Below are positions 1 through 64,000 of a DNA stretch of 64,000 nt, piece after piece. Origin of the DNA: a bacterium (GTDB taxonomy: Bacteria > Patescibacteriota > Minisyncoccia > Phycocordibacterales > UBA6899). How positions within the stretch are numbered: the first letter of the stretch is position 1; every line of letters starts with the position of its first letter. Both the position numbers and the translations under genes were made by a program. Under the pieces are notes generated by a model. The model saw nothing but the letters and a program-made list of their open reading frames with translations. It made no database searches and was not told the DNA's origin. Location of the stretch: NCBI GenBank assembly GCA_021851895.1, contig JAJZQJ010000001.1, positions 71,338 through 135,337 of the forward strand, read 5' to 3'.

Positions 1-697
1 AGGTTGTAATTGTCCCAACCGTCGATGTCGATACGCACGATGATACGTTCCACTGCCAATTGTAACCATTCCATGTACCGCAAGCGAGTGTGCCACCACC
101 ACTACCACCGCCACTTGGGGTCGAGGTTGCACCAGTTGCCAAAACAATCGCCTGAGTGGATCCAATAGTATAACCGCCGACATCCCCACCTGAAGCAACG
201 AGAGTATCGCTCGGTGCCTCCAGCGACACTGCGCTCAAAGCATACGACACTGTTCCCTGTGGCGGTATATACCGATAGTAATTTGTTGCATTGTTCAAGG
301 GATCAAGTGGGAGCATTGAAATCAATGACCCACCAGAAGCACCAGCAAGATCGATCGGCAGCCAGCCAGTACCATCGACATTCCTCAGACTGCCAGCAAG
401 TACACACCGATAACTCCATCCTGATTGCAACGCGGGCAAACTCCAGCTCGCACACGTTGATGACGTATCAGGAAGTGATACGTAGACTGTATTCGCACTA
501 CCATAGTTCGCACCAGAGACACTTGCCGCATATACTCCAATCGCTCTATCTACAGTAGAAAGATCTGCCACGCGACGCGCATCACGAGCCTTCGCACGCG
601 CCTGCGCTAACGCAACGAGCACGACGCTCGAGATGAGTGTGATGATTGCGATAACGACAAGAAGTTCAATGAGGGTAAAACCTTTTTTGCGAGTCAT
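1..697 (-). CDS. Type IV prepilin-like protein, paralog 1 (partial; C-terminal part lies upstream of window)
   Basis: Minus-strand reading from ATG at 695-697 gives [47 protein letters not shown]..., a class-III (prepilin) signal/methylation motif. Open frame continues to position 1 with no stop. DNA at 1-40 is homologous to 1595-1640 of paralog 2. A downstream segment reads ACGTWNGYNWQWN, matching CATWNGYGWQWN of paralog 3. Not in the ORF track because it lacks a stop inside the window. Confidence 0.7.
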   Translation of the reverse strand, partial: MTRKKGFTLIELLVVIAIITLISSVVLVALAQARAKARDARRVADLSTVDRAIGVYAASVSGANYGSANTVYVSLPDTSSTCASWSLPALQSGWSYRCVLAGSLRNVDGTGWLPIDLAGASGGSLISMLPLDPLNNATNYYRYIPPQGTVSYALSAVSLEAPSDTLVASGGDVGGYTIGSTQAIVLATGATSTPSGGGSGGGTLACGTWNGYNWQWNVSSCVSTSTVGTITT

Positions 698-703
698 GAT
701 TCA

Positions 704-732
704 ATTATAATATAGCGAATGATGTTATACAA
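704..732 (-). promoter_or_regulatory. Sigma70-like promoter of pilin paralog 1 (TTGTAT-17-TATAAT), -10 ends 6 nt before ATG
   Basis: Minus strand reads TTGTATaacatcattcgctatatTATAATtgaatcATG. An almost identical cassette is repeated at 2231-2259. Confidence 0.55.
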
Positions 733-745
733 TGTATAGTGTCAC

Positions 746-773
746 AAAAACAGAACCACTGGTTCTGTTTTAT
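746..773 (-). terminator. Rho-independent terminator overlapping stop of pilin paralog 2
   Basis: aaaaACAGAACCActgGTTCTGTttttat. The paralogous copy at 2276-2298 carries compensatory changes (ACAGGACCAttgGTCCTGT). Confidence 0.6.
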
Positions 774-2224
774 CGCGCTACGATCTTCGTAACACTATTA
801 CCTCCCCTGTTTGCAGTCCATATATTTAAACCATCGAAAGTAATACCCACGGGGCCCGCACCCGTTCCCGTAAAGGTCGTCATTGGCGTTGGACTGAGTG
901 GATCGATCCTTGTCACACTATTGCCCGTATTATTTGCCGTCCACAAATATTTTCCATCAAACACGATCCCACTTGGACTTCCACCAGTCCCCGAATAAGT
1001 CGCAATGAGGGCCCCATTCGCTGGGTTGAACTTCGAAACACTATTAGTGTTATAATTCGTCGTCCATAAATAGGTGCCATCATATGCAATACCGAAGAGA
1101 TTAGCTCCGGATCCTGCCGTTGTATTCATTCCACCTGTTGTTATATCTATCTTTGTGATTCCGCTTACTCCCCAATTTGCTGTCCACATAGATGTTCCAT
1201 CAAATACGATCCCTGTCGGAATTGACCCAAGTCCCGAATAACTCGTTGTAGCACCTGAGGAAGTAACCTTGGTAACCGCATTTGATGCTTGATCCACTGC
1301 CCACATATTCGCACCATCAAAAGCTATGAAATAGGGATTCGTCAATGTTCCTCCATATGTTGTCATGGTTCCTGTAGGAGTCACCTTCGTCACACTATTT
1401 CCATTCCAATTCGTAACCCACATGTTCGTACCATCGAACGCAATACCTTCAGGATTTGCGCCAGTTCCAGGGTAATTGGTCATACTCCCATCTGTCGTGA
1501 TCTTTGTAACACTGTTCGTATTATAATTAGCAGTCCAGACGTTGTTTCCATCAAATGCGATTGCATAAGGACTTGCGCCAATACCCGTATAGGTTGTCAT
1601 TGTTCCAACTGTCGATGTCGATGAACATGAGGTATTGTACGTAAAGCTATACCCATTCCACGTTGCGCAAACAGGCGCGCCACCTCCACCTCCACCAGTT
1701 CCTGCGGCAATACCACCCCCCTCAGCAGAACCGATGTTCAGCACATAGTTGAATCCATTCGCGAGTGCATTTGTGCCATCACATGCTGCTGCGATCGTCG
1801 TTGAAGATTGTGCCAAAGCGCTCTGTTCGACTTTCACAAAAATACTATAATCCGACGAAGTAGCACAAACACCAAGATAATATGCACCATCACCATAGAC
1901 GGGGTCAATGAGATTGGTATTAGAATAGGTGTCTGCGTTCTTCAGGGCAGTAATGATCGACGTCGTGTAATCGGTCACGCCACTCTTTGCAAAGTATCCT
2001 GCACCCGTATTTTGGTATCCAGCACCTGCAACACGATATGATCCAGTACTCGTCTGATAAAGTTCAAGCGCGGTGCGGAGCTGCACTGCATTCGCCAAAC
2101 GATTCGCGTCACGTGACTTCACCCGTGCTTGCGAAAGTGCGACAAGCACGACGCTCGAGATAAGTGCGATGATCGCAATGACAACAAGGAGTTCGATGAG
2201 GGTAAAACCTCTATGACGATTCAT
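770..2224 (-). CDS. Type IV pilin-like protein fused to C-terminal beta-propeller repeat domain, paralog 2 (484 aa)
   Basis: N-terminus [24 protein letters not shown] (prepilin cleavage/methylation motif G|FTLIE), followed by a pilin-like head ([14 protein letters not shown]...). The C-terminal half has ~7-8 repeats of ~38 aa (P.GIAFDG.N.W.AN...NSVTKIT..G..TTY.G.G) resembling Vgb-lyase/NHL-type propeller blades. Confidence 0.75.
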
Positions 2225-2230
2225 GATTCA

Positions 2231-2259
2231 ATTATAATATATCGGATGCTGTTATACAA
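2231..2259 (-). promoter_or_regulatory. Sigma70-like promoter of pilin paralog 2 (duplicate of 704-732 cassette)
   Basis: Minus strand reads TTGTATaacagcatccgatatatTATAATtgaatcATG: 17-nt spacer, -10 is 6 nt from the start codon. Confidence 0.55.
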
Positions 2260-2275
2260 TGTATAGTGTCTGAAA

Positions 2276-2298
2276 AACAGGACCATTGGTCCTGTTTT
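2276..2298 (-). terminator. Rho-independent terminator of pilin paralog 3
   Basis: aaaACAGGACCAttgGTCCTGTttt, directly after the stop of 2297..3733. Confidence 0.6.
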
Positions 2299-3733
2299 AT
2301 CTTGCCACGATCTTCGTGATCGAACTTGAGTTATAATTCGGCGCCCACATACTTGTCCCATCGAATGTGATACCTGCGGATCCAACACCGGTCACCGCAT
2401 ACGAAGTAACACTTCCCAATGGAGTGATGCGTGATACCGTACTTGCGGTATAATTCGCGGTCCACATATTGATGCCATCGAACGCGATACTATTAACACC
2501 GGCACCGGTACCACCATAAGTCGACATCGCACCTGCAGGAGTGATTTTTGTCACACTCGCACCACCATTATTGCCTGTCCACATATTTGTACCGTCAAAT
2601 GCAATGGCGGCCGGATTTGATCCCGTTCCACCGTATGTTGTTATCGTCCCCGCAGGAGTGATCTTACTCACACTGTTTCCATTGAAATTCGCGGTCCACA
2701 TGTTCGTTCCATCAAAGGCGATGCCGTCAGGCTGTAAGCCCGTAGCGGCATAGGTCGTCATTGTACCCGATGGAGTGATCTTCGTTACATTATTATCTTG
2801 CCAATTTGCAGTCCACATATTCACTCCATCAAAAGCAATACCCGACGGCTTTGCTCCTGTACCTGTATATGTGGTCATGACTCCTGAAGGCGTGATCTTT
2901 GTCACACTATTCCCCCCTTGATTGGCGGTCCACATATTCGTCCCATCAAATGCAATATCGATCGGAGATAAACCAGTTCCCACATATGTTGTTGTTGCGC
3001 CCAAAGGAGTGATCTTCGTAACACTATTGCTCCCAAAATTGACCACCCACATATTCGTCCCATCGAATGCAGCAATACGTGGCTTCACCTGAAGACCAGG
3101 ATAATTTGTCACTGTGCCGAGAGCTGCGCCGGCCGTACAGGAGAGATTCCATTGCCAGCCGTAGCCATTCCACGTCGCGCAAACTTGCTGGGCAGGAGTA
3201 CCCTGTCCTGCAGCAAGACCAGCGCCACCTTCCGCTGAGCCAACATCCAATACGTAATTAAAACCATTCGCAAGTGCATTTGCTCCATCGCAGGCTGCAC
3301 CTACAGTTGTCGTCGATTGCGCGAGTGACGACTGCTCAAGCTTAAGAAAAATTGAATAGACCGAAGAGGTCGAACAAACTCCGAGAAAATATTCTGAATC
3401 TCCAAAAACGGGATCGACGAGATTTGATTGTGAATAATAACCGGAATTCTTGAGCGCACTGGTGATTGACGTTGCATAATCGACAACCCCTCCGCGTGTC
3501 ATGAATCCAGCACCCGTATTTTGGTATCCCGCACCTGCAACACGATATGATCCAGTACTCGTCTGATAAAGTTCAAGCGCGGTGCGGAGCTGCACTGCAT
3601 TTGCAAGACGATTCGCATCACGTGATTTCACGCGCGCTTGAGATAATGCAACAAGCACAGCGCTCGAGATAAGTGCGATGATCGCAATGACGACAAGGAG
3701 TTCGATGAGAGTGAAAGCTCTTCTATGAAACAT
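2297..3733 (-). CDS. Type IV pilin-like protein fused to C-terminal beta-propeller repeat domain, paralog 3 (478 aa)
   Basis: [24 protein letters not shown] prepilin N-terminus. The first ~70 aa are near-identical to paralog 2, then diverge. It carries eight [26 protein letters not shown] blades. Confidence 0.75.
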   Translation of the reverse strand: MFHRRAFTLIELLVVIAIIALISSAVLVALSQARVKSRDANRLANAVQLRTALELYQTSTGSYRVAGAGYQNTGAGFMTRGGVVDYATSITSALKNSGYYSQSNLVDPVFGDSEYFLGVCSTSSVYSIFLKLEQSSLAQSTTTVGAACDGANALANGFNYVLDVGSAEGGAGLAAGQGTPAQQVCATWNGYGWQWNLSCTAGAALGTVTNYPGLQVKPRIAAFDGTNMWVVNFGSNSVTKITPLGATTTYVGTGLSPIDIAFDGTNMWTANQGGNSVTKITPSGVMTTYTGTGAKPSGIAFDGVNMWTANWQDNNVTKITPSGTMTTYAATGLQPDGIAFDGTNMWTANFNGNSVSKITPAGTITTYGGTGSNPAAIAFDGTNMWTGNNGGASVTKITPAGAMSTYGGTGAGVNSIAFDGINMWTANYTASTVSRITPLGSVTSYAVTGVGSAGITFDGTSMWAPNYNSSSITKIVAR

Positions 3734-3794
3734 ACTATTATTATACTATATTTTTTATAGTATAAAGCACAAACAAAAACATCCTTTCGGATGT

Positions 3795-5588
3795 TTATGC
3801 TGTGACTTGACGCTTTGCTTTCGAGCGCTCTGTCTCAGTGAGGAGCTTCTTGCGCAAACGAATACTCTTTGGAGTAATCTCGAGATATTCATCATCATCC
3901 ATGATCTCCATACCGTTCTCGATACCGAGCACAACAGGAGGCACGAGATTGATCGCCTCATCAGAACCCGATGCACGCATGTTCGTGAGCTGCTTACCCT
4001 TTGTTGGATTCACAAGCATCTGCTCTCCCTTGCTCGTATTGCCGATGATCATTCCTTCGTATACTTCAGTCGTTGGAGTGATATATATTTCTCCGCGCTC
4101 CTGAAGATTCCAAAGCGAGAAAGCAAGTGCCTTACCGGACTCCATAGAGATCATCGCTCCCGCATTGCGGTGATCGATCTCTCCTGCCCATGGGCGGAAT
4201 CCGATGACGCGCGAAGACATAATACCTTCTCCGCGCGTATCAACGACAAATTGCATACGATAGCCAAGGAGTCCACGTGTTGGGCCCTCGAAAATCATAC
4301 GGACCATATTGTCATGCTGCACCATGTGCGTCATGACAGCGCCGCGCTTACCGAGCTTCTCGATCACCACGCCCTGTGATACGGATGGGACGTCGATAGT
4401 GACTTCCTCGAAAGGCTCGCTCTTAACGCCATCGATCTCTTTCACAATGACCTGCGGCTGTGAAATCTGGATTTCAAACCCTTCACGGCGCATGTTTTCG
4501 AGCAAGATAGCAATATGAAGCTCACCACGTCCTGCGACGCGAAAAGACTCACCCGAAGCGGAGTCAAAATCAACACGGAGACCGACGTTCACTTCGAGCT
4601 CCTTCTCGAGTCGCTCGCGAATCTGGCGACCGGTAACGAATTTACCTTCACGGCCTGCAAACGGAGAGTTATTGACGAGGAAGTTAAGCTCGATCGTCGG
4701 CTCATCGACAGTGATCATTGGAAGCTGCTCTACATCTGCAGAGTGTGCGATAGTCTCACCGATAAAGACATCGGGAATACCTGCAATGATACCGATATCA
4801 CCCGAAACGAGCTCGGGAACCTCAACGCGCTTGATACCGCGGAATGCGAAAAGCTTCGTGATCTTCGCTTTGCGCGCGACTCCATTATTCAAGACAATAA
4901 GATTATCCGCATCCTTCACAACACCGTCGACAACGCGAACGACTGCGAGGCGTCCAAGATAATTATCGTATGCGAGATTAAATGGCTGCGCACGCATTGG
5001 GAGCGAGGTATCGCCATTTGCAACCGGAACATACTCAAGGATCATATCAAGAAGTGGCGTGAGATCCTTACGCTCGTCATCAAGCTTGCGCATCGCAACG
5101 CCTTCGCGTCCGATCGCATAGCACACATGAAAATTCATCTGCTCCTGCGTTGCGCCGAGATCCATGAAAAGCTCGAGCACTTCCTCTTCTACGCGATGAG
5201 GATCAGCTGCAGGCTTGTCGATCTTGTTTATAACAACGATCGGCTTAAGACCCAAGTCGAGAGACTTCTTCAAGACGAAGCGCGTCTGTGGCATAGGACC
5301 TTCCTGGGCATCAACAATAAGGAGCACGCTATCGATCGAGCGCAAGACACGCTCAACTTCGGATCCGAAATCCGCGTGGCCTGGTGTGTCCACGATGTTG
5401 ATCTTTGTGTCCTTGTAGTATGCTGCAGTGTTCTTCGAGTAGATGGTGATGCCACGCTCAAGCTCAAGCGAGTTCGAGTCCATTGATTCACCCTCTGCAA
5501 ACATGCCCGTTTGGCGCATCAGCGCATCGGTCAATGTGGTCTTTCCGTGGTCGACGTGTGCGATGATCGCGATGTTGCGAATTTCCAT
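3795..5588 (-). CDS. typA: Translational GTPase BipA/TypA
   Basis: [30 protein letters not shown]... G-domain with TypA-like length and C-terminus. The ORF-track start at 5618 adds 10 residues; the conserved N-terminus begins at the second Met (5588). Confidence 0.9.
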
Positions 5589-6049
5589 AATAATATTGCG
5601 TTTAGTTGAGCATGGCACAAGGTTTAAGGAAAGCGAGTGGATGAAATTCGAGGAGCGGGCAAAACTTCGAAGAAGATGTACTTGAAGTACATTGACTGAG
5701 AAGTTTGGGTGCCCGCGACAAAGAAGTTCGCCTCTCGCTTTTCTTAAATAAAAAAGAGCCAGATGCCATGTAATAATGTCGCGATATTATAGCACGAAAA
5801 TTTTTATTTTACAAGGCCAAAATGAATTTTTCACAATGCTATACAACACTTTGCCTCGACGATGATTTTTTTGTTTAGCTAATACATTGTATAGACCCAC
5901 TCAAGTGATACGTGCCCTTCGCGGTGATCAGTACCCCACCGCTCATTCACCGAAGAACTACTTACATAAAAAATATTGCTTTGTTAAGGGATTTTTTTAT
6001 TACCATACCTATTTACAAAATTATGAAATAGTGTTATAGTCGTCCTCAT

Positions 6050-7492
6050 ATGAACTCATCCCGATCACACTCCTCGCGCGGAGGCTACGGAGACCGCCCG
6101 AAAGGTGGAGCACGCTCCTACGGACCACGCCCGTCTTTCGGTGACCGCAAGCCAACAGGTGCGCGCAAGTCATACGGAGACAAACCATCGTTTGGCAGCC
6201 GCCCTTCATTTGGCGAAAGGAAATCGTATGGAGATCGTCCATCATTTGGCGATCGCAAGCGCTCTCCATTTGGTGAACGTAAGTCATTTGGTGATCGAAA
6301 ACCATTTGGAGATCGTAAACCATTCGGAGATCGTCCATCCTATTCTGATCGACCAAGGAAATCATTTGGCGACAGACCATCATTCGGGGATCGCCCATCA
6401 TTCGGTGATCGCCCTCGAAGGTCATTCGGTGATCGTCCATCATTCGGGGATCGTAAGCCTTTCCGAGATGGCATGCGCTCTGAACATTCAGCACGATCGT
6501 TCTCACGAGCGCCTCGCGAGGAAAAGCCTGTCGAGAAGGAAGATTACTTCCCAAAGACATCTCGACGAAATGTCACACGAAGCTTCGACCAAGACTTCGA
6601 GAAAAAGAAGAGTGCACCAAAGAGTGAGCGCCCTTCTCTCATGAACGATGTCATGGCGCAAGCGACGAATGAGGCGGATACGCTGACTCCGCGAAAGCAA
6701 AAGGCGTACATGCGTACGACACCACAAAGCGCAACACCAAAGACCTCTTGGGGTGATGTGTCATCATGGTACGACGAGCATCTTGAAAATGAAACAGACA
6801 CCTATCACCTTCAAGTGATCCTTCCAAATCTCAAGCGCTTGATCACACCAGAGAATGGCACAAGCGTACTCGAGCTCGCCTGCGGACAAGGATTCTTTAC
6901 ACGACGTTTTCAGGATGCTTTCCCTGATGCGACCTTTGAAGGCGTCGATATTGGTGATGAGCTTATCGCTATCGCGCAGAAACGTGCACCGAAGATGCAT
7001 TTCGCGGTTGATAATGCGGAGGAACTGAAAACGATCGCTGATGCTTCGTTCGATACGGTGTACATCGTGCTCGCGATACAGAACATCGAGAACATGGAGA
7101 AACTCTTTGGGGAAGTCTCTCGTGTACTCAAACCGTCTGGAACATTCCATGTTGTCATGAACCACCCCGCGTTCCGCATACCAAGAGAATCATCTTGGGA
7201 ATATGTTGACGATAAGGGTATTCAAGCGAGACGCATCGATGCGTATCTCACGAACTCGAAAGTGAGTATGGAGATGCATCCGGGAATCATTGGTGCACCG
7301 CAGACCATCTCATTCCATCGCCCACTGCAAACCTACTTCAAACAACTTACGAAGTATGGCTTCGCTGTCGACCGACTTGAGGAGTGGATCTCTCATAAGG
7401 TGAGCGATTCAGGCCCACGCAAGGATGCTGAGAATAAAGCACGTAAAGAGTTCCCCCTCTTTATGTATCTCCGCGCAAAGAAACTTGGATAA
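6050..7492 (+). CDS. Class I SAM-dependent methyltransferase with ~170-aa N-terminal (R/K)SFGDRP tandem-repeat low-complexity region
   Basis: C-terminal half has VLELACGQGFF (motif I), DTVYIVLAIQNIEN and VLKPSGTFHV typical of the Methyltransf_11/25 fold. The N-terminal 6050-6560 encodes >15 degenerate copies of SFGDR(K)P. Confidence 0.7.
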   Translation: MNSSRSHSSRGGYGDRPKGGARSYGPRPSFGDRKPTGARKSYGDKPSFGSRPSFGERKSYGDRPSFGDRKRSPFGERKSFGDRKPFGDRKPFGDRPSYSDRPRKSFGDRPSFGDRPSFGDRPRRSFGDRPSFGDRKPFRDGMRSEHSARSFSRAPREEKPVEKEDYFPKTSRRNVTRSFDQDFEKKKSAPKSERPSLMNDVMAQATNEADTLTPRKQKAYMRTTPQSATPKTSWGDVSSWYDEHLENETDTYHLQVILPNLKRLITPENGTSVLELACGQGFFTRRFQDAFPDATFEGVDIGDELIAIAQKRAPKMHFAVDNAEELKTIADASFDTVYIVLAIQNIENMEKLFGEVSRVLKPSGTFHVVMNHPAFRIPRESSWEYVDDKGIQARRIDAYLTNSKVSMEMHPGIIGAPQTISFHRPLQTYFKQLTKYGFAVDRLEEWISHKVSDSGPRKDAENKARKEFPLFMYLRAKKLG

Positions 7493-7494
7493 AA

Positions 7495-7518
7495 AAACAC
7501 CGCGAAAGCGGTGTTTTT
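7495..7518 (+). terminator. Rho-independent terminator after methyltransferase gene
   Basis: aAACACCGCgaaaGCGGTGTTttt. Confidence 0.6.
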
Positions 7519-7544
7519 GCTTGGAAGCGTGAAATGCCCGGATG

Positions 7545-7877
7545 CTAGAAACGGTCACTTTCACGCCGAGGGGGCGGAGCCTGAACCGAATAGCCTTTCC
7601 TTAAGAGGAAGAAGAATGCGGTTGCCTCGAACTCGTCGGCCTCCACAGAGAAGTGCTGCTTCCCGTCGGCACTCTTCAAGACTACCGAACTACCGACGGA
7701 TGTGAACTCCAAAGAGTTGCGATCATGTCCGACGAGTTTCCCCGAGTGCATACGCTTTACCCAAGAGGACTCCTTGATATGCTCAGGATCGACCATCGCG
7801 GTCACACCGTCGATGATGACCTGCACACATCTTTTGCAGAACACACCCTTCAAGCGATCGATAAATGACATCGGCAT
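7545..7877 (-). CDS. Hypothetical protein (110 aa)
   Basis: GGAGG sits 8 nt upstream of the ATG on the minus strand. I recognise no domain. Confidence 0.4.
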   Translation of the reverse strand: MPMSFIDRLKGVFCKRCVQVIIDGVTAMVDPEHIKESSWVKRMHSGKLVGHDRNSLEFTSVGSSVVLKSADGKQHFSVEADEFEATAFFFLLRKGYSVQAPPPRRESDRF

Positions 7878-8068
7878 CTATTGCCTCCGAAAAATCTGAA
7901 ATAAAAAAGAGGAACGAATCCTTTGTTCACTCTATAGTAGAGAGAGTCATTGTCAACTGAACATTATTTTAGTTTTATTACAAGAACACACATACACTGT
8001 CACAAAAAGATGTTTCATAAATTATTATATGTGAAGGCAATCCTTCATGACATAAACACAGCAGCTAT

Positions 8069-8812
8069 ATGAAAAAAATCATTATTTTAAGCGGTATTTT
8101 CATGCTTTTTGGAGCATATGCGCACGCAGATACCAGACATCCGATGGATATCATGGTATTACGACCGCTACCCGCGCCGATCGTTTCCGAGGTAGCAACG
8201 ACTTCAGCGTCTGTAGCACTTCCTGATCTTTCAGGATGGTTTGATACATCATCAAGCACGTTAAATGATGTCGCGAAGCAGAGCATATATTTCCAGTATG
8301 GAGAGCTCAAGCAGATCTGTCCGGCGATTTACCCACCACTCCCCTCATGCATGCCAAAGGTCACCGCAAAGGGATTGGCAACGACGACCCTCAATGATCT
8401 CAAGCCCGGCACATGGTACTATGTGCGTTATATTAAGGACTCGAGTATCGCATGTATCAAAGCTCCTTGTCCAACAAATGAGCGCAGGAGTGAACAAACA
8501 ACCTTCCTAACGCTGGGCTCAAATCTTGCGACAAGTACTGCCACGAGTTCCGATGACCGCGGAAGTGAGCGCAAGAATGAGAATAAACAGAAGAAGTTCA
8601 AGCGCGATCTTTGGTATCGCACTCGCGGGGACGAAGTGAAGACATTACAAGAGCTCCTCATCAAGCTCGGCTTCCTCAAAGACGAAGCGACAGGATTCTT
8701 CGGAGTTAATACACTAAAGGCTGTGAAGAGCTACCAGCGTGAGGTCATGCATATTCCACCAACAGGAAAAGTCGGACCACTGACACGATCATCTCTTCAT
8801 GTTGAAGACTAA
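8069..8812 (+). CDS. Secreted protein with C-terminal peptidoglycan-binding (PG_binding_1-like) domain
   Basis: Signal peptide MKKIIILSGIFMLFGAYAHA. C-terminus LQELLIKLGFLKDEATGFFGVNTLKAVKSYQREV matches the peptidoglycan-binding domain signature. Terminator hairpin at 8818-8848. Confidence 0.6.
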   Translation: MKKIIILSGIFMLFGAYAHADTRHPMDIMVLRPLPAPIVSEVATTSASVALPDLSGWFDTSSSTLNDVAKQSIYFQYGELKQICPAIYPPLPSCMPKVTAKGLATTTLNDLKPGTWYYVRYIKDSSIACIKAPCPTNERRSEQTTFLTLGSNLATSTATSSDDRGSERKNENKQKKFKRDLWYRTRGDEVKTLQELLIKLGFLKDEATGFFGVNTLKAVKSYQREVMHIPPTGKVGPLTRSSLHVED

Positions 8813-8899
8813 TAAACAAGCACCACTCGGTGCTTGTTTTCTTTACAGCACATCGAATTTACACTAGGATAACGAAAGATGCTTCTTCTTGGAGGCATT

Positions 8900-9457
8900 A
8901 TGTCCGCGCTTCGCATCATCCATGGATCAGAAAGTCCCTCAAAAGTGAGTGCTGTGCGCAATGTGATCACCTCTTATTTCCCTTCCCCGCTCGATCTGAT
9001 ACATGTGCATATAGATTCGGGAGTCGGGCGACAACCGCGTTCACTCACAGAAACCGTGCGCGGTGCAAAGAAGCGTGCCTGTGACGGACTCATCGCTCTT
9101 GATGGCACGTTCGGCATCGGTATCGAGTCAGGAATCGTTGAACTCCCCGGATCGAGCAGTCTTGCCATGGAGCTTGCCGTCTGCGCAATCTTCAATGGTA
9201 AACACTATGCGATCGGACAATCCGCCGGATTTGAAATTCCTCGGTGTGTCATGGGAGATATCATTACTCATGGGCACACACTCACTGAAGGCTTTGCGAG
9301 CGTTGGTTTCATCAAAGGTGACCACGAGCACGGATCAAGCAATCTGCTCCGAGAGCTCACCAACGGACGAATGACCCGACAGATGCAAAACGAGCAAGCA
9401 CTCACCATGGCACTCATCCAGCTCGACCACTATCAGCTCTACGGCTATCGCGACTGA
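8900..9457 (+). CDS. Inosine/xanthosine triphosphatase, YjjX/DUF84 family (non-canonical NTP phosphatase)
   Basis: IHGSESPSKVSAVRNV...IDSGVGRQPRSLTETVRGAKKRA...GIGIESGIV aligns to the conserved blocks of E. coli YjjX. GGAGG lies 5 nt before the ATG at 8900 (the ORF-track start at 8879 is probably too early). Confidence 0.6.
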   Translation: MSALRIIHGSESPSKVSAVRNVITSYFPSPLDLIHVHIDSGVGRQPRSLTETVRGAKKRACDGLIALDGTFGIGIESGIVELPGSSSLAMELAVCAIFNGKHYAIGQSAGFEIPRCVMGDIITHGHTLTEGFASVGFIKGDHEHGSSNLLRELTNGRMTRQMQNEQALTMALIQLDHYQLYGYRD

Positions 9458-9670
9458 ATCAAACGCACCCATCGGGTGCGTTTTTCTTTTCTTTGCATTT
9501 GCATTTCCACCCACAAACACCCATGAAACACTGAGCATTTTTGTCGGCGGTTGCCTCGCTGGAGCCTGACGACGTACAGTGGTACGGCGAAGGCGAAGCG
9601 TGAGGCGACCCCCGTCAAAAAGACCAGTGCCGTACATGGACAGCACGTAATCAATAAATTGCGCAAATTA

Positions 9671-9694
9671 AAAACCCTAAGAAGGGTTTTTAAT
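9671..9694. terminator. Bidirectional rho-independent terminator (rpoD 3' end / convergent plus-strand transcripts)
   Basis: aaAAACCCTaagaAGGGTTTTtaa, overlapping the rpoD stop. Confidence 0.6.
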
Positions 9695-11060
9695 AATTGC
9701 GCAATTTATTGATGTTCTCGTGCTGCCTGATCTTCTCATGCGCTTTCGCCTCGATCTGCCTGATACGCTCACGTGTCACTCCAAACTCCTTACCCACTTC
9801 CTCAAGCGTATGCTGTACACCATCTTCAAGTCCATGACGCATCTCGAGGATCTTTCGCTCCTTTGGAGAGAGCTCCGCGAGTACCTCTTGGATTTGCTCC
9901 GAGAGAATGAGGCGCGAAACCTCTTGATCTGGAGAAAGTATACGTTCATCAGGTATGAATTCGCCGAGTGTTGACTTATCCTCATCATCACCGATCGGCT
10001 TTTCGAGTGAAACCGTATCTTGATCGATGTTCTGAATATTACGCACGCGCTCGACTTCGATGCCCATCTCCATGGCGATTTCCTCAGCCATTGGCTCACG
10101 GCCGAGATCCTGAGTCAAACGGCGGTGCACCTGCTTGTATTTTGCGATCGTCTCAACCATGTGTACCGGAATACGAATGGTACGCGATTGATCAGCGAGC
10201 GCACGGGTGATCGCCTGGCGAATCCACCACGTCGCGTAGGTGCTGAACTTGAATCCCTTTGACCAGTCAAATTTATCAACGGCTCGGAAGAGTCCGAGAT
10301 TACCCTCCTGAATGAGATCGAGCAAAGTAAGGTCTGGGGAACGACCGACATATTTCTTTGCGATCGAAACGACAAGACGGAGGTTTGCACGTGCAAGAAG
10401 TCCCATTGCCTCCTCATCGCCCGCAGCGATACGCTGCGCGAGCTCACGCTCATCTTTTGCAGTAAGCAATGGATACTGACCGATTTCGCGGAGATACATC
10501 TGTGTAGAATCTCCACCTGCACCCTTGCCAAGCTTTCGATTGATAAGCTCCTCATCGGTATGCACATCAAGGAGACCACCTGACTCTATGACATCAACAC
10601 CAAGGTTCGAAAGTTTCTCGTAGATATCATCAAGGAAATCGATATTGTTCTCTATGTCAGGATATGTGCGCAAAATCTCATCATACGTTACAAAGCCACG
10701 CTCCCTGCCGCGATGCACCAGCGACTGCAACTTATCCTCGAGGCCCTTTCGTGCGCGCTCGCCCGTCTTTGGTGGATTCGGTGCAAGTTTTACCTTTTCA
10801 AGCTTCGACGGCTTTGTGCTCGTCTTTGCAGTAGCCTTCTTTGCAGTGGCTTTCGACTGCACAACCTTCTTTGAGGCAGCATTCTTTGAAACAACCTTCT
10901 TGACCGCTGGCTTCTTTGCCGGTGCCTTCTTTATGACAGGCTTCTTCACCGCGACCTTTTTTGTCACGGGCTTCTTTACCACCACTTTCTTTGTGGTGAC
11001 CTTTTTCGCTGAAACAGTCTTTTTGACCGCAGCCTTAGTAGTCTTCTTTGTCGTCGGCAT
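9690..11060 (-). CDS. rpoD: RNA polymerase sigma factor RpoD (sigma-70) with lysine-rich N-terminal extension
   Basis: Regions 1.2-4 are recognisable: [23 protein letters not shown]; [40 protein letters not shown]; [20 protein letters not shown]. The first ~95 aa are KK(P/V/A) repeats. Confidence 0.95.
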
Positions 11061-11139
11061 ATACTTTATAATGTGATATTAGTAAAAATGAGCGTTTCCG
11101 CAACCCTATACAGTGACACGGCCCGTGTCCTACTGTTCC

Positions 11140-12906
11140 CTACATGAGATGCGCACGTTGACGCATTCTATCTTCCACAGCGATTATTCTCGGTGCAAGA
11201 GCGCGATATTGTGCCATGTATTCTGAAGTATCCTCCTTTGCACTCTCCGCACGTGAAATCTCTCTGAAAAGTGATTCTTGTTTCTCTTTAAGCAATTCTC
11301 TTTCAACGCGATCAAGTAACTCTTCAGCAATTTCCTGCAATTTAGCGTCTTTACCATAACGACTTTCAGCGGTGATGAGCAAACGCGCTGCATCAGCCTC
11401 GCCCGGCTCGACGAAATCTATTTCGAGCTCTTTGTAGAGCTGCGCATGTCTTGCCCTTATTTCTTCATGAGCAAGCGTCGATTCTTTGTGAATCTCCTGC
11501 CACAAGAGCAAGCCGATAAGTTCATCACTCACGCGCACAAGCGTCGAGACCGCGTTCATAGATGGTGGACTCACTGGGGGTTCCACTTCGCGCTCCCGCT
11601 GCTCACTAAACGGTTCATTCTTACTGCGAAAGCGTTCGATATCCTTCCAAGCTGAATCTTCGGGTATCTCGAGCAAACGTGCGATCTCTGATATATATCG
11701 TGCACGCTTCATACTGCTCTGCATAATTGCTATGAGTGGGAAAATGTTTCGTTCCACGCGCTCCTGATTCTCATCGCGCGTCAATCGAAGCTTGCGAAGT
11801 GCATCAATGTAATAGAGTACGATATCCTTCGCATTCTCCAATACTGCGGGCCACTCTGCTTGATGCTCGAGTATGTAATCAGCCGGGTCCTTTCCTCCAG
11901 GCACCATAGCTGCACGCACGTCCATCTCTTCCCCGAGCGCAATAAGCGCACTACGGTATGACGCATTGATTCCTGCGGAGTCCGCATCGAGCAAGATGAT
12001 GACATGCTTGGTTAGCCTTTTAATGAGCTCAACCTGCTGCTTCGTCAGTGCTGTTCCTGATATTGCGATCGTATTCTCGCTTCCCGCTTGATGGGCCATG
12101 ATACAGTCCATCTGACCTTCAACGAGTATCGCAACATCAGCTTTTCGCATCGGCACTTTTGCGCGATCATACGCAAAGAGGACGCGAGATTTTTCATAGA
12201 GTTCACCCTCCGGAGAGTTGAGATACTTCGCCACGGGTGTACCATCGGGTGCCTTTTGGTCTCCCCAAACGCGGCCCGTGAATGCGATCACGCGACCCGA
12301 TGGATCCATGATCGGAAACATGATGCGACCGCGAAAAGTATCGTAATACCCGCGACCTTCGACTTTCTTGACCACACGAGAACGTTCTATTTCACTATCG
12401 GAGAATCCTTTTGATCGAAGCGCTTCATGGAGTGCACGCCACTCAAGTGGCGCAAAACCGATACGAAATTTTGCTATCGTCTCGTCAGTGAGACCTCGTC
12501 CATGAAGATACTCACGCACCTCGGGGTGCTCCACGAGATGCGCCTCGAAAAGTTTCGTCGACACTTCCATAAGTTCGATAAGGCGCTCTTTCGCTGATTT
12601 CTGCTGATCAAGTAGCGCTGAGCTTCGCTCAGGAAGCTGCACGCCCGCTCTTGCAGCGAGCAACTTCAGTGCCTCAGGAAAAGAAATGCCTTCGATCTCT
12701 TGTACGAATGTAAAGATATCACCACCCTTTGCGCAACCGAAACAATAAAATGCATCACGCGCAGGAGAAACATTAAATGATGGGCTGCGCTCCTTATGAA
12801 ACGGACAAAGCGCGCGGAAATTACTTCCTGCACGCTCCAACCTCACATATGTTCCAACTACATCGGCGATAGGTAGTCGTGCTTTTATCTGTGCGATATG
12901 GTCCAT
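11140..12906 (-). CDS. dnaG: DNA primase DnaG
   Basis: CHC2 zinc finger CPFHKERSPSFNVSPARDAFYCFGCAKGGDIFTFV and Toprim IILLDADSAG. Located upstream of rpoD, the classic MMS-operon order. Confidence 0.9.
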   Translation of the reverse strand: MDHIAQIKARLPIADVVGTYVRLERAGSNFRALCPFHKERSPSFNVSPARDAFYCFGCAKGGDIFTFVQEIEGISFPEALKLLAARAGVQLPERSSALLDQQKSAKERLIELMEVSTKLFEAHLVEHPEVREYLHGRGLTDETIAKFRIGFAPLEWRALHEALRSKGFSDSEIERSRVVKKVEGRGYYDTFRGRIMFPIMDPSGRVIAFTGRVWGDQKAPDGTPVAKYLNSPEGELYEKSRVLFAYDRAKVPMRKADVAILVEGQMDCIMAHQAGSENTIAISGTALTKQQVELIKRLTKHVIILLDADSAGINASYRSALIALGEEMDVRAAMVPGGKDPADYILEHQAEWPAVLENAKDIVLYYIDALRKLRLTRDENQERVERNIFPLIAIMQSSMKRARYISEIARLLEIPEDSAWKDIERFRSKNEPFSEQREREVEPPVSPPSMNAVSTLVRVSDELIGLLLWQEIHKESTLAHEEIRARHAQLYKELEIDFVEPGEADAARLLITAESRYGKDAKLQEIAEELLDRVERELLKEKQESLFREISRAESAKEDTSEYMAQYRALAPRIIAVEDRMRQRAHLM

Positions 12907-13107
12907 AATAGTAAGAAGGAGGAAGTGAGCAGTAAGAAGGAAAGAATTAGGAAGAAGTGAGAAGGATGAAGATAATCAAATGGGTATTTGTGCATCGCAT
13001 CAACCTTCTTACTTCTTACTTCTTACTTCTTACTATTTCCCTACTCGCGCATACGCACAAGAATGATCTTATGCGTATAACGAAGAGAGAAACCAAAATC
13101 TATAGAT

Positions 13108-16100
13108 CTAGAGTGCCTCTTCAGCCTTAACCTCTTCTTGCTCTGCCGGCTCGATCTCATTTGACCAGAATCCGGTACCTGCAGGAATAAGACGGCCGAG
13201 GATGACATTCTCCTTGAGCCCACGAAGATGATCCGTTGCACCCTCGACTGCGGCCTGTATGAGGACGCGTGAGGTACTCTGGAACGATGCCGCAGAGAGG
13301 AATGACTCCTTGGTAAGTGCGATATCAGTGATACCGAGCACGATACGCTCTGCAACTGCTGGCTCTCCACCCTTTGCGATGACCGCGTTGTTCTCATCCA
13401 CGAGCTCTGCCTCTTCGACAGTGTCGCTTGGAGAGAATCGCGTATCGCCAGGATTGCGCACGCGCATGCGAGAGAACATCTGGCGCACCATGATCTCGAG
13501 GTGCTTACGTGAAGTAGACACACCCTGGGTCTCATAGATACGATTGATCTCTGAGATGATGTAGCGCTCTGCTGCCATCTTGCCACCGTACTTGAACAGT
13601 GTCTCGATGTCCGCGTAACCGTCGGTCATGATCTGACCTGCGACAACAGTATCGCCAACCTTCACCTTTGGCTGACGGCGATAAGAGACGGAGTGCTCAG
13701 CTTCATTCTTACCCTTCTTGCCACCCTCACCAACGACAACGATCACGAGGTCTTCCTTGTCACCACGACGGATCTCAGCAACGACACCATCGAATTTCGC
13801 GACGGCAGCCTCTGCTTTTGGCGTCTGACGCTCAAAGACGTCCTCGACACGTGGGAGACCCATGGTGATGTCTTCTCCGACTGCTCCTCCGGCATGGAAG
13901 GTACGCATCGTAAGCTGCGTTCCTGGCTCACCGATAGCCTGAGCGGCAACGATACCCACCGTCTCTCCGAGGGCGACAAGTCGTCCGCGACCGAGGTCCA
14001 TACCGTAACACTGCTGACATACTCCACGAAGCACCTTACAAGTGAGTGGAGAGCGAACATTCGCGGAGAGTACACCCGCCTTATCTGCGGCGATAGCCTC
14101 ATCGCGCCCAAGGAGCGTACCCTTCTTGAACACGACGGTTCCATCTGGGGTAACGATATCCTTGGCGGCAACACGGCCGCGCAAAAGGCGAGAAAGTGGA
14201 ATCTCGATACCGCCTGCGTTCTCCTTCGAGAGTGCAATGCCAGAGCGATCGCCACAATCAGCCTCAGAGACGATGAAATCCTGTGCGACATCGACGAGAC
14301 GTCGAGTAAGGTAACCTGCTTTCGCGGTATTAAGCGCGGTATCGGTCATACCCTTACGTGAACCGTGCGTAGAGAGGAAGTACTCGAGTGGAGTAAGCCC
14401 CTCCTTCAGCGATGGGATCATTGGGAAGTCGATGATGCGTCCTGAAGGACCCTGGGTGAGTCCCTTCATACCAACCATCTTCGTCACCTGTCCAATCGAA
14501 CCACGAGCACCAGAAGTGATCATGTCGACGACTGGACCGTCCTTTGGAAGTCCTGCAGGGACGACGCGCTGGATAGCATTTTCGACTTCACGCCAAATCG
14601 CAATCACACCATCATACTTCTCCTCAGTTGAGAGAAGACCCTCGTTGTACTGTTCGAAAATGACTTGCTCATTACGATATGCCTCAGCAAGGATGGCATC
14701 CTTCTCTGGTGGGACATTGACGTCAGAGAGTGACCAGGTAATACCTGACTTCGTGACGTACTTATATCCGAACGCCTTCACCTTATCGAGCACATCTGGT
14801 GTCGCGTCGACACCATACTTCGTGAGAAGATCGTCGACGAGATTCGAGAGATCCTTCTTGGTGATCTCCTTGTTGATATAAGGAAAATCCTTTGGAAGCA
14901 CTGAGTTGAAGAGCAGGCGGCCTGCGGTCGTCTCGAATGGCTTACCACCGAACATTGCATACTTAGGACTCGATGATGGCATCACCACGATCTTCGCACG
15001 GAATCCAACGATGTTGAAGTCGTATGCAGTGATCGCTGAATTTGGTGATGGGAAGATCTTCCCTTCACCCTTATCGCCATTGATGATCTTTGTCATCCAA
15101 TAGCAACCGAGGACGATGTCCTGTGATGGATTCACCACTGGATCACCTGAACCTGGCTTCAAGAGATTCTTGTTCGACGCCATGAGCTCACGTGCCTCCG
15201 CCTGAGCCTCATCGGAAAGCGGAACGTGCACGGCCATTTGGTCTCCGTCGAAGTCAGCGTTGAAGGCTGGCGTCACGAGCGGATGCACCTGAATAGCATT
15301 TCCCTCAATAAGTATTGGCTGGAATGCCTGAATACCAAGACGATGGAGCGTTGGTGCACGATTCAAGAGAACATACTTTCCCTTGATCACCTCTTCGAGA
15401 TTTGCCCACACCTCCGGAATACCATCATCGATGAGACGATTTGCACCACGGATGTTGAATGCGAGCCCCTGCTCGATAAGCTTCGCGATCACGAACGGAC
15501 GGAAGAGCTCGAGCGCCATGTGCTTTGGAAGTCCACACTGGTGGAGCTTGAGATCTGGACCAACGACGATGACTGAACGGCCAGAGTAGTCGACACGCTT
15601 TCCAAGGAGATTCTGACGGAAGAGACCGCCCTTACCCTTCAACATGTCTGCAAGACTCTTGAGCTCACGCTTGCGCGCTGGGCTTGCTGCCTGGCTCGCA
15701 GTCGAGTGACGGATCGAGTTGTCGATAAGTGCATCGACAGCCTCCTGGAGAATACGCTTCTCGTTGCGGAGAATGACTTCTGGAGCATCGATCTCAAGAA
15801 GCTTCTTGAGACGATTATTACGATTGATGACGCGACGATAAAGATCGTTCACATCACTCGTCGCATGACGGCCTCCCTCAAGTGCGACCATTGGTCGTAC
15901 TCCTGGAGGAATCACCGGAAGCACCGTAAGGAACATCCACTCTGGGCGTACCCCTGAGCGAAGCATTGCCTTGATAAGCGAAAGACGCTTATAGAGCTTC
16001 GGACGGTCAGTTGCATTTGCCTTCTCGAGACGCTCTTCTACCGCCTTCTTGTAATCAGCGATATTCATCTTCTTGAAGAGCTCGTAGATCGCTTCTGCAC

Positions 16101-16737
16101 CGATCGCTGCTTCAAATGCTGATGAATATTTGAGGGAATACTTATGATAAGTCAATTCGTCCATGACGAGACCTATTGCAAGTGATTCGATCTCTTTCTT
16201 TGCTGCAGTGAGTGCCTCCTTGATACGATCCTTCGCGCGCTGGTCTGTAAGACTCTTCACGCGTGACTTATATTCACGATCAAGCTCGTCGAGCAAGCCC
16301 TTCTTTTGCTCCTCTGATACCGAAGTGATCATGTAGGCAGCGAAGTAAATAACACGCTCGATATCTGCCATCGGAGTGTTCAGCAAGAGACCGATACGGC
16401 TTGGCACACCGCGCAGAAACCAAATATGGGAAACTGGTGCTGCGAGCTCGATATGACCCATACGCTCACGGCGCACGACAGAACGAGTGATCTCAACTCC
16501 ACACTTCTCACAGACGATACCACGGTAGCGAATACCCTTATACTTCCCGCAGTAACACTCGAAATCCTTCTCAGGACCGAAGATGCGCTCGTCGAAGAGA
16601 CCTCCGCGCTCTGAGCGCTGGGTACGGTAATTGATGGTCTCTGGCTTGGTTACCTCACCATAGGACCACGCACGCATCACTTCTGGTGAAGCGAGCGCCA
16701 TGGTCATCGCATTGAAATCGTTTTGTGGTTCTTTCAT
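13108..16737 (-). CDS. rpoC: DNA-directed RNA polymerase subunit beta'
   Basis: Zinc-binding CYCGKYKGIRYRGIVCEKCGVE, NADFDGDQM catalytic motif; 1209 aa. Confidence 0.97.
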   Translation of the reverse strand: MKEPQNDFNAMTMALASPEVMRAWSYGEVTKPETINYRTQRSERGGLFDERIFGPEKDFECYCGKYKGIRYRGIVCEKCGVEITRSVVRRERMGHIELAAPVSHIWFLRGVPSRIGLLLNTPMADIERVIYFAAYMITSVSEEQKKGLLDELDREYKSRVKSLTDQRAKDRIKEALTAAKKEIESLAIGLVMDELTYHKYSLKYSSAFEAAIGAEAIYELFKKMNIADYKKAVEERLEKANATDRPKLYKRLSLIKAMLRSGVRPEWMFLTVLPVIPPGVRPMVALEGGRHATSDVNDLYRRVINRNNRLKKLLEIDAPEVILRNEKRILQEAVDALIDNSIRHSTASQAASPARKRELKSLADMLKGKGGLFRQNLLGKRVDYSGRSVIVVGPDLKLHQCGLPKHMALELFRPFVIAKLIEQGLAFNIRGANRLIDDGIPEVWANLEEVIKGKYVLLNRAPTLHRLGIQAFQPILIEGNAIQVHPLVTPAFNADFDGDQMAVHVPLSDEAQAEARELMASNKNLLKPGSGDPVVNPSQDIVLGCYWMTKIINGDKGEGKIFPSPNSAITAYDFNIVGFRAKIVVMPSSSPKYAMFGGKPFETTAGRLLFNSVLPKDFPYINKEITKKDLSNLVDDLLTKYGVDATPDVLDKVKAFGYKYVTKSGITWSLSDVNVPPEKDAILAEAYRNEQVIFEQYNEGLLSTEEKYDGVIAIWREVENAIQRVVPAGLPKDGPVVDMITSGARGSIGQVTKMVGMKGLTQGPSGRIIDFPMIPSLKEGLTPLEYFLSTHGSRKGMTDTALNTAKAGYLTRRLVDVAQDFIVSEADCGDRSGIALSKENAGGIEIPLSRLLRGRVAAKDIVTPDGTVVFKKGTLLGRDEAIAADKAGVLSANVRSPLTCKVLRGVCQQCYGMDLGRGRLVALGETVGIVAAQAIGEPGTQLTMRTFHAGGAVGEDITMGLPRVEDVFERQTPKAEAAVAKFDGVVAEIRRGDKEDLVIVVVGEGGKKGKNEAEHSVSYRRQPKVKVGDTVVAGQIMTDGYADIETLFKYGGKMAAERYIISEINRIYETQGVSTSRKHLEIMVRQMFSRMRVRNPGDTRFSPSDTVEEAELVDENNAVIAKGGEPAVAERIVLGITDIALTKESFLSAASFQSTSRVLIQAAVEGATDHLRGLKENVILGRLIPAGTGFWSNEIEPAEQEEVKAEEAL

Positions 16738-16757
16738 ATATATGCTGATGAGGGTAA

Positions 16758-19700
16758 TTAATTATTCTGCGTATCTGAAGCCGCTAACGATGGAGCGCGA
16801 TAGATCGTCTCTTCATCTCCAACGCGCTGCTTGAGCTGCACATCGAGCGCGAGACCACGCAATGTCGCAAGGAGGACATGGAAGGTTGCGGGCAAGCCCG
16901 GCTCCTTGATCTCCTTACCGCGGACGATCGAATCAAATACTGCTGAACGTCCGAGAATATCGTCAGACTTATAGGTGAGCATTTCTCGGAGGATATGCGC
17001 TGCGCCGTATCCCTGGAGTGCCCACACTTCCATCTCTCCAAAACGCTGACCACCTCCCTGCGCACGTCCACCAAGTGGCTGCTGCGTGATGAGTGAGTAT
17101 GGTCCAATTGAGCGCATGTGGATCTTGTCTTCAACCATGTGGTGAAGCTTCAAAATATACATGTAACCGACAGAGACTGGTTGTTCGAAATACTCACCAG
17201 TGCGACCGTCGCGAAGCATCTGCTTACCATCCTCGCGGAAGCCTGCTTTCTTGAGCTCTTCGCGAATCTCCTCTTCTTGAACACCGAGGAATGATGGCGT
17301 AATTGCCTGGTATCCGAGCTTCTTTGCTGCCATACCAAGATGGAGCTCAAAGATCTGTCCGAGGTTCATACGTGATGGGACACCAAGTGGAGTGAGGATC
17401 ACATCTACAGGACGACCATCATCCATGTATGGCATTTCTTCCTGTGGAAGGATCTTGGAGATGACACCCTTGTTTCCGTGACGACCGGCAAGCTTGTCAC
17501 CGACCGAGATGTTGCGCAACTGTGCAACCTCGATATAGATGCGCTTGATGACGCCACTCTCGAGTGCATCACCCTTTTCGCGAGAAAAGACCTTCACGCC
17601 AATGACGCGACCGCGCTTGCCGTGTTCCATGCGAAGAGACGTATCCTTCACATCGCGCGCCTTCTCACCGAAGATCGAACGAAGCAAGCGCTCCTCTGGA
17701 GTAAGCAATGCCTCACCCTTTGGTGTGATCTTACCAACGAGTATGTCGCCAGAGCGCACTTCGGCACCGATGCGAACGATACCCTCGTGATCCAAGTCTT
17801 TCAACTTTGCCTCACCGACGTTTGGAATATCTGGCGTCGTTGACTCTGGTCCAAGTTTCGTGTCGCGTACGTTCACGATGAACTTCTCGATATGTATAGA
17901 GGTAAGGTACTGCTCACGTACGAGTCGCTCATTCAAAATGATAGCGTCTTCGTAGTTGCTTCCACCCCAACTCATGAATGCGACCATAAGGTTCTGTCCA
18001 AGTGCCATCTCTCCCTTATCTGAAGTTGAAGTATCTGCAAGCACGTCACCCTTCTTTACCTTGTCACCAACAGAAACGATCGGTCGCTGATGGAAACAAC
18101 CAGCATCGTTGGTCATAAGGAAATTCATGAGTGGGAAATCCACCTCATTACCCTTACTGTCCTTCAATACGATATGACGAGCGTCAACAGCCTTGATCGT
18201 ACCATCGCGATCCGCGAGAACAACACGACCGGAGTCGCGTGCGATACGTCCCTCAATACCCGTAGCAACGATAGGTGCTTCCGGAGCAATGAGTGGAGTT
18301 GCCTGCTTCTGCATGTTCGAACCCATGAGTGCACGGTTCGCATCATTGTGCTCGAGGAATGGAATTGATGATGTTGCCACTGAGAATGCCTGGTTCGTAG
18401 AAACATCGATGAAATCAACCTGCTTCGAATCAACGATTGACGGGATACCCGCGACACGTGCCTCGATTCGACTTGCAGTGATCTTGCCTGACGCGTCATA
18501 TGGAACTGCGGCATGAGCGATCGTCACGCGCTCTTCCTCGAGTGCGTTCATATAGACGATCTCATTGGTGATCTTACCCTTTACGACACGTGCATATGGA
18601 GTTTCGATGACACCGAACTCATTCGTACGAGCGTACGTTGAGAAGCGGAGCACGAGACCGATGTTCTGACCTTCTGGGGTATGCACTGGACAGAGACGTC
18701 CGTAGTGTGATGAGTGCACGTCACGTACTTCAAGTCCGGCACGCTCCTTGGTGAGACCACCAGGACCCATGGCTGAACAGGTACGGAGCTGCTCCACCTC
18801 GTCGAGGATGTTTGCCTGACCCAAGAGCTGTGAAAGCTGGTTGGTCGTGAAGAACTCCTTGAGACGAGCCTGGAGTGGGCGTGGAGAAACGAAATTGACA
18901 GGAAGCGTCGTATCGCTCTCGGCGGTCGACATGCGATCCTGAATATTGCGCTTCATCTGTGTCATACCAACGCGAAGCTTCTGAAGAAGCATCTCTCCGA
19001 CATATCGGACACGGCGACTACCGAGGTGATCGATATCGTCTTCTCGTGCATTTGGAGTGTGATTCAACTCAGCAACATGGGAGATCGTAAGAACGAGATC
19101 CTCGATCGTAAGGAGGCGCTGCGCGGTTGCCTTATCATCCATAGGAAGATTGAAGCGCTTATTGAAGCGGAAGCGACCGACCGTCGAGAGGTCATAACGC
19201 TCACGCTGAAAGAGCGCACTGATGAGCTCAGCAGCGTTGGTTGTGGTCGTGACATCACCATCACGGATCTTGCGATAGATCTCGACGTATGAATCCTCGA
19301 CGTTCTTTGCAGGATCCTTGGCGAGCGTCTTCTCGATAGCACGCTTCGCATCAGGATTTCCCTTAAAGAGATCGATGAGCTGTTCGTCATTCTTCGTATT
19401 CGCAAAGATGCGCAACAAAGCCGTCACTGGGAACTTACGCTTGCGGTCGATCTTCGCCCAAACGACTTCATCTGCGTCGGTTTCGAGCTCTATCCATGCA
19501 CCACGTGATGGAATGATCTTCGCACCGAAGAAACGGCCTGTCTTGAGCTCCTGCGCAGTAAAGAAGATACCGTATGAACGTGCGAGCTGAGGAACGACTA
19601 CACGCTCCACGCCGTTAACGATAAAGGTACCGCGGACGGTCATCACGGGGAAATCCGCCATGAAGATCTCCTGCGTCTTCTCGATGCCGAGCTGCTTGTT

Positions 19701-19979
19701 CGAGAGCTTCACCTCTGCACGAAGTGGGGTCTCGAGAGAGATCTTGTTCTCACGTGCGTAGTGCTCGTCAAAGCGAGGGGGCAAGAGTTCGAATCCCGTG
19801 AATTCGAGATCGAACTTCTTCTTCGAATAATCCTGTATCGGACTGAACTCCGCGAAGACCTCCTTGAGACCTTCAGTGATCAGCCACTGATACGATTCTT
19901 TTTGTGCCGCAACCAGATCTGGTGCTTCGACCAGCGGCGCGCGATACAAACCGAAATGCTTCTTATTCAACTTCTCCAT
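16758..19979 (-). CDS. rpoB: DNA-directed RNA polymerase subunit beta
   Basis: 1073 aa with conserved RpoB blocks (GRHGNKGVISKI, RFGEMEVWAL). 20-nt spacer to rpoC. Confidence 0.97.
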   Translation of the reverse strand: MEKLNKKHFGLYRAPLVEAPDLVAAQKESYQWLITEGLKEVFAEFSPIQDYSKKKFDLEFTGFELLPPRFDEHYARENKISLETPLRAEVKLSNKQLGIEKTQEIFMADFPVMTVRGTFIVNGVERVVVPQLARSYGIFFTAQELKTGRFFGAKIIPSRGAWIELETDADEVVWAKIDRKRKFPVTALLRIFANTKNDEQLIDLFKGNPDAKRAIEKTLAKDPAKNVEDSYVEIYRKIRDGDVTTTTNAAELISALFQRERYDLSTVGRFRFNKRFNLPMDDKATAQRLLTIEDLVLTISHVAELNHTPNAREDDIDHLGSRRVRYVGEMLLQKLRVGMTQMKRNIQDRMSTAESDTTLPVNFVSPRPLQARLKEFFTTNQLSQLLGQANILDEVEQLRTCSAMGPGGLTKERAGLEVRDVHSSHYGRLCPVHTPEGQNIGLVLRFSTYARTNEFGVIETPYARVVKGKITNEIVYMNALEEERVTIAHAAVPYDASGKITASRIEARVAGIPSIVDSKQVDFIDVSTNQAFSVATSSIPFLEHNDANRALMGSNMQKQATPLIAPEAPIVATGIEGRIARDSGRVVLADRDGTIKAVDARHIVLKDSKGNEVDFPLMNFLMTNDAGCFHQRPIVSVGDKVKKGDVLADTSTSDKGEMALGQNLMVAFMSWGGSNYEDAIILNERLVREQYLTSIHIEKFIVNVRDTKLGPESTTPDIPNVGEAKLKDLDHEGIVRIGAEVRSGDILVGKITPKGEALLTPEERLLRSIFGEKARDVKDTSLRMEHGKRGRVIGVKVFSREKGDALESGVIKRIYIEVAQLRNISVGDKLAGRHGNKGVISKILPQEEMPYMDDGRPVDVILTPLGVPSRMNLGQIFELHLGMAAKKLGYQAITPSFLGVQEEEIREELKKAGFREDGKQMLRDGRTGEYFEQPVSVGYMYILKLHHMVEDKIHMRSIGPYSLITQQPLGGRAQGGGQRFGEMEVWALQGYGAAHILREMLTYKSDDILGRSAVFDSIVRGKEIKEPGLPATFHVLLATLRGLALDVQLKQRVGDEETIYRAPSLAASDTQNN

Positions 19980-20593
19980 ATATAGAGTGTGGTATAGGAA
20001 TACAGTGATTAATAAGAGCTCGACGAATCAGCATAAGTAATCGGTAAGCAGTAATCAGTAATCAGGGCAAATGCACGAACAGTATTCAGCGCATCTAGCC
20101 TGATTACTGTTTACTGATTACTGTTCACTAACTACGAGAACATGACGAAAAAATACCTGAGAGCAAAAAGCCCCTCCAGGTCTCAGTTCAATACGTTCTT
20201 TGTTATGCTGAGTTCTTCAAAGCGTGGATTATACTCAACCAACCAACACCTCCAGCAAGTACTCATTCACGAGGATATGCAAGGCATTATAACGCCTCGT
20301 CCACAGGTTTGTCAAGCAAATATATTGACATTCTGGGGATAAACGCTAGGAAAACTTGTGGATAATGTGTAGTGAATGGCATAACACACTTATATGGCCT
20401 CATTACTACATATATTTATACTGCCCACAACAAAACCCGCAAGCTGTTGCGAGTTTTGTTAAGTTCTAGTTAAACTTTAGATTTTTGATGCAGGTTGCTT
20501 CGCTGGAGCACCCTGAACTCTAGCAAGCCGTATGTGCTATACGGTGAGCGAGTCGGGGTGTGAAGTGAGGCAAGATGCGCAAAAATATGAAGT

Positions 20594-22399
20594 TTAATCC
20601 ATATCGGAGCGGATCATCTTCACAAATACATCGGGAGGAATATGCACGTTTGCTGATTCCTGCATCTTCTTCTTTCCCTTCTTTTGTTTTTCGAGGAGTT
20701 TCATCTTTCGAGTGATATCACCACCATAAAGATACCCGGTGACATCCTTACGAAACGCAGAGAGTTCCTTCGAAGCAACGATACGCCCCATCGCACGTGC
20801 CTGTATCTTGATCTTGACCTGCTGTCGGGGAAGCACTTTATAGAGCTTCTCCACTGCCGCGTCAGCATCATCTTGCATGCGACGGCGAGAGACAACGCGA
20901 GCAAATGCAGGTACCGGATCCCCGCCGACAAGCAAGTCCATGCGAACAACATCCGCGTCGCGCATTCCTGCAATATCATAAGAAAGTGACGCGTAGCCTG
21001 ATGACACTGATTTCAGCCGATCGAAAAATCCTCTCATCAATTCACGTAACGGCATCACAAATTTTATCTGGAAACGATTGTCTCCAAATATGTCTGAGTC
21101 TCCAGTTTCAGCCTCGTGCTCGAATAAAAGCTGTGATACAGGACCAACATAATCAGGAGGCGTAATGATCGAACCATCGATCCACGGCTCACGTATCTTC
21201 TCAATATCCGCATCATCTGGAAAGAGTGCGGCAGAATAGACGATTAGCGGATCTTCCTTCTTGCGCAATTTCACCTCATAGGTGATCGACGGTGTTGTCA
21301 CGACCAAAGCGAGCTGGTGCTCACGACGAAGCCTCTCGGTAACGATTTCCAAGTGCAGCATGCCGAGACACCCACAACGGAATCCGCGTCCTAATGTCCC
21401 CGATGCCTCCTCCTCATAGGTAAGCGCGGAATCCGAGAGCTGAAGACGCTGTAGTGCTTGTCGTAATACATCGAGATCATCCTGGCTCTCAGGGAAAACA
21501 GACGCCCAGACAACAGGTCGCGGCTTCGCATAACCCGGCAACGCTGGTAATGGCTGTTTCGTGAGCGTGACCGTATCACCAACCCCCGCCACACCAGGAC
21601 GCTTGATACCTGTGACAATGTAGCCGATCTCACCTGCAAGTATTTCAGATGCGGGAGTTTGTGCAGGTAAAAAGTGCCCCACTTCGATACCGAAGAATTT
21701 CTCTCCTGCGGCAATGAACGATAATTCCGCACCCTTAGTGATCTTTCCATCCAAAACACGCACATAGAGTATGACTCCGCGATGATTCGAGTACGCGAAA
21801 TCAAAGATAAGCGCTCGCGCGCCAGGCCTTCCCTCGAACTCTTCCTCTGGGGACGGCACTCGATCGACAATAGCATCGAGTAACTCGGGAACACCTGCAC
21901 CGGTCTTACCAGACACCTTGAGTATTGAAGATGGGTCACAGTCGAGCAACTGCACAACCTCATCAACGACCTCAGGTATATCAGCGAGAGGAGAATCGAT
22001 CTTCGAAAGAACAGGTATGATCGTGAGCCCCTGCTCTTTTGCCATAGCAAGCACAGAGAGTGTCTGCGCTTGCACACCCTGCGTTGCATCAACAAGCAAA
22101 ATACAACCCTCGACGGCCTTTTGCGCGCGAGAGACCTCATAGGAAAAATCTATGTGTCCGGGAGTATCGATCAGATTAAGCACGTAATCCTCACCACCCT
22201 TTGTATAGTGCATGCGCACGGGGGTCATTTTTATGGTGATGCCGCGTTCACGCTCGAGATCCATTGAGTCGAGCACCTGAGCCTGCATCTCTCGTGCGCT
22301 GACGGTACGCGTGATCTCAAGCATGCGATCGGAAAGGGTCGATTTACCGTGATCGATATGTGCGATAATACTGAAATTGCGAATATGAGACTTCGACAT
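20594..22399 (-). CDS. lepA: Elongation factor 4 (LepA)
   Basis: IRNFSIIAHIDHGKSTLSDRMLE...LERERGITIK. Length and C-terminal domain are typical of LepA. The conserved N-terminus starts at the second Met (22399). Confidence 0.9.
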   Translation of the reverse strand: MSKSHIRNFSIIAHIDHGKSTLSDRMLEITRTVSAREMQAQVLDSMDLERERGITIKMTPVRMHYTKGGEDYVLNLIDTPGHIDFSYEVSRAQKAVEGCILLVDATQGVQAQTLSVLAMAKEQGLTIIPVLSKIDSPLADIPEVVDEVVQLLDCDPSSILKVSGKTGAGVPELLDAIVDRVPSPEEEFEGRPGARALIFDFAYSNHRGVILYVRVLDGKITKGAELSFIAAGEKFFGIEVGHFLPAQTPASEILAGEIGYIVTGIKRPGVAGVGDTVTLTKQPLPALPGYAKPRPVVWASVFPESQDDLDVLRQALQRLQLSDSALTYEEEASGTLGRGFRCGCLGMLHLEIVTERLRREHQLALVVTTPSITYEVKLRKKEDPLIVYSAALFPDDADIEKIREPWIDGSIITPPDYVGPVSQLLFEHEAETGDSDIFGDNRFQIKFVMPLRELMRGFFDRLKSVSSGYASLSYDIAGMRDADVVRMDLLVGGDPVPAFARVVSRRRMQDDADAAVEKLYKVLPRQQVKIKIQARAMGRIVASKELSAFRKDVTGYLYGGDITRKMKLLEKQKKGKKKMQESANVHIPPDVFVKMIRSDMD

Positions 22400-22427
22400 A
22401 AGTAATGAGCGCATACTAGCATAGAAT

Positions 22428-22570
22428 TAGTCATAAGTCATGAGACATGAGTTCTTGATGCAAGTCATGAGTCATGGGTCATAAGTCATGAGAAAATTCG
22501 TAAACAAATACACACAATGCTTGGCATTGTGTGTATTTTGAGCGGTCTCATGACTCCTGCTCATGACTCA
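22428..22570. repeat. Short tandem-repeat tract (GTCATGAGTCATG-type units) plus terminator hairpin between lepA and murJ
   Basis: agtcataagtcatgagacatgag...agtcatgagtcatgggtcataagtcatgag, inverted copies ctcatgactcatgact, and hairpin ACACACAATGcttgGCATTGTGTGT. Confidence 0.6.
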
Positions 22571-22576
22571 TGACTG

Positions 22577-24253
22577 TTATTGTATCACTGTTTCTGTTTC
22601 CACTGCGATCGGCTTCTGCTTCCAGAACTTACGATGAAGTGCCGTCTTCGTCTCCTTATATTCCTCATTATCAAGGATGCTAAAGAAGAAGACACCCACT
22701 ATGATCGCCAAACCACCGCTTACCAATCCTTGCCCGAAGATACCGAGCAATGTCTTCTGGTCGAAATAGGAAACTGAAAATTGAAGCATGTGATATGCAA
22801 CAAATCCCATGATCACTGCTATCGAGAAGCTCTGAATGAATGCACGGCGCATGCCTATCCAAACCCTATCAACGATCTTATGCAACGCGATCAGTAACAT
22901 GCTGACATTGAAGATCATTCCGAGCGAGTATGCCAACGGCAACATCAATACGCTTGTCCCATATATCCCGTCGACACGAAGAATGGTCTCGATGAAATAT
23001 CGAAATGTCAGACTATGACCAAATACCCAAGTAAGACCATATGCAAGTGCGATAATGAGGCCACCCGAGAATGCATTGATCGAGAGCGGCACTTTCGAAT
23101 TCCCCGCAGCATAGAAAGCACGAGTAAATAAAGAGACGAGTGACTGTGCCACAACAGATATGACAAAGAGCGCAAGCGCAGCCGCTACAAGACGTGTGGC
23201 GCTCCAATCGAAACGACCTGTTCCCAGGATCACACGAACGATCTGTGCGCGCAAGACGACGAAAAGCGCAGTGATCGGGAGAGACCAGAAGATGATATGA
23301 CGAGCTGCACTCAATAGATGTGTTCGAAAGTGATGGTATTCCTGATCTGCCCAGAACTTGGCGAATGTTGGGAATGCAGCAACAGAATAACTCGAACCGA
23401 TGATCGTGAATGTGATACTCTGCAATGTCATACCGAACGTGAAGACAGCAACGCCACCTTCGACGTGCGATGCAATTCCGATGATGGCGATCGTCGCAAG
23501 GTGCGACGAGGTCAAGGCGATCGTTCTCGGCACCGAAGTCAACAATACGCGCCTCACGTCTTTGAGGTGACCAAAGAAAACACTAGGAACCAACCGCTCT
23601 CGAATGAGTACCGGAAGCATGATGAGGTCCTGCAGTAATGCCCCAAATACCACACCCCAAGCGATACCATATATACCGAAATAAGGATAGAGAAAAATGA
23701 TACCGAAAATGATGCCCAGATTATAAATTGCAGGGCTTATCGCATAGACAAAGAAGCGCTGCAATGACTGTGTGAGGGCACCGTAAAGATTCGACATTCC
23801 TTGGAATATCGGTGAGAGCAAGAGTATACGCGCGACCTGAATATTCATCGCCTGTTCAACGGGACTAAAACCAGGGACAAGCCAGGGCACGATCTTTGGC
23901 ATGAAAATGAAGGCAAGCGCACAAATGACAAAGAAGGCTGAAATGAACGCAGTAAACATAGCGCTCATAAATCGACGCAGCTCGCCATTACCTTTTTTCG
24001 CATATTCTGCAATGAATGGAATGAGCACCGTGATGGCAACCGCGGAACCCAAAGTATCATAGAGAAAATCAGGAACACGAAAAGCGGAATAGTAGATATC
24101 AAGCTGCGCGCTCGCTCCAAAATGAGACGCCAGCAATCGATCTCGAACAAACCCAAGCAACTGTGCAACCAGGGCCATAGAACCCAAAAGCAGGGCAGCC
24201 TCATGAAGGCTTCCCCACTCCTTGTGCAATAGATTAATTATTCGTCGTACCAT
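22577..24253 (-). CDS. murJ: Lipid II flippase MurJ (MviN family)
   Basis: 558 aa, ~14 TM segments, N-terminal LLGFVRDRLLASHFGASAQLDIYYSAFRVPDFLY typical of MurJ. Confidence 0.8.
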   Translation of the reverse strand: MVRRIINLLHKEWGSLHEAALLLGSMALVAQLLGFVRDRLLASHFGASAQLDIYYSAFRVPDFLYDTLGSAVAITVLIPFIAEYAKKGNGELRRFMSAMFTAFISAFFVICALAFIFMPKIVPWLVPGFSPVEQAMNIQVARILLLSPIFQGMSNLYGALTQSLQRFFVYAISPAIYNLGIIFGIIFLYPYFGIYGIAWGVVFGALLQDLIMLPVLIRERLVPSVFFGHLKDVRRVLLTSVPRTIALTSSHLATIAIIGIASHVEGGVAVFTFGMTLQSITFTIIGSSYSVAAFPTFAKFWADQEYHHFRTHLLSAARHIIFWSLPITALFVVLRAQIVRVILGTGRFDWSATRLVAAALALFVISVVAQSLVSLFTRAFYAAGNSKVPLSINAFSGGLIIALAYGLTWVFGHSLTFRYFIETILRVDGIYGTSVLMLPLAYSLGMIFNVSMLLIALHKIVDRVWIGMRRAFIQSFSIAVIMGFVAYHMLQFSVSYFDQKTLLGIFGQGLVSGGLAIIVGVFFFSILDNEEYKETKTALHRKFWKQKPIAVETETVIQ

Positions 24254-26624
24254 ACGGGTCTTCTATGAAAGGGTCGGTTCCTTGTTCTATAGCATTAATG
24301 ATCTGAACAAGCAACTCTCTCCCCGGATCCACTTTTTTGACTATCTTGAATTGTGCGAGGGCCATATCTCTCTCTCCTGCACGGAAAAGAGATGCTGCCA
24401 GATAGAAACGAGCATCAACATTGCGTGGATCCCCACGAAGCGCTGCTGCGAATGTGCGTGCAGCATATGCAAAAGAGCGCTCATCGTAATATATCTTCCC
24501 TAATGTGAAAGCTGCGAATACATTTTGTGGGTCAAACTCAAGGGCACGGATAAGCAACACTCGAGCTTCATCGACATTGTTCTCTTTGAGTAAACTGCGC
24601 ACCTCGGCGGAAAGTGCACCCTGATGATTCGGCTCCAAACTGAGTGCACGATTGAACCATTCCTTTGCCTTTGATTCGTTACCATCAGCAAATTCAATAC
24701 GACCAAGATCGGTCATGATATCCGGAGAGTTCGGATCTCTAAGCAACGCTGCAGTATACGCATCCACTGCAAGTGCGCGTGCGCTCGGAACACCGAATGC
24801 AGCGATAGACTCGTATACTGCTCCGCGCTGAACATAATTCCGTGCATCCGTAGGATCGAGCTTGATAGCTTCATCAGCGGCAATTTTTGCAACCTCAAGT
24901 ATTGCTGCAATGCCATTTTTCGTGCGCGTATCTAATACTGAACCGCCATGAACAGAACTCCCGATTTCTAAGAGTGCGAGGGCAGATACGTCACGTGCAT
25001 ACAGTGGTGTCGGGAAACGCTTATATGCAAAACCAAGATCGAGCTGTGCCGACTTAATATCGCCGCGAGACAACGCCTCCTGACCATGAATATAATCAAA
25101 ATATGCAAAGGTCTCTCTCCATAACATCGTCGCAATAACGATGAGCGCGATGAGTTTTATGATGGCAATTAGAACAAAAATATGATCATTTTGTCCCCTC
25201 AGTGAGCCGACATGTATGTCCTCGAGCAATCCTGCTGAACGAAGTGAGCCGATCGATCCTCCGATCATTACAAAGGAAAGTACAATAACCGATACTCCAG
25301 GGACGCTACATATTACGAAAAATAAAAGGTATATGCCAAGAAGCGTGAAGGCTATCACCTCATACCCCTCTGCGCGAGGAAGAGTGAGTGCACGCTTAAG
25401 ATAACGTAACAAACCAAGAACAGAGAATACAAAAAGTAGAATAACGAGCGCACCTACGATTCCAGTCGTCACGAAGAAGGTTGGAAGGTAACCAAATCCC
25501 ATGTCGTAGACGGGAACAGTACGCAATCCAGCATCGCGAAGACGCATGAATTCTACAGCATAGCGATTGGGCCCTATGCCAAATAATGGCGACTGCATGA
25601 AAACCGATCGCGCAAACAAAAACGTCGACGTTGGAGTTGAAGTGAGCGCATCAAACTTCTCGATCCGTGTCACATTTCGCGCAAGATCGACAACGGTCGT
25701 ATGACCGACCCGCAAGTGTCCAAGCCCAAATGCAAACGAAATGAAGAGCAGAAAACCGATCAATGCGGAACGCGACACACTTGCAAGCGCCACCATGAAT
25801 GCACGAGTATGCTTACGGGGATCGTGTACGCGAAGAGAGACGGAAATGATGTCACTCATTGTCACGAAGAGGAAAATCCCAGAGAATAATCCGAGTACGA
25901 TCCACAACAGGAAAGAATCGATGGCGATAAGCACCGGAAGCACGAATATGAGCGCCACCATTGACCATATACGCAATTGTTTCTTTTCGGCGAAAAAGTA
26001 TGGCGCAATGAAGGAAAGCAGCGCCACGCCACCCGAAAGCACCCCAAGATCAAGAGGACTCTCGACGGAGACGATTTGCGTCAATGTGTATGTCGGTAAA
26101 ATGAAATGTAGAATCTGATAAGCAATAAGAACAAATACAGAAACTATAAATGACCTCCTCAATAGCTTAAGCCGGGAAGGAGTGAAGAACAACAAAGCGG
26201 ACAGCAAAAGTGCAGCAAATACGAGAACGACGATCATCGCAGTATCCATCTCGCTCCCGATGCCAAAAAATGAGACTCTTGGAACAGGAGAGAAAGCAGC
26301 TGCGAGCACGAAGAACACTGCTCCCAACCACGAGAAAAGAAATACGAAGCTCTTCGGCAATGAAAAACTACGCTCCCTCAAATAGGAAAACAAGACAATA
26401 AATGAAGACAATATTACTAGCGACTCAAAAGTGATCAATTTCACTTGATGAATACGCGCCAAAGAACCTGATGACCCAACGATCGGCAACAGAAATACAA
26501 GTGCGAGGAGTATGACCGAGGCCAGACGCACATTGAAAATCCACTGTGGAAATATAATGCGTAAAAGACCGGCAATTCCACCGTTACGTCGGTCACCGCT
26601 CACATTGTTCATATCTGAGCCCAT
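24234..26624 (-). CDS. Polytopic membrane protein (O-antigen ligase/Wzy_C-like core) with C-terminal TPR repeats
   Basis: ~500 aa of TM helices followed by 6-7 TPR-like repeats (ARNYVQRGAVYESIAAFG; AKEWFNRALSLEPNH; AAFTLGKIYYDERSFAYAARTFAAAL). Overlaps the murJ start by 20 nt, so probably co-transcribed. Confidence 0.5.
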   Translation of the reverse strand: MGSDMNNVSGDRRNGGIAGLLRIIFPQWIFNVRLASVILLALVFLLPIVGSSGSLARIHQVKLITFESLVILSSFIVLFSYLRERSFSLPKSFVFLFSWLGAVFFVLAAAFSPVPRVSFFGIGSEMDTAMIVVLVFAALLLSALLFFTPSRLKLLRRSFIVSVFVLIAYQILHFILPTYTLTQIVSVESPLDLGVLSGGVALLSFIAPYFFAEKKQLRIWSMVALIFVLPVLIAIDSFLLWIVLGLFSGIFLFVTMSDIISVSLRVHDPRKHTRAFMVALASVSRSALIGFLLFISFAFGLGHLRVGHTTVVDLARNVTRIEKFDALTSTPTSTFLFARSVFMQSPLFGIGPNRYAVEFMRLRDAGLRTVPVYDMGFGYLPTFFVTTGIVGALVILLFVFSVLGLLRYLKRALTLPRAEGYEVIAFTLLGIYLLFFVICSVPGVSVIVLSFVMIGGSIGSLRSAGLLEDIHVGSLRGQNDHIFVLIAIIKLIALIVIATMLWRETFAYFDYIHGQEALSRGDIKSAQLDLGFAYKRFPTPLYARDVSALALLEIGSSVHGGSVLDTRTKNGIAAILEVAKIAADEAIKLDPTDARNYVQRGAVYESIAAFGVPSARALAVDAYTAALLRDPNSPDIMTDLGRIEFADGNESKAKEWFNRALSLEPNHQGALSAEVRSLLKENNVDEARVLLIRALEFDPQNVFAAFTLGKIYYDERSFAYAARTFAAALRGDPRNVDARFYLAASLFRAGERDMALAQFKIVKKVDPGRELLVQIINAIEQGTDPFIEDPYGTTNN

Positions 26625-26764
26625 AGTTCACAAGAGTTAAATAACATTCGAATTATAGCACAGACCGAATGTACGAGGGCGACAGAATTGTTACTTAAGA
26701 TAATAAAAATGCCGCCGAAGCGACATTCCTATTGTCATCTGATAAGCCGAATTCTGTTCCGACG

Positions 26765-27085
26765 ATAGTCGGTGACGATCATTTTTCTCCGATATGCATT
26801 ACTGCAGACCTCTAGCGGCACTCTCTACGGTTTCCCGCAAAGCACGGCCTTGCATGGAAGTAAGGGTTTAGCCGTTTCACCCACAAGGTTACCCTTATGG
26901 CTCACCCCAGTAAAGGGGGCTCGAATTCTTTCGTTTTCGAGCGTCTCTGCTCGCACCTCGCGCATTACTGCGGACGGGAATTACCCGCTACCCTGCTGCA
27001 CACATCTTTCGATGTAGCCCATGTTCGGACTTTCCTCCCCTCTTTCAAGGAGCGATCGTCTGGATGGCACACTGATTATGTCACA
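26765..27085 (-). ncRNA. rnpB: RNase P RNA (bacterial type), approximate ends
   Basis: Minus-strand RNA contains GGGGAGGAAAGUCCGAAC (P4 5' strand), UGGGUGAAACGGCUAAACCCUUAC (cf. AGGGUGAAANGGUG..GUAAGAGC) and a GACGAUCG/UGAUCGUC P2-like pairing. It lies in an ORF-free 530-bp gap. Confidence 0.6.
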
Positions 27086-27163
27086 AAATCGAAATATTGA
27101 CAAGTGCAAAAAAGAGATGTAGTATTTTCTTGGCAACCTTGCCCTTTCAATAGGAGCTCTCTC

Positions 27164-27535
27164 ATGAGCGCGATCACCATCAAACGCCTGAATCCCTACA
27201 CGGAGACGCTTTGCGGACTCCACTGGGGAGTCGGTGCTGGCATTATCCTTGCGGCGTGCTTCGGCATGACGCAGGACATGCTTTCCACCATCAACGTGCA
27301 CATCTACTGCCACCAGTACACTGGTGCGATCGTCGGTGCGATCGTCGTCGCACTCTATGCGCTCCTTAGCCGTGAGGTGCGCACGCTATTCACGATCACC
27401 ACGCTCATCTCGACGGCTCTCTGCTTCTCGATGGTGCAACATCAAATCAATGACGTGCTCACGATCTGCAGCATCATCGCGGCCATCCTGCTCGTCTACG
27501 GGACATGCATCATGGTTGAAAGAAACTGGCACTAA
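27164..27535 (+). CDS. Small hydrophobic membrane protein (123 aa)
   Basis: AGGAG 8 nt upstream of the ATG at 27164; three predicted TM helices. Confidence 0.45.
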   Translation: MSAITIKRLNPYTETLCGLHWGVGAGIILAACFGMTQDMLSTINVHIYCHQYTGAIVGAIVVALYALLSREVRTLFTITTLISTALCFSMVQHQINDVLTICSIIAAILLVYGTCIMVERNWH

Positions 27536-27566
27536 AGAACGGCGCCCCAGCATGGGGCGCCTTTTT

Positions 27567-28025
27567 CTATGAACAGCTAAATACCAAACGATCGCCGATA
27601 TGAACTGGACTCCTCCTTCCGTCGAATGCGGGAATTTCAAGTACACGCTCTACGGGCACTTGAGAAGAAAACGTATTCGGATATGACTCTGGAGTTGCGT
27701 GCTCTGCGATACCTACGACATTCCAGTCCTTATCTACCCATATGATGTCTAGGGAGAACAACATGTCTTTCATCCAAAATATCCGTACCGATGGCGAAGG
27801 AAACAAGAATAGCATTCCTTCGTCCGGGGAAAGCGGCGCATGCCCGGAAAGCCCATGCGACCACTCTGATTGTGTAGTAGCAAGAGAGACTCGAAAAGTA
27901 GTAGTACTACCACTGATTTTCACAACCCCATTTTTACACCTTGTTGACGAGAAATAACCAGATATGAAAAAAAATATGATGACCATCGCGAACACTGGAC
28001 CAACAAAAACGAGAAGTCTTCTCAT
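27567..28025 (-). CDS. DUF192-family protein (COG1430)
   Basis: Signal/TM N-terminus; MKDMLFSLDIIWVDKDWNVVGI matches the DUF192 core. Confidence 0.55.
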   Translation of the reverse strand: MRRLLVFVGPVFAMVIIFFFISGYFSSTRCKNGVVKISGSTTTFRVSLATTQSEWSHGLSGHAPLSPDEGMLFLFPSPSVRIFWMKDMLFSLDIIWVDKDWNVVGIAEHATPESYPNTFSSQVPVERVLEIPAFDGRRSPVHIGDRLVFSCS

Positions 28026-28266
28026 AGGGAGAGTATAGCATGTAGACGATACAGTTCATGAAACTAAATTCCTACTTATCTCATAGGGATTTAAAAGGAC
28101 CGGCGAGGGCCAGTCCTTCCCACAGTTTCCACGATGTATCGGAACATGACTTGTTCCTGTACCCATACTACCCCCTTAAGCACTTCATGCAATTGTGGAT
28201 AACACACAACCACACACTTTGCCTATACTGTCGAACGATAGTAAGTACTCATGTTGCAGGTCATTA

Positions 28267-28680
28267 TCATTGCGCTGTGCGCGAGAGCACTGCACGCACG
28301 CGTTGCAGAACATCATCCATGGTCCAAGCGGCCTTCACAAGAAAATCCACTGCACCATTTTCGAGTGACTGTTGACTTGCACTTTCATCGCTAAGGTTGG
28401 TGAGTATGATCACCTTTGCATTCTTGCCCCACTCGTCGACACGCATCTTCTTGAGCATAGTAAGGCCGTCCATGACAGGCATGATGATGTCGAGCAAAAT
28501 AAGATCGGGGTGATCGCGCAAAGCAAGCTGCAATCCCTCCTCACCATCGCGCGCCTCTCTGATCTCAAAACCTGACGCTGAAAGTTTCCGCGCAAGCGCC
28601 TTTCGCAATGGGGTCTCATCCTCGACGATGAGCACAGTTGGAATTGTTTGTTGTTCCATCATAGTGAAGTTATGCGCCAC
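28267..28680 (-). CDS. Single-domain response regulator (CheY-like receiver)
   Basis: VLIVEDETPLRKALARKL...DLILLDIIMPVMDGLTMLKKMR...KVIILTNL; no output domain. Confidence 0.85.
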   Translation of the reverse strand: MAHNFTMMEQQTIPTVLIVEDETPLRKALARKLSASGFEIREARDGEEGLQLALRDHPDLILLDIIMPVMDGLTMLKKMRVDEWGKNAKVIILTNLSDESASQQSLENGAVDFLVKAAWTMDDVLQRVRAVLSRTAQ

Positions 28681-28725
28681 AATTTTGGCTACGAACGCGC
28701 TGTTTACTTAATATTATCATACTAA

Positions 28726-30234
28726 TTATATATTTTTGCAAGTGAACGGAAGGATAATGTCGAAACGCGTACCACCAGTCTCGATCTTTTTGAATGTTAT
28801 CTTTCCTCCTGCCTTCTCGAGAAGTGACCGAACGATCGAGAGACCTAGTCCCGACCCGCTCGAATCAACATCGCGTGCATTCGTTGCTCGATAGAATCGC
28901 GAAAATATCCTACTTGACTCATCATCAGGAATACCAATGCCATTATCTTCGACATACACGTGCGCACTCTTATCCTCTTCATGCGACTCAATGCCAACTT
29001 TTATCAGGCCACCATCTCCGGTATATTTGACCGCGTTCGACAGAAGATTCTGCATCACCACCTGACCAAGTTTTGGCTCTCCATAAATAAGCGGGGTATT
29101 CAAATCGTAACTCTTCTCGATCGTCTGATGTTTTGTATGCGCAAGTGCCATAGTATCGCGAATGGCAATATCAGCGACCTGTACAATATCAAACATCGTG
29201 CCCTCACTCTTAAAGGTACCGAGCTCTATACGCGATGCATTCAAAAGCGTATCAATGAGCTTCGACATCCTCGCGCTACTTTCCTTGATCTGTGTTATAA
29301 ATCCCCTTTGGTCCTCAGTAAGATGTTCCATATCTTCTGGCGCGTTCAATAATTCGACGTACCAATTAATGATAGAGATCGGAGTACGCAACTGGTGTGA
29401 TGCAAGCGACACGAAATCCGACTTCTCGCGCTCAACCTCTTTCATGTCCGTAATGTCGAGCAACGTCGATATGACATAAAGCAATCTATTATTCGCATCA
29501 AGCACAGGCACACTCGTCATTCTGAAGGCAGCCATGCGCATATCTGGATAACGGAAATAGATATCACTGCGAGTTTCAAGAATTTTCGTTTTCTGAACTA
29601 CGACATTCGGCAATTCCTCGAAAGGATAAGGACTACTGTCTAATTTACAAAATGATGATATACCACTGCGCATGAGTGTATTCTTCCCTATCAATTGTGC
29701 TGCGCGCTCATTCATACGCATGATCTCGAAATCTGGCTCCTTCTGCAAAAATACTCCTAGGGGCAAGTGATCAACGAGCAGACGCAAAATCTCAGCATCG
29801 TGACCGAGTACTGCATATTGCCCATGCAGAGACCCCGAAAGCTGGTCATATGATGTTTTAAGTCGCTTGATCGCATCGACATAGGAGCGCACCATAACCG
29901 ATAGCTCATCATCGTCATCCGTCTCGACGAGATCTCCAATGTCACCCCCTTTGACCTTCTCCGCTGCGATCTTGTAGCGATCTATCGGGGAGAGAAAGAC
30001 ATAGTGAATATATCCGATGAGTAAAAGCACTGATATGACGAACGAGGCAAAAACAATTGGAGCAAGTACGCTCGCGATAGAAAAACCAGGAAAAAGCGCA
30101 AGTATCTGACTAACTTCCCATATCGGTCGATCGGTCACTTGTGCGGCATAAAGAAGCACCGAGCCAATGAGCACGATTCCCTGGAAAACTCCTATGACCG
30201 CAGAGGCGGTTATGATCTTCGAACGAATTGACAT
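28726..30234 (-). CDS. Sensor histidine kinase (TM sensor - PAS - HisKA - HATPase_c)
   Basis: H-box SLASHQLRTPISIINWYVELL; N/G boxes VEDNGIGIPDDE...GSGLGLSIVRSLLEKAGGKITF. Confidence 0.85.
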   Translation of the reverse strand: MSIRSKIITASAVIGVFQGIVLIGSVLLYAAQVTDRPIWEVSQILALFPGFSIASVLAPIVFASFVISVLLLIGYIHYVFLSPIDRYKIAAEKVKGGDIGDLVETDDDDELSVMVRSYVDAIKRLKTSYDQLSGSLHGQYAVLGHDAEILRLLVDHLPLGVFLQKEPDFEIMRMNERAAQLIGKNTLMRSGISSFCKLDSSPYPFEELPNVVVQKTKILETRSDIYFRYPDMRMAAFRMTSVPVLDANNRLLYVISTLLDITDMKEVEREKSDFVSLASHQLRTPISIINWYVELLNAPEDMEHLTEDQRGFITQIKESSARMSKLIDTLLNASRIELGTFKSEGTMFDIVQVADIAIRDTMALAHTKHQTIEKSYDLNTPLIYGEPKLGQVVMQNLLSNAVKYTGDGGLIKVGIESHEEDKSAHVYVEDNGIGIPDDESSRIFSRFYRATNARDVDSSGSGLGLSIVRSLLEKAGGKITFKKIETGGTRFDIILPFTCKNI

Positions 30235-30243
30235 AAAGTTTTC

Positions 30244-32634
30244 TTATACAAGCAATTTCACTTCTCCTTTTCTCGACTTCATTCCACCGACGGGAACCGT
30301 GAAGAAAAATGTAGTCCCAACGTTTTCCGTACTCTCGAACCACAACTTACCACCGATCTCTTCAACGAGTGACCTTACGAGGGACAAACCCAAACCAGTA
30401 CCCGATGGTACTTTTTTCAATGCGTTCTCAGCGCGGTAGAACTTCTCATATATGCGTTCCTCTGCAGACTTCGGTATGCCGATTCCATTATCTCGAACGG
30501 AAACAAGGACATGACCCTCTTCTGCTCGAATGTGCACTTCTATCTTCGTATCGTCATAAGCATAGCGCTGTGCATTCGTGAAAAGATTCTGAAATATCTG
30601 CCATGGATAATCGCGGTCGAGCATGATCTTCGCCGGAGGATCAGGATCTGCGGTGACGATGATCTCCTGATGGTGTTCTTTCAGTTGTGCTTCAATGGTC
30701 TTTGCTACGGAAATAGCAAGCTCTTTAAGGTCAACGGGAACTGGTTCAATCGCGACCCTGCGCGCCTCAACACGCGCGATCTGCAGCAGCATGTTCACGA
30801 GTCCCGTCATGCGCTCGACACCTTCGCTGATCCTCTCAAGAAAATGTCGTTGACCCTCATTTACATCTCCAGCATCGCCATCAATGAGCATCTCAGTGAA
30901 CCAACGCATGCTCGTGAGCGGTGTACGAAGTTGATGTGAAGCGGTAGAGATGAAACCTATGCGTGCCTCTTCGAGAGCCTTTTCCTCAGTCACATCCTGT
31001 AATGTGAATATCGCTCCGCGAATAATACCGCCACTCTTCGCATCAGTTATTGGAGCAATAACTCCGGACACTGGAGTCTCGAGACCATCGCTCTTTCGCT
31101 TAAGGATCATGAAGCGTATCGCATGCAACTTCCCCTCTGCAAAAATTGGGAGCATAAATTCATCTCCGAGTGAAGCGCGATCGTTTGAAAGCAATTCGAA
31201 GTGTTCACGCCAATCTCTGCCCCGAAGATCTTCACTCTTCACGCCGAGCATACGCTCCGCCGTCTCATTGACGACCGTAATGCGGCGCTCCGCATCAATG
31301 ACAATGACACCTTCACCAATTGACGAGATAAGCAGAGAATAAGTCAGGCGCTCGCGATCAGCGTTGCGTGCAAAACGCTGTACTTCTTCGAACGCATCTT
31401 CAACCTGCCTGCTCTTCTCGCGCATCTTCTCTTCGGCATCCTCTGCGGCCCTCAAAGCATTTTCGGTTTGTTTTTTGCTTCTCCCGAGCTCGTAAATATT
31501 CTTTTCGAGCGCCGCGGTCTTTTCTCGAACTCTCTCTTCGAGTGATGCATACAACCCGGAGAGCTTTATCGACATGGTTTCGAATGCCCCCGCGAGATCT
31601 CCAATTTCATCTTTTGCGGTCACACTGATGTGCTTAGAAAAATCACCCTGAGCAATAGCGGTTGCAACATTACGTAGACGCACCACTGGGCGGACAACAG
31701 TACGAGAGATCAAAAAGATGAAAACGAGCGCGAGTACGAAAAGTGCAATTGCGGAGACAACAACGATCTGCTGAATCCCACTTTCAGCGGATACAATATA
31801 TGCACTCGCATCCCGGACACTCGCGAGTACCCATTTATTTCCAGAATAATTCGGAACGCCCTTCTCTCTCGTGAGCGTCTTCATATATTCAATATTCCCA
31901 AGCTGCACCAGCTGCGCAGATTCATCCGTAGTGAAGGAACTGACCTCTCTGCGCTCGAATGCGAGTGACGTGTGTATGTCGCCTATACTCGAAATGAGTG
32001 TCCCATCATTACGAAAGAGCTGCACGCCAGAATTATCTCGACTCAGTATATCTTCGACAGATCGCCACGCTATCCTCCCGATGAGGTAACCATCTATCTG
32101 TTCCTTGCCATCAACGAAGGACTTGATCGCGAGTGCGTACGACATCCCTGGCATACCGTTTTGAAAGGTTGCATCCGTATGCGCAACCGGAACGGTATCA
32201 GACTTGGCAAGCACTTGAAGCTCTTCTTCCGTAATATCTATGGGTACGTTGCCCTCACGTAACGAGGCAGCACTCACCGTGACGCCTCGTTTATCGACAA
32301 GCAAAAGTGCATCCCATGGTCCAGAATATACGAGCAGATTCGACAACCAGCTGCTCACCTCTTGAAGGCGAGTGGGCGTCGGTGCACCCGAAGGAGAGAG
32401 CGCGATAGCGATTTCAGGATCAGTCGATATGATCTGCAGTTGCGTCTGATAGCCAGCGAGAAGCTCGTCAACCTGAAAGACCAAGTTCGACATTTTATCA
32501 AGAATGAAACGTGATGCCCCTTGCTGGACGGACTGCCGCGTAAGCGAAAAACTAAGCGTCAGCATGATGCCAACCATCACTGTGGCGGTAAACAATGAAA
32601 GCCCGAGGACTCTTTGTGACAAACCGATTTTCAC
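30244..32634 (-). CDS. Sensor histidine kinase with large periplasmic (Cache-like) sensor, HAMP, PAS, HisKA, HATPase_c
   Basis: TM - ~270-aa extracytoplasmic domain - TM; ISTASHQLRTPLTSMRWFTEMLID; VRDNGIGIPKSAEERIYEKFYRAENALKKVPSGTGLGLSLVRSLVEEIGGKLWFES. Confidence 0.85.
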   Translation of the reverse strand: MKIGLSQRVLGLSLFTATVMVGIMLTLSFSLTRQSVQQGASRFILDKMSNLVFQVDELLAGYQTQLQIISTDPEIAIALSPSGAPTPTRLQEVSSWLSNLLVYSGPWDALLLVDKRGVTVSAASLREGNVPIDITEEELQVLAKSDTVPVAHTDATFQNGMPGMSYALAIKSFVDGKEQIDGYLIGRIAWRSVEDILSRDNSGVQLFRNDGTLISSIGDIHTSLAFERREVSSFTTDESAQLVQLGNIEYMKTLTREKGVPNYSGNKWVLASVRDASAYIVSAESGIQQIVVVSAIALFVLALVFIFLISRTVVRPVVRLRNVATAIAQGDFSKHISVTAKDEIGDLAGAFETMSIKLSGLYASLEERVREKTAALEKNIYELGRSKKQTENALRAAEDAEEKMREKSRQVEDAFEEVQRFARNADRERLTYSLLISSIGEGVIVIDAERRITVVNETAERMLGVKSEDLRGRDWREHFELLSNDRASLGDEFMLPIFAEGKLHAIRFMILKRKSDGLETPVSGVIAPITDAKSGGIIRGAIFTLQDVTEEKALEEARIGFISTASHQLRTPLTSMRWFTEMLIDGDAGDVNEGQRHFLERISEGVERMTGLVNMLLQIARVEARRVAIEPVPVDLKELAISVAKTIEAQLKEHHQEIIVTADPDPPAKIMLDRDYPWQIFQNLFTNAQRYAYDDTKIEVHIRAEEGHVLVSVRDNGIGIPKSAEERIYEKFYRAENALKKVPSGTGLGLSLVRSLVEEIGGKLWFESTENVGTTFFFTVPVGGMKSRKGEVKLLV

Positions 32635-32852
32635 GTATTCTTATTATACTATACGATTCGATAGCTTGTATACGATAGATACAAATTTGGGGGGATGATG
32701 GAATAAGGTGATATGGGATTAAGGGAGATTCACGAAACCGATCGATACGAAACTCTTTTATTCGTGAGGAATGAAAAATACGGGCAGAAATACCCGTATT
32801 TTTGTATTAACCCATATTCCCTGATCCCCTTATCACATTATTCCCTTGAATT

Positions 32853-33893
32853 TTACAAATGCTTTCCTGCTAATCGAACATGCTGCACAAGCGTATTCGT
32901 ATATCCCGCCTCATTGTCATACCACGCAAATACCTTTACGAGGTCCCCATCAACGACTCTCGTCATCGACAAGTCTGCGATTGAACCGAATGGCTCGCCC
33001 ACAATATCCGTAGACACAAGAGGCTCTGCGGTCACGGTAAAAATACCTGACCAGCGAGGATCAAGCGAAGCATCTTTGAGTATCTTATTTACCTCCTCGA
33101 CACTCGTCTTTCTCTTTGCAATAAAGGTCACATCAGCAATAGAACCCGAAACAACGGGAATGCGTAGTGATATACCCTCAAACTTCCCCTCAAGTTCCTT
33201 AATGACATCAGTGACCGCGATCGATGCACCTGTCGATGCAGGAACGATATTCATCGCAGCAGCGCGACCTTCACGAAAATCCTTCTTCGTAGGACTATCG
33301 ATAAGACGCTGAGATGCTGTATACGCATGTGTCGTATTCAAGACCGCTTTTTCGATACCGATGGCCTTATTTAGGATGTCGACGAGTGGAGACACTGCAT
33401 TTGTCGTACATGATGCGTTCGACGTCACCTGCGATTTTTCCATATCAGCCTCATTAATACCCATCAGCACAGTATCATGGTCAACTCCTTTTGCGCACTT
33501 GAACGGTGCGGTCACGACGACCCGCCTTGCACCCGCAGCAAGATGTACCTCAGCAGCACCACACGCAACGAGCATACCCGTCGACTCAACAACGATATCG
33601 ATATCATATGCCTTCCATGGGAGCTTTGTTGGATCACTCTCCTGAATGACCTCTATAGGAACTCCGTCAACAACAATAGTCGGTCGCTTTCCTTCAGCTG
33701 CAGGTGTCACCGATACGACAGAATTCAATCGCCCATAAGTACTATCGTACTTGAGCAGATATGCGAGGTTATCAATATCACCAAGATCATTGACTGCTAC
33801 AACCTCTATATCAGGAAGATCCTTCACTGCACGAAAAAATGCGCGACCAATTCTTCCAAAGCCATTTATGGCAACTCGTATATTCTTTTTCAT
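32853..33893 (-). CDS. gap: Glyceraldehyde-3-phosphate dehydrogenase
   Basis: INGFGRIGRAFFRA...; active-site SNASCTTNAVSPLVDIL; 346 aa. Confidence 0.92.
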   Translation of the reverse strand: MKKNIRVAINGFGRIGRAFFRAVKDLPDIEVVAVNDLGDIDNLAYLLKYDSTYGRLNSVVSVTPAAEGKRPTIVVDGVPIEVIQESDPTKLPWKAYDIDIVVESTGMLVACGAAEVHLAAGARRVVVTAPFKCAKGVDHDTVLMGINEADMEKSQVTSNASCTTNAVSPLVDILNKAIGIEKAVLNTTHAYTASQRLIDSPTKKDFREGRAAAMNIVPASTGASIAVTDVIKELEGKFEGISLRIPVVSGSIADVTFIAKRKTSVEEVNKILKDASLDPRWSGIFTVTAEPLVSTDIVGEPFGSIADLSMTRVVDGDLVKVFAWYDNEAGYTNTLVQHVRLAGKHL

Positions 33894-33918
33894 ATGCTTT
33901 ATTTTAACATATTAATGA

Positions 33919-34980
33919 TCAGGGAAGATTTCTCACTGCATTCGGGTAGATAAGGTCATCGGGATTGATATTCGATATAACCATATACTGATTCGCAAAA
34001 AGACTAATGAGTCGCACATTCCCATAAATAGACCCTAAGCCAGAATAGAAATACATAGCACTTTTATTTGCATCCCTATCGAGCATCTCGATATAACGCA
34101 TCTGATTTTCGAAGTCACTCTCTGTTATGTGAAAAGTACTCCTCACGATCCGGTATGCATCTTTTGGATGCGATTTCCAATAATCATATGCTCTGAAATA
34201 TGCACGCATGAATCCATCGAGTACATGGGGCTGTCCACGCACGTATTTCGTATCAAATGCGATAATATCCGTAACCACTCCTGGGCTTTCAGCACTTGTG
34301 TATTCTTCGGTCGCCCCCAATTGCTTCGCCATGGAAACATATGGCTCATAGGTGATGATGTGATCAACAAGACCTTTTCGTAATAGTTCGACCGATGCCT
34401 CCTCTGAACCCGCATCGATGAACACATAATCCTTGGGAGTGGTATTGAACGAACTCAGCGCCCACTGAACGAAAAAGTCAGGCTCTCCGATATATGCGAT
34501 TTTTGACCCTTTTGACGCACCGATCGGCTTCGCACCCTTACGTGTGAGTACCGCATCCGCTCCGACGGAATGGTCAGTTATGAGGACAATGTATGCCCGA
34601 ATACCACTTTCACGTGCCTCATAGACGATTTCAGAACTCAACCCAGCACGAGCGTTGATCTTTCCTGATGCCACGTCATTTACAAGATCATTCACGCTTA
34701 TATAGGGATACAATTGCACATCGATCCCTTCGTCATGGAAATATCCCAACTTCTCTGCCAGAGGAACGATAAGAAAGCCAGGCCATAATTCGAAACCGAA
34801 ATTGATCGATGGATAAAGCGAGAATGACGTCGACGGAGTGAATTTTCCGCGCACCCCGCAACACGAAGGAGAAATCACAAAACAAGCATATGCGCTACTC
34901 ATTGCAAGGACAATGACAAACATTATTGCGACCGGTCTTCTCACGTATGACATTACTTTATTATAGTATAGTACGCACAA
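33919..34980 (-). CDS. NMT1/THI5-like (NitT/TauT family) substrate-binding lipoprotein, orphan
   Basis: Signal/lipobox-like N-terminus, periplasmic-binding-fold sequence, no cognate permease/ATPase adjacent. Start may be the internal Met at 34953. Confidence 0.45.
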   Translation of the reverse strand: MCVLYYNKVMSYVRRPVAIMFVIVLAMSSAYACFVISPSCCGVRGKFTPSTSFSLYPSINFGFELWPGFLIVPLAEKLGYFHDEGIDVQLYPYISVNDLVNDVASGKINARAGLSSEIVYEARESGIRAYIVLITDHSVGADAVLTRKGAKPIGASKGSKIAYIGEPDFFVQWALSSFNTTPKDYVFIDAGSEEASVELLRKGLVDHIITYEPYVSMAKQLGATEEYTSAESPGVVTDIIAFDTKYVRGQPHVLDGFMRAYFRAYDYWKSHPKDAYRIVRSTFHITESDFENQMRYIEMLDRDANKSAMYFYSGLGSIYGNVRLISLFANQYMVISNINPDDLIYPNAVRNLP

Positions 34981-35015
34981 TAGATTTTACAAACAAAAAG
35001 ACGCACGCGTGCGTC

Positions 35016-36929
35016 TTATGCTGCATCGAGCCCTGTAAGGAATGATGCATCCCACGAATCCTTTATATCATTCGAGACTTCCTCGAGCAGCTCTTCTCGA
35101 CTCTTCTCCTGTGAATCCTCCGTAGCATTATCCACCGCAGAGGTGCGCATCGTAAGTGGAGCAAGCATCTCATCCCATGCGTCCTCTGGCATAGGCATAT
35201 TCGGTGGTAGCGCACGTATATCATTCGCTGGATGTTCGACATGTGGCTCTACTGGAATAACTACTGGCGGAGTCGGTTTACCGACTACCGAAACAAAAAC
35301 TTTTTGTGGCGCAGCAGATTCTTTCATCTCTGCGGATGTAGGTGCTCGTGCTGGTATACCTGGAGTCTTGTCGGCAATTGCGGCGACAGGCGTAGCATTC
35401 TCTTTTGTCTCCACTGATTCTTCAATATCCGCTGCTACAGAATAACGAGGAAATGATGGTCTCACCTCAGGATGCGTCGCATTCTGCACTGCGACTTTCG
35501 AGAAATGACTTGTGCGCATCCAAGGAAGCCATTCTGCAGCCCGAGCATGTGGTTGAGTAAAGACTGCTGCAACTTTTGGATATGCACCTGGAGCGACTGT
35601 TGCAAATGGTACCACCTTCGGAGGTAATGCGAGTGGATGCATCGATGGAGTCATTTGCTGGACAGTAAAATGCGGCACAGCGACAATGGGCTCACTAACA
35701 TCCTCACTCTCCTCCCCGACTTCGGTTTCAACTACTGGAGTCGGTGCACTTTCAAGACCCTCCTGCAATATACGATCTGAGACTTCTCTATCGATCGAAG
35801 GAGGAGTCTTATCGATAACGACTTCTGGTCGCGCACCCTGCGGTGGAAGTTCCTCTACTGCTTCATTCGATTCCACAGCCTCATCTTGCACATCATCAGG
35901 GATCTCTTGCTCGGAAGACGACACCTCATCATCCTTCGCAATCACGGGCTGCGGAGCAGCAACATCGTCCTCGTTTGTCGTAGTATCACCCTGCTGGTCA
36001 TTTTCATAATAAGGATTCATTTCACCCTGTTCGAGAAGTGGACGCTCCTCTGACTCCATGACCTCATGTTGCTCGGCGACTTCTACGGCCTGCACTTCGT
36101 GTATCCCTACCGCTCGTTCTGGCTCCTCTTCGACTGCGGTCGGAGTTTGCATTGCAATTGCACTCTCTGTAGGAACATCGACTGCAAGTTCTTTTTGAGT
36201 TTCGATTGCGTCCCCCGGCGCTTCTTCGATAGCCATTGCACCCCTTACTTCCGGCAATAGATCTTTTTGCGGTTCGACCTGCATGTTTTTTGGGACATCG
36301 AGGGTGACCTTTCCCGAATCTGCCGCTACTGATTTTTCTGACAATGGCGGCAAAAGCGGAGCATCATCAAAATGCTTCGCTGAATCAAGACTTGTCTTTA
36401 TTGGCCAGTGCTCCGGAAGAGACTTCCTCGTACTTGGTGGAGGTGGAGGCATTTCGATTATCGCATCAACGACATCCCCTCTAGCAACGGGAGTAGTCTC
36501 ATCAACACGAGCTGCTTCATCCTCAGAAATGATAGAGAATGGCAAAGGACCTCGCTTAAGTGGTGCAGGTTCAGATACCGCTCCGGCCACCATATCCACA
36601 GGATGATTTCCCACTACAGCTGATGGGTCACCAAGACCAAGTGCAATAAGTTGCGCTTTTGAAAGTCGAGGGATAGCGATCGCCTCTACCGCGACAAAAG
36701 GAATCGAGACATCTTCTCCAAGAGCTATTCCAAGTATCTTTAACAACTCGTGAAGATTAAGAAACAATTCACCGGATTTTCCTCCTGCACATGTTATGCG
36801 GCCATCAATACAAAGCCGCTCAATTCGTCCAGACGGCTGATTCGTCAAAGCGACAGCGACAGCGAGAGTCACGAAAGTATTCTTCAAATCCTGCCCTACG
36901 AAAGAAGCGCCGGAAGCTGTTTCGGTCAT
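35016..36929 (-). CDS. Hypothetical protein: ~130-aa N-terminal globular domain followed by ~500 aa acidic, Pro/Glu/Val-rich low-complexity region
   Basis: Long ORF with coherent codon usage. The central region is EEPERAVGIHEVQAVEVAEQHEVMESEERPLLEQGEMNPYYENDQQGD...EAVEELPPQG; I recognise no catalytic motif. Confidence 0.5.
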   Translation of the reverse strand: MTETASGASFVGQDLKNTFVTLAVAVALTNQPSGRIERLCIDGRITCAGGKSGELFLNLHELLKILGIALGEDVSIPFVAVEAIAIPRLSKAQLIALGLGDPSAVVGNHPVDMVAGAVSEPAPLKRGPLPFSIISEDEAARVDETTPVARGDVVDAIIEMPPPPPSTRKSLPEHWPIKTSLDSAKHFDDAPLLPPLSEKSVAADSGKVTLDVPKNMQVEPQKDLLPEVRGAMAIEEAPGDAIETQKELAVDVPTESAIAMQTPTAVEEEPERAVGIHEVQAVEVAEQHEVMESEERPLLEQGEMNPYYENDQQGDTTTNEDDVAAPQPVIAKDDEVSSSEQEIPDDVQDEAVESNEAVEELPPQGARPEVVIDKTPPSIDREVSDRILQEGLESAPTPVVETEVGEESEDVSEPIVAVPHFTVQQMTPSMHPLALPPKVVPFATVAPGAYPKVAAVFTQPHARAAEWLPWMRTSHFSKVAVQNATHPEVRPSFPRYSVAADIEESVETKENATPVAAIADKTPGIPARAPTSAEMKESAAPQKVFVSVVGKPTPPVVIPVEPHVEHPANDIRALPPNMPMPEDAWDEMLAPLTMRTSAVDNATEDSQEKSREELLEEVSNDIKDSWDASFLTGLDAA

Positions 36930-36949
36930 GAAAATATTATATCATGAAG

Positions 36950-37045
36950 AAGGTGATAGGTTATAGGTCATAGGGTATAGGTTTTATATAAAAATGCACA
37001 GAGCTTTTATACACTGTGCATTTCCCATGACCTATGACCTATTAC
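36950..37045. repeat. Short tandem/inverted repeat tract (TAGGGTATAGG / CATGACCTATGACC) with terminator hairpin
   Basis: gtgataggttataggtcatagggtataggtt ... AAATGCACAGagcttttataCACTGTGCATTT ... catgacctatgacctatt. Confidence 0.55.
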
Positions 37046-38451
37046 CCAAGTAATTTTGTGAATATTTCTCCAAGCAATTTCGGATTTCCGGAACCTTTCA
37101 TCGCTTTCATGCCCTGTCCAACAAAGAACATCAGGAGTGAGGTCTTCCCTGCACGATATTCTGCGGCCTGCGACGGATTCGCCGCAATGATCTCGCTCGC
37201 AACACGCTCGATCTCTCCAAGGTCACTTTTTTGGATAAGACCATTCTTCTCTGCGATCTCGCGCACAACGCCACCTTCGCGATAGGCGATCGTCAATGTA
37301 TCCTTCGCGCCACGCGAAGAGAGTTCATTTGCGCCGATCATGGAAACTAGATCTATGAATGTCTTTGCGCTTAACTTAAGTGGCAACACTGGCTCCGCCT
37401 TGATCAAACTCACAAGGTCAGTCGAAATATAGTTCGATGCAAGTTTTATTGCGGCAGCATCACCCGAAAGACCGGCAACCACTTCATCGAAGAGCTTTCC
37501 AAGCGTATCATCTGAAACGTAGATCTCAACGACCTTCGCATCGATACCGAGGGCGAGCAAGCGCTCTCGTTTTTCCCAAGGCAACTCAGGGAGCGGTGCG
37601 AGTTTCTCATAGTTCTTTCCAAAAACCTCTGTACAGACGAACTTTGGAATATCTGGATCAGGGAAATAGCGGTAATCGTTAGCTGATTCCTTCTTTCTCT
37701 GACTGAACGTCTTCCCCGTACTCTCATCCCAACCTCTGGTTTCTTGTATGATCTTTTCACCCGCCTCTAAAGCTGCTTCTTGTCGTGCCATTTCATATGC
37801 AATAGCAGCGCCCGCAGCACTAAATGAATTGATATTCTTCACTTCGACTTTCGTACCGAACTTATCGGTCTTTGAAATCGAGATGTTGACCTCAACACGC
37901 ATCTGGCCCTTCTCCATGTTCGCTTCAGAGGCACCAAGTGTTCGAAGCAAAAGCTGTAATTCTTTACCAAAACGCATAGCGGTCTCCGCATCGTGGATGA
38001 CCGGCTCTGTGACGAGCTCCATCAAAGGAACGCCAGCGCGATTGTAGTCGACGACAGAGAAATCGCCCATATCATGACGGGAGGATCCTGTATCTTCCTC
38101 AAGATGGATTCGGGTAAGTGCGACTCCTGCAAGGCTTCCCCCAGAGACGAGTGGATACTTATATTGTGTTATCTGATAACCCTTTGGAATATCAGGATAG
38201 AAATAATTTTTTCGATCCCACTCAGTGAAATCTGCGAGCTGTGCTCCGATAGCCTTCCCTACGCGCAATACCTGCTCCACTGCGGCCTCATTGACCACGG
38301 GGAGCGTGCCTGGCTGGGCAGTACAAACAGGACAAATATTCGTATTTGGCGTCTCTTCATCAGGATCGTTCTTGCACGAACAAAACATCTTTGCACGTGT
38401 GTTAAGCTCGGCATGTATCTCAAGACCAATGGTTGCGCGATATTCAGACAT
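37042..38451 (-). CDS. gatB: Asp/Glu-tRNA amidotransferase subunit B
   Basis: MSEYRATIGLEIHAELNTRAKMFCSCKNDP... and C-terminal YqeY/GatB domain. The conserved start is at the internal Met (38451). Confidence 0.9.
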   Translation of the reverse strand: MSEYRATIGLEIHAELNTRAKMFCSCKNDPDEETPNTNICPVCTAQPGTLPVVNEAAVEQVLRVGKAIGAQLADFTEWDRKNYFYPDIPKGYQITQYKYPLVSGGSLAGVALTRIHLEEDTGSSRHDMGDFSVVDYNRAGVPLMELVTEPVIHDAETAMRFGKELQLLLRTLGASEANMEKGQMRVEVNISISKTDKFGTKVEVKNINSFSAAGAAIAYEMARQEAALEAGEKIIQETRGWDESTGKTFSQRKKESANDYRYFPDPDIPKFVCTEVFGKNYEKLAPLPELPWEKRERLLALGIDAKVVEIYVSDDTLGKLFDEVVAGLSGDAAAIKLASNYISTDLVSLIKAEPVLPLKLSAKTFIDLVSMIGANELSSRGAKDTLTIAYREGGVVREIAEKNGLIQKSDLGEIERVASEIIAANPSQAAEYRAGKTSLLMFFVGQGMKAMKGSGNPKLLGEIFTKLLG

Positions 38452-38528
38452 ATTGGGAGTATAGCATAAGCCTCGCACAGTTCACAATCAGCAGAAAGCA
38501 TACTATACTATACAACAAGATATCAACC

Positions 38529-38942
38529 ATGCCATACATAAATGAGATAACAAACTGGAAAAGGACACTCGACGGTCTTTATCACATCACACTGCCGAAA
38601 CAAATAACCGTTGCGAATGCGGTGGACATTTGGGCGCAGATATTCAATGACTATTCTGAACATTTTGCTGGTGCGGGACCACTGCTTGTCATCGTTGATG
38701 GCTCAAAAGTGGAAAGTTACGACGAACGCGCACTTTCCATCTCCTCGCTTCACGTCATACCGAATAACACTGAGGCGCTCATCGCGATACACAGTCGCTC
38801 TCCACAATACAGGAAGATATCGAATGATTTCTTCCGCACACATCCGATGCCAAATAATATGCGCTACTTCGATGATGAGCTTTCTGCGCGAGCATGGCTC
38901 GAACTTGTACTTGAAGACTACAATAAACGCATTCACTTATAA
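38529..38942 (+). CDS. Hypothetical protein (137 aa)
   Basis: ORF MPYINEITNWKRTLDGLYHITLPK... with no recognised motif. Confidence 0.4.
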   Translation: MPYINEITNWKRTLDGLYHITLPKQITVANAVDIWAQIFNDYSEHFAGAGPLLVIVDGSKVESYDERALSISSLHVIPNNTEALIAIHSRSPQYRKISNDFFRTHPMPNNMRYFDDELSARAWLELVLEDYNKRIHL

Positions 38943-38976
38943 AAAAATACATGGCCTTCCATGTATTTTTTTATAT

Positions 38977-39690
38977 TCATTTCGAGAGATCCTCAAGTAC
39001 GCAAACACCATGACCCTCAGGTTTGACATCACGATAGATGCGCTCGATGATACCATCGGGACCAACGACGAACGTCGTTCGCTTATTGAAGAGTCCTCCC
39101 CAGACACCGCAAGCCTTTGCGAATGCGTGCCCCTCATCAACGAGAAGCGGAAATGCGATTTGCTCCTTCGCAATGAAATGCTCATGACTCTCCAGGGAGT
39201 CAGGTGAAACACCATAGATAGCAACCCCCTGCAAAGAGAACTCCGCAGCGAGCTTTGAGAATTCATGCGCTTCTGTAGTGCATCCTGATGTCTCATCCTT
39301 TGGATAAAAGTAAAGCACGAAGCGAGTGCCCAGAAGTTCATCCAACGAAAGTGTTCCTCCGTTTGTCGAAAGCATTGCAAAAGGCGGCAATGGACTTCCA
39401 ATATCAAGTACGTTCTTTTGCGATGGTACAATGGCTTTCTTATCCAACGCCACAGGCTTCACTGTCTTCACCCGTGGAGACGGCTTCTTTTTCGAATCAC
39501 GAATCACCGTCTTCTTTGCCACCTTTGCTACTTTTGTCTTTTTTGCAGATGACGACTTCGTTAATGTGCGTTTCTTCGCAACAGACTTCTTCGCAAGACT
39601 TGTTTTCGAAGTAACACGCTCGACAACGAGCTTCGTTGGCGGACGCTTTTTCTTTTCTACGTGACGAGTAACGGTGAGTTTGATAGCCAT
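38977..39690 (-). CDS. bcp: Peroxiredoxin Bcp (thiol peroxidase) with ~90-aa lysine-rich N-terminal extension
   Basis: FVLYFYPKDETSGCTTEAHEF (peroxidatic Cys in the PxxxT/SxxC context), AhpC/TSA fold. The N-terminus is KKxx/AKK repeats (TKLVVERVTSKTSLAKKSVAKKRTLTKSSSAKKTKVAKVAKKT). Confidence 0.85.
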   Translation of the reverse strand: MAIKLTVTRHVEKKKRPPTKLVVERVTSKTSLAKKSVAKKRTLTKSSSAKKTKVAKVAKKTVIRDSKKKPSPRVKTVKPVALDKKAIVPSQKNVLDIGSPLPPFAMLSTNGGTLSLDELLGTRFVLYFYPKDETSGCTTEAHEFSKLAAEFSLQGVAIYGVSPDSLESHEHFIAKEQIAFPLLVDEGHAFAKACGVWGGLFNKRTTFVVGPDGIIERIYRDVKPEGHGVCVLEDLSK

Positions 39691-39783
39691 GATATTACTT
39701 TAATCCATTAAGCTTAAAGTAGTATAGCACAAAGAATAATGAACGTGCATGATTTTATAGTATCAAAATGAAAAACCGCCAAT

Positions 39784-40764
39784 TTAGGCGGTCTTTGCGG
39801 CGCGAAGTTTCGCAATAAGCATATCCCTGAACGTCTTTATCGACGCATCATCAATGATGGAGATCGCGTAAACTTCTCGCCCAAGTGACGCGAGCGCGGC
39901 TTTCGCAGAATCTACTGTCGCTTGATCAACGAGATCTGTCTTGGTGAGCAATATGATCTCATCTTTTTCAGGCAATCCATTACCGAATTGCTCGAGCTCA
40001 TTACGCATCGTTTTATATGCACCAACAACGTCCTCATTCTCGAGCGAGATGAGATGGAGAAGCATCTTCGTGCGTGAGACATGACGAAGAAACTTGATTC
40101 CTAAACCCCTACCCTCTGCAGCACCTTCAATGAGTCCAGGAATATCAGCAAGGACATATCCATAGAAAGCACCGAGATTCGGCTCGAGTGTCGTGAATTG
40201 GTATGCACCGATCTTCGCAGTTGCATTTGTGAGCTCATTAAGCAAAGAAGACTTTCCCGCATTTGGGAAACCAAGGAAGCCAACATCGACAACAAGCTTG
40301 AGTTCGAGATGAACCTCTGATTGTTCACCCGGCTTTCCAGGAGTTGCCTTATCAGGTGAACGATTTGTTGCGCTCTTAAAACGCTCGTTACCGAGTCCAC
40401 CTCGCCCACCTTCAAGTATGAGCATCGGCTCATCTTCAGTTATCACGTCAAAGACCTTACCAGAATCGAGCAAGGTGACCACGGTACCTACAGGGACAGG
40501 AAGGATGAGATCCTCTCCGTTTCTCCCAAAGAGTGAGTCGCGTCCACCATCGACGCCTCGCTCTGCATGAAACTCCTTCTGGTGTCGATATTTGTAAAGC
40601 AAGCCGAGATCTCGCGATCCGACGACATACACACTGCCACCGTTTCCACCATCTCCACCTGAAGGACCAGCGAATTCCTTTCCTTTTTCGTGACGCCAAC
40701 GGACAACACCGTTCCCACCGTCACCCGCCGCCATATGTATTGTCAATTCATCAACGAATGCCAT
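39784..40764 (-). CDS. obg: GTPase Obg/CgtA
   Basis: Glycine-rich Obg fold (MAAGDGGNGVVRWRHEKGKEFAGPSGGDGGNGGSVY) and G domain (GFLGFPNAGKSSLLNELTNA...DIPGLIEGA). Confidence 0.92.
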   Translation of the reverse strand: MAFVDELTIHMAAGDGGNGVVRWRHEKGKEFAGPSGGDGGNGGSVYVVGSRDLGLLYKYRHQKEFHAERGVDGGRDSLFGRNGEDLILPVPVGTVVTLLDSGKVFDVITEDEPMLILEGGRGGLGNERFKSATNRSPDKATPGKPGEQSEVHLELKLVVDVGFLGFPNAGKSSLLNELTNATAKIGAYQFTTLEPNLGAFYGYVLADIPGLIEGAAEGRGLGIKFLRHVSRTKMLLHLISLENEDVVGAYKTMRNELEQFGNGLPEKDEIILLTKTDLVDQATVDSAKAALASLGREVYAISIIDDASIKTFRDMLIAKLRAAKTA

Positions 40765-40867
40765 AAAAATGATTTAAGATAGAACACCGCGCAGGCGGCG
40801 TATGCGTAATGGCGACAAAATAACACGAAAAAATAGTTTTGTCGAGTAAACATTGCGGCAATTATCG

Positions 40868-41803
40868 CTATCCTATAGCGATCTTCGCAAGCGCGAGCGC
40901 AGCGTCTTTTGTTTTCGCAATTGCAAGAAAACCCTTCTTGTGACAAAAGATACTCCCCTCTACTCCCGTCATCCTCTCGAGTTCCTCGCCCATGAGGCCA
41001 TACCAAGACAGCGGTAGTGGTCTCCTCGTAACGAATGTTGTGATATCGCTTCTGACCGCCTCAACTCTCCATTGATATACATCTGGCGAGAGGACCTGCG
41101 GAGAAACAACGTAGAGTGGTTCTGTATATTTCGATAACTCAGCCTCCCATGGAAGATCTTTGTCGAGAACAATGATACGTTTATCCTCGGTTTGATCATA
41201 AACAGCACGCACGAGACGTGCACCCTCTTGTTCATCCTTTGCGATCGTAAGCTCACGCTCCATGAAGCGTTTCGCAAGTGGAAGCAATTCCGAGAAAAGC
41301 ACATCGGCGTTTATACCCGCGTCCTTCTCCTTCCACGTAGGGTGAAATGCGAAGACGATGTGATGAAAAAGAAGCGGTCGTACGTTAGGGAATACTGGTT
41401 CATAAAGATTGAGTCCATTGTCTCCTGCGTCTACAGGATATGCGATCTTCTGTTCGATCGCATTCCAGGAAAAAATATTTCCATCACAAAGTTCGAGACC
41501 GAAATGCTTCCAGATCAGGCCGAATGATGAATATGGAATACCATCACGCTCCCCTACGCCCTCGCGCTGATGATGATCAAATCGCCCCGATGATGCATCG
41601 AGTACACCTCCGACGTCACACACGATATCACCGCCATCAATGACCTTCTGGTCCCGGGAGCGAACGACGACAGCAGAAAGTCCCTCCCGCTCAAGAAAAA
41701 TCTGCAAGGTTGCAACTGCAAGTAACTCATCAGCATGGAAAGAACCTGAATGCGTCACGATGCGCACAGGACGGTCGTGAGGAAGTGGACATGGAGAATT
41801 CAT
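40868..41803 (-). CDS. MYG1/UPF0160-family metal-dependent hydrolase
   Basis: IVTHSGSFHADELLAVATL (the family's THNGxFHxDE motif) plus conserved DHHQ. Confidence 0.7.
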   Translation of the reverse strand: MNSPCPLPHDRPVRIVTHSGSFHADELLAVATLQIFLEREGLSAVVVRSRDQKVIDGGDIVCDVGGVLDASSGRFDHHQREGVGERDGIPYSSFGLIWKHFGLELCDGNIFSWNAIEQKIAYPVDAGDNGLNLYEPVFPNVRPLLFHHIVFAFHPTWKEKDAGINADVLFSELLPLAKRFMERELTIAKDEQEGARLVRAVYDQTEDKRIIVLDKDLPWEAELSKYTEPLYVVSPQVLSPDVYQWRVEAVRSDITTFVTRRPLPLSWYGLMGEELERMTGVEGSIFCHKKGFLAIAKTKDAALALAKIAIG

Positions 41804-41894
41804 GAATCCATTATACGCGAGCAGAATAGCACGTCTATGGTCAGCAGATGATCGTTTACATGGTATACTATATATACATTAATATATCTTCAAC

Positions 41895-42407
41895 ATGGAA
41901 TTCACAATATTATTAGGGACAGCAAGAGAAGGAAGACGATCAGAGCAGGTCGCACGTTTCGTCGAGAAAACACTCACAAGCGAAGGTCATCAAGTCGACT
42001 TCGTTGATGTTCGCGATTATCTCGACGTAACCTCAAAGATGGGTGGTGCACCCCTCTCCGATCCCATAGGTAGCAAGTGGAGAGAGATCGTCGCGCAAAA
42101 GAAAACACTTATCATCGTTTCACCAGAATATAATCATAGCTATCCTGGTGAGCTCAAGCGTCTGATCGATGCAGCATACCCGGAATACAAAGGAAAACAT
42201 GTTGGCATTATCGGTGTCTCTATGGGCCCCTTTGGTGGTGCGCGCATGATAGAGCAGTTGCAGCTCGTCCTTGTTGCAGTTGGTGCACTTATGCCACGAT
42301 CAGGTATGATCTTTCCTTTTGTACAGGAGCTCTTTGACGACGGAGGCGAGATCAAGGATCCGGCATATAAAGACAGGGTGATCAACTTTATCAAAACATT
42401 CGACTAA
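41895..42407 (+). CDS. NAD(P)H-dependent FMN reductase family protein
   Basis: MEFTILLGTAREGRRSEQVARFVEKTL...LIIVSPEYNHSYPGELKRLID is the flavodoxin-like FMN_red signature. Confidence 0.75.
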   Translation: MEFTILLGTAREGRRSEQVARFVEKTLTSEGHQVDFVDVRDYLDVTSKMGGAPLSDPIGSKWREIVAQKKTLIIVSPEYNHSYPGELKRLIDAAYPEYKGKHVGIIGVSMGPFGGARMIEQLQLVLVAVGALMPRSGMIFPFVQELFDDGGEIKDPAYKDRVINFIKTFD

Positions 42408-42433
42408 CCCATAAGTGTCATGTTCGTTTTGTC

Positions 42434-42802
42434 GTGTATACTATCATCATGATGAAATTACTTGTGAAATGGGCAACACTAACTGTTGCGATCTATATAC
42501 TTGCGACGTACACTCCGGCGATGACGATCACCGAACCCAAGGTCGCTGTCTACGCCGCGCTCGCACTCGGTTTACTGAACGTACTTGTTCGCCCTATCCT
42601 CAAATTACTCGCCCTTCCGATCACACTCATCACATTCGGACTATTCTCACTTGTTATAAACGGATTCATGCTGATCATCGTTCCCCGCTTTGTTGACGGC
42701 ATCACCGTCAATGGATTCTGGTGGGGTGTCATTGGTGCAGCATGTATCAGCATCATCACATCGTTCTTCAACCATCTCCTTCTTGGGTCAGACGATCGTT
42801 AA
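42434..42802 (+). CDS. DUF360 / phage-holin-4-superfamily small membrane protein
   Basis: 4 TM segments; LVRPILKLLALPITLITFGLFSLVINGFMLIIV is characteristic of the family. Confidence 0.6.
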   Translation: MYTIIMMKLLVKWATLTVAIYILATYTPAMTITEPKVAVYAALALGLLNVLVRPILKLLALPITLITFGLFSLVINGFMLIIVPRFVDGITVNGFWWGVIGAACISIITSFFNHLLLGSDDR

Positions 42803-42811
42803 ATAAAAAAA

Positions 42812-43693
42812 TCACTCAGCAAGAGTGATTTTTTTATTCTTCGCGATCAGAATACCTTCCCGTATCAATTCATCGACAGCCTCTTTGCCGCTGTATGGGG
42901 TATCATGAAAAACAGCCTCAGCACGTGCGCGTGAACAAGTGTGGTCACGTACGAGCATTTTGAGTAATGCTCCCCTATATGATCGCTTCGAGCCCTTAAA
43001 TTTCGATTGGGGTTTCTTATATACGAAATCTTCTACCTCTCCATGAAAATCAAACATTGGACAGGCCGGACTATGCCTTCGTGCGGTACATACCATTGCC
43101 CCAAGATCGAGCATCGCATAATTCCAAGCACGACCACGCCCCTTCGGTATCATAGAAGTTGCGAACGCAAAAAGTTCCCTATCGGATGGTATCCTTCCAT
43201 CAAAAAATGCACGAACGAGGATCCTCCGGAGATTCGTATCGATCATGGGGTATGGATCATTCCATGCAAATGCCATGATCGCAGCAGCAGTTGATGCTCC
43301 GATACCAGGGAGACGCTGCAAGGCGTTGAAGTCTCGCGGAAATATGCCTCCATGTTCATCAACGACCGCCCTTGCGGCGAGATGCAAGTACTTCGCGCGA
43401 CGATTGTAGCCGAGTCCAGACCAAAGCACGAGGACAGAAGAGAGCGGAGCTGTGGCAAGTGTATGCACATCCGGGAAACGTTCGATGAATGCTGCGAATT
43501 TCTCTCGCACACGATCGACCTGCGTCTGTTGTAACATGATCTCGGAGACAAGAATGCGATACGGATCGAGCTTCCCCTTGAATTCACGCTTCTTTGGTCT
43601 CCAATCCATCGCACGATACGTGGTATCACTCCAAGAAAACAATATTTCGTTAAATTCTTCGATGCGGTTGTTCACCAGCACAGCATAACCCAA
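42812..43693 (-). CDS. HhH-GPD base-excision glycosylase with 4Fe-4S cluster (MutY/Nth family; no NUDIX C-domain)
   Basis: ILVSEIMLQQTQVDRV, helix-hairpin-helix LQRLPGIGASTAAAIMAFAW, catalytic D (YPMIDTNLRRIL) and a Cys cluster (CTARRHSPACPMFDF). Confidence 0.75.
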   Translation of the reverse strand: MGYAVLVNNRIEEFNEILFSWSDTTYRAMDWRPKKREFKGKLDPYRILVSEIMLQQTQVDRVREKFAAFIERFPDVHTLATAPLSSVLVLWSGLGYNRRAKYLHLAARAVVDEHGGIFPRDFNALQRLPGIGASTAAAIMAFAWNDPYPMIDTNLRRILVRAFFDGRIPSDRELFAFATSMIPKGRGRAWNYAMLDLGAMVCTARRHSPACPMFDFHGEVEDFVYKKPQSKFKGSKRSYRGALLKMLVRDHTCSRARAEAVFHDTPYSGKEAVDELIREGILIAKNKKITLAE

Positions 43694-43763
43694 GAATCAT
43701 GGAACGCAAATGTAAAACAGGCACGTATCCGTGCCTGCTACAGTATGTTTCTTCGATCCGTCA

Positions 43764-44051
43764 TTATTGTACCGGAGATGTCGTCGTTGGTGCGACCGGT
43801 GCCCCGCCGACAGGCGCTACACCGTTTGTGCCCATGCGTCCATCTGGACGGGCATATGCACGTCCATCGCGGCCTGCAAAATTGCCACCGAAGTTCCCAT
43901 CACGAAGCTGTGAGAAATCACGGCCAGCCATGTCACGGAAATCTCGCTCATGGTGACTCAGTGCAAACCCAGACAAACCGCCGAGTAGGCCACCAAGCAC
44001 AAATACGGTGAGCAGAAGCAATCCGACCTTCTTATCGATATGGAGATCCAT
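43764..44051 (-). CDS. Small membrane protein with Gly/Arg-rich tail
   Basis: One TM helix (VGLLLLTVFVLGGLLGGLSGFAL), then GRDFSQLRDGNFGGNFAGRDGRAYARPDG. Confidence 0.4.
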   Translation of the reverse strand: MDLHIDKKVGLLLLTVFVLGGLLGGLSGFALSHHERDFRDMAGRDFSQLRDGNFGGNFAGRDGRAYARPDGRMGTNGVAPVGGAPVAPTTTSPVQ

Positions 44052-44132
44052 AGATAAAAGTTAGCGTATAACTATGCATAAGCATATTACGTACACGATA
44101 CAATATATGGATGAAGAACGAGTGAAGCTGAT

Positions 44133-44414
44133 TTAAGGAGCTATAGGCAACGCATTATCCGTGTTTTTCGCATTTCCCCCTGGCTTCTTGAGATTTCTCT
44201 TTGAAGCTCGTGCTTTCTTTGTCGGGTGTTTCTTGCGATGCTCAACGAGCGAACTATCGGAACTACCCTCTATGAATGTCGTTTTGTTCGATCCGATATC
44301 GTGCATCTTAGATACTGATGCCGCAAGAGCGGAATTACTGAATCCGAGTGCACCCAAACCAAATGCAGTAACCATCACCATCGTGGTGAATTTTTCTCTT
44401 TTGTATGGTCTCAT
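44133..44414 (-). CDS. Small secreted basic protein (start uncertain)
   Basis: Signal-like MRPYKREKFTTMVMVTAFGLGALGFSNSALAA; K/R-rich C-terminus. Confidence 0.3.
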   Translation of the reverse strand: MRPYKREKFTTMVMVTAFGLGALGFSNSALAASVSKMHDIGSNKTTFIEGSSDSSLVEHRKKHPTKKARASKRNLKKPGGNAKNTDNALPIAP

Positions 44415-44559
44415 CGTTATATATCTTAAACTTATAAGACGTGCGCTCATTGCATGTAGCGCAACGATCACCAAACATATCTCATGCCCGCATGGGCAAT
44501 CGATAATTAAAAGTATAAGTTGACCACATGAAGCAAAGATGAGCCCTTAAAGGGCTCAT

Positions 44560-45708
44560 CTAGGCTATAGGAAGACCGATATGCACCGTTGTCCCCACAC
44601 CCTCTTCACTGTCGATATGCACCGTGCCGCCATGCCCTTCGATGATCTGCCTCACGATCGGTAACCCCAACCCTGAACCAGAACCCTCATTACGAGAATG
44701 CGAAGCCTTGTAGAATCGATCAAAGACGAAAGGCAAATCTTTCTTTGCAATACCCACTCCAGTGTCGGAGATACTGATCTCGTAATTATTTCCCTTGATC
44801 TTCGACTTCATGGTGATAGTGCCACCTGCCATCGTATAATTTATTGCATTCTGCAAGACGTTCTGAAAAGCACGTTCAAGCTGATAGCGCTCTCCGCGCA
44901 CGAGCCCATCAATGATCTCCACATGAACAAGTTCGATTGCTCGCCCTTTCGCTTGAGATTCGAATTTCTTCGCAAGCCTCTCAAGGAGATCGCTTATGCG
45001 CACAGTCTCAAAAGTCGAACGATCAGGAAGCTCTTCAGTGCGCGCCATAACAAGAAGATCATCAACAAGCTTCGACATGCGATCGATCTCCTCGAGGTTA
45101 CTTTTGAGTACTTCTTTGAACTCAGTATGATCGTGCGAACCTGTATGCAAAAGCACTTGCGACTCACTTTTCATTATAGCGAGTGGCGTACGCAGATCAT
45201 GAGATGCATCTGCGAGAAAGCGCTTTTGGATGGCGATATTCTCTTGTATCGGCTTCAACGTCCTTCCGGCAATGATATAGCCGAGCAGCGCCACCAAAAA
45301 GAGGAGCACGCCGTCAGCGAGTATGATATTATGCTCGAGATCATCTACGGTACGGCGAAATACGAGAAATCGATTCATTGTAACTCCGGAATGTACCCGA
45401 GGAAGACGAAGGGCCTTCGGTGGAGGCGTCGGTTGCACGGGTGGAGAAGCAAGATCATCAGAAAGTGATTTCGTCGCATTGCTGATGATTGAAAGCTCGT
45501 CGGGTATCATGAACTCATCAGCGACGACCATTCGTGTATTCCGTTCCAATGAAATAAGGAGGGCTATACTGAAAAGTCCGATGATCGCCATAGTGATCAC
45601 CGTATAGAAGATCGTCAGCCGTATGCGCGCGATCTCGAAAGGACTCCTCTTTAATTTACGCCTTAAGGCGGTAACCCACCCCGTGAACCGTTTCAAATAA
45701 TGTTTCAT
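44560..45708 (-). CDS. Sensor histidine kinase (2 TM - HAMP - HisKA - HATPase_c)
   Basis: LADASHDLRTPLAIMKSESQVLL; ISDTGVGIAKKDLPFVFDRFYKA...GSGLGLPIVRQIIEGHGGTV. Overlaps the upstream RR gene. Confidence 0.85.
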   Translation of the reverse strand: MKHYLKRFTGWVTALRRKLKRSPFEIARIRLTIFYTVITMAIIGLFSIALLISLERNTRMVVADEFMIPDELSIISNATKSLSDDLASPPVQPTPPPKALRLPRVHSGVTMNRFLVFRRTVDDLEHNIILADGVLLFLVALLGYIIAGRTLKPIQENIAIQKRFLADASHDLRTPLAIMKSESQVLLHTGSHDHTEFKEVLKSNLEEIDRMSKLVDDLLVMARTEELPDRSTFETVRISDLLERLAKKFESQAKGRAIELVHVEIIDGLVRGERYQLERAFQNVLQNAINYTMAGGTITMKSKIKGNNYEISISDTGVGIAKKDLPFVFDRFYKASHSRNEGSGSGLGLPIVRQIIEGHGGTVHIDSEEGVGTTVHIGLPIA

Positions 45709-46327
45709 GTTTATGCTGAAGCTTCTTGCGGAGATTCTTTATATGTACATCGACCACATTACTTAAGCCATCATATGCGAAATCCCAAGCATGACCAAGT
45801 ATCTTCTCTCTGGTCAAAGCCTCATTTGGATGTCGCATGAATTGTTCGAGTATTGAAAACTCCTTCGCGGTAAGTGAAATTTCCTTACCCGCGCGTGTTA
45901 CAATGCGCGTGATCGGATTCAATGTAATACCGCGCACTTCTATCTCGGAAACAAACTTCTCCGTAGGGCGCCTAAGCAACGCTTGCACGCGCGCAGCGAG
46001 CTCTGGAAAATCGAAGGGCTTCACAAGGTAATCATCTGCGCCGATATTCAGTCCTTCTATCTTGTCGTCGAGTGCATCCTTTGCAGTCAACATGATGATC
46101 GGCAACGTTGCACCCTTCTCTCTCAGCGTACGACAAATATCCATGCCATCCATCCCTGGAAGCATGCGGTCGAGTATGATGAGGTCATAATCACCATAGT
46201 CGAATTCGAGGCGACGCATGGCCTCACCGCCATCATGGATCATATCCACAGCATAACCATAGTGCTCAAGTCCTTTTTTGACCGAGCGCGCCAACTTTTC
46301 CTGGTCTTCGATGATAAGTATTCTCAT
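45656..46327 (-). CDS. OmpR-family response regulator
   Basis: MRILIIEDQEKLARSVKKGL...DLIILDRMLPGMDGMDICRTLR...LTAKDALDDKIEGLNIGADDYLVKPF plus winged-helix C-terminus. Confidence 0.9.
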   Translation of the reverse strand: MRILIIEDQEKLARSVKKGLEHYGYAVDMIHDGGEAMRRLEFDYGDYDLIILDRMLPGMDGMDICRTLREKGATLPIIMLTAKDALDDKIEGLNIGADDYLVKPFDFPELAARVQALLRRPTEKFVSEIEVRGITLNPITRIVTRAGKEISLTAKEFSILEQFMRHPNEALTREKILGHAWDFAYDGLSNVVDVHIKNLRKKLQHKHETLFETVHGVGYRLKA

Positions 46328-46446
46328 ATCCTTAACTATGTATTATGAGAATGAAGATATCATGAACACTATCATTCTCATCTTACGTTCAGCATACTGC
46401 ATAAATCATGTAACGCAATATGGGCCATAGGGCCCATATTTATGCA

Positions 46447-46905
46447 TTACTCCACAATGACTGTCCCCTGATCTTTTGGAGAGAGATGATTATGGTAGTT
46501 CCATGACCCAGCGATATCGAACTTAAAACTCCAAGATTCTCCAGGAAGGAGCCCTCTACATGCATCAAAGGTACTTCCGATACAACCACCTGTCGTAGGA
46601 TACTCCCTATGGGTAGGATGTACGCCAGAAGCCGGCCACATGCTTTGACTACTGTTGTTTACGAAAGTCACCTCTGTTCCTGCTTTCACGCGCAAAGGAT
46701 CCGGTGAAAATCCTGTATCTGAATAGACGATGGTCGAAGAAGTTGCCGGCGGCTGCACTGCGTTTCTATTTTGCTGCACTTCAGCTGATGGAGCATTCGT
46801 CTGAGGATGCACCGCGGTCTTATTGCCATTATCGCGCACATAAGAAAATACGACGATACCAACCAAGACAAGAGTAATGACTACAATGAGCGCATATTTA
46901 TTCAT
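46447..46905 (-). CDS. Secreted cupredoxin-like protein
   Basis: Signal/TM anchor, VKAGTEVTFVNNSSQSMWPASGVHPTH...WNYHNHLSPKDQGTVIV (His-rich, Greek-key-like). Confidence 0.4.
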   Translation of the reverse strand: MNKYALIVVITLVLVGIVVFSYVRDNGNKTAVHPQTNAPSAEVQQNRNAVQPPATSSTIVYSDTGFSPDPLRVKAGTEVTFVNNSSQSMWPASGVHPTHREYPTTGGCIGSTFDACRGLLPGESWSFKFDIAGSWNYHNHLSPKDQGTVIVE

Positions 46906-47278
46906 GGTAGTGGAAAAGTTTATATGCGATAGGCTCTGGTAAAGACTCCATCATGAGTGCAAGTGCTGCAGCCAAGATAGCGATATCGCGAACAGTGATA
47001 TCAGTAATGCCACTCACCACAAGAACGAAAAATACATGGAGCGCACCTACCGCAGCGGCAAGCGGAATGACCACACCGAGCGCGAGCAATGCGCCGATGA
47101 CGAGATCAAGCACGCCGACACTGAGCATCATGGGCTCCATCGCAAATGGAATGAGCTTCTCTGCCCAAGGCTGCATATAGCTTCCCCACATTGCAGGTTG
47201 CATGATGATCAATACACCGATCCAAAGAAATGTTACCGCGAGCCCGATACGCAGAATATGTAAGGGTATCTTTTTCAT
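46898..47278 (-). CDS. Small polytopic membrane protein (DoxX-like)
   Basis: 4 TM helices; overlaps the downstream gene by 8 nt. Confidence 0.4.
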   Translation of the reverse strand: MKKIPLHILRIGLAVTFLWIGVLIIMQPAMWGSYMQPWAEKLIPFAMEPMMLSVGVLDLVIGALLALGVVIPLAAAVGALHVFFVLVVSGITDITVRDIAILAAALALMMESLPEPIAYKLFHYHE

Positions 47279-47373
47279 GTTACTTAACTTATGTATAGTA
47301 TTATAACGCGACTATTTGCTTTGGCAAAGAAAATAGGATAATAAAAAACCTGCACATGCAGGTTTTATTATGA

Positions 47374-47793
47374 TCATTCTGAAACCGTAAGCGTACCCCA
47401 CTGACCCCCTGCTCTATGTCCAGGCTTTGAACAGTAGTACACGAAACTTCCCACCTTGTCTGCAATGAACTCCACAACGACTTCCTGATTCAAGGGGAGT
47501 TCCTTCTTGATCCCATATTCATCGATAGTGAAATCATGCATTCCCGCAGTGTTCGTGATCTTCACGCGAACGAGATCCCCCTTCTTGACCGACATCTCTT
47601 TGAGTGAATACCATTTCCCTTTTGCGTCATAGTATGCGGTCATGGAAAATTCTTTGACCGGAGCAGTACTTGCGACACTTGCCTTTGTCTCATTAGCGCC
47701 TGATGGAGAAACTGCCTGTCTGCTCCGCAATGCAAAGTATCCACCGATAACAACGAGTATGAGCAGTGTGAGCACTGTATTTCTTGAATTCAT
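47374..47793 (-). CDS. Blue-copper (type 1) cupredoxin, plastocyanin/azurin-like
   Basis: Signal anchor; copper ligands in the canonical spacing, H..(N)..YYCSKPGHRAGGQWGTL (Cys-x2-Pro-Gly-His...Gln/Met). Confidence 0.6.
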   Translation of the reverse strand: MNSRNTVLTLLILVVIGGYFALRSRQAVSPSGANETKASVASTAPVKEFSMTAYYDAKGKWYSLKEMSVKKGDLVRVKITNTAGMHDFTIDEYGIKKELPLNQEVVVEFIADKVGSFVYYCSKPGHRAGGQWGTLTVSE

Positions 47794-48309
47794 GTATGTT
47801 ATATTGATTGTTATTTTCCCAAAATTTCGATTTCAATGACTGAAGAGCACTAACGTATTATACCTGAGAGATAGTAAATATCACGAGCATGGCTCGTGAT
47901 ATTTGGAGATACGGGGAGAATCTCACGTCGCGATGCGGCGACACGGCTCACAAAGTATCTTGCTCCACGTATTCGCAAGATGCTAAGTGGCCGTCGTCAC
48001 GACTCGCGGCCTCGAAGACTCGGCATCGCTCCGTCTCGCTCAGGGGAAAATGCTCCGCATTTTCTTTCTCCCTTTGCGCCCCAAAGGGGCCCGCACGGCA
48101 CTGCTCCTCTATCTCCTTACAGGAGCTGTACACCTTTTGGATCTTTTGTTTCGAAGACTCACAAAAGTTCTCAAAAGGTCTTGCGCTCTCGCTCCCATAA
48201 GAATGGGACCCATGTGCGAGAGCTCACCCACGGTTCCTAACGCTTTCTTTGAAGACGAAGAAAGCTGTGCTCCTCCACGGGGAACCTCCCCGTTCCCCGA
48301 CCCCTTCGA

Positions 48310-48395
48310 CGTTCGAATCCCCGCGACTCCGCAAAAACAAAAAATGAACAAGCATTCTTGTTCATTTTTTGTTTTTGCGGAGTCGCGGGGATTCG
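48310..48395. repeat. Perfect ~42-bp-arm palindrome formed by an inverted copy of the tRNA-Ser 3' end plus trailer
   Basis: GTTCGAATCCCCGCGACTCCGCAAAAACAAAAAATGAACAAG cattc CTTGTTCATTTTTTGTTTTTGCGGAGTCGCGGGGATTCGAAC; the right arm is the 3' T-loop/acceptor of the tRNA gene itself. Confidence 0.8.
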
Positions 48396-48464
48396 AACCC
48401 CGGATGGCTGTTACACCATACTCACTTTCCAGGCGAGCGCACTAGACCACTATGCGACGACTCC
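48378..48464 (-). tRNA. tRNA-Ser (anticodon GGA), type II with long variable arm
   Basis: GGAGUCG-UC-GCAU-AGUGGUCUA-GUGC-G-CUCGC-CUGGAAA-GUGAG-UAUGGUGUAACAGCCAUC-CGGGG-UUCGAAU-CCCCG-CGACUCC-G; 87 nt, CCA not encoded. Confidence 0.9.
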
Positions 48465-48820
48465 AATATTATCTCCAACTTAACATATACAAACCAAATT
48501 TCGCAATGCAACAAACTCTAATCGAAGTGAGCATAGTGTCTACCCGAAAGAGCAAGAGCGTAGCTATTGCTTGAGTTGCTCTGTGTCGCGGAGGCGACAC
48601 CTTATCGGGCAAGACCGCCTGGTCCGCATTATTATGCGGCGGTCTTATGCGACGACTCCTTTTGAATTTTTATCTTAACATACCGAACCGAAGAATAACA
48701 ATACCCTCTATAAATGCACATCGCGAATCCGAGTCCGAAATTTTTGTATTGGCATTTACCCTACTCCCTATTCCCTATACCCTATCCCCATGTATTTAGC
48801 ATCATGCTATACTTCCTATC

Positions 48821-49213
48821 ATGAACTTCATAGACTGGGATGAAAGCTTCAGCGTCGGCATCGACCTGATAGATAATCAACACAAAAAACTGTTCGATAC
48901 CATCAATAATTATCATAATGAACACAGCGATACTGAGGAATCGCTCAATAAACTCCTCGCTTACATCGATTTCCACTTCACGACCGAGGAAGATTATTTT
49001 AGAAAGTTCAATTATGAAGATGCTATCGAGCATACCGCTCAGCACCTTCGCTATAAGGATGAGATCAACAAGCTCTATACGCAATACCATTATAAGAATG
49101 ACGATGAAAAAATACGTGCGGAGCTCGAAGAATTCATAAAGAACTGGATCACCCATCACATAAAAATAGCCGACAAACAGTACGCCGAATGCTTCAAAGA
49201 GCATGGACTGTGA
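48821..49213 (+). CDS. Bacteriohemerythrin
   Basis: WDESFSVGIDLIDNQHKKLFDTIN...H...E..YF...H...H...WITHHIKIADKQY matches the H/E/D iron-ligand pattern of hemerythrin-like domains. Confidence 0.8.
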   Translation: MNFIDWDESFSVGIDLIDNQHKKLFDTINNYHNEHSDTEESLNKLLAYIDFHFTTEEDYFRKFNYEDAIEHTAQHLRYKDEINKLYTQYHYKNDDEKIRAELEEFIKNWITHHIKIADKQYAECFKEHGL

Positions 49214-49225
49214 TACACTCAATAT

Positions 49226-49780
49226 ATGATGAAAGAAAAGCAGTTCAATATCATTGCGACCATCGTCATCGTTTTGATAGCCGTCGCGATAGCTATCGCC
49301 GCAATGATCTATGCACCCGAAGAAACTCCTCCGAAAAATGTAGCTCCGCAGGTGCAGCAGCCAGCGACCGCAGAGGGTACGAATGCGGTCATCTATACGA
49401 ACAATGATTTTCACTTCTCTGTAACACTTCCTCCAGAATGGAAGGGGTTCACTATCGTGAAAAATACATGGCTTGGACAAGCGATCGGCGATACTGGCGA
49501 CATCCCATTCACGAGTGGGCCACTCATCTCAGTAAGAGACCCGAGATGGACGAATGATGCACCAAGACAGGACATTCCGATCATGATCTTCACGCTCAAG
49601 CAATGGGATGAGATGAAAGCCGAACAATATCATATAGGGGCCGCACCCATTCCGCCGAGCGAGCTCGGGAGGAATGCTGACTACGTCTTTGCGCTCCCCG
49701 CAAGATATAATTTTGCTTTTCCCCCAGGATACGAAGAAGTACAGCGTATCATTGAGACAGGATCATTCCATGCATACTAA
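49226..49780 (+). CDS. Membrane-anchored hypothetical protein
   Basis: N-terminal TM anchor, then ~150-aa extracytoplasmic domain; no recognised motif. Confidence 0.4.
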   Translation: MMKEKQFNIIATIVIVLIAVAIAIAAMIYAPEETPPKNVAPQVQQPATAEGTNAVIYTNNDFHFSVTLPPEWKGFTIVKNTWLGQAIGDTGDIPFTSGPLISVRDPRWTNDAPRQDIPIMIFTLKQWDEMKAEQYHIGAAPIPPSELGRNADYVFALPARYNFAFPPGYEEVQRIIETGSFHAY

Positions 49781-49788
49781 AAACAGAG

Positions 49789-50550
49789 CTACGCTCTGTT
49801 TTTTGCTATTCGGTCAACATAATAGAGCATCGCATCGCTCATGAACTGCGCGAGTCCAGGATGATACTTCTCATAATATGCAGTGAAACGCGGGTCAGTG
49901 ATATACATCTCAGCGAGACCTTTATAGATCTCAGCGTTTGGAGCATAGAAACGACCAAGATGCGCATAGTGCCTGCCAATAACGTCTTGAACTTCGCGCG
50001 AAGAGATATCACGACCATACAATTGCGCCATATCTTTGACGATTTCCTCGGCCTCCTCCTTCACCTCATCCATCTGCTCCTTCGTCATATTGCGCACACG
50101 TTTCATTGATTCTTTATATGCATCAGTCTCACCCCAGCGCTCTTTCGCCTCTCTACTGATACGCTTCGCCTCCTCTTTCGAGAAGCCATCATAAAGCTCT
50201 TCGTCTTTCATTTGTTTTCTTTTTGTTAATTTATCGACCGTCTCATCCAAGGTATGGATCAGCTTTTGCATACGTGCGCGCTCAGCAACAAGTGCATTAC
50301 GGTGGGCCGCAAGCGCATGCAAGAGATCGAACTCGCGATCGGAAAGTATCTTTTTAATTTGCCCAAGTGTGAATTCGAGTTCCCTATAAAAGAGTATCTG
50401 CTGAAGTCGCAGGAGTTCTTTTTCTCCGTATCTCCTGTAGCCATTGGCATGATCCCTCGGAGGAACAAGTATCCCGATCGCATCATAATGATGCAGTGTG
50501 CGTACACTTACCCCAGAGAGACGGGCGAGCGTGTGAATATCGTATTTCAT
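49789..50550 (-). CDS. MerR-family transcriptional regulator (TipA-like, with C-terminal effector domain)
   Basis: MKYDIHTLARLSGVSVRTLHHYDAIGILVPPRDHANGYRRYGEKELLRLQQILFYRELEFTLGQIKKIL is the MerR HTH + coiled coil; ~140 aa TipAS-like C-terminus. Confidence 0.8.
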   Translation of the reverse strand: MKYDIHTLARLSGVSVRTLHHYDAIGILVPPRDHANGYRRYGEKELLRLQQILFYRELEFTLGQIKKILSDREFDLLHALAAHRNALVAERARMQKLIHTLDETVDKLTKRKQMKDEELYDGFSKEEAKRISREAKERWGETDAYKESMKRVRNMTKEQMDEVKEEAEEIVKDMAQLYGRDISSREVQDVIGRHYAHLGRFYAPNAEIYKGLAEMYITDPRFTAYYEKYHPGLAQFMSDAMLYYVDRIAKNRA

Positions 50551-50643
50551 AGTATATGGGATCGACCGTTTCCCCATCAGCATAGCATAAAGTCTAACGT
50601 TACGTCAGGGTCAAGGAGAACAAAAAACAGGGCTACCCCTGTT

Positions 50644-51843
50644 TTATGAACGAACGCCACACTGATCACAATGCATAAGTCCCTTATATCTATCTGCACC
50701 ACATGATGGGCACTTCTCCTTCACCTGGAATCCACAGACCGGACAGAAACGCATATCGTCGCGCAGGTGCATAGAACAATTCGGACACTTCATCGACTTC
50801 ATCGCACGAAGATATACCGCACGACCACTGAAGACCCTTTTTTGGATAAGATATACGATACCACCAAAGAGCAACGGCACCAATATCAAGAGAAGATACT
50901 GCACGATCGAAGCGAGGAACTTGAATTGTGCGAGGAATTTGAGAAGTACCTCAATGAATGCATGCGGGATGATATCGTAAATGAATACCGCAACCACTTG
51001 AGCGAAAAGCAGTACAAAGATCGTCGTCACCGCTGTCCATATGATCGCAGTAAACGATCGCTTCCCTTGTGCAATGAAATATCTTCGTAAAGCAAAGTAG
51101 AAGAGTGGAGTGATGAATAACAGCTCAAGTAGCGCGCGCAATGTATTTGCCCATGCAAGTGCGCTGTCATACCATGCAAATTCATCCTTCAAGGCATTCT
51201 GATGTGTGACCGCAATCGATGCGATCTGCGCGTCGATATCCTTTATTCGTGCCTCAAGCGGAGCAACCTTATCTGCGAGCAGCTTGCGCTGTTCTCTCGA
51301 AGCGAGTAGCGCCGATTGCACTCCACGTTGATCAGTGATCACGGGGGTCGGAACTCCCGCTTGCATCTCTTCCAGAGAAAGATTGTAATCCGATTTCGAG
51401 CTGCCAAGCTGCGCATCAATTGCAACAAGTGATGCGTTCAAGGTATCTAACTCTGATTGAACCACTCGGCGCTCGTCAAAAAGTGGCTTTACGGTGCCAA
51501 TGAGGGCACCCATGCCATGTGCGAGCTCATATGTCGTGAGTTTGCAATCTCGAAAAGTGTCGAAACCGTAATAGTAAAAACTCTTTGTAGACAATCCTCT
51601 CGTCTCGAGATCGAGTTGATCATGGAGTACAACAATGCAGGTCGACGGAGCCTCCGGTTGCTTGATATTCTCAGCGATCTTACGTATGAAACTTTGGCCC
51701 TGCCCGAAACCAACCATGACCATGATAACAAGAAGGATGTAACCAAGAACGGTCGTTCGCTTCTCGCCGATCTCAGGACCAACATGTTCATCGTTCGTCT
51801 CTGGAACTCGTGCGACTTTGCGCAAAAATGCAGATATATTCAT
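50644..51843 (-). CDS. Membrane protein with C-terminal double zinc-ribbon
   Basis: TM segments and coiled-coil region; C-terminus CPNCSMHLRDDMRFCPVCGFQVKEKCPSCGADRYKGLMHCDQCG. Confidence 0.45.
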   Translation of the reverse strand: MNISAFLRKVARVPETNDEHVGPEIGEKRTTVLGYILLVIMVMVGFGQGQSFIRKIAENIKQPEAPSTCIVVLHDQLDLETRGLSTKSFYYYGFDTFRDCKLTTYELAHGMGALIGTVKPLFDERRVVQSELDTLNASLVAIDAQLGSSKSDYNLSLEEMQAGVPTPVITDQRGVQSALLASREQRKLLADKVAPLEARIKDIDAQIASIAVTHQNALKDEFAWYDSALAWANTLRALLELLFITPLFYFALRRYFIAQGKRSFTAIIWTAVTTIFVLLFAQVVAVFIYDIIPHAFIEVLLKFLAQFKFLASIVQYLLLILVPLLFGGIVYLIQKRVFSGRAVYLRAMKSMKCPNCSMHLRDDMRFCPVCGFQVKEKCPSCGADRYKGLMHCDQCGVRS

Positions 51844-51855
51844 AAATATAGTATA

Positions 51856-53097
51856 TCACGGCTGCATTACTGCATTCTCGGGAGTAGCAGGGTGTGGACC
51901 TCCAGAAAACATGAATAATATCGCAGCGATAAGTGCAAGTGTCGCGCCATAGAAAAATGTCCACTCCGAACCAAAATGCGTCCAGAGCAATCCACCAACC
52001 AGCGATGCAAGGAATGCAGCGATTCCCGTAAGCATGTAGTAAAACCCATATGCTGTTCCAAGCTGCTCAGCAGGAACGAGCGTCGCGATATATGATTTCG
52101 AAACGCCGTCAGTAAGTGCCATATAGCACCCATAGATAGGAAAGAGTATCCATATCAATAATCCCGACTGCGCAAGTGCAAACCCGGCATAGACGAGCGC
52201 GAAGATGATGAGACCGAGTATGAATACATTCTTCTGTCCAAGCTTATCGGAGATGACACCAGCAGGAAGAGAGAATGCCGCGTAAGTAATGTTATAAAGC
52301 ACATATGTAAGCACCGTGAGTACCAGCGAGAACTCGAGGCCTTTCGCACGAAGAATGAGAAATGCATCGGAACTATTTCCAAGTGCAAAAACAGTAGCAA
52401 TGAAAGAGAAGAAGAGAAACTTCCGTGGCAATGAGCGGATACGGAACCTCTTGAATCCCTCCTCTACGGGACCGCGCTGCTTTTCTTTGATGTAAACAAG
52501 CAAGAGAATGAGCGCTGTCGTCGTCGGCACAAGTGCAAGGAAAAAGAGCAGGCGATAATTATCCTGGTAGAAGTGCAGAAAGAGTACGGCAAGTAATGGA
52601 CCGAGAATAGCACCGATCGTGTCTGCTCCGCGATGAAAACCAAATGCACTCCCCATCTTTCCTTGTTCCACATTTTCAGCGATCAATGCGTCGCGCGCAC
52701 CCGTGCGTACTCCCTTGCCGATACGACTGGTCACTTTTCCCGCAAGCACCATATGCCACGTATTTGCGAGACCATAGAAAAGATTAGCTATCGTTCCAAG
52801 ACCATAGCCGAGGACGACGAAGATCTTGCGCTTACGAGAGAGATCGGAGAGTTTGCCAAGGAATCCTTTAAGTAAACTCGACACACCCTCGGCAACACCC
52901 TCAATGAGTCCAACGACCGATGCAGGAGCGCCGAGCATCGTCGTCAAAAAGATAGGAATGATCGGATAGAGCATTTCCGAGGCGATGTCATTGAATAAAC
53001 TCACCACGGAGAGGACAAAAACTGGCGGTGTCACACCGAATTTCTTTTCAAGATAATCTCGCATATCATCAAAGTATACCATTGCGGTAAAACACAA
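51856..53097 (-). CDS. MFS transporter
   Basis: 12 TM helices; GKLSDLSRKRKIFVVLG-type loop 2-3 motif. Confidence 0.8.
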   Translation of the reverse strand: MCFTAMVYFDDMRDYLEKKFGVTPPVFVLSVVSLFNDIASEMLYPIIPIFLTTMLGAPASVVGLIEGVAEGVSSLLKGFLGKLSDLSRKRKIFVVLGYGLGTIANLFYGLANTWHMVLAGKVTSRIGKGVRTGARDALIAENVEQGKMGSAFGFHRGADTIGAILGPLLAVLFLHFYQDNYRLLFFLALVPTTTALILLLVYIKEKQRGPVEEGFKRFRIRSLPRKFLFFSFIATVFALGNSSDAFLILRAKGLEFSLVLTVLTYVLYNITYAAFSLPAGVISDKLGQKNVFILGLIIFALVYAGFALAQSGLLIWILFPIYGCYMALTDGVSKSYIATLVPAEQLGTAYGFYYMLTGIAAFLASLVGGLLWTHFGSEWTFFYGATLALIAAILFMFSGGPHPATPENAVMQP

Positions 53098-53151
53098 AAG
53101 AAATAAAAAATTACGGGGTCACTGAGTGACCCCGTAAGGGATTGCGGGAGG

Positions 53152-53898
53152 CTACTTCTTCTTGCCCCCCTTCTTGCCGCCCTCTTCCTGCTTCTTGCCG
53201 CCGCCGACCCCGATCTTGCCGGGGTACAGCGCGGCACGGCTCATCTGGTTGGCGCGCTGCCTGCTCTCGCGAGCCTTGCGCTCCTCGGCCTTATCGGCCT
53301 CGGACTCCGGGCCAGCGACGCGCCGGTAGAGCGTCAGCGGCTGATGGAGCTCAGGGTGGAACAGGACCAGCTGGCCGACGTTCTCGGCCTTGACGATGAA
53401 CCCGCAGCTGACCCACTCCTCATTGCTGAGGTGGTGCTTCAGCTCGGACTCGATGACCTCGCAGGTGGAGGTGATGATCGCGGGGACCTTCGTGCCGGTC
53501 GTCTTGATGGCGACGAGCACCTGGACCTTCTCGGTGAAGTAGGCCTTCGCCCCGAGGAGCACAGCCGCGCGCAGGAGCGCACTCATGCGCTTGCCGCGCT
53601 TCTCCACGTTGTCGGCCTTGAGGTTACCGAGGACGAAGTCGTGCTGCACGACGAGGAGCTTCTCGGGAATCTCCCGGGGCGCGTAGCGCGCCAGGTCCCT
53701 GAAGACGAACTCGGGGAGGAGGCCATTCTCGATGAAGAGATCGGCCGCCTCGGAGAACTTGTGCTCCTTGAGCAGCTCCTTGAGCGTCTTGATGTTGGCG
53801 TCGAACTTGTCCGGGCGCACGAACGACGGGGGCTTGGGCCCCTGCTTCTTGCTGGTCTTGTCGGTGGTGGCGGCCGGAGCCGAGGCCTGGGTGGCCAT
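53152..53898 (-). CDS. Hypothetical protein encoded in GC-rich islet (248 aa, K/G-rich C-terminal tail)
   Basis: GC-rich with strong GC3 bias, unlike all neighbouring genes. GAGGTG sits 5 nt upstream of the ATG. The protein is non-repetitive, whereas the opposite-strand ORFs read as L/E/G/R junk. C-terminus GGGKKQEEGGKKGGKKK. I recognise no family. Confidence 0.5.
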   Translation of the reverse strand: MATQASAPAATTDKTSKKQGPKPPSFVRPDKFDANIKTLKELLKEHKFSEAADLFIENGLLPEFVFRDLARYAPREIPEKLLVVQHDFVLGNLKADNVEKRGKRMSALLRAAVLLGAKAYFTEKVQVLVAIKTTGTKVPAIITSTCEVIESELKHHLSNEEWVSCGFIVKAENVGQLVLFHPELHQPLTLYRRVAGPESEADKAEERKARESRQRANQMSRAALYPGKIGVGGGKKQEEGGKKGGKKK

Positions 53899-54109
53899 AA
53901 TTGCACCTCGCTTTTAGAGGGTTTAGGAAATGTACATGCAACGGGCGTTCCCGTGGCATGTACATAATACCATAGATTGCAATTTTGTCAATACATCAAA
54001 TATATTGGTTTAATGTTCAGTTATATTGACAAATATAATATTTTATTGTATTATTACAATGGATAGCAAATATGCTTGGTCGATACCAAGCCTGCGCCAA
54101 GGAGCGCTC
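53899..54109. promoter_or_regulatory. AT-rich divergent promoter region with inverted repeat TTGTCAATA...TATTGACAA
   Basis: tttTGTCAATAcatcaaatatattggtttaatgttcagttataTTGACAaatat lies between the two divergently oriented GC-rich genes. Confidence 0.4.
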
Positions 54110-54439
54110 ATGACACAGAAACAGTTCTATCTTGCCTTCGGAGTGCTCGTAATCGCGGTGTGCCTCGCTGGCATCATCTTCGGCAACACCAAGCCCAACA
54201 CGACACCCGCCCCGGCCCCCTCCGTCGAGAAAATCGAGGAGAGCCTCAACGGGGTGCCAACCGGCGACTCCTACGTCCTCGTCATCTACACGATGAGTGG
54301 GACACCTGATACGGGCCTGCTGTTCCGGCAGAACAAGCGCCTCGAGGAGATGGGCTACAAGATGGATCCCAGCACTTTCAGAGTGTCTGAGGGGAACAGC
54401 CAGTGCGTCATGCACGCCGTCTATCACAAGATCAAGTAG
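54110..54439 (+). CDS. Small membrane-anchored hypothetical protein in GC-rich islet (110 aa)
   Basis: AAGGAG 6 nt upstream of the ATG at 54110; one TM helix (FYLAFGVLVIAVCLAGIIFG); high GC3; followed by terminator AAGGGCATCCcacGGGATGCCCTTttt. Confidence 0.5.
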   Translation: MTQKQFYLAFGVLVIAVCLAGIIFGNTKPNTTPAPAPSVEKIEESLNGVPTGDSYVLVIYTMSGTPDTGLLFRQNKRLEEMGYKMDPSTFRVSEGNSQCVMHAVYHKIK

Positions 54440-54486
54440 CGCGACCCAACACAAAAGGGCATCCCACGGGATGCCCTTTTTCATAT

Positions 54487-55398
54487 CTACTGTTTGACTG
54501 GAGCTGGCATATTACGCAATGCCGCGATACGCTCCACGGTCGGCGGATGCGTTGCAAAAAGTTTTGCGATGAAACGACCACTCCCTTCGAAGGGATTTGC
54601 GAAATAGAGTGTCGCGGTTGCAGAGTTCGCGGTCGTTGATTCTGCATGCAAACCTTCGATCTTCTCGAGCGCGGATGCAAGCCCCTCAGGGTAACGCGTG
54701 AGCAGTGCCCCCGAAGCGTCTGCAAGGAACTCACGCTTACGCGAGATCGCAAGTCGCATCATCGTCGCGAATAGCGGTGCGAGAATTGCAACAACAATAC
54801 CAAGAATGAGCATCAGACCATTTCCTCCCTCATTATCATTTCCACGACGTCGCCCACCCCAGAACATAGAGCGCAACATCCAGTCAGAAAGTATCGCGAT
54901 CATACCTGCAAGGACAACAGCGATAGTAGAGATCAGCGTGTCACGGTTCCCCACATGCGAGAGCTCGTGAGCAAGCACACCCTCAAGCTCAGAGCGATTC
55001 AAGATCTTCAGTAATCCTGTATGTACTGCGAGTGCAGCATGCTCAGGATTTCGCCCTGTTGCAAATGCATTCGGTGAGGGGTCTTCGACGATATAGACCT
55101 TTGGCATCGGAAGCCCAGCGGTGATCGAGAGATTCTCGACGATGTTCCAGAGCTCCGGAGCATCTTCTTTTTTCTCGATCAGCTGTGCATTGACCATACG
55201 CAACACGATCGAATCAGAGAACCAGAACGCACCAAAATTCATGATGATCGCAAGTACAACCGCAAAGACCAAAATCGCAGGATTGTCATTGACCTGCGCA
55301 AAAACCCAACCGACAGCGATCACTAAGCCAAAGAAACCCATGAGGAAAAACCATGTTTTCGAAATATTCTTCTCCTGTTGTGTATACAGAGTAGCCAT
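54487..55398 (-). CDS. htpX: Zinc metalloprotease HtpX (M48)
   Basis: HELSHVGNRD (HExxH), 4 TM. Likely start at MATLY (55398), which is preceded by TATAAT 6 nt upstream. Confidence 0.85.
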   Translation of the reverse strand: MATLYTQQEKNISKTWFFLMGFFGLVIAVGWVFAQVNDNPAILVFAVVLAIIMNFGAFWFSDSIVLRMVNAQLIEKKEDAPELWNIVENLSITAGLPMPKVYIVEDPSPNAFATGRNPEHAALAVHTGLLKILNRSELEGVLAHELSHVGNRDTLISTIAVVLAGMIAILSDWMLRSMFWGGRRRGNDNEGGNGLMLILGIVVAILAPLFATMMRLAISRKREFLADASGALLTRYPEGLASALEKIEGLHAESTTANSATATLYFANPFEGSGRFIAKLFATHPPTVERIAALRNMPAPVKQ

Positions 55399-55539
55399 TG
55401 GGGCATTATAGCAGAAGCGCGGAAACAATGAAGCACCCTTCATTTTGGCTTCATGAATCGCATTGAAATAGAATCTGAATTGAATTTTCAAATATATGGA
55501 AACGAAAAACCGAAGATTTTGCGTTGAGTGTATTTAAAA

Positions 55540-55680
55540 TATCCGCAAAGCAAAAACTGCAGAATTTGGATGAAATTCACCTCGTTGGAGACAAGAGAAC
55601 TCGAAGGAGATGGGCTCGGCGCCCATTGACTGAGTCTCTTGTCGAAGCGAGGTGAAGTTCGCCAAATTATGCAGTTTTAT
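55540..55680. repeat. Large imperfect palindrome (~45-bp arms) between lemA and htpX
   Basis: aaactgcagaatttggatgaaattcacctcgttggagacaagagaactc ... gagtctcttgtcgaagcgaggtgaagttcgccaaattatgcagtttt. Confidence 0.6.
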
Positions 55681-56241
55681 CTAGAACTTAACAGCAACTG
55701 CATCATGCGCGGCATCTCCATCCGGAAGATCGAAATAATCCATCTTCTTGAAATTGAACATACCGGCAATGATGTTGCTTGGAAATGCCTGGAGTGCGAT
55801 CGAGAGATCACGGACGTTCGTATTATAGAAACGACGTGCTGCCTGGATCTTATTCTCCGTATCCGCAAGCTCACTTTGCAAACTGAGGAAATTCTGGTTT
55901 GCCTTGAGATCAGGGTAGGACTCAGAGAGCGCGAAGATCGACTTCAAGGCACCTGAAAGCCCTGCTTCTTGTGCACCTGCGGTCGCAGGATCATGACTGC
56001 CGCTCATCGCTGCATTGCGTAATTCGACGATCTTCGTAAGCGTCCCCTCTTCATGCTTCGAGTAGCCTTTTACGGTCTCAACAAGATTCGGGATAAGATC
56101 ATAACGGCGCTTGAGTTGAACTTCGATATCCTGCCAAGCTTCTTGCGCACGATTCACCATGCGGACCAAACGATTGTAGGTCGAGATGACAAAAAGCACG
56201 AGCACCACTAATACGATGATAAGTATATATGTAGTAGACAT
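55681..56241 (-). CDS. lemA: LemA-family membrane protein
   Basis: N-terminal TM, YNRLVRMVNRAQEAWQDIEVQLKRRYDLIPNLVETVKGY...; typically paired with htpX. Confidence 0.85.
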   Translation of the reverse strand: MSTTYILIIVLVVLVLFVISTYNRLVRMVNRAQEAWQDIEVQLKRRYDLIPNLVETVKGYSKHEEGTLTKIVELRNAAMSGSHDPATAGAQEAGLSGALKSIFALSESYPDLKANQNFLSLQSELADTENKIQAARRFYNTNVRDLSIALQAFPSNIIAGMFNFKKMDYFDLPDGDAAHDAVAVKF

Positions 56242-56389
56242 GCAGCAATTGTACCGTAATGCGAGCTTGTTGCAAGCGCACTCATGAATGAATGATGAGC
56301 GAAGACGCGCGAAAAAGCGTTGGCTTTACAGCGCTCGTATTTCATTATAACGTTAGTTTAGAACGCACCAACAAGTAAAGGGGGTAGAG

Positions 56390-56827
56390 ATGATCCCGAA
56401 GATCCGACCTATCGCCGTCATACTCAGCAGATTCGAGGACCCGAGACTCAATACTGGACATATCCAACTCATCGCCGGCGCACAAGCGCATGCAGAGTGT
56501 GTCTCGCTGAAGCAGGACATGCTCATCGTCATTTGCGTCCCCAGGATGAGCTCTCCTCGGGATGACCTGTTTTCATTCGAGACCCGAAAAGCAATGCTAT
56601 CGACGCAGCTCGAAGGGTTCCCTCTCGAGCACATCCTCGCGATCGAAGATCGAGCCAACAACGATCCAAGCGAGAACAGTCTCTGGTCGATGAACCTCGA
56701 TGAGCTGATCGCTCAGTATTCAAAAAATCGACCGGTTATCATCTATGGATCACAAGACTGCAGCGCCTTGTGTGGATCCTATACCGGAAGGTACAAAACG
56801 CATCACATCGAAACGACTGGTATTTAA
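56390..56827 (+). CDS. Putative cytidylyl/adenylyltransferase-fold protein (NadM-like NMN adenylyltransferase?)
   Basis: IAVILSRFEDPRLNTGHIQLI resembles the (G)RFxPxHxGH nucleotidyltransferase motif; otherwise weak. Confidence 0.3.
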   Translation: MIPKIRPIAVILSRFEDPRLNTGHIQLIAGAQAHAECVSLKQDMLIVICVPRMSSPRDDLFSFETRKAMLSTQLEGFPLEHILAIEDRANNDPSENSLWSMNLDELIAQYSKNRPVIIYGSQDCSALCGSYTGRYKTHHIETTGI

Positions 56828-56894
56828 GAAGCAACGGCTATGCGCCGAACAGCTCTTTCAAAAACCAAAAGGACGACGCTTCGTCGTCCTTTTT

Positions 56895-57551
56895 TTATAT
56901 AAAGAAAGGTATTTTCTTTGACTTTTTAAACACCTTTGCGGGTCGTCCTTTCTGAAACTTCCTTTCACGCTTCGTTGCCTTTATGGGCAACTCTTCGAGA
57001 AACTTATAGAAATTTCGTTTGTCGACCTCCTTGCCGAGCACGGCATCGAAAGCTGACTTGAGCTCACTTATCACGAATTCATTTTTCACGAAACTCAGCA
57101 TAACGCTCGAGATGAATGCATGCTCTCTGAGAAACTTTATCGCATCCGCCAGTATCGCATTGTGATCATATGCGAGCTTCACTTTTTCATTCAATGGTCT
57201 CCACATGAGACCATGATCTGTTTCTGCATCCGCGATGATGCCGATGTGTGCGAGTGAGACCACACGACCGCGAGGATCGCGATCGACCGCATCATAAAAA
57301 CCCATTCTGTAAACCTCAGGAAATACGTCGCGCATCGCGGACTTCTCCCTTACAATACGCTGTACCGCCTCGATCGCACTCTCCTTGGTATGCAAAATTC
57401 CTCCGAGGAGACCCGGAATGTCACTGAAATAAGGCGGCCTGTCGACAGGTAGGGTCGCATATTCTATGGTTCCATTCTTCATGCGCATCAAGACGACGTC
57501 GGTTGCCACGACTGCAAAACGCAGCGTGTCCTTAGTGTCGAGATCTGTCAT
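56895..57551 (-). CDS. NUDIX-fold protein with degenerate Nudix box (NrtR-like regulator?)
   Basis: GGILHTKESAIEAVQRIVREKS fits G.{5}E.{7}RE.. with the catalytic EE replaced; C-terminal ~90 aa basic/helical. Confidence 0.4.
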   Translation of the reverse strand: MTDLDTKDTLRFAVVATDVVLMRMKNGTIEYATLPVDRPPYFSDIPGLLGGILHTKESAIEAVQRIVREKSAMRDVFPEVYRMGFYDAVDRDPRGRVVSLAHIGIIADAETDHGLMWRPLNEKVKLAYDHNAILADAIKFLREHAFISSVMLSFVKNEFVISELKSAFDAVLGKEVDKRNFYKFLEELPIKATKRERKFQKGRPAKVFKKSKKIPFFI

Positions 57552-57655
57552 GTTTCATTTATTCTTAGTGCACCTTTCGGCGCTCGTACCATTATAGCGC
57601 GCACGCATTTTCCCACAACGGCGCTTCAGCGATTCTTCATGAATCCGATTTTATA

Positions 57656-57690
57656 CCCATAATTCGCCCTTTTCTAAGAGAAAAAGCGCC
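57656..57690. terminator. Bidirectional terminator downstream of groEL
   Basis: gagAAAAAGCGCCgtgGCGCTTTTTctag. Confidence 0.6.
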
Positions 57691-57702
57691 GTGGCGCTTT
57701 TT

Positions 57703-59367
<1,665 letters not shown>

Positions 59368-59374
59368 TTAAAGA

Positions 59375-59698
59375 TTACTTATCAATGATCGCATAGATAT
59401 TTGCTTCGCTGAGCAAAACATACTCGACGGCCTCAAGTGTGAGATCCTCGACATCGTAACCGCGTTTGAAATAGACCTCATCACCGACACGCACATCGAG
59501 CGCAACGCGCTCGCCATCATTATTGCGACGTCCATTCCCCACCGCGACAACTTTTCCTTTTTCGATCTTCTGCTCATCGTCCTTCTTGGAGAGAATGATT
59601 CCTGAGGCGGTCTTCTGCTCACCCTTCTTACTTTCAGGGAGAATGAGTACTCGATCGGCGAGTAATGAGATATTTAATGTATGCTTATCTTTTCTCAT
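59375..59698 (-). CDS. groS: Co-chaperonin GroES
   Basis: LNISLLADRVLILPESKK...GKVVAVGNGRR..., mobile loop; 13-nt spacer to groEL. Confidence 0.9.
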   Translation of the reverse strand: MRKDKHTLNISLLADRVLILPESKKGEQKTASGIILSKKDDEQKIEKGKVVAVGNGRRNNDGERVALDVRVGDEVYFKRGYDVEDLTLEAVEYVLLSEANIYAIIDK

Positions 59699-59856
59699 AT
59701 GTGCAATATATACCTTATAGAAGGTGAGCGTATTATAGCCAGCACACCACTTCTAGGCAAGGGATATATGAGCGAACAAACAGCAGAAAACTGCATATTG
59801 ACTCCAGTAACATCTTGTGTAAGAGTATTGCAAGGAACAATGACAAGGAGCTCCTT

Positions 59857-60111
59857 ATGGCACCACTCGGAACCAGCGACCAGGTCAAGCAGTGCATCAT
59901 CTCCGGCACCGACACCGAGAAGCACCTGATGAAGGAGCTGCTCAGCGTCACCCAAAAGAACGGCGACGTACACCGCGCCCTCGTCTGCACCTCCTGCGGT
60001 GCGAGCGTCACCACCGTGACCGACAAGAACGGCCTCACGCTCAGCCCTGCTGTCCCGTTCGCCTGGGCCAAGTGCCTCGACGACGAGCGGGATCGCTGGA
60101 ATCGCCGTTAA
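59857..60111 (+). CDS. Small Cys-containing hypothetical protein in second GC-rich islet (84 aa)
   Basis: AAGGAG 7 nt before the ATG at 59857; codon usage GC3-rich like 53152-54439; MAPLGTSDQVKQCIISGTDTEKHLMKELLSVTQKNGDVHRALVCTSCGAS...; terminator CACCCGCATAcatgtTATGCGGGTttttt follows. Confidence 0.45.
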   Translation: MAPLGTSDQVKQCIISGTDTEKHLMKELLSVTQKNGDVHRALVCTSCGASVTTVTDKNGLTLSPAVPFAWAKCLDDERDRWNRR

Positions 60112-60231
60112 CAAGGCCATCCACCCGCATACATGTTATGCGGGTTTTTCTGACCCCGAGAAGGTGGCGAGGGCTTTGGTAAGCCGATAGAGCACTTGCG
60201 AAATACCCCGTTCTATGTATAATAGGAGTAC

Positions 60232-60471
60232 ATGGAACTTCAGCAGTCACTGCAATTGGCAGACATCATTCTCTCAGTCCTCATCATTGCCCTCATCCTT
60301 CTCCAGCGCTCTGGAGCCGATGTTGGTAGCGCATTTGGCGGAGGCGATAATTCAGGAAACGTCACATATACACGCCGTGGTTTTGAGCAGGTACTCTTCG
60401 TAGCATCTATCATTGCCGGCGTCCTCTTTGTGCTCCTCAATCTCGCACTCCTCAAGTATCCTCTTGCATAA
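60232..60471 (+). CDS. secG: Preprotein translocase subunit SecG
   Basis: ILSVLIIALILLQRSGADVGSAFGGGDNSG...RRG.EQVLFVASIIAGVLFVLLNL; TATAAT-AGGAG-ATG upstream. Confidence 0.8.
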   Translation: MELQQSLQLADIILSVLIIALILLQRSGADVGSAFGGGDNSGNVTYTRRGFEQVLFVASIIAGVLFVLLNLALLKYPLA

Positions 60472-60706
60472 AGAAAAGAGGATATTTTTACGCAAAAAGG
60501 CACTTTTATAGGGTATTCCTCTCATACTTTCGTCGCACCCTCGACAACTTAGGCACTTTTTCGCGAAGAGAATCATGGAACCAACGCGTGACTAACGCGC
60601 CTTTCTGCTATACACGCGCGCTATTCACTTCCTCTTTGTATGGCAAAAGCCATCATATGGTTTCTCGATAGGCTCAAGCATCGAACCATAGGGCTCGCAC
60701 ATTTCC

Positions 60707-62476
60707 ATGCTTATACACACTCCTTATTGGCTTGTGAACCTTCAAACATCTACTTCAAACACTTCACGGACGCGCTTATTCGAAAAGATACTCGCTCTCC
60801 CGTCCTCACTCAGAGTGCTCGGATTCTTTGCATCACTCATACTTGCGATCAGCACATTCTTCATCATCACCCACGTCATCGATGCACGCTTCTTTGTAAG
60901 CGTACCTGAACAAGGCGGACGATTGACCGAAGGTGATGTCGGTAGGCCAAGACTCATTAATCCTATCTTCGCAAAGACCGAAGTCGATCGTGACCTCTCC
61001 GCACTCCTTTACTCTGGACTCATGCGACCAGTCGGTAATGAACTCGTTCCCGACCTCGCTTCAGGTTATACCGTAAGTGAAGATGGGAAGACTTACACCT
61101 TCACGCTCAGAAACGATGCAACATTCCACGACGGAACGCCAGTCACCGCCAACGATGTGCTCTTTACTGTGGACCACATAAAGAATAAAGGTCTTCCAAC
61201 AAAAAGTCCTCTCGCACCAAACTTCCTCGGAGTGACCGCGACCTCCACCGATCCACATACGGTGATATTCACCCTAGAGCAGCCCTATGCGGCATTTCTC
61301 GAATCACTCACCTTCGGAATTCTTCCTAAACACATCTGGGAGACGGTAGGTACAGACGATTTCGACCAGACGATCTTCAACCTGGAACCGATCGGCTCAG
61401 GACCGTATAAGTTTAAAAGCGTTGAGCGTGATGCGCAGACGGGACTCGCCAAGAGATATGTTCTCGAGGCATTCCCAGGATACGTCCACGGTAAACCGCT
61501 CATCAGTGAATTCGATTTCTATTTCTACGGCAACGAGGATGAACGAATGAACGCATACAAGAATGGGGAGATCGGGCAAATGGCAGGTATCCAAACTTCC
61601 TATGCGCGTGATATCGCAAGTTCAGGAGCACCCGTGCTTTCCGCACAGATGCCACGTATCTTCGGTATCTACCTCAACGAATCAAAGGTCTCCCTATTTA
61701 ACGATGATGTTGTACGCGAGGCACTCGATAGCACGATTCCACGCAAAGACATCGCCGCAAAAGTCTTCTTTGGTTATGCAAACCCAGAGGTAGGACCATT
61801 CCCTGGCCTCGCTCGTCCAGATAACGATCCCGAAGACAAGCACCTCCTTGCAGCACAAGCGATGCTCGAGAAGGACGGCTGGATAAAGAATGCTTCAGGG
61901 GTCTACGAAAAGACAGATAAGAAGACAAAGCAAACACAAACACTTGCATTCGCGATATCACTCCCCGACATACCTGAGCTTACCGAAAGTGCACAATTGA
62001 TCGAAGCATCTTGGAAAGTACTTGGAGCGCAGGTCGAACTAAAGACCTATGACCTCGGTACATTCACGAGTGACATACTCGCTTCAAGAAACTTTGACGC
62101 TGTATTCTTCGGACAGGTAACGGGGCGTGATCCCGACCCATATCCATTCTGGCATTCAAGCCAAAAGACACGTGGGACGAATATCGCACAGTATGCAAAT
62201 AAGAAAGTCGATGCGAAGATCAACGATCTCTCGCACACGATCGACCCCGCGAGCCGTGCAGTCATCCTCAGTGACATCAATGCGATGATCATGGCGGATA
62301 GGCCAGCATTGTTCGCTTACAGTCCAGGTTTCGTCTATGTAACCGATAGAAATGTGCGCGGGATCCAACTCCCCCTCATGACCACAGCGGCAGAACGCTT
62401 CTCGGGCATCGAACACTGGTACACTTCCAGCGAACGCGTCTGGAAATTCCTCTCAAAAAACAAAGCAGCAGAATAG
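60707..62476 (+). CDS. ABC-type peptide/nickel substrate-binding protein (SBP_bac_5 family), membrane-anchored, orphan
   Basis: N-terminal TM anchor, then GYTVSEDGKTYTFTLRNDATFHDGTPVTANDVLFTV and the overall family-5 SBP architecture. Confidence 0.75.
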   Translation: MLIHTPYWLVNLQTSTSNTSRTRLFEKILALPSSLRVLGFFASLILAISTFFIITHVIDARFFVSVPEQGGRLTEGDVGRPRLINPIFAKTEVDRDLSALLYSGLMRPVGNELVPDLASGYTVSEDGKTYTFTLRNDATFHDGTPVTANDVLFTVDHIKNKGLPTKSPLAPNFLGVTATSTDPHTVIFTLEQPYAAFLESLTFGILPKHIWETVGTDDFDQTIFNLEPIGSGPYKFKSVERDAQTGLAKRYVLEAFPGYVHGKPLISEFDFYFYGNEDERMNAYKNGEIGQMAGIQTSYARDIASSGAPVLSAQMPRIFGIYLNESKVSLFNDDVVREALDSTIPRKDIAAKVFFGYANPEVGPFPGLARPDNDPEDKHLLAAQAMLEKDGWIKNASGVYEKTDKKTKQTQTLAFAISLPDIPELTESAQLIEASWKVLGAQVELKTYDLGTFTSDILASRNFDAVFFGQVTGRDPDPYPFWHSSQKTRGTNIAQYANKKVDAKINDLSHTIDPASRAVILSDINAMIMADRPALFAYSPGFVYVTDRNVRGIQLPLMTTAAERFSGIEHWYTSSERVWKFLSKNKAAE

Positions 62477-62530
62477 TGGCGCACACTAAAACCTCCACAA
62501 TCATTCTCTGACATTCGAATAATTAAATCT

Positions 62531-64000
62531 ATGGAAAACAATACTCAACAAAACAGAGCGCCAAATGCCGCAGCACCACAGCGTGCACGCCCACCTCAGG
62601 GTCATGGAAACAGGCCAGGACAGCATCGTGCGCAGTCACGCATGCCACGCAACAATGCACGCGACGGGCATCGCCAAGGACAGCACACTGGGCATGCACG
62701 TACAGGTAATCACTTCGAAAAGACGCGTGATCGCGTACTCGATGTGCGCTACGAGAAAGCCGGTGAGCAAAAGAAGCGCAAGGAAATACCTGCTCTCGCA
62801 AAGAATGACGTACGCGTCATCATCTTCTCAGGAGTTCAGGAGATCGGCCGTAATATGGCTGCAGTCGAATACGGCGATGACATCATCATCGTTGACTGTG
62901 GTTTGCAGTTCAAGGACGAGACTACACCCGGAATCGACTACATCCTCCCGAATACGACGTACCTGGAGGAGCGCAAGGACAGGATCCGCGGCGTGTTCAT
63001 CACGCACGGACACTTGGATCATACCGGCGGACTCCCCTATATTCTCCCTCGTATCGGTAACCCTCCAGTATATGCACGTAAATTGACGAGCATGCTCGTC
63101 AAGAAGCGTCATGACGAATTCCCATCTCTTCCACCACTTGACCTTCGTGTCGTGGAGACAGAGGACGTTGTTCGTTTCAAGGATCTCGCGATTCGCTTCT
63201 TCAAGGTGACCCACACCATCCCCGACTCGATGGGTGTCATGATCGACACACCACACGGAACGATCATTCACACTGGAGACCTCAAACTCGACCACCACGG
63301 CGGTATCGCGACCGAGGAAGAAGAGCGTACCTACAGTAAGTTCAAGAATGAAAAGATCCTTCTCCTCATGTCGGACTCGACGAACTGCCAAAAGGCGGGA
63401 TTCTCGATCCCTGAGCCAACAGTGCACGTGACGATCGAAAAGCTCATAAAAGAGGCTCATGGTCGCGTCATCGTTGCAACCTTTGCATCGCTCTTGGAAC
63501 GCATCATTAAGGTGATCGAATTCGCGGATACGCATGGAAAGAAGATCTGTATCGATGGTCGCTCAATGAAGACGAATATAGAGCTCGCACAGAAGGCAGG
63601 TATCTTCACGCTCAAGCCGGGAACGGTCATCCCTGTCGAGGATCTCGACAAGTATCCACCAGACAGAGTTGTCATGCTCGTTACTGGTGCTCAGGGCGAC
63701 GAATTCGCTGTACTCATGCGCATCGCAATGAAGAAGCATCGCCAAGTGAAGATCAAGGATGGAGATACTATTCTCTTCTCATCATCGGTCGTTCCAGGAA
63801 ACGAGCGTGCAGTGCAGAAGCTCAAGGATCTCCTCTCTCGCCAAGGTGCGAAGATCGTCCACTATGAGACTTCCGATGTCCACTCATCAGGTCACGCATA
63901 TCGCGATGAATCACTCTGGATCATCAGCAAGATCTCGCCGCGATTCTTCGTTCCACTTCACGGATATCACTACATGTTGCGTTCACACGTTGATATCGCT
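62531..64000 (+). CDS. rnj: Ribonuclease J (partial, continues past window end) with ~90-aa basic N-terminal extension
   Basis: Frame verified: VRVIIFSGVQEIGRNMAAVEYGDDIIIVDCGLQF...RIRGVFITHGHLDHTGGLPYIL (metallo-beta-lactamase motif II) ...HTGDLKLD. N-terminus MENNTQQNRAPNAAAPQRARPPQGHGNRPGQHRAQSRMPRNNARDGHRQGQH. The ORF track shows only out-of-frame fragments here. Confidence 0.85.
   Translation, partial: MENNTQQNRAPNAAAPQRARPPQGHGNRPGQHRAQSRMPRNNARDGHRQGQHTGHARTGNHFEKTRDRVLDVRYEKAGEQKKRKEIPALAKNDVRVIIFSGVQEIGRNMAAVEYGDDIIIVDCGLQFKDETTPGIDYILPNTTYLEERKDRIRGVFITHGHLDHTGGLPYILPRIGNPPVYARKLTSMLVKKRHDEFPSLPPLDLRVVETEDVVRFKDLAIRFFKVTHTIPDSMGVMIDTPHGTIIHTGDLKLDHHGGIATEEEERTYSKFKNEKILLLMSDSTNCQKAGFSIPEPTVHVTIEKLIKEAHGRVIVATFASLLERIIKVIEFADTHGKKICIDGRSMKTNIELAQKAGIFTLKPGTVIPVEDLDKYPPDRVVMLVTGAQGDEFAVLMRIAMKKHRQVKIKDGDTILFSSSVVPGNERAVQKLKDLLSRQGAKIVHYETSDVHSSGHAYRDESLWIISKISPRFFVPLHGYHYMLRSHVDIA

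Follow-up and report, generated by a model that had tools for sequence, protein, structure and literature searches.

Organization of the locus

The window, a 64-kb stretch of DNA from what is supported as an uncultivated, ultra-small CPR bacterium (close relatives carry the name Candidatus Paceibacterota), contains two complete prepilin::propeller ORFs and one cut ORF on the minus strand. A preliminary description had treated these as an array of three tandem genes. The three ORFs are present, but comparison with a near-identical contig (L001; one mismatch to the window in 12,224 nt) reveals that the full array comprises four genes, encoding proteins of 478, 484, 499 and 479 aa, downstream of typA. 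On L001 copy 1 encodes 499 aa, and its remainder, with a seven-bladed propeller, lies outside the window start (L001:11528-13027). The suggested search beyond the window for more paralogues thus yielded a fourth, of 479 aa (copy 0), after copy 1. The features are listed below by position in the window.

2-697, minus strand: copy 1, 5' part (232 of 499 codons), with prepilin leader, alpha1 helix, type-B pilin head, glycine-rich linker and Cys-bounded WNGY junction motif
698-769, minus strand: intergenic cassette 1 (72 nt), copy 2 terminator and copy 1 promoter
704-709 and 727-732, minus strand: copy 1 promoter, -10 TATAAT and -35 TTGTAT respectively, 17-nt spacer, 6 nt to ATG
747-771, minus strand: copy 2 intrinsic-terminator hairpin, overlapping the stop codon, then U-tract
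770-2224, minus strand: copy 2, complete, 484 aa, with type-A pilin module, linker and junction motif Cys186-Cys200
~773-1606, minus strand: copy 2 propeller, seven blades, from approximately residue 207
1996-2212, minus strand: gene-conversion tract, copy 2 side (repeat family D3)
2225-2296, minus strand: intergenic cassette 2 (72 nt), copy 3 terminator and copy 2 promoter
2231-2236 and 2254-2259, minus strand: copy 2 promoter, -10 and -35 respectively, 6 nt to ATG
2274-2298, minus strand: copy 3 terminator hairpin
2297-3733, minus strand: copy 3, complete, 478 aa
2300-3118, minus strand: copy 3 propeller
3119-3238, minus strand: copy 3 glycine-rich linker with CATWNGYGWQWNLSC motif
3239-3553, minus strand: copy 3 pilin head with Cys120/Cys148
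3505-3721, minus strand: gene-conversion tract, copy 3 side (repeat family D3), partner of 1996-2212
3554-3715, minus strand: copy 3 alpha1 helix
3716-3733, minus strand: copy 3 leader
3734-3776, minus strand: copy 3 promoter region, -10 TATAAT at 3740-3745, 6 nt to ATG, weak -35
3777-3796, minus strand: typA terminator hairpin (-12.3 kcal/mol, z -4.8), proximal array boundary

From its N-terminus, each precursor has a prepilin signal, a helix of 52 residues plus a small pilin head, a glycine-rich linker with a Cys-bounded aromatic motif, and a seven-bladed propeller. Whole-protein identity between paralogues is 42-61%.

Transcription units and intergenic cassettes

The motifs at each gene suggest an individual transcription unit, in which a sigma-70-type promoter would drive the gene and an intrinsic terminator would act after its stop codon. 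A perfect TATAAT is present in every copy's promoter; this hexamer ends 6-8 nt ahead of the ATG, and therefore the mRNA is probably leaderless.

The duplicated promoter-terminator cassette of the preliminary description is real, although its limits are 698-769 and 2225-2296, upstream of copies 1 and 2, and 64 of the 72 positions are identical. The likeness extends into adjoining coding DNA (224 nt at 82%). Of the eight differences, two form a compensatory change of a single stem pair from A-U to G-C, one is a base of the loop, two lie beyond the U-tract and three fall within the promoter spacer; the promoter hexamers are unchanged. Both hairpins are predicted to fold stably (-12.5 and -14.9 kcal/mol; z -3.7 and -4.7). 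The compensatory substitutions that had been put forward for the stem are thus present, but they amount to a single pair in two copies, with an estimated chance of ~0.03.

The pilin module

All three ORFs in the window begin with an M-x4-(G/A) prepilin motif (signal type G/A-FTLIE), and a six-frame translation of the 64 kb contains no further prepilin motif. The N_methyl family PF07963 (Pfam) and TIGR02532 (NCBIfam) match above their cut-offs in all copies, in agreement with the canonical type IV prepilin leader noted earlier for each gene. Prepilin peptidase would cut this class III signal peptide after the Gly or Ala at position -1. Copies 3 and 0 have Ala there; in Pseudomonas aeruginosa pilin mutants, Ala at -1 is cut less efficiently than Gly. 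Glu5 is retained in all four copies.

In the AlphaFold2 model of copy 3 (overall pLDDT 85.5), residues 9-60 form a helix; a small head comes next, and then a glycine-rich tether of ~40 residues, modelled with low confidence. The head of copy 1 (type B) belongs to a family unrelated to the type-A head of the other three copies and is common to P0012, P0015, P0024, P0043 and P0048 (copy 1 had been noted earlier to differ from copies 2 and 3); the 5' part of copy 1 gave a low-confidence model (pLDDT 44.6). Among PDB structures, profiles of both N-module types match only type IV pilins and pseudopilins (Thermus PilA4, Geobacter PilA, GspG, PpdD and PilE). Residues 6-146 of the type-A module are 42% identical to a stand-alone 184-aa pilin of a close relative. 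Elsewhere the type-A module, at 41-54% identity over ~175 aa, carries other propeller-type modules: Kelch, RCC1 (P0164 and P0175), DUF5122 or EPTP/DUF6242. The proteins are, as first described, prepilin::beta-propeller fusions and not standard major pilins.

The propeller domain

The Vgb_lyase family PF24684 matches both complete proteins (73 and 71 bits; cut-off 50). Tandem blades had been described as seven or eight in number and ~38 aa in length; there are exactly seven FDGxx(M/I/V/L)W blades in each complete protein, with a period of 39 residues in copy 3 and 39-41 in copy 2, and a 117-nt repeat is visible in the propeller DNA. The copy 3 propeller is modelled at pLDDT 97-98. The closest structural match is Vgb lyase, with NHL and YVTN folds also near, as had been guessed along with a propeller fold. 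No RCC1 match (Pfam) was found in the array proteins, nor was the PilY1 propeller type (IPR008707) detected in them.

The four propellers contain no histidine and at most one glutamate each, and the catalytic His and Glu of the lyases have been lost. Blade entropy falls to a minimum of 0.53 bits in the A-B loop and has its maximum in the B-C loop (2.10 bits); the D-A loop and start of strand A are also high (2.1-3.5 bits at positions 2, 3, 5 and 6). By propeller convention, the B-C and D-A loops would lie on one face. Since catalytic residues are lost and variation falls mainly in these loops, the propeller is most likely a ligand-binding head. The domain is a shuffled surface module: in about 105 of the best 120 homologues, what precedes it is not a pilin but either a Sec signal together with Ig-like domains, peptidoglycan-binding domains or both, or a TM anchor.

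Proposed function

The locus is read here, with reasonable though incomplete confidence, as four modular type IV pilins encoded in tandem, with propeller ligand-binding heads, in a CPR genome. The ~52-residue alpha1 helix and small head would admit each protein to a type IV filament built by PilB/PilC, and the tether, with its putative disulfide-bounded aromatic hairpin, would bear the seven-bladed Vgb/NHL-like propeller. A partner cell or a surface would probably supply the ligand, in the form of a glycan or a protein, and the four paralogues may represent four specificities. Display of an adhesin on a pilus, as first proposed, is the best reading of the locus: the propellers lack catalytic residues, and homologues are linked to pilB/pilC and to other pilin genes. 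Homologue P0068 lies directly after pilB (T2SSE) and pilC (T2SSF), with two small pilins upstream; the genes downstream include a pilin and a PilN-like gene, both weak matches. Other homologues lie within pilin islands, one of them adjoining a pilin::Laminin_G_3 gene.

Inspection of the flanks, recommended in the preliminary description, disclosed no pilB, pilC, pilD, pilM, pilT or further pilin gene in the window or ~9 kb past each end (~82 kb). The pilus machinery of this genome is for this reason assumed from CPR-wide surveys, in which type IV pilus genes are enriched (PMC6744442).

The proteins could instead be subunits of the filament body and not of its tip. They would then co-polymerise like major pilins and decorate the pilus lengthwise with tethered propellers, which we consider unlikely. 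The complete, major-pilin-like module with its 42% identity to a stand-alone pilin, the conserved Glu5 and the perfect TATAAT at every copy are consistent with such body subunits; the tether could let a bulky module jut from the filament wall, and a flexible linker leaves a body location possible (PMC8179133). However, characterized modular pilins are of low abundance, and models place them at the tip (PMC8179133, PMC11623550); none of the solved filaments matched here provides a precedent for subunits that each bear a 30-kDa module, and no small major pilin is seen nearby for comparison.

It is rather improbable that the prepilin-like N-terminus serves only for export and membrane anchoring, or builds a short pseudopilus or bindosome-like structure, in which case the cell surface, rather than a long pilus, would carry the propellers. 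Non-pilus anchors also display the same propeller in most homologues (Sec-signal, Ig-like and peptidoglycan-binding), so the pilin-like N-terminus could be a mere membrane anchor. The lack of pilus machinery within ~82 kb and the partial, below-cut-off matches to GspG and GspH pseudopilin models agree with this. Against it, the full pilin head is kept beyond the signal-anchor, Glu5 and the 52-residue helix are assembly features, and P0068 belongs to a pilB-pilC operon.

The ligand could be DNA, the proteins then serving a competence pilus as minor pilins. JGI gives some homologues the name 'DNA-binding beta-propeller fold protein YncE', YncE is among the fold matches, and CPR pili have been tied to DNA uptake in genome surveys (PMC6744442). 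This is very unlikely: the propellers are not basic (10 Asp, 8 Lys, 3 Arg and 0 Glu in copy 3), there are no com genes nearby, and DNA accounts less well than a range of ligands for four divergent paralogues with variable loops.

The PF24684 score, the top structural match and weak matches to SGL and Lactonase profiles suggest an enzyme tethered to the surface, for example a lyase of the Vgb type or a hydrolase of the SGL/lactonase type, but this is highly improbable. Vgb requires Mg2+, bound by conserved polar residues in blades 6-7 (PMC8916777), and its H270A mutant is inactive (title of PDB 2z2p); the array propellers are devoid of histidine and nearly so of glutamate, score 36-45 bits against the Vgb(A) NCBIfam model (cut-off 600) and consist of near-consensus repeats akin to designed 'Pizza' propellers.

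Recombination and copy-number variation

The N-terminal near-identity of copies 2 and 3 had been taken for a conserved anchor below a diversifying distal domain. The near-identity is present, in a 217-nt pair at 91% identity with ~90 nt almost identical. However, dS between these copies is 0.08 at codons 46-77, 0.56 at codons 6-45 and saturated in the rest; over the same codons it is saturated in the fourth copy, which nevertheless has the same head type. The near-identity therefore reflects recent gene conversion. Diversifying selection on the propellers was not borne out: their dN/dS is well under 1, and with dS saturated no positive selection can be demonstrated.

The cassettes pair at copies 1 and 2 and the 5' coding stretch at copies 2 and 3; the array is therefore a mosaic, with no single simple repeat unit. 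Repeat families D3 and D4 mark recombining segments. In genomes with 97% identical TypA, four, one or no copies separate typA from the response regulator, and the array appears to be lineage-specific, with close relatives carrying one copy or none in the same slot. Array size may change by unequal recombination between repeats at the propeller 3' end, the terminator-promoter cassette and the pilin 5' end, and gene conversion would homogenize these junctions while the propellers drift apart.

Short near-identical segments might suggest collapsed or chimeric paralogues, but such an assembly artefact, a concern raised at the outset, has negligible probability: the longest near-identical stretch among the copies (~90 nt) is below typical read length, DNA outside the common 5' stretch is only ~57-66% identical, every ORF is intact, L001 spans the array (12,223 of 12,224 nt matching the window), the same proteins occur on three contigs, and both ENA and NCBI assemblies contain the region.

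Comparison with known systems

The array resembles Neisseria pilE/pilS in gene conversion between linked pilin paralogues. However, all array copies are complete with their own promoters, and conversion has acted on the conserved 5' part and intergenic cassette, whereas in Neisseria it acts on the variable part; evidence of programmed switching was not found in the array. Unlike Vgb, NHL and YVTN propellers, those of the array are without catalytic His and Glu, fall far below the Vgb(A) cut-off, have near-consensus blades and would be extracellular, on a pilin. As in the PilY1/PilC tip adhesins of Pseudomonas and Neisseria, a seven-bladed propeller is tied to a type IV pilus, putatively for adhesion; PilY1, however, is not a pilin and docks on minor pilins via its own propeller type, whereas the array propeller is covalently fused to a pilin.

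The preliminary description overrated the novelty of this design. Modular type IV pilins were defined as a class by Raynaud et al. 2021; they are widespread, a tip location has been proposed, and the listed architectures include pilins with NHL repeats (one protein) and with RCC1 repeats (PMC8179133). Streptococcus sanguinis PilB carries a vWA module and PilC a lectin module (PMC8179133), and the array proteins share with them a prepilin motif, a complete small pilin module, a linker and a bulky domain also found outside pili. Binding by the grafted module, borne on the filament, has been shown for PilB and PilC of S. sanguinis and would be expected of the array. The array differs in its Vgb/NHL-like propeller, in a linker of ~40 residues with a Cys-bounded aromatic motif, and in comprising four tandem, putatively separately transcribed paralogues with two pilin heads.

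Experimental work also exists on a CPR propeller pilin. In Nanosynbacter lyticus TM7x (Saccharibacteria), PilX2 is a propeller-bearing minor pilin needed for efficient host binding; RCC1 repeats make up its propeller, and its authors report that no PilD signal was predicted in it (PMC11623550). Like the array proteins, it is a CPR pilin with a C-terminal seven-bladed beta-propeller, and the array's type-A module is itself fused to RCC1 propellers in P0164 and P0175. The array has a canonical G/A-FTLIE signal and a Vgb/NHL-like propeller, and PilX2 lies within a pilus locus whereas the array does not. PilX2 is the best functional precedent. The four genes probably encode interchangeable sticky pilus heads of a design known from other bacteria and, if the lineage is episymbiotic, as is assumed, they are a good candidate for host attachment rather than a new principle.

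Organization of the pilin–propeller array

The pilin–propeller genes lie in tandem downstream of typA and are here called copies 3, 2, 1 and 0.

Members of the array
2297-3733, minus strand: copy 3, complete ORF, 478 aa
770-2224, minus strand: copy 2, complete ORF, 484 aa
2-697, minus strand: copy 1, first 232 codons, running off the window start (full length 499 aa on contig L001)
Beyond the window start, after copy 1: copy 0, 479 aa, seen on contig L001

L001, an ENA contig spanning the array, matches the window at all but 1 of 12,224 overlapping bases, and an assembly artefact is effectively excluded as the origin of the array. On this contig, copy 0 is followed by a response-regulator gene on the opposite strand; the array therefore comprises four members between typA and the regulator. 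The preliminary description gave three genes, which is correct for the window (two complete, one partial) but not for the array as a whole. Searched for as exact sequences in the cluster table, the four proteins gave no match, although look-up of the contig recovered them; proteins that cluster with TypA and RpoB bear the name Candidatus Paceibacterota.

Across the 64-kb window, six-frame translation revealed prepilin motifs in copies 1-3 only. The window has a housekeeping gene content, including typA, rpoD, dnaG, rpoBC, lepA, murJ, gatB and groEL. No pilus machinery, be it a prepilin peptidase or PilB/PilC, was found in the window or within about 9 kb past each end, and a single tRNA was the sole Rfam match in the window. 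Two ORFs, at 35016-36929 (minus strand, 637 aa) and 53152-53898 (minus strand, 248 aa), lack any match to Pfam at E≤0.01.

A class I SAM methyltransferase (6050-7492, plus strand) has an N-terminal extension of about 140 residues made up of degenerate (K/R)(P/S)SFGDR repeats; its orthologues in relatives are 435 and 483 aa long. The primary sigma factor RpoD (9690-11060, minus strand) has a Lys-rich N-terminal extension, residues 3-83 of which match the histone H1-like HC2 family (PF07382) below the cut-off. About 7.3 kb past the window end lies the start of a gene for a 6297-aa protein with DUF2341 domains (L093:19084-21770), which is probably another large surface protein.

The N-terminal pilin module

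Each of the four proteins starts M-x4-(G/A) and has the elements of a class III signal peptide: a short basic leader ending in Gly (or Ala), Phe at +1, Glu at +5 and about 20 hydrophobic residues. Position -1 is Ala in copies 3 and 0. All four exceed the cut-offs of PF07963 (N_methyl; 30-36 bits against 21.2) and of the NCBIfam model TIGR02532 (29-33 bits against 16.3). In an AlphaFold2 model of copy 3 (54-sequence alignment, mean pLDDT 85.5), a helix spans residues 9-60 (pLDDT 80-94) and a small head with a Cys120/Cys148 pair spans residues 86-165 at moderate confidence (pLDDT 67-89), giving the long α-helix of about 50 residues and small β-sheet head of a type IV pilin.

The heads belong to two unrelated types. 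Copies 3, 2 and 0 have the type-A head, as do the single orthologue of a close relative and the homologous proteins P0001 and P0004; type B occurs in copy 1 and in P0012, P0015, P0024, P0043 and P0048. In the PDB, profiles of both N-terminal module types matched pilins and pseudopilins alone (E 3.5e-9 to 1e-4), and the alignment with Thermus PilA4 reached residue 93. The type-B module (window 2-697, copy 1) was modelled from a 9-sequence alignment at a pLDDT of 44.6 and was left out of the fold search. Over residues 6-146 the type-A module shares 42% identity with a stand-alone pilin of 184 aa, encoded in a relative 8 kb from the slot between typA and the regulator.

It has to be considered whether the pilin signal is used simply as an anchor for the propeller. 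The match to a stand-alone pilin, together with the profile matches to solved pilins, indicates instead that the N-terminal part is a full pilin module extending beyond a signal-anchor. On the evidence of sequence and predicted structure, the array proteins pass as type IV pilins.

A seven-bladed propeller of Vgb-like fold

The β-propeller proposed in the preliminary description is supported by the model of copy 3, in which residues 206-478 form a propeller at pLDDT 97-98. Seven or eight blades had been suggested; each complete protein has exactly seven, marked by FDGxx(M/I/V/L)W, with a period of 39 residues in copy 3 and 39-41 in copy 2.

With seven blades and scores above the cut-off of PF24684 (Vgb_lyase family) in both complete proteins, the propeller could be taken for a Vgb-type enzyme. 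The catalytic and Mg2+-binding His and Glu residues of Vgb lie in blades 6-7, with His270 essential. PDB entry 2z2p is, by its title, the inactive H270A mutant of Vgb, and the enzyme depends on Mg2+ that conserved polar residues of blades 6-7 hold in place (PMC8916777). None of the four propellers contains His and each has at most one Glu; they score 36-45 bits with the Vgb(A) model NF000022, against a cut-off of 600. The fold is thus Vgb-like but the proteins are not lyases, and an enzymatic role for the propeller is effectively excluded.

Comparison of 18 canonical 39-residue blades shows no segment to be more variable than the B-C loop (mean 2.10 bits); variability is high, too, at the D-A loop and the start of strand A (2.1-3.5 bits at blade positions 2, 3, 5 and 6). 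Conservation is found in the A-B loop (0.53 bits) and in strands B and C. In the usual propeller topology the B-C and D-A loops are on one face, which would place the variable loops together on one face of the propeller. In copy 1, blades 5-7 form a 117-nt tandem repeat of 84% identity (L001:12647-12932, past the window start), which suggests a recent duplication or conversion of blades inside the gene.

Linker and junction motif

Between head and propeller, residues 166-205 of copy 3 form a Gly-rich stretch of low AlphaFold2 confidence, which includes CATWNGYGWQWNLSC. At the junction between this linker and the propeller is an aromatic, usually Cys-bounded motif, (S/T)WNG(Y/S)x(W/F), where AlphaFold2 confidence is low.

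Positions of the junction motif
185-232, minus strand: in copy 1
3137-3181, minus strand: in copy 3
On contig L001: in the copies there

The motif is present in all array members and in the relative's orthologue. It recurs, with both head types, in 7 of 15 prepilin-bearing homologues (P0001, P0004, P0011, P0012, P0015, P0043 and P0048) but is absent from all 105 non-pilin proteins that share the propeller, and among these sets is thus confined to pilin–propeller fusions.

Transcription signals

Copies 3, 2 and 1 are separated by two intergenic cassettes, identical at 64 of 72 positions.

Intergenic cassettes
2225-2296, minus strand: 72-nt terminator and promoter between copies 3 and 2
698-769, minus strand: 72-nt terminator and promoter between copies 2 and 1

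Each has an A-tract, a hairpin and a U-tract immediately following the stop codon (-12.5 and -14.9 kcal/mol), and also a promoter comprising TTGTAT, a 17-nt spacer, TATAAT and then 6 nt to the ATG. A simple terminator scan missed these hairpins because the U-tract lies partly inside the stem; folding reveals them. The eight differences comprise one compensatory stem pair, one loop base, two positions after the U-tract and three in the promoter spacer, the hexamers being unchanged. Compensatory change in the hairpin, as first described, is therefore real, and amounts to a single pair in two copies.

A -10 hexamer ending 6-8 nt before the ATG is also present in copy 3, copy 0 and the relative's orthologue, and folding indicates that typA, copy 1 and copy 0 have their own terminator hairpins, unrelated to those of the cassettes. 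With their own promoters and terminators, the four genes appear to be transcribed separately, into mRNAs that are leaderless or nearly so.

This promoter spacing is common in the window and is not peculiar to the array: a -10-like hexamer ends 3-10 nt before the start of 12 of 45 genes (at exactly 6 nt in seven), compared with 2.6% of random positions, and a Shine–Dalgarno-like motif precedes only three of the 45.

Further genes with leaderless-type promoter spacing
27567-28025
35016-36929, minus strand, ORF of 637 aa
40868-41803
50644-51843

From these sequence signals, the genome appears to use leaderless mRNAs widely. A full-text literature search found no paper on leaderless translation in Patescibacteria.

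Variation of the slot among close relatives

The slot between typA and the response regulator holds four genes in the window genome (L001:8431-14697), one in the genome of contig L092 (11798-13327) and none in that of L090 (11786-11813). TypA of both relatives is 97% identical to that of the window, and the single gene on L092 encodes a type-A pilin–propeller. This orthologue shares 59% identity with copy 3; the values for neighbouring genes run from 53% to 97%, the fastest being at 53-61%, so the gene is fast-evolving but unexceptional.

Copies 2 and 3 share a tract of 217 nt at 91% identity. Over codons 46-77 their dS is 0.083 and over codons 6-45 it is 0.56, with saturation elsewhere; copy 0, despite having the same head type, is saturated over these codons too. 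This is the signature of a recent gene-conversion tract, beyond mere purifying selection. It had been suggested that a conserved anchor beside a divergent distal domain reflects diversifying selection. The data do not establish this: the near-identity is a conversion signature, and the propeller dN/dS is about 0.25 on saturated dS; because of saturation outside the conversion tract, dN/dS speaks neither for nor against such selection. Propeller-only identities are flat (42-62%), even against non-pilin proteins, and give no useful tree.

A second shared segment of 224 nt (82% identity) takes in the propeller's 3' end, the cassette and the first 30 or so codons, and is common to the copy 3/copy 2 and copy 2/copy 1 boundaries. 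Unequal recombination could plausibly act on these shared repeats and would account for the differences in copy number.

Homologues and modularity

The propeller is common in proteins of the CPR and Paceibacterota. About 105 of the best 120 propeller homologues have non-pilin N-termini and about 15 a prepilin N-terminus; in most, the propeller is preceded by a Sec signal plus Ig-like (Big_12) and/or peptidoglycan-binding domains, or by a TM anchor. The gene for one homologue, P0068, lies directly after pilB (T2SSE) and pilC (T2SSF), with two small pilins upstream and a weak pilin match and a weak PilN-like gene downstream. Elsewhere, homologues occur in pilin islands; a 13.5-kb example has five pilin genes, two of them pilin–propellers. 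Neighbours of pilin–propeller homologues (L007:9117-9983 and L006:3576-5036) encode a pilin fused to Laminin_G_3, a lectin-type module seen in Streptococcus sanguinis PilC, and a pilin of 486 aa whose C-terminus is DUF6242-like.

In an exhaustive search with the type-A module (residues 1-205), the closest relatives (within P0132-P0175) were mostly long proteins (330-2343 aa) in which the module carries other propellers, namely Kelch, RCC1, DUF5122 and EPTP/DUF6242-like; plain pilins of 160-190 aa were found only as more distant matches. Propellers have thus been grafted repeatedly onto one CPR pilin carrier, which bears at least five propeller families (Vgb/NHL-like, Kelch, RCC1, DUF5122 and EPTP-like). 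A family-alignment search of genome contigs was dominated by the generic GFTLIELLV pattern: the matches listed were mostly unrelated pilins of Planctomycetota and Verrucomicrobiota, and the best 80 loci listed included no full-length pilin–propeller relative.

Possible function and comparison with known systems

The locus is probably a lineage-specific array of modular type IV pilins, whose non-catalytic propellers would serve as binding heads displayed by type IV filaments. Type IV pilus machinery is reported to be widespread in the CPR (PMC6744442). A rival arrangement is incorporation into the body of the filament rather than at its tip. In its fullest form, which we consider improbable, the proteins would be major-pilin-like subunits that co-polymerize along the filament, cassette recombination would reshuffle and resize the repertoire, and the slot would be a host-range determinant in this uncultivated Paceibacterota lineage; the resulting 'bottle-brush' pili would have as their surface a mosaic of four tethered propellers. 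A further, improbable reading is that the proteins are DNA-binding competence pilins.

The locus supplies concrete, clonable candidates for how uncultivated CPR bacteria outside the Saccharibacteria recognize and hold their partners: four propeller domains of about 270 residues, soluble and confidently modelled, on canonical pilin carriers. Since the slot varies between zero, one and four copies among close relatives, it could also be tracked in metagenomes to signal changes of host or niche.

Modular pilins are an established class, in which a pilin module is joined to a defined domain that is not pilus-specific, and the supplementary list of architectures includes pilin with NHL repeats and pilin with RCC1 repeats, as singletons (PMC8179133). 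The array proteins have this composition. In TM7x, a member of the CPR, efficient host binding depends on PilX2, a minor pilin whose seven-bladed propeller is of the RCC1 type (PMC11623550). The array proteins also have seven blades but, judged against the description of PilX2, are set apart by the lack of an RCC1 match in Pfam; as the propeller family differs, the resemblance is one of architecture only. They differ from the PilY1/PilC adhesins in being pilins, which PilY1 is not, and do not match the IPR008707-type propeller (Pfam, E≤1). By sequence and model comparison, therefore, they fall outside the Vgb enzymes, PilY1 and RCC1-type PilX2, and within the modular pilins. From these precedents they differ in their propeller family, a canonical prepilin signal, a long tether with a junction motif, and an arrangement as four tandem genes that look separately transcribed. 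The array extends a known principle rather than revealing a new one, and offers a useful host-attachment candidate in a lineage that is uncultivated.

Follow-up and report, generated by a model that had tools for sequence, protein, structure and literature searches.

The window, i.e., the whole stretch of 64,000 nucleotides that was analysed, contains a methyltransferase gene at positions 6050..7492 of the forward strand. According to the ORF list and full-length orthologues, it encodes a protein of 480 amino acids that consists of a repeat tail, a linker, and a class I SAM-methyltransferase core. Both the gene and its repeats had been located correctly in a preliminary description of this DNA, and the peptide string quoted there is accurate. 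Directly upstream lies a putative sigma-70-like promoter (6012..6040, forward strand; TTTACA-17-TATAGT with an extended -10 TG), for which a promoter scan matched 10 of 12 positions. Its end is located about 9-10 nt upstream of ATG 6050, ahead of which no Shine-Dalgarno sequence is present. The promoter is kept in the orthologous locus L001, including the block 'TATTTACAAAATT...AATAGTGTTAT(A/T)GT(C/T)GTCCTCATATG', and we infer its function from the scan and this conservation. Because the promoter ends 9 nt before the ATG, the mRNA would be leaderless or nearly so, and the methyltransferase gene would undergo leaderless expression. Beyond the stop codon, a hairpin read from the sequence by eye (7498..7518; CACCGC-GAAA-GCGGTG, preceded by a run of seven A and followed by TTTTT) probably serves both the gene and the convergent ORF 7545..7877 on the reverse strand, between which it lies, as a bidirectional intrinsic terminator; it was not among the matches of a consensus scan. 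The ORF list also holds two shadow ORFs of 179 aa each, neither of which is a gene: one in an alternative frame of the repeats (6105..6644, forward strand) and one on the opposite strand (6021..6560, reverse strand), the latter being free of stops because the sequence is repetitive. The divergent gene at 3795..5618 on the reverse strand, whose translation resembles the ribosome-associated GTPase TypA/BipA, is given for context only.

The repeat array comprises 18 copies of the hexapeptide (S/P)(F/Y)GDR(K/P) with an 18-nt period and covers residues 13-141 (6086..6472, forward strand). Tandem Repeats Finder, proposed earlier as a check, detects it, as do a repeat finder and a pattern search, all three at 6206-6453. 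Tandem Repeats Finder reports periods of 18 and 60, and the start-to-start spacing is mostly 18 nt, with the hexapeptide period interrupted by occasional spacings of 8, 11 or 12 residues. The unit is therefore 6 aa or 18 nt long and not, as first described, heptad-like and encoded by 21-nt repeats; likewise, the array falls short of the first ~170 codons over which it had been said to extend. The pattern [FY]G[DES][RK] occurs 16 times in residues 1-145, compared with 0.23 +/- 0.47 (maximum 3) in 10,000 composition-preserving shuffles, and aromatic residues are found exactly six positions apart 13 times, compared with 1.2 +/- 1.1. No further FGDR-repeat protein was found in the six frames of the window.

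At the DNA level, the units share a mean identity of 66%, the longest exact repeat measures 17 nt, and 'TCATTTGGCGATCG' is present as a single exact copy. Codon differences among the units amount to 273 synonymous and 170 non-synonymous ones; glycine is encoded by four codons and arginine by five. In Borg elements, in-frame DNA tandem repeats create new disordered protein segments, and the repeats are reported to be recently formed and fast-evolving (PMC9879509). The units of the methyltransferase array are different, having diverged to 66% DNA identity while the peptide is conserved. This combination of diverged DNA and conserved peptide indicates an old array that purifying selection maintains.

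The preliminary description assigned the arm to the RG/FG type, a label that its composition does not support. Its 145 residues contain RG once, RGG once, FG 13 times, YG four times and GDR 12 times, with no GR. An RGG/RG-box (GAR) domain was rejected, as RG or RGG motifs are not clustered and an Asp stands between Gly and Arg, as in FGDR. In nucleoporin FG repeats, the FG motifs are separated by long, mostly uncharged hydrophilic spacers. Here, the spacers have four residues and the FG motifs stand in a highly charged context (fraction of charged residues 0.39 in residues 1-145), and the nucleoporin type was rejected as well.

The claim of a long disordered N-terminal repeat tail fares better. 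In the AlphaFold model, residues 1-230 have pLDDT values of 37-52 and are devoid of secondary structure except for a 5-residue helix at 199-203, i.e., they are predicted to be disordered. Residues 1-145 carry a net charge of +20 with a mean hydropathy of -1.72, and the tail thus combines the predicted disorder and net positive charge of basic disordered RNA-binding tails. Asp and Glu make up ~12% of the tail residues, which weakens a simple polycation model. The array is followed by a non-repetitive linker in the same low-pLDDT region (residues 146-231; 6485..6742, forward strand) with a net charge of +7. Around residues 197-227 (6638-6730, LMNDVMAQATNEADTLTPRKQKAYMRTTP), it includes a segment conserved in the clade, which is near-identical in L001 and recognisable in the homologues P0001 and P0003.

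The methyltransferase core occupies residues 232-480 (6743..7489, forward strand) and, on the evidence of Pfam, AlphaFold, Foldseek and HMMER, has a Rossmann-type class I fold with a beta-rich C-terminal lid. The Pfam models Methyltransf_11 (PF08241; 64 bits against a cut-off of 21.2) and Methyltransf_25 (PF13649; 64 against 27) match residues 273-366, in agreement with the original annotation as a SAM-methyltransferase gene. The AlphaFold model of the core reaches a mean pLDDT of 85.9 (above 90 for most of the core) and a pTM of 0.81, displays alternating beta-alpha elements, and matches many class I methyltransferases in Foldseek with a probability of 1.0. Motif I reads LELACGQG, with G279 and G281 invariant, and the lid contains the invariant motifs NHPxFRxP, RR..Y, FHR, EEW.S and SGPR..AE..AR.E.P. 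The fold can be assigned with confidence on the basis of this model, and the core is predicted to be active as a class I SAM-dependent methyltransferase. A reading of NHPxF as an NPPY-type motif IV of amino-methyltransferases was rejected, as by our reading of the model it follows the fifth strand (E146-157) and not beta-4.

By both sequence and fold, the top matches of the core are 3bkw from Mesorhizobium loti and 3g5l from Listeria monocytogenes, with profile E-values of 2e-23 and 4e-21 and Foldseek E-values of 4e-17 and 3e-16, respectively. The target-normalised TM-score is 0.70-0.75 and the match includes the C-terminal lid, whereas identity is only 22-26% and the tail is missing from both. 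Both are uncharacterised structural-genomics entries, and no mention of them was found in the literature searched. The next relatives are mostly small-molecule methyltransferases, such as ToxA, phosphoethanolamine N-methyltransferases and MtfA. Searches of Pfam, NCBIfam, PDB sequences (phmmer and profile) and PDB structures (Foldseek) returned only generic class I similarity, and no NCBIfam model reached its cut-off for the protein. As the best relatives are uncharacterised structural-genomics enzymes, the core gives no substrate assignment, and the suggestion of an rRNA/tRNA enzyme finds no backing in the catalytic domain. Two specific candidates were rejected. A UbiE/MenG quinone C-methyltransferase, the JGI label on homologues, scores 56.4 bits against a cut-off of 158.35 (TIGR01934) and 48 against 216 (NF001244), with the alignment limited to the SAM-binding part. 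The RlmA(I) 23S rRNA m1G745 methyltransferase scores 41 bits against 303 (NF008300), and its structure 1p91 aligns with core query residues 53-150 only, i.e., the SAM-binding region. The core carries no RNA signal of its own, which counts against reading it as an RNA enzyme.

The methyltransferase family is present in at least 568 Patescibacteria species genomes, and long tails are concentrated in a Lloydbacteria-like clade. Tails longer than 100 aa were found in 53 of the 116 top homologues. All of them are net positive (+19 to +36), with 18-31% Lys and Arg and 6-16% aromatic residues, while their sequences differ; the retention of composition but not of sequence is as expected for a nucleic-acid-binding disordered region. 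When the true ORFs were analysed, the core was preceded by only 3-45 residues in 70 of 84 loci, which means that basic activity does not require the tail. A neighbour-joining distance tree without support values suggests that FGDR tails originated independently at least four times and is to be taken as a lead only. The genes around the methyltransferase vary from one family member to the next (MFS 9, CAP 7 and P-type ATPase 5 in 77-84 loci). In 16 of 84 loci, bipA is found no more than 4 kb away, mostly within the clade whose members bear tails, and L001, L005/L006 and L087 encode BipA Pfam domains in the corresponding place; in 4 of 77 loci, the next gene downstream is RsmE. The association with bipA and RsmE is weak contextual evidence for an RNA-related role and too weak for a function to be derived from these 77-84 neighbourhoods.

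A phmmer search with the tail alone against 1.84 billion representatives retrieved 247 carriers. Among the best 142 of these 247, for which Pfam families were counted, DEAD-box helicases (21-22) are the largest class with the same FGDR-type hexapeptide repeats. They are followed by S4 (16) and PseudoU_synth_2 (13), by SpoU methylase (8), NusB (4), RsmB-F (3), RlmI-like (3), DbpA (3) and RsmD-like (2) domains, and by IF2, RRM and S1/CvfB with two each. The source names of the carriers include TrmH-family methyltransferase, DeaD, and 23S rRNA pseudouridine2605 synthase, and P0121, P0131, P0159, P0160 and P0168 are RluB-, RlmB/TrmH- and RsmB-like proteins with the same hexapeptide repeats. Carriers outside RNA biology are also present, namely VIT/VWA, YdcK solenoid, flavin reductase and FHA proteins. 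The motif recurs in Burkholderiales, Bacteroidales, Christensenellales, Fibrobacteraceae and Patescibacteria. Arms of this kind had been called rare in bacteria; they are indeed uncommon, with 247 clusters in 1.84 billion representatives, but they form a recurrent bacterial module spread over several groups. The proposed nucleic-acid tethering role gains support from the predominance of DEAD-box helicases and of RluB-like, SpoU/RsmB/RlmI/RsmD, IF2, RRM and S1 proteins among the carriers, although this support is indirect. A literature search gave no match for the motif strings, nor for Patescibacteria in combination with disordered methyltransferases.

Taken together, the gene product would be a cytoplasmic, Patescibacteria-specific class I SAM-dependent methyltransferase whose N-terminal disordered extension of ~230 residues was probably acquired in the lineage to which this genome belongs, close to Candidatus Lloydbacteria. 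The ~18 hexapeptide repeats probably arose by in-frame unit duplication and have then been kept at the protein level, yielding a net-positive, aromatic-studded polyampholyte. Such a tail could serve as a multivalent, low-specificity RNA-binding arm, with Arg and Lys contacting phosphates and Phe and Tyr stacking on bases. Through it, the enzyme would be enriched locally on a large RNA, with nascent rRNA or ribosome-assembly intermediates as the likeliest targets; site specificity and catalysis would come from the folded core. Bacterial DEAD-box helicases use their basic disordered tails in this way. Since bacterial RNA helicases and rRNA-modifying enzymes repeatedly carry a tail of this type, RNA tethering is the most likely role for the tail of the window protein. 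That this tail binds RNA is reasonably probable, and RNA methylation by the core is an even proposition. The complete picture, in which a probable RNA methyltransferase is tethered to RNA by its tail, stands at slightly better than even.

The tail may instead be a disordered module for self-association or condensate formation, for partner docking, or for being methylated itself, and the core would then act on a small molecule, a lipid or a protein. This explanation draws on the structural neighbours of the core, since those with known substrates are mainly small-molecule methyltransferases, and on the charged, aromatic-rich polyampholyte composition, which is also typical of condensate-forming sequences. 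The disordered regions of CsdA and RhlE reportedly promote condensation, and the VIT/VWA, YdcK solenoid, flavin reductase and FHA carriers add to the same side. However, the great majority of proteins with this tail type are RNA helicases or rRNA/tRNA enzymes, and condensation and RNA binding are compatible with each other. To our knowledge, based on general CPR genomics, Patescibacteria have a minimal small-molecule metabolism and no quinone pathway. For a family found in so many of their species, a macromolecular substrate is therefore likelier. All in all, a tail function other than RNA tethering seems rather unlikely.

The start MNS.RS.SSRGG is common to the window protein, P0001-P0003 and L001 (2224..3675), where the same frame is open for 483 aa. 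Between the window and L001, amino-acid identity is 71% in the tail and 76% in the core, and the tail shows 39 synonymous and 39 non-synonymous codon differences (1:1). Every indel comprises whole codons, and L001 has retained the start as well as the promoter. The synonymous bias among units, the conservation in L001, the whole-codon indels and the conserved promoter argue that the repeats are translated and selected as protein, and we are highly confident that the tail is real, translated and disordered. Translation could alternatively begin at the internal Met198 (ATG 6641), the repeats being an untranslated leader or a separate element; a downstream start was also one refuting case named in the preliminary description. 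Public gene calls give the closest homologues, P0004 and P0005, as 286-aa proteins from the equivalent Met, and two more frames are open across the repeats. However, the promoter immediately precedes ATG 6050, the gene calls for P0001-P0003 and for many homologues at greater distance are full length and include the tail, and the open frame of L001 preserves the tail with whole-codon indels only. In addition, the L001 calls are accounted for by a shadow-ORF mis-call: the equivalent of 6105..6644 was wrongly called as a 156-aa gene and the methyltransferase was cut to the internal Met. In view of the L001 frame, the tail identity and the promoter, a start at Met198 was rejected as very improbable.

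The array had also been proposed as a slipped-strand contingency locus, in which copy number would vary quickly between cells and change or switch the protein. Its length does differ, with 231 residues before the core in the window, 234 in L001, ~320 in P0001 and P0002, and 201 in P0003; P0001 shows recent higher-order duplications, and the indels between the window and L001 are located in the array. However, this variation is observed between species and not between strains, and two assemblies have DNA identical to the window. Since the 18-nt unit stays in frame, gain or loss of units cannot switch the gene off, and the mean unit identity of 66% and the longest exact repeat of 17 nt make the array a poor substrate for slippage. 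Neither on/off switching nor efficient slippage is expected, and contingency behaviour is highly implausible. A phase-variable simple-sequence locus, which requires near-perfect repeats that shift the frame or alter the promoter, was likewise rejected for an in-frame array of this divergence. In a search for copy-number differences among strains, the exact promoter/start pattern had 0 matches in metagenome contigs, and a protein-based metagenome scan retrieved mostly unrelated genes with the tail alone in common. Finally, a collapsed or expanded assembly artefact, the other refuting case named earlier, was rejected as hardly credible: repeats are a classic source of mis-assembly and two matching assemblies may share the same reads, but the units are degenerate enough for unique short-read assembly, two different assemblers yielded the same 4.5 kb of contig sequence, and orthologues from unrelated samples have the same architecture. 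Identical protein and DNA are present in two other assemblies, as found by an exact-protein look-up, which detects identical copies only.

The RNA-tethering reading can be compared with several known systems. The extensions of DEAD-box helicases (RhlE1/RhlE2 of Pseudomonas aeruginosa, CsdA/DeaD of E. coli) are similarly long, fast-evolving, net-positive, low-complexity disordered tails. The C-terminal disordered regions of RhlE provide most of the RNA affinity and promote clustering (PMC11260450), and those of CsdA are Arg/Gly/Pro-rich and promote condensation (bioRxiv 10.64898/2026.09.17.752289). In contrast, the extension described here is N-terminal and attached to a Methyltransf_11-type methyltransferase. 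It consists of a regular hexapeptide and not of a poly-Lys or RG-rich stretch. In eukaryotes, GAR and KKE/D domains gather modification enzymes near nascent rRNA (PMC11528048). Fibrillarin/Nop1, which joins a GAR domain to an rRNA 2'-O-methyltransferase, may serve as an analogue, as its N-terminal positive disordered region precedes a SAM-methyltransferase domain; it differs in its unrelated catalytic family (the present core has no fibrillarin Pfam match), and the window protein has a single RGG and no guide RNA. RluB-type rRNA enzymes share a poorly conserved, predicted-disordered terminal tail. In E. coli RluB, the C-terminal 40 residues are poorly conserved, predicted to be disordered, and dispensable for binding of a minimal substrate (PMC3919597). 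The RNA substrates of RluB-type cores are known, in contrast to that of the window core. A more far-reaching proposal is that the (K/R)(S/P)(F/Y)GD(R/K) repeat is a specific, repeatedly and independently evolved bacterial module equivalent in function to the eukaryotic GAR domain. By means of this module, helicases, pseudouridine synthases and methyltransferases would be brought to nascent rRNA, possibly inside a nucleolus-like condensate, and the Patescibacteria methyltransferase family would be a new rRNA-modification enzyme in that system, its tail gained separately in at least four clades. This proposal is speculative and, on balance, improbable.

The methyltransferase locus reveals no new mechanism. 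In bacterial RNA helicases, disordered basic tails are now known to be functional, but they have received little attention in bacterial RNA-modifying enzymes and none in Patescibacteria, whose genomes are reduced and whose ribosome biogenesis is unusual and experimentally inaccessible. Tails of this kind are under-reported in public protein sets, since gene callers shorten the genes to internal Met codons and predict shadow ORFs within the repeats. The hexapeptide motif marks RNA helicases and rRNA-modifying enzymes across phyla and could be used to predict RNA association of orphan enzymes. The locus provides a clean, testable case: a conserved repeat tail selected at the protein level on an orphan methyltransferase family found in hundreds of CPR species.

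The methyltransferase ORF (6050..7492, +) encodes 480 aa, which are divided into a repeat tail (residues 1-145), a linker (146-231) and a catalytic core (232-480). Eighteen repeat copies, anchored on the aromatic residue, are located at residues 13-137. Their spacing is mostly six residues (13 times; 8 residues three times, 11 and 12 once each), and the unit is consequently a hexapeptide, (S/P)(F/Y)GDR(K/P), encoded by 18 nt. The heptad of 21 nt proposed in the preliminary description is ruled out by this spacing, by Tandem Repeats Finder (periods of 18 and 60 nt at 6266-6453), and by a repeat search with a mismatch-tolerant pattern search, in which copies lie mostly 18 nt apart, start-to-start. 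The extent it gave, the first ~170 codons, is likewise incorrect. The repeat peptide it quoted does occur within the first 145 residues, and the repeats are far beyond chance, the pattern [FY]G[DES][RK] being found 16 times in the tail versus 0.23 +/- 0.47 times in 10,000 same-residue shuffles. An RG/RGG-type tail is not what is observed, since 12 GDR are present versus one RG and one RGG. In layout, the protein is like fibrillarin, where an N-terminal GAR domain is followed by a methyltransferase; unlike fibrillarin, the tail here does not qualify as GAR and the catalytic family is unrelated.

In an AlphaFold model based on a 40-sequence alignment, residues 1-230 are predicted to be disordered (pLDDT 37-52), with no secondary structure but a 5-residue helix, and residues 232-480 adopt a confident fold; modelled alone, the core reaches a mean pLDDT of 85.9 and a pTM of 0.81. 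Net charge is +20 in the tail (fraction charged 0.39), +7 in the linker (0.36) and -5 in the core (0.26), and the tail has a mean hydropathy of -1.72. One linker segment, LMNDVMAQATNEADTLTPRKQKAYMRTTP (6638-6730, residues ~197-227), is near-identical in L001, a homologue contig with an orthologous methyltransferase, and recognisable (..RPRKQRAYMR..) in the tailed homologues P0001 and P0003; possible readings are a short linear motif or a core extension.

Within the core, residues 273-366 match Pfam Methyltransf_11/25 well above the cut-offs. No NCBIfam model passes its cut-off on the methyltransferase, and UbiE, the JGI label on homologues, is rejected (56 bits vs 158 required). The best solved relatives by sequence and fold, 3bkw and 3g5l, are uncharacterised structural-genomics proteins; those ranked next are mostly small-molecule methyltransferases, and an RlmA(I) match is confined to the SAM-binding region. 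Comparisons of the core with Pfam, NCBIfam and solved structures, by sequence and fold, yielded no substrate assignment. In family alignments, the C-terminal lid carries many invariant Arg and aromatic residues (motifs NHPxFRxP, RR..Y, FHR, EEW.S and SGPR..AE..AR.E.P), which are compatible with an anionic substrate and are not diagnostic of one. Under the main rival explanation, which is considered unlikely, the target of the core would be something other than RNA, and the tail would function in condensation or in docking to proteins. What the analysis shows directly is the anatomy of the protein, selection at the peptide level, predicted disorder, the core fold and the association of this tail type with RNA enzymes; from these we infer that the tail binds RNA and that the substrate of the core is RNA.

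Tails of this repeat type are carried by other proteins. A tail-only query of a word-indexed database returned tail fragments joined to several RNA-related domains, including SpoU_sub_bind, S4, RRM, DEAD-box, zf_Tbcl_2 and 23S_rRNA_IVP, as well as a NusB domain of RsmB-like type, recognised by eye and not by Pfam. When 1.84 billion representatives were searched exhaustively with the tail by phmmer, 247 proteins passed E <= 1e-3 and 59 passed E <= 1e-10. Pfam analysis of the best 142 of the 247 identified DEAD/Helicase_C (21-22 members), S4 (16), PseudoU_synth_2 (13), SpoU_methylase (8), NusB (4), Methyltr_RsmB-F, Methyltrans_SAM (RlmI-like) and DbpA (3 each), Cons_hypoth95 (RsmD), IF2, RRM and S1_2/CvfB (2 each) and Nop (1), with a minority belonging to unrelated families. 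Among the source names are TrmH-family RNA methyltransferase, DeaD, DEAD/DEAH-box helicase (Inhella gelatinilytica) and 23S rRNA pseudouridine2605 synthase (Bacteroidales bacterium), and the repeat is found at either terminus. On this evidence the repeat, although uncommon, recurs across phyla as an accessory to enzymes that remodel RNA or modify rRNA. Five weaker matches (P0236-P0300 set) are Hexapep left-handed beta-helix acyltransferases, probably through shared six-residue periodicity and not homology, which is a caveat for repeat-based searches. P0129 (164 aa), in which an FGDK/FGER repeat tail is joined to an RsmB-like NusB segment and an AraC-type HTH, may come from a chimeric contig or mis-assembly.

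P0004, the closest public homologue, has an annotated length of 286 aa, its start being placed at the position that corresponds to Met198. In L001, its frame is open over 483 aa from MNSPRSNSSRGG..., a close match to the window start MNSSRSHSSRGG..., and the L001 gene caller took a shadow ORF (156 aa, another frame of the repeats) instead. Amino-acid identity between the window and L001 is 71% in the tail, 66% in the linker and 76% in the core; the tail shows synonymous and non-synonymous codon changes in equal number (39 each), and its indels are all whole codons. An internal start at Met198 is rejected on the basis of the conserved frame and start, the tail identity and the whole-codon indels. 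Public calls for L001 2224..3675 and for P0004/P0005 shorten the methyltransferase to 286 aa by starting it at the internal Met; owing to such truncations and shadow-ORF calls, predicted protein sets under-represent these tails. Among the repeats, the 15 cleanest units share a mean nucleotide identity of only 66%, the longest exact repeat is 17 nt, units differ by 273 synonymous and 170 non-synonymous codon differences, and all four Gly and five Arg codons are used. This divergence points to an old array maintained by peptide-level selection, and copy number drifts between species, P0001-P0003 having pre-core tails of between 201 and about 320 aa. A slipped-strand contingency locus had been suggested; phase variation is rejected, because the 18-nt units are in frame and, at such identity and exact-repeat length, too degenerate for efficient slippage. 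An assembly artefact is also rejected, since the identical 480-aa protein and identical DNA over 4.5 kb occur in a 119-kb ENA contig and a Logan contig, and two assemblers, possibly using the same reads, therefore agree.

The family comprises 1,669 matches among 8,000 candidates scored (5.8-billion-protein set) and at least 568 species genomes in GTDB contain it, mostly labelled Patescibacteria or CPR, with a few MAG titles labelled otherwise. In a scan of GTDB species genomes, the nearest are Candidatus Lloydbacteria (58-59% identity; core 59-61% by tblastn). At 84 loci, where true ORFs were re-derived from DNA before counting, more than 100 residues precede the core in 12, mainly in the clade closest to the window, and 45 or fewer in 70. 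Long tails occur in 53 of the 116 top full-length matches; all 53 carry a net positive charge (+19 to +36), with 18-31% K+R, 6-16% aromatic residues and widely different sequences. As a lead only, a rough NJ core tree without support values shows FGDR-type repeats at four or more positions.

The stretch immediately preceding the gene is conserved too. A promoter-like element within it, TTTACA-17-TGTTATAGT (6012-6052 region, +; L001 2185-2226), ends 9 nt before the ATG, ahead of which there is no Shine-Dalgarno sequence; together these suggest a leaderless or near-leaderless mRNA. The unit is closed by a GC hairpin and then a T-run (7498-7518), as read from the sequence. In the window, L001 (BipA 96% identical), Lloydbacteria-like loci and a few others, bipA is conserved in divergent orientation, and it lies <=4 kb from the methyltransferase in 16 of the 84 loci; the remaining neighbours are heterogeneous (MFS 9, CAP 7, P-type ATPase 5, RsmE 4). 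The bipA-methyltransferase intergenic region spans 431 nt in the window, with no extra ORF, versus 778 nt in L001, where an extra ORF (1581..2108, +; 154-175 aa) has a hydrophobic, membrane-like translation by eye. Convergent with the methyltransferase is a 110-aa ORF (7545..7877, -) with no Pfam match, its position conserved in L001 and two other homologue loci (L087, L088).

Elsewhere, an RpoD-like sigma-70 protein (9690..11060, -; 456 aa) carries a ~95-residue N-terminal lysine-rich low-complexity tail before region 1.1, with a sub-threshold Pfam HC2 (histone-H1-like) match; this second basic disordered tail in the window differs in composition from that of the methyltransferase. Two paralogues of about 480 aa each (770..2224, -, and 2297..3733, -) combine an N-terminal type IV pilin-like methylation motif (N_methyl) with a Vgb_lyase/SGL-type beta-propeller, an unusual pilin-like architecture. 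The sole Rfam match within the window is an 87-nt tRNA (48378-48464, -), and GC is 0.54 at 52001-54000 versus about 0.47-0.49 in flanking intervals.

The repeat-tailed methyltransferase is a solid, well-supported finding of moderate interest, and literature searches turned up no description of the motif or of this methyltransferase family. Bacterial DEAD-box helicases and RluB have the disordered tails that are closest in kind. In P. aeruginosa RhlE, RNA affinity comes mostly from basic disordered extensions at the C-terminus, which also promote clustering (PMC11260450). The disordered regions of CsdA promote condensation and recruit ribosome-biogenesis factors. By analogy, we propose that the tail is a multivalent, low-specificity RNA-binding arm; it would retain the enzyme on large RNA, ribosome-assembly intermediates being the most likely case, and the core would choose the site.

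Follow-up and report, generated by a model that had tools for sequence, protein, structure and literature searches.

Rickettsia palindromic elements (RPEs) are palindromic repeats of ~105–150 bp that are often located in frame within genes (PMC10969869, PMC3184786). The bcr1 repeat is ~155 bp in length, is transcribed, shows compensatory changes, and has a non-conserved distribution between relatives (PMC3184786). Repeats of the ERIC/YPAL type are imperfect intergenic palindromes of 100–170 bp found near gene ends, for which both co-transcription and ORF fusion are possible (PMC3184786, PMC10969869). REPs are 20–40 bp long and carry a GTAG or CGTC tag (PMC3733652).

CPR bacteria have very small, streamlined genomes, and their non-coding DNA is little known. 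The 64-kb stretch of DNA analysed here (positions 1–64000; hereafter the window) contains four copies of a hairpin repeat (copies A–D), every one on the plus strand. Copy A, located between a yjjX-like gene and rpoD, is probably a resident copy of a 105–130-nt hairpin repeat family of the RPE/ERIC/bcr1 kind that is carried by one group of Parcubacteria (Patescibacteria). The initial annotation had proposed it as a candidate independent sRNA gene with one paralog. A conserved structured element is present on the plus strand, but it belongs to a dispersed repeat with four copies in 64 kb and at least 19 in 1.05 Mb of related contigs; apart from the copies in the window, covariance models located about 15 in related Parcubacteria contigs. 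With four copies, a dispersed distribution, and one copy in frame in a primase gene, it reads as a Rickettsia-style palindromic element and not as a lone sRNA gene. At approximately one hairpin copy per 16 kb, clustering at the ends of the core genes rpoD, rpoC, lepA, bipA, and dnaG, the family would be a Parcubacterial counterpart of the Rickettsia palindromic elements. The literature searched contained no description of a comparable repeat from Patescibacteria, and the family appears to be undescribed. For annotation purposes, these hairpins should be regarded as repeat copies and not as unique sRNA genes, and a covariance model is now available for masking or for a census of the family.

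The family resembles RPEs in consisting of dispersed palindromes of ~105–150 bp in a small reduced genome, both intergenic and in frame, with a 41-residue in-frame insert in DnaG and an over-representation of stop-free frames. Its host, however, belongs to the Parcubacteria and not to Rickettsia, and a sequence relationship is not expected. Only one of the ~19 copies is intragenic, compared with nearly half of the RPEs; the protein database yielded no conserved peptide encoded by the element; and the outer stem is copy-specific, with the core alone being conserved. The family shares with bcr1 the nature of a small dispersed repeat, a fold kept by compensatory changes, and a distribution that differs between relatives. 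However, bcr1 has 5-bp direct repeats on its flanks and its transcription is established, whereas no consistent target duplication was identified here. ERIC, YPAL, and MITE elements are likewise imperfect intergenic palindromes of 100–170 bp near gene ends, but MITEs have common terminal inverted repeats, target-site duplications, and a cognate transposase, none of which was found in the window and the rpoD neighbourhoods of relatives. The REPs of REP/BIME-RAYT systems are extragenic palindromes that are recognised as folded single strands and are abundant after stop codons; the present copies, in contrast, are about 105–131 nt in length, contain structured internal loops, and have no GTAG/CGTC tag at their aligned ends. 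Sibling sRNA families are also similar, in that a genome carries multiple structured paralogs that show covariation and have a single defined strand, but no promoters were found here, one copy resides in a coding sequence, the stems are copy-specific, and copies abut stop or start codons. In summary of these features, the family is a multi-copy palindrome within the ~100–170 bp range that occupies unrelated contexts, is present or absent between relatives, and is found in frame in a single case, as are repeats of the RPE/ERIC/bcr1 kind, and it has neither the terminal inverted repeats nor the target-site duplications of a strict MITE.

Copy A is a 105-nt rod-like hairpin at positions 9527–9631 on the plus strand (the pairing ends are approximate), and is thus narrower than the extent of 9491–9665 originally assigned to it. 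RNAfold folded the region 9525–9625 into one long hairpin (−45.9 kcal/mol, z = −4.62), and none of 200 shuffled sequences was equally stable. This agrees with the earlier description of a GC-rich structured element downstream of the yjjX-like gene, the quoted sequence of which was found at the position given. Its inner part (9549–9610), present in both the MFE and centroid structures, comprises an 11-bp stem (GGUUGCCUCGC at 9549–9559 and GUGAGGCGACC at 9600–9610), an internal loop (UGGA at 9560–9563 and GAAGC at 9595–9599), and an apical hairpin, CGUAC-AGUG-GUACG (9573–9586). Both the closing stem and the apical hairpin had been predicted in the initial annotation. The YUGGAG/YGAAG loop is common to copies A, B, and C and to the copies in the related loci L015 and L016. 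Copy A is a conserved structured element, and its fold is that of the plus strand.

The upstream gene (8879–9457, plus strand) encodes an NTPase_I-T/YjjX-like protein (Pfam PF01931, E = 2.1e-29). Its intrinsic terminator (9461–9493, plus strand), which had been noted before, was placed by a terminator scan at 9461–9483 followed by a T run; it has a 10-bp stem with 6 GC pairs and a T-rich tail and ends 33 nt 5′ of copy A. On the other side, the primary sigma factor gene rpoD (9690–11060, minus strand; Pfam Sigma70 regions 1.1–4) is convergent with copy A. A long palindrome was detected at the rpoD 3′ end by inverted-repeat search (9650–9713) and is kept in L015, L131, and L132. Its inner repeat is a perfect 12-bp inverted repeat, AAAAACCCT/AGGGTTTTT (9667–9678/9683–9694), and the right one of its outer 17-bp arms lies within the final rpoD codons. 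The inverted repeat had been interpreted as a bidirectional terminator at 9671–9694; the repeat itself exists, but a consensus terminator scan made no call at 9667–9694. The rpoD terminator is embedded in the longer palindrome ATCAATAAATTGCGCAA/TTGCGCAATTTATTGAT, which is also found at L015:3331–3400 and L131:3138–3199 and is kept in at least three relatives. Because its right arm corresponds to the last ~7 rpoD codons, an inverted copy of the rpoD 3′ end resides downstream of the gene. Between this palindrome and copy A, a terminator-like hairpin, GTGCTGTCCATGTACGGCAC followed by TGGTCTTTTT, is present on the minus strand (9627–9646), with a T run complementary to the A run that marks the foot of copy A. 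On either strand, U5 stands before the hairpin of the element and A5 after it. The hairpin is not an intrinsic terminator, having no U tract directly 3′ and receiving no call in the terminator scan.

The window, which derives from a genome of the Patescibacteria/Parcubacteria type, also contains short rpoB (1073 aa) and rpoC (1209 aa) genes, and its rpoD has a lysine-rich N-terminus. This N-terminal extension (RpoD residues 3–83; gene at 9690–11060, minus strand) shows a weak match, below the cut-off, to the histone H1-like HC2 family (PF07382). The closest RpoD proteins were found in metagenome bins named Patescibacteria, Lloydbacteria, Yonathbacteria, and Pacebacteria.

Copy B is located at 20471–20596 (plus strand; fold z = −7.76), beginning 9 nt past the lepA terminator hairpin, and its 3′ foot overlaps the lepA stop codon (20594–20596, minus strand). 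It contains the paralog reported near 20481–20580: the 17-mer GGTTGCYTCGCTGGAGC occurs exactly at both 9549 and 20493, against a chance expectation of 0.29 even allowing up to 3 mismatches. Copies A and B have in common the arrangement ATTTTTG..GGTTGCYTCGCTGGAGC..GTGAGGCRA..CAAAAA around a variable tip. Copy C (55553–55678, plus strand) is separated by 2 nt from the stop codon of a LemA-family gene on the minus strand and by 61 nt from the start of an M48 peptidase gene, and its nearest relative is the L016 copy at the rpoD site. Copy D (5624–5747, plus strand) lies upstream of two genes: bipA, to which it is antisense and whose start (5588, minus strand) is 35 nt away, and a methyltransferase gene at a distance of 302 nt. 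GC skew is negative across the whole window (1–64000), and the minus strand carries almost all of the long ORFs; the four plus-strand copies are antisense to the prevailing transcription and probably also to the direction of replication. Elsewhere in the window, an inverted repeat with 51-nt arms (92% complementary, 4-nt loop) was found at 48302–48407. Its right arm coincides with the T arm and acceptor at the 3′ end of tRNA-Ser(GGA) (48377–48464, minus strand), and an inverted copy of the tRNA-Ser 3′ half is therefore present just downstream of the gene.

Relatives were sampled via rpoD neighbourhoods, and the DNA downstream of rpoD was read for hairpins. Because all related loci were gathered through rpoD, they form a biased sample of genomic contexts. 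Homologous hairpins were first found in this DNA in L015, L016, L019, and L025, and a simple end-motif search gave further copies, including the third copy in the window. A covariance model (R1) was then built from 8 copies, with A, B, and D left out. A search of about 1.08 Mb of related loci with R1 identified copy D (72.4 bits, E = 8.8e-16), copy B (70 bits, E = 3.6e-15), and seven more non-seed copies, with matches in relatives that include L072, L019 (two more), L082, and L087; copy C, a member of the seed, scored 106.9 bits. A second model (R2), with A and L015 added to the seed, recovered all R1 copies plus L079:14150–14276. Copy A scored 48.9 bits (E = 3.8e-10) with R2, a match that is given by construction, and it escaped detection by R1, whose seed did not include it, even with filters off; copy A is thus a divergent family member. 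It is tied to the family by an exact 17-mer and 9-mer in common with B and by its resemblance to C (CCTCGYTGGAG/GAAGCG.GAGG), with identical architecture; its assignment draws on the fold z-score, the R2 match, the shared 17-mer, and its orthologs. Four copies are carried by the 64-kb window, three by the 21-kb locus L019, and two each by L025 and L079. The core loop sequences GAGGCG/CAACGA are conserved, and the core sequence is kept across genomes whose rpoD is only 64–77% identical.

An Rfam search, as suggested in the initial annotation, matched no family to the element. With Rfam 15, the whole window gave only tRNA-Ser at the gathering threshold, region 9300–9800 gave only terminator-like noise at E ≤ 10, and L015, L016, L019, and L025 (seven copies) gave nothing at the elements at E ≤ 1. 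SRP, 6S, tRNA-like, box C/D, and CsrA-binding RNAs (GGA/GA motifs) were rejected as candidates, with no Rfam match and with the motifs lying in stems. A pattern scan of GTDB genomes using both conserved halves gave 11 matches, all of them chance matches in high-GC genomes with unrelated folds. A strict gapless 5′-GGA/GA-3′ loop descriptor was too narrow, recovering only B and C, and the control gave 3 matches. A phage origin was also rejected: a 17-mer scan of IMG/VR gave 34 loci, approximately the chance number, and none was matched by the model. The 17-mer look-alike in L046 is not a family element.

The family members share a rod layout consisting of a copy-specific outer stem, a conserved core with wobbles and tandem G·A pairs, and a GUAC-type tip. 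In an alignment of 16 distinct copies, which was fitted to the model so that the figures are somewhat inflated, 92.4% of cells were paired (31–45% in slid controls), 30 of 35 pairs were changed on both sides, and the covariation score was 0.71, compared with 0.21 in shuffles, none of 500 of which reached it. Independent MAFFT/RNAalifold alignments gave the same picture. The fold of one strand has thus been maintained through many compensatory changes. Two wobbles are nearly fixed, U·G in 13 of 15 copies and G·U in 13 of 16, with C-G, U-A, G-C, and A-U as variants. The ratio of G·U to A·C was 46:7 overall and 21:7 outside the two fixed wobble columns (p = 0.013), and that of G·A to A·G mismatches was 15:1. 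These biases and wobbles indicate that the fold is that of the strand as oriented here, i.e. the plus strand in the window. The internal loops of the core are rich in G·A, with UUC-GA.../...GA-GAA near the base and G-GA-G...U-GA-C below the tip, and a further G·A-rich loop, YU-GGA-G/Y-GA-AG, is found in A, B, C, and the L016 copy. Such loops suit RNA but also form in single-stranded DNA, and they are therefore compatible with either. The outer stems are near-perfect, of up to 20 bp, although copy-specific.

The boundaries of the unit were delineated by the copies of L090 and L072, which are 74% identical, including an outer stem with two compensated changes. Their similarity is confined to the hairpin, beginning and ending precisely at its foot. 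The element and dnaG are all that the two loci have in common within ±3 kb; one copy is located upstream of dnaG and the other downstream of rpoD, i.e. at different ends of the dnaG-rpoD operon, and the four-fold sites of the two rpoD genes are only 28% identical. In L014, whose rpoD is 91% identical to that of the window, no copy is present in the lepA-rpoB spacer (the B site) or in the bipA-methyltransferase spacer (the D site). At the position of copy A, L014 has a longer, rearranged, and differently folded sequence (11400–11560, minus strand), which keeps only the 5′ GGATGCCTTGCTGGTGC and a 3′ end of the CCAAAAAACCAG type and is preceded by an AT-rich promoter-like stretch (cTTGACAaatataaaat...). 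The inner stem of A, B, and C (CYUCGYUGGAG/GAAGYGAGG) is absent from the copies of other genomes, as would be expected from amplification within one genome.

The only intragenic case among the ~19 copies is L025:8443–8567, which is in frame within the essential primase gene dnaG and adds exactly 41 residues with no stop. The corresponding DnaG loop is V-EGKG-YYD in all close relatives and in the window, and at least 50 homologs are without the 41-residue insert. Because a single native codon lies between the flanking K and Y, both hairpin arms came with the insert, which rules out an origin of the outer stem by inverted duplication of the target flank; the sharing of the outer stem by L090 and L072 also speaks against such an origin. 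Stop-free frames account for about a third of the 102 frames of the family, versus about 14% expected. A search of the protein database with the DnaG insert peptide gave no candidate for a widespread encoded peptide. No terminal inverted repeat common to the copies was found, the outer stems differing even within the window; target-site duplications flanking the hairpins were not consistent (TA...TA in only 3 of 15); and no transposase, reverse transcriptase, or other partner was found in the rpoD neighbourhoods and the window. Split elements flanking a cargo gene or ORF were also considered, and no isolated halves were found. The family behaves as a dispersed, at least formerly mobile, unit.

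Copy A is, at the same time, a long-term resident. Its orthologs are located between the NTPase gene and rpoD in L015, L131, and L132 (the last cut by a contig end). Copy A is 68–70% identical to the L015 and L131 orthologs, whereas the rpoD four-fold sites are 41–42% identical, which is near saturation; between L015 and L131, the element is 88% identical and the rpoD four-fold sites 53%. The stem differences between L015 and L131 are largely compensated (CGCUC/GAGCG to CGUUC/GAACG and GUUU/AAAC to GCUU/AAGC), and homologs in related genomes, which the initial annotation proposed to look for, do exist and show compensatory changes. Descent of copy A at the NTPase/rpoD site has been vertical, and its sequence changes at a rate far below that of synonymous sites. 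Related copies at the rpoD 3′ end were also found in L016, L019, L025, L082, and L087, and the site is occupied in at least 8 genomes, so that its occupation has been either long-standing or repeated; it may reflect one ancient insertion rather than repeated mobility. The persistence of copy A at one site under purifying selection, across genomes with saturated synonymous divergence, is no less compatible with a host function, such as that of an RNA gene, than with a selfish element.

No other observation argues as strongly as this conservation for a host function, and thereby for the view that each copy is an independent sRNA gene, with its own promoter and a structured RNA of ~100–130 nt that would act in trans, e.g. 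by protein binding via the G·A-rich loops. We consider this view unlikely, even though the strand-specific fold, the conserved wobbles, the strong covariation, and the conserved core loop sequences would all suit it, as would the conservation of A well above the synonymous rate and its location between two terminators. A 5′ spacer that is kept and a 3′ foot that is flush with the next coding sequence also give the copies the look of units with an upstream promoter. However, no sigma-70-like promoter site precedes copy A (the promoters of these bacteria are poorly known), and no motif is common to seventeen 5′ flanks. Copy B, starting 9 nt past a terminator, has no room for a promoter, and the start of the L090/L072 similarity exactly at the hairpin foot indicates that no promoter travels with the unit. 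Furthermore, one copy resides within the dnaG reading frame, two copies end 3–6 nt before start codons, and four copies in 64 kb of a genome of roughly the 1-Mb class would be unusual for sRNA genes. There is also no Rfam match.

If copy A and its relatives are palindromic repeats of the RPE/ERIC/bcr1 kind, the element would be a small, non-autonomous, dispersed or mobile palindrome, and the feature recognised, both for its spread and for its resident role, would be the folded single strand (RNA where transcription reads through it, or ssDNA) and not a terminal sequence. Resident copies may function in cis, serving as structural hairpin modules where genes begin or end, usually between the stop codon and the terminator in antisense orientation and sometimes 3–6 nt before a start codon; they would not be promoter-driven, trans-acting base-pairing sRNAs. 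For copy A, a cis role in the flanking mRNAs is not obvious, because it lies between terminators, outside both transcripts. A stronger form of this reading, which we put forward only tentatively and consider doubtful, is that the family represents a new, structure-defined kind of mobile element of ultra-small bacteria that is recognised and moved purely via its folded strand, is free in its terminal sequence, and has been domesticated as a polar module at coding-sequence boundaries. If true, the domesticated module would regulate core genes, among them rpoD, rpoC, lepA, bipA, and dnaG, at the level of antisense transcription, RNA processing, or leaderless-type initiation.

The copies are polar with respect to coding sequences. 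In 11 of 17 intergenic copies, a coding-sequence boundary is no more than 8 nt away from the 3′ foot, compared with 1 of 16 for the 5′ foot (Fisher p = 0.0008), and the 5′ side nearly always keeps a spacer of at least 26 nt. Nine copies touch or overlap a stop codon (four at rpoD, two at rpoC, and one each at lepA, a LemA-family gene, and an RNase H-like gene), and the gene is on the opposite strand in all nine (binomial p = 0.004, or about 0.06 if, as is possible, the nine represent only five independent insertions). At these copies, a canonical, often bidirectional, terminator lies 9–45 nt beyond the 5′ foot, placing the element in the 3′ UTR of the gene in antisense orientation. Two copies end just before start codons in sense orientation, 3 nt before bipA (L079) and 6 nt before dnaG (L019). 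Selection against the well-folded strand in mRNA 3′ ends, polar insertion, or the need for an upstream promoter could each cause this polarity, which offers a testable handle on insertion or function.

The location of nine copies at stop codons, ahead of canonical terminators, together with long near-perfect outer stems (up to 20 bp) that would be RNase III substrates, is what would be expected of a cis-acting 3′-end device of the neighbouring genes, i.e. a terminator, a 3′-end protective hairpin, or an RNase III processing site. Such a device is nevertheless improbable. The well-paired strand is antisense to the abutted gene in 9 of 9 cases, so that the mRNA carries the version with C·A and U·C mismatches; a U tract follows the hairpin on neither strand; separate terminators adjoin the copies, with copy A lying beyond those of both neighbours; and other copies are located in 5′ regions or within coding sequence.

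Template switching at quasi-palindromes can keep arms complementary (quasi-palindrome mutagenesis). A functionless DNA palindrome, the arms of which would be complementary through replication template switching and not through selection on the fold, would account for near-perfect copy-specific outer stems, expected from arm-to-arm correction without selection, and for the other inverted gene 3′-end copies in the same genomes (tRNA-Ser and the rpoD 3′ end), but it is highly improbable given that the conservation of A and other copies far exceeds that of synonymous sites, that the core is conserved between genomes with rpoD only 64–77% identical, and that U·G, G·U, and tandem G·A, which correction should remove, persist in nearly all copies.

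Several arrangements at individual gene boundaries may be added to the description of this dispersed palindromic repeat. In L019 (7537–7926), the spacer between rpoC and dnaG is taken up by two oppositely oriented copies with 143 nt between them, of which one runs into the rpoC stop codon and the other stops 6 nt short of the dnaG start. The bipA start is adjoined by copies in two genomes, in sense orientation in L079 (18723–18848) and in antisense orientation in the window (5624–5747); the L079 copy is so close to the start, at 3 nt upstream, that a Shine-Dalgarno sequence could not fit outside the hairpin. In L036 (7797–7933), the DnaG loop that holds the L025 insert carries an in-frame insertion of another palindromic repeat (TGTCATTCCCGCGAAGGCGGGAATCC..., 38-nt arms), which adds 49 residues (..VIPAKAGIQ..LDPRLRGNDN..); the loop appears to tolerate the insertion of palindromes.

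What the first reader, a model, noticed from the sequence alone, without database searches (positions are those of the whole stretch)
20440..20593. Paralogous copy (B) of the structured element, between lepA and rpoB, sharing a 28-nt conserved 5' block
20481-20580 (agaTTTTTGatgcaGGTTGCTTCGCTGGAGCaccctgaactctagcaagccgtatgtgctatacggtgagcgagtcggggtgtgaagtgaggc) shares the block TTTTTG-N5-GGTTGCYTCGCTGGAGC with copy A, with identical spacing.

An internal hairpin (CCGUAU-GUGCU-AUACGG) is analogous to A's CGUAC-AGUG-GUACG. The stem partners differ in a compensatory way (GCUUC...GAAGU vs GCCUCGC...GCGUGAGGC). Two diverged copies retaining structure argue for a functional RNA family (sRNA or cis-regulatory element) as opposed to a fortuitous GC patch.

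A bidirectional terminator (20433-20462) separates it from the rpoB leader.
Basis: seen in the sequence. Interest (0 to 1): 0.6.

Follow-up and report, generated by a model that had tools for sequence, protein, structure and literature searches.

The report
Hairpin repeat family behind stop codons
The flagged sequence is one copy of an undescribed ~130-base hairpin repeat that sits just after the stop codons of housekeeping genes in a small clade of tiny-genome (CPR) bacteria; it is conserved on one strand only and gets replaced between sites, so it behaves more like a REPIN/ERIC-type genomic repeat than a classical small-RNA gene.

Summary
The 28-nt block occurs exactly twice in the window (0 expected by chance), and both copies fold into long hairpins.

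It is not just a pair of paralogs. A covariance model finds four copies in the window, all on the + strand, and eleven more in related Candidatus Paceibacterota contigs.

The full unit is about 127-130 nt: an A-tract, a long interrupted hairpin with conserved internal loops (UGGAG/GAA and a tandem GA/GA), and a U-tract.

- **Covariation:** 96% of cells are paired against 33-41% in slid controls, and 33 of 39 pairs show compensatory change.
- **Strand specificity:** there are 46 G·U and 0 A·C cells.
- **Conservation:** orthologous copies are 81-95% identical where four-fold degenerate sites differ by about 55%.
- **Turnover:** close relatives have empty sites, copies group by subtype and not by site, and remnants of older copies lie beside newer ones.
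- **Position:** insertions lie immediately 3' of stop codons, ahead of the native terminator, with no target duplication. The selected strand is antisense to the upstream gene.

No promoter, transposase gene, Rfam family, or plasmid, phage or E. coli match was found.

Best reading: a new, persistent, REPIN/ERIC-like structured repeat family recognised in single-stranded form. An antisense small-RNA family is the main rival.

The parts
20470..20597 (+). Copy B, full palindrome: outer stem UUAAACUUUAG / UAUGAAGUUUAA plus the core. Its 3' end overlaps the lepA stop codon (20594-20596, - strand).
   Evidence: Folds. It is absent from the orthologous site in L123 and L124.
20481..20585 (+). Copy B core (b-type), the stretch matched by the covariance model.
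   Evidence: 108.8 bits, E 2.6e-26, against 17.5 bits on the - strand.
9537..9620 (+). Copy A. It is a shortened copy in which P2 and the inner loop are reduced, and it lacks the typical A/U-tract outer stem. It lies between the DUF84 NTPase gene (+) and the 3' end of rpoD (-).
   Evidence: 43.1 bits, E 6.7e-09. Gene context.
55553..55678 (+). Copy C (c-type), full palindrome AAAAACUGCAG...UAUGCAGUUUU, with the core at 55563-55667. It ends 2 nt from the lemA stop codon (55681-55683, - strand).
   Evidence: 101.2 bits. Flanks. Pfam gives LemA and an M48 peptidase as neighbours.
55501..55521 (+). Remnant of an older b-type copy (its 5' end, AACGAAAAACCGAAGATTTTG). It is 21/21 identical to the 5' end of the intact b-type copy at the same lemA site in L137.
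5622..5749 (+). Copy D, a degenerate c-type copy with the core at 5634-5736. The 5' half of P1 is deleted. It lies in the divergent region between typA/bipA (-) and a methyltransferase gene (+).
   Evidence: 32.3 bits, E 4.8e-06. Fold. Pfam.
20433..20462 (.). Native bidirectional terminator of lepA (context). It lies between copy B and the rpoB promoter/leader.
   Evidence: Terminator scan. It is conserved and directly adjacent to the lepA stop codon in L123.

Best explanation
Copy B is one member of a lineage-restricted family of non-coding hairpin repeats, about 127-130 nt long, found in a Candidatus Paceibacterota (CPR) clade.

Shown:
- Each unit has an A-tract and an outer stem with a covarying NNN triplet. 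This is followed by a conserved lower stem (AUGMA/UKCG with a fixed U·G wobble, then UUGCCnnGC/GCnnGGCAA) and a conserved internal loop (UGGAG/GAA).
- Above the loop lie a variable, fully compensated stem, a tandem GA/GA, an apical hairpin, and then a U-tract at the 3' end.
- Units are gained, lost and replaced at specific places, typically immediately 3' of a stop codon and upstream of the gene's own terminator.
- They are inserted in a fixed orientation and without a target-site duplication.
- Only one strand's fold is under selection.

Inferred:
- The element persists like a REPIN/ERIC-type non-autonomous repeat. Its selected strand would be recognised in single-stranded form (most simply as ssDNA) by a trans-acting host or element enzyme that copies or renews it.
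- Once inserted, its reverse complement is carried in the 3' UTR of the upstream gene. There the long hairpin followed by a run of 5-6 U can act as an extra terminator or 3'-end protecting hairpin. That would explain the orientation bias at gene ends and the flipped orientation inside an operon.
For: Family and structure:
- There are 4 copies in the window and 11 in relatives.
- 96.3% of cells are paired against 33-41% in slid controls. 33 of 39 pairs change on both sides. 0 of 500 shuffles reach the observed values.

Strand specificity:
- There are 46 G·U and 0 A·C cells. Excluding the two conserved wobble columns, the count is 24 to 0.
- The first 8 copies found were each folded on both strands as RNA, and all 8 were more stable on the modelled strand. 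4 of 4 tested were also more stable as DNA.
- This holds although that strand is the C-rich one.

Mobility and turnover:
- The lepA site is filled in the window and L122 and empty in L123 and L124.
- The M48, RNase J and nadE-NAPRTase sites also show filled/empty pairs, with native terminators intact.
- L122b (lepA site) is 90% identical to L131 (release-factor site) but only 79% identical to winB at the same lepA site. winC (lemA site) is 86% identical to L123c (response-regulator site) but 56-57% identical to the lemA-site copies in L135 and L137.
- Remnants of older copies lie beside intact ones at three sites.

Persistence:
- L135C and L137C are 94.6% identical and winB and L122b are 80.6% identical, while four-fold sites in the neighbouring genes differ by 55-56%. 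15 of 16 changed pairs remain paired.

Position and orientation:
- The palindrome starts 0-2 nt after the stop codons of lepA, lemA, M48 peptidase, RNase J, yqeY and a release-factor gene.
- The modelled strand is antisense to the upstream gene at 8 of 8 independent gene-end sites. The one operon-internal copy is flipped and lacks a U-tract in the sense direction.
- An uninterrupted run of at least 5 U follows the hairpin on the gene-sense strand in 7 of 12 typical copies.

Precedent:
- REPINs have conserved arms, a compensated spacer, hairpins in ssDNA or mRNA, and insertion next to existing copies. They are cleaved as ssDNA by RAYTs, persist vertically for long periods, and affect termination and mRNA stability.
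Against: - No transposase, RAYT or reverse transcriptase gene was seen in about 84 kb of this genome or in the relatives' loci.
- Copy number is low, at 4 copies in about 84 kb. Copies within one genome are very diverged (46-80% identity). REPIN populations, by contrast, are dominated by a master sequence.
- The arms contain no REP-like sub-palindrome.
- The lemA-site copy looks ancestral to three lineages and is 95% conserved. A purely selfish element is not expected to show this, and it points to a host-level function acting on the selected strand.
- By GC skew and gene orientation, the selected strand is probably the leading-strand template. IS200/IS605-type ssDNA elements use the lagging-strand template (the skew is; the rest rests on established knowledge).
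- Copy B itself has only 3 U followed by AA after the hairpin on either strand. It is followed by lepA's own terminator, so terminator activity cannot be general.
Confidence: 0.5

Rival explanations
1. A family of small structured RNA genes transcribed from the modelled strand, convergent with and antisense to the 3' ends of the neighbouring genes. They would act in trans, through the conserved UGGAG/GAA and GA/GA loops and probably with a protein partner, or in cis as antisense regulators of the adjacent mRNA 3' end.
For: - The selection pattern is RNA-like. G·U makes up 9% of paired cells and there are no A·C cells.
- Loops are conserved and a U·G wobble is invariant.
- Conservation is far above the synonymous rate, with compensatory changes between orthologs.
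- The hairpin is followed by U3-5 on this strand.
- In the nadE-NAPRTase operon copy, this strand is certainly transcribed.
Against: - No promoter is conserved upstream, and the flanks of non-orthologous copies are unrelated.
- Copy B has lepA's bidirectional terminator immediately upstream on this strand.
- Covariation extends into the outer stem and A-tract. A transcript starting from the only internal -10-like hexamer (nAGAWT) would exclude these.
- Loss, gain and replacement among close relatives is unusual for essential RNA genes.
- No Rfam family matches.
Confidence: 0.25
2. Host-encoded elaborate terminator or 3'-UTR stabiliser modules. They would function only as RNA in the sense mRNA of the upstream gene and would spread by duplication or recombination, not by a dedicated mobility mechanism.
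For: - The layout is an A-tract, a hairpin and a U-tract.
- The hairpin starts 0-2 nt after stop codons.
- A run of 5-6 U follows it on the gene-sense strand in 7 of 12 typical copies.
- The orientation is flipped inside an operon.
Against: - The fold under selection is on the other strand. All 46 wobble cells are C·A mismatches in the sense mRNA, and none is the reverse.
- Native terminators are retained just downstream at the lepA, M48 and RNase J sites, so the element is not needed for termination there.
- Copy B lacks a usable U-tract.
Confidence: 0.15
3. A chance resemblance between two GC-rich intergenic patches, or a short conserved peptide gene (MQVASLE...).
For: In five of the first copies, an in-frame ATG or TTG precedes the conserved block.
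Against: - The block has 0 expected chance matches, and there are 15 copies with strong covariation.
- The ATG is absent in L135 and L137, which read GAUACA there. ORF lengths range from 11 to 52 aa with unrelated tails. All codon changes are mirrored on the 3' arm.
Confidence: 0.01

Closest known systems
REPINs (REP doublets forming hairpins) mobilised in trans by RAYT tyrosine transposases
   Same: - Non-coding intergenic hairpins of about 100 nt.
- Two conserved arms around a less conserved spacer that keeps pairing through compensatory changes.
- New copies insert into or next to existing copies.
- Long vertical persistence.
- Recognition of single-stranded DNA.
- Reported side-effects on termination and mRNA stability (PMC3116915; bioRxiv 10.1101/2021.07.10.451892).
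   Different: - No REP sub-palindrome or abundant 16-25-mer.
- Low copy number (4 in about 84 kb), with copies only 46-80% identical within a genome.
- Conserved asymmetric internal loops.
- A-tract and U-tract ends.
- A precise position after stop codons.
- No RAYT gene seen in the sequence available.
- The host is a CPR bacterium.
ERIC/IRU elements of Enterobacteriaceae (about 127-bp imperfect palindromes in transcribed intergenic regions)
   Same: Similar size, imperfect-palindrome shape and location in transcribed intergenic DNA next to genes. Occupancy also varies between relatives (the ERIC properties are from my own knowledge).
   Different: There is no sequence similarity: no match in 5,426 E. 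coli genomes. The host phylum differs. Here the strand asymmetry and the stop-codon adjacency were measured directly.
Intrinsic (Rho-independent), often bidirectional, terminators
   Same: An A-tract, a stem-loop and a U-tract placed right after a stop codon.
   Different: - The hairpin has about 53 pairs with conserved internal loops, not a 5-15 bp GC stem.
- The selected strand is antisense to the gene.
- Native terminators persist downstream.
- The sequence is repeated and turns over between sites.
Integron attC sites
   Same: Strand-specific single-stranded hairpins with conserved basal boxes, an unpaired internal spacer and a variable apical part. They lie just downstream of ORF stop codons and have a uniform orientation (from my own knowledge).
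   Different: There are no RYYYAAC/GTTRRRY core sites. The neighbours are core housekeeping genes, not cassettes. Copies lie 10-35 kb apart. No integrase gene was seen.

Membership tests
REPIN / RAYT system | Two conserved inverted arms separated by a less conserved spacer that keeps hairpin pairing through compensatory changes | tested here: met
   The conserved lower stem and loops flank a variable P2 and apical stem. 33 of 39 pairs show changes on both sides.
REPIN / RAYT system | Each arm is a REP: a short imperfect palindrome present as a highly abundant near-identical 16-25-mer | tested here: not met
   No sub-palindrome is conserved in the arms. There are only 4 copies in about 84 kb. 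Identity between copies within a genome is 46-80%.
REPIN / RAYT system | A single-copy RAYT (Y1/HUH transposase) gene in the same genome, flanked by the repeats | tested here: inconclusive
   None was found among the window ORFs or the called genes of the loci. However, less than 10% of any genome could be examined.
REPIN / RAYT system | New copies inserted into or next to existing copies | tested here: met
   Remnants lie beside intact copies at the lemA site (window 55501-55521, and L137) and at the response-regulator site (L122).
MITE (DDE-transposase derived) | Target-site duplication flanking the element | tested here: not met
   No duplication is seen at four filled/empty comparisons: lepA, M48, RNase J and nadE-NAPRTase.
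MITE (DDE-transposase derived) | Conserved terminal inverted repeats matching a parent IS element | tested here: not met
   The termini are A/U tracts plus a variable NNN, and the conserved sequence is internal. No IS element was seen, and there is no plasmid, phage or viral match.
ERIC / IRU | Homology to the ERIC consensus | tested here: not met
   There is no blastn match in the complete E. coli genomes.
Intrinsic terminator | A stable hairpin immediately followed by a U-tract on the transcribed strand | tested here: inconclusive
   A run of at least 5 U follows the hairpin on the gene-sense strand in 7 of 12 typical copies, but not in copy B. The hairpin is atypically long, and activity is not testable here.
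Independent small-RNA gene | Its own promoter upstream of the structured strand, conserved among copies | tested here: not met
   No sigma-70-like site was found upstream of A or B on the + strand. The flanks of different copies are unrelated.
Independent small-RNA gene | A discrete transcript from that strand | not testable with these tools
   No expression data are available.
Any Rfam family | A covariance-model match at or near the gathering score | tested here: not met
   Only a tRNA is found in the window at gathering thresholds. Permissive scans over copies A, B, C and over L137 give nothing relevant.
Integron attC | R''/R' core sites (RYYYAAC ... GTTRRRY) and a cassette/integrase context | tested here: not met
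   Read directly from the sequence, the basal boxes are AUGMA/UKCG and UUGCC/GGCAA. The neighbours are lepA, rpoB, lemA, rnj and similar genes.

The most novel reading that the evidence does not exclude
The elements are genes or modules for a new class of structured RNA of about 105-130 nt, made from the strand antisense to housekeeping-gene 3' ends in CPR bacteria.

The RNA would be one of two things. It could be a conserved protein-binding antisense RNA family that controls the 3' ends of neighbouring mRNAs. Or it could be an RNA-level mobile element whose folded transcript is what gets copied into new stop-codon-adjacent sites.

This reading would explain three things: the 46:0 G·U to A·C asymmetry, the invariant loop nucleotides, and conservation far above the synonymous rate.
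Probability: 0.2. Interest if true: 0.7.

Novelty: new member of a known kind. Interest (0 to 1): 0.45.

Why it matters
CPR/Patescibacteria genomes are about 1 Mb, tightly packed, and generally regarded as poor in repeats and in known non-coding RNAs. Here a structured repeat is kept at one copy per roughly 20 kb and is conserved far better than synonymous sites. It is selected on one strand only and is placed with near-nucleotide precision between stop codons and terminators.

If it is REPIN-like, persistent hairpin "replicators" would extend to an episymbiotic candidate phylum. That would also imply an unidentified enzyme that recognises single strands.

If instead the antisense strand is expressed, it would be a new RNA family in organisms where very few are known.

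In either case the covariance model gives a ready marker for strain typing and for studying genome dynamics in this clade.

Tried and rejected
- **17-mer scan of genome contigs.** The 120 loci returned were chance matches in GC-rich genomes. None had the T-run prefix together with the 3' partner, apart from the window's own contig.
- **Metagenome scan with a 40-bit gapped pattern.** It gave 8 hits, of which only 1 is a true copy (L131). The pattern was too strict for variants such as GAUACA.
- **Viral contigs, plasmids, phages and E. coli genomes.** No matches.
- **Rfam.** Nothing at gathering thresholds or in permissive scans.
- **Short peptide ORF.** Rejected because the start codon is not conserved and the tails are unrelated.
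- **Hammerhead-like CUGANGA...GAA in copy A.** Not conserved in the other copies, as read.
- **K-turn readings of the UGGAG/GAA and GA/GA loops.** The required 3-nt bulge followed by GA is not in register. This was reasoned by hand.
- **Promoter for the modelled strand.** There is only a weak, partly conserved nAGAWT hexamer inside the outer stem, and no -35 element.
- **Target-site duplication.** None was found. A possible TTAA at the lepA site is not reproduced elsewhere.
- **CM hit at 48306-48405.** It scores equally on both strands and is not a family member. It is an inverted duplication of the tRNA-Ser 3' end.
- **Orientation versus replication direction.** This could not be separated from orientation versus gene direction. 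The GC skew in L136 and L137 is uninformative, and no copies lie beyond the gene-direction switch in this genome.

Full report
**1. The observation**

The block TTTTTG-N5-GGTTGCYTCGCTGGAGC occurs exactly twice in the 64-kb window, at 9538 and 20482, both on the + strand. No match occurs in 100 dinucleotide shuffles.

Both regions fold into long hairpins that are far more stable than shuffled controls. Copy B gives -56.1 kcal/mol (z -7.9) and copy A gives -44.3 kcal/mol (z -4.7). The + strand is the better-folding strand.

The TTTTTG run is not a free motif. It pairs with a 3' CAAAAA, and the N5 pairs with a covarying 3' partner.

Pfam confirms the neighbouring genes. lepA (20594-22414, -) and rpoB (16758-19979, -) flank copy B. 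A DUF84 NTPase gene (+) and rpoD (-) flank copy A.

The hairpin and T-run at 20438-20451 is found by the terminator scan. A perfect TTGACA-N18-TATAAT promoter for rpoB lies at 20315..20286.

The window comes from a Candidatus Paceibacterota (Parcubacteria, CPR) metagenome contig.

**2. It is a dispersed family**

LepA orthologs led to syntenic contigs.

L122 carries an ortholog of copy B in which the inner stem is changed on both sides (GCACCCUGA/UCGGGGUGU becomes GCAUGCGA/UCGCAUGC). L122 and L123 carry further copies between a response-regulator gene and a DUF192 gene.

A covariance model built from five copies finds four copies in the window, all on the + strand:
- B at 20481-20585 (108.8 bits)
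- C at 55563-55667 (101.2 bits)
- A at 9537-9620 (43.1 bits)
- a degenerate copy D at 5634-5736 (32.3 bits)

The - strand of the same places scores only 17-22 bits.

More copies appear in loci reached through LemA and DUF84 orthologs: one in L135, three in under 5 kb of L137, three in L136, and one in L131.

Ten kilobases beyond each end of the window in the same genome add no copies, so density is about 4 per 84 kb. L124/L139 (LepA 90% identical) and L126 (76%) have none.

The family is therefore confined to a narrow clade. A metagenome-wide pattern scan found only one extra true copy.

There is no match to Rfam, to viral contigs, plasmids or phages, or to E. coli genomes.

**3. Anatomy**

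It reads (A)AAAAC-NNN-AG | 105-nt core | UAU-NNN-GUUU(U), about 127-130 nt in all. The NNN triplets pair and differ from copy to copy.

The core consists of these parts:
- a stem AWUUKGG/CCMAAAW
- a bulged A
- a stem AUGMA/UKCG, with a U·G wobble in 13 of 14 copies
- a stem UUGCCnnGC/GCnnGGCAA
- an internal loop with nearly invariant UGGAG opposite GAA
- a 9-bp stem of free but compensated sequence
- a CUC/GAG stem
- a tandem GA/GA
- a 5-7-bp apical hairpin

Two main subtypes exist. The b-type carries ...CUCUAGCGAG[hairpin]UGAGCGAG.... The c-type carries ...CUCGAAGGAGA[hairpin]UUGACUGAG....

One copy in L136 carries about 100 extra nucleotides at the apex.

**4. Structure is under selection, on one strand only**

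On the 14-copy model alignment, 96.3% of cells form standard pairs, against 33-41% when partners are slid by 1-3 columns. 33 of 39 pairs show changes on both sides. None of 500 shuffles reaches the observed values. The alignment is fitted to the model, but the margin over the slid controls is very large.

Classifying every cell gives 468 Watson-Crick, 46 G·U, 0 A·C and 20 other. Excluding the two conserved wobble columns, the count is still 24 G·U to 0 A·C.

A transition in a stem gives G·U on one strand and A·C on the other. The result therefore means that only the modelled strand's fold is protected.

The first eight copies found were each folded on both strands as RNA. All eight were more stable on the modelled strand, with summed energies of -563 against -456 kcal/mol. 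Four of four tested were also more stable as DNA.

The modelled strand is the C-rich strand of the window (GC skew -0.04 to -0.12). The usual leading-strand mutation bias would therefore produce the opposite asymmetry, so selection is the better explanation.

**5. Conservation in place**

Four-fold degenerate sites differ by 56% between the lepA genes of the window and L122, and by 55% between the lemA genes of L135 and L137.

Yet the elements next to those genes are 80.6% and 94.6% identical over 129 nt. In total, 15 of 16 changed pairs remain paired, ten of them through changes on both sides. Similarity stops at the edges of the palindrome.

**6. Turnover and movement**

- **lepA site:** L123 and L124 have the stop codon directly followed by the terminator. 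The window and L122 have about 135-145 extra nucleotides there.
- **M48 peptidase and RNase J sites:** filled and empty genomes both retain the native terminator. The element lies exactly between the stop codon and that terminator.
- **nadE to NAPRTase:** L137 has the element in a spacer that is 8 nt long in L135.
- **Subtype versus site:** copies group by subtype, not by site. L122b (lepA site) is 90% identical to L131 (release-factor site) but only 79% identical to winB (lepA site). winC (lemA site) is 86% identical to L123c (response-regulator site) but only 56-57% identical to the lemA-site copies of L135 and L137.
- **Remnants:** in the window the c-type copy C is followed by a 21-nt remnant (55501-55521) that matches the end of L137's b-type copy at the same site 21/21. 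L122 has a truncated c-type half next to its intact copy. L137 has an older remnant beyond its lemA copy. In all three cases the remnant is the end distal to the stop codon. This fits repeated insertion next to the stop codon followed by deletion of the older copy.
- **Negative findings:** no target-site duplication is seen. No transposase gene is seen in any sequence examined (and the gene tables).

**7. Position and orientation**

On the sense strand of the neighbouring gene, the palindrome begins 0-2 nt after the stop codon of lepA, lemA (three genomes), M48 peptidase, RNase J, yqeY and a release-factor gene. The stop codon's A residues often form part of the A-tract.

At eight of eight independent gene-end sites, the modelled strand is antisense to the upstream gene. 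The strand that is sense to that gene carries an uninterrupted run of at least 5 U after the hairpin in 7 of 12 typical copies. The modelled strand usually has only 3-5 U.

The single operon-internal copy (nadE to NAPRTase) has the opposite orientation. It has no U-tract in the direction of operon transcription.

This pattern fits an element whose reverse complement behaves as a terminator or 3' hairpin in the host mRNA, so that only compatible orientations survive. It would also fit a strand-specific insertion mechanism. The two could not be separated.

**8. Interpretation**

Together, the data describe a structured, strand-specific, persistent but mobile repeat.

The closest described behaviour is that of REPINs. 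These have conserved arms and a compensated spacer, form hairpins "in ssDNA or mRNA", and insert next to existing copies. They are mobilised in trans by a single-copy RAYT that cleaves single-stranded REP DNA, and they persist vertically for a long time (PMC3116915; bioRxiv 10.1101/2021.07.10.451892).

ERIC elements are the closest in size and shape. However, there is no homology to them, and the element fails the REP-unit criterion. Classical MITE criteria (target duplication, conserved termini) are also not met.

My preferred mechanism is recognition of the folded modelled strand, most simply as single-stranded DNA, by an unidentified trans-acting enzyme. This would come with a secondary terminator or 3'-UTR effect on the host gene. 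Only the structure, the strand specificity, the turnover and the positional rules are shown. The enzyme, the nature of the single strand (DNA or RNA) and the terminator activity are inferred.

The RNA-like wobble pattern, the invariant loops and the above-neutral conservation favour it. Three things count against it:
- there is no conserved promoter;
- a terminator lies immediately upstream of copy B on that strand;
- pairing reaches beyond any internal start site.

I give about 0.5 to the repeat model, 0.25 to the antisense-RNA model, and 0.15 to a purely sense-mRNA terminator module. The 46:0 asymmetry contradicts that last model.

**9. Verdict**

The family is new to Rfam and to the collections searched. 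It is best filed as a new member of the known kind "dispersed palindromic intergenic repeats", with unusual features: single-strand selection antisense to host genes, precise placement at stop codons, and a CPR host. These make it moderately interesting.

Noticed in passing
window 48306-48405 (tRNA-Ser(GGA) gene at 48377-48464, - strand): This is a near-perfect inverted repeat of about 100 nt. The 3' end of tRNA-Ser (GTTCGAATCCCCGCGACTCCG) is duplicated in inverted orientation around an A/T-run hairpin. It resembles an att-like partial tRNA duplication fused to a terminator. The covariance model hit it equally on both strands, and it is not a family member.
   Followed up: partly
window 19980-20285, - strand (rpoB 5' leader): A leader of about 300 nt follows a perfect TTGACA-N18-TATAAT promoter (20315..20286). 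It folds into a long hairpin built from AGTAATC/AGTAAAC heptad repeats around 20020-20130. The fold gives -99 kcal/mol with z -5. The whole-window Rfam gathering scan found nothing there.
   Followed up: partly
L136 18325-18515, - strand: This copy of the element carries about 100 extra nucleotides at the apical position. The extra stretch is itself an inverted repeat (GGGGTCAGACCC ... GGGTCTGACCCC).
   Followed up: no
L140 16888-19043 (same genome, about 5-7 kb beyond the right end of the window): An operon encodes an S24 peptidase, a bAvd/23S-rRNA-IVP-like four-helix protein (PF22296/PF05635) and a Y-family polymerase. It lies next to a gene for a 6297-aa DUF2341 protein.
   Followed up: no
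window 9690-11060, - strand (rpoD): The primary sigma factor has a lysine-rich N-terminal extension that matches the histone-H1-like HC2 family (PF07382, E 1.8e-08, below the gathering score). The same hit appears in relatives L124 and L141.
   Followed up: no
window 9646-9713: A long AT-rich inverted repeat (AATAAATTGCGCAAATTAAAAACCC...GGGTTTTTAATAATTGCGCAATTTATT) overlaps the rpoD stop codon. A second small hairpin with a T-run follows it. Together they form a double terminator between rpoD and copy A.
   Followed up: no
L135, about 10800-10835, upstream of the M48 peptidase gene: A perfect TATAAT lies only about 6 nt before the apparent ATG of the M48 peptidase gene, which suggests a leaderless mRNA (read from the sequence).
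   Followed up: no
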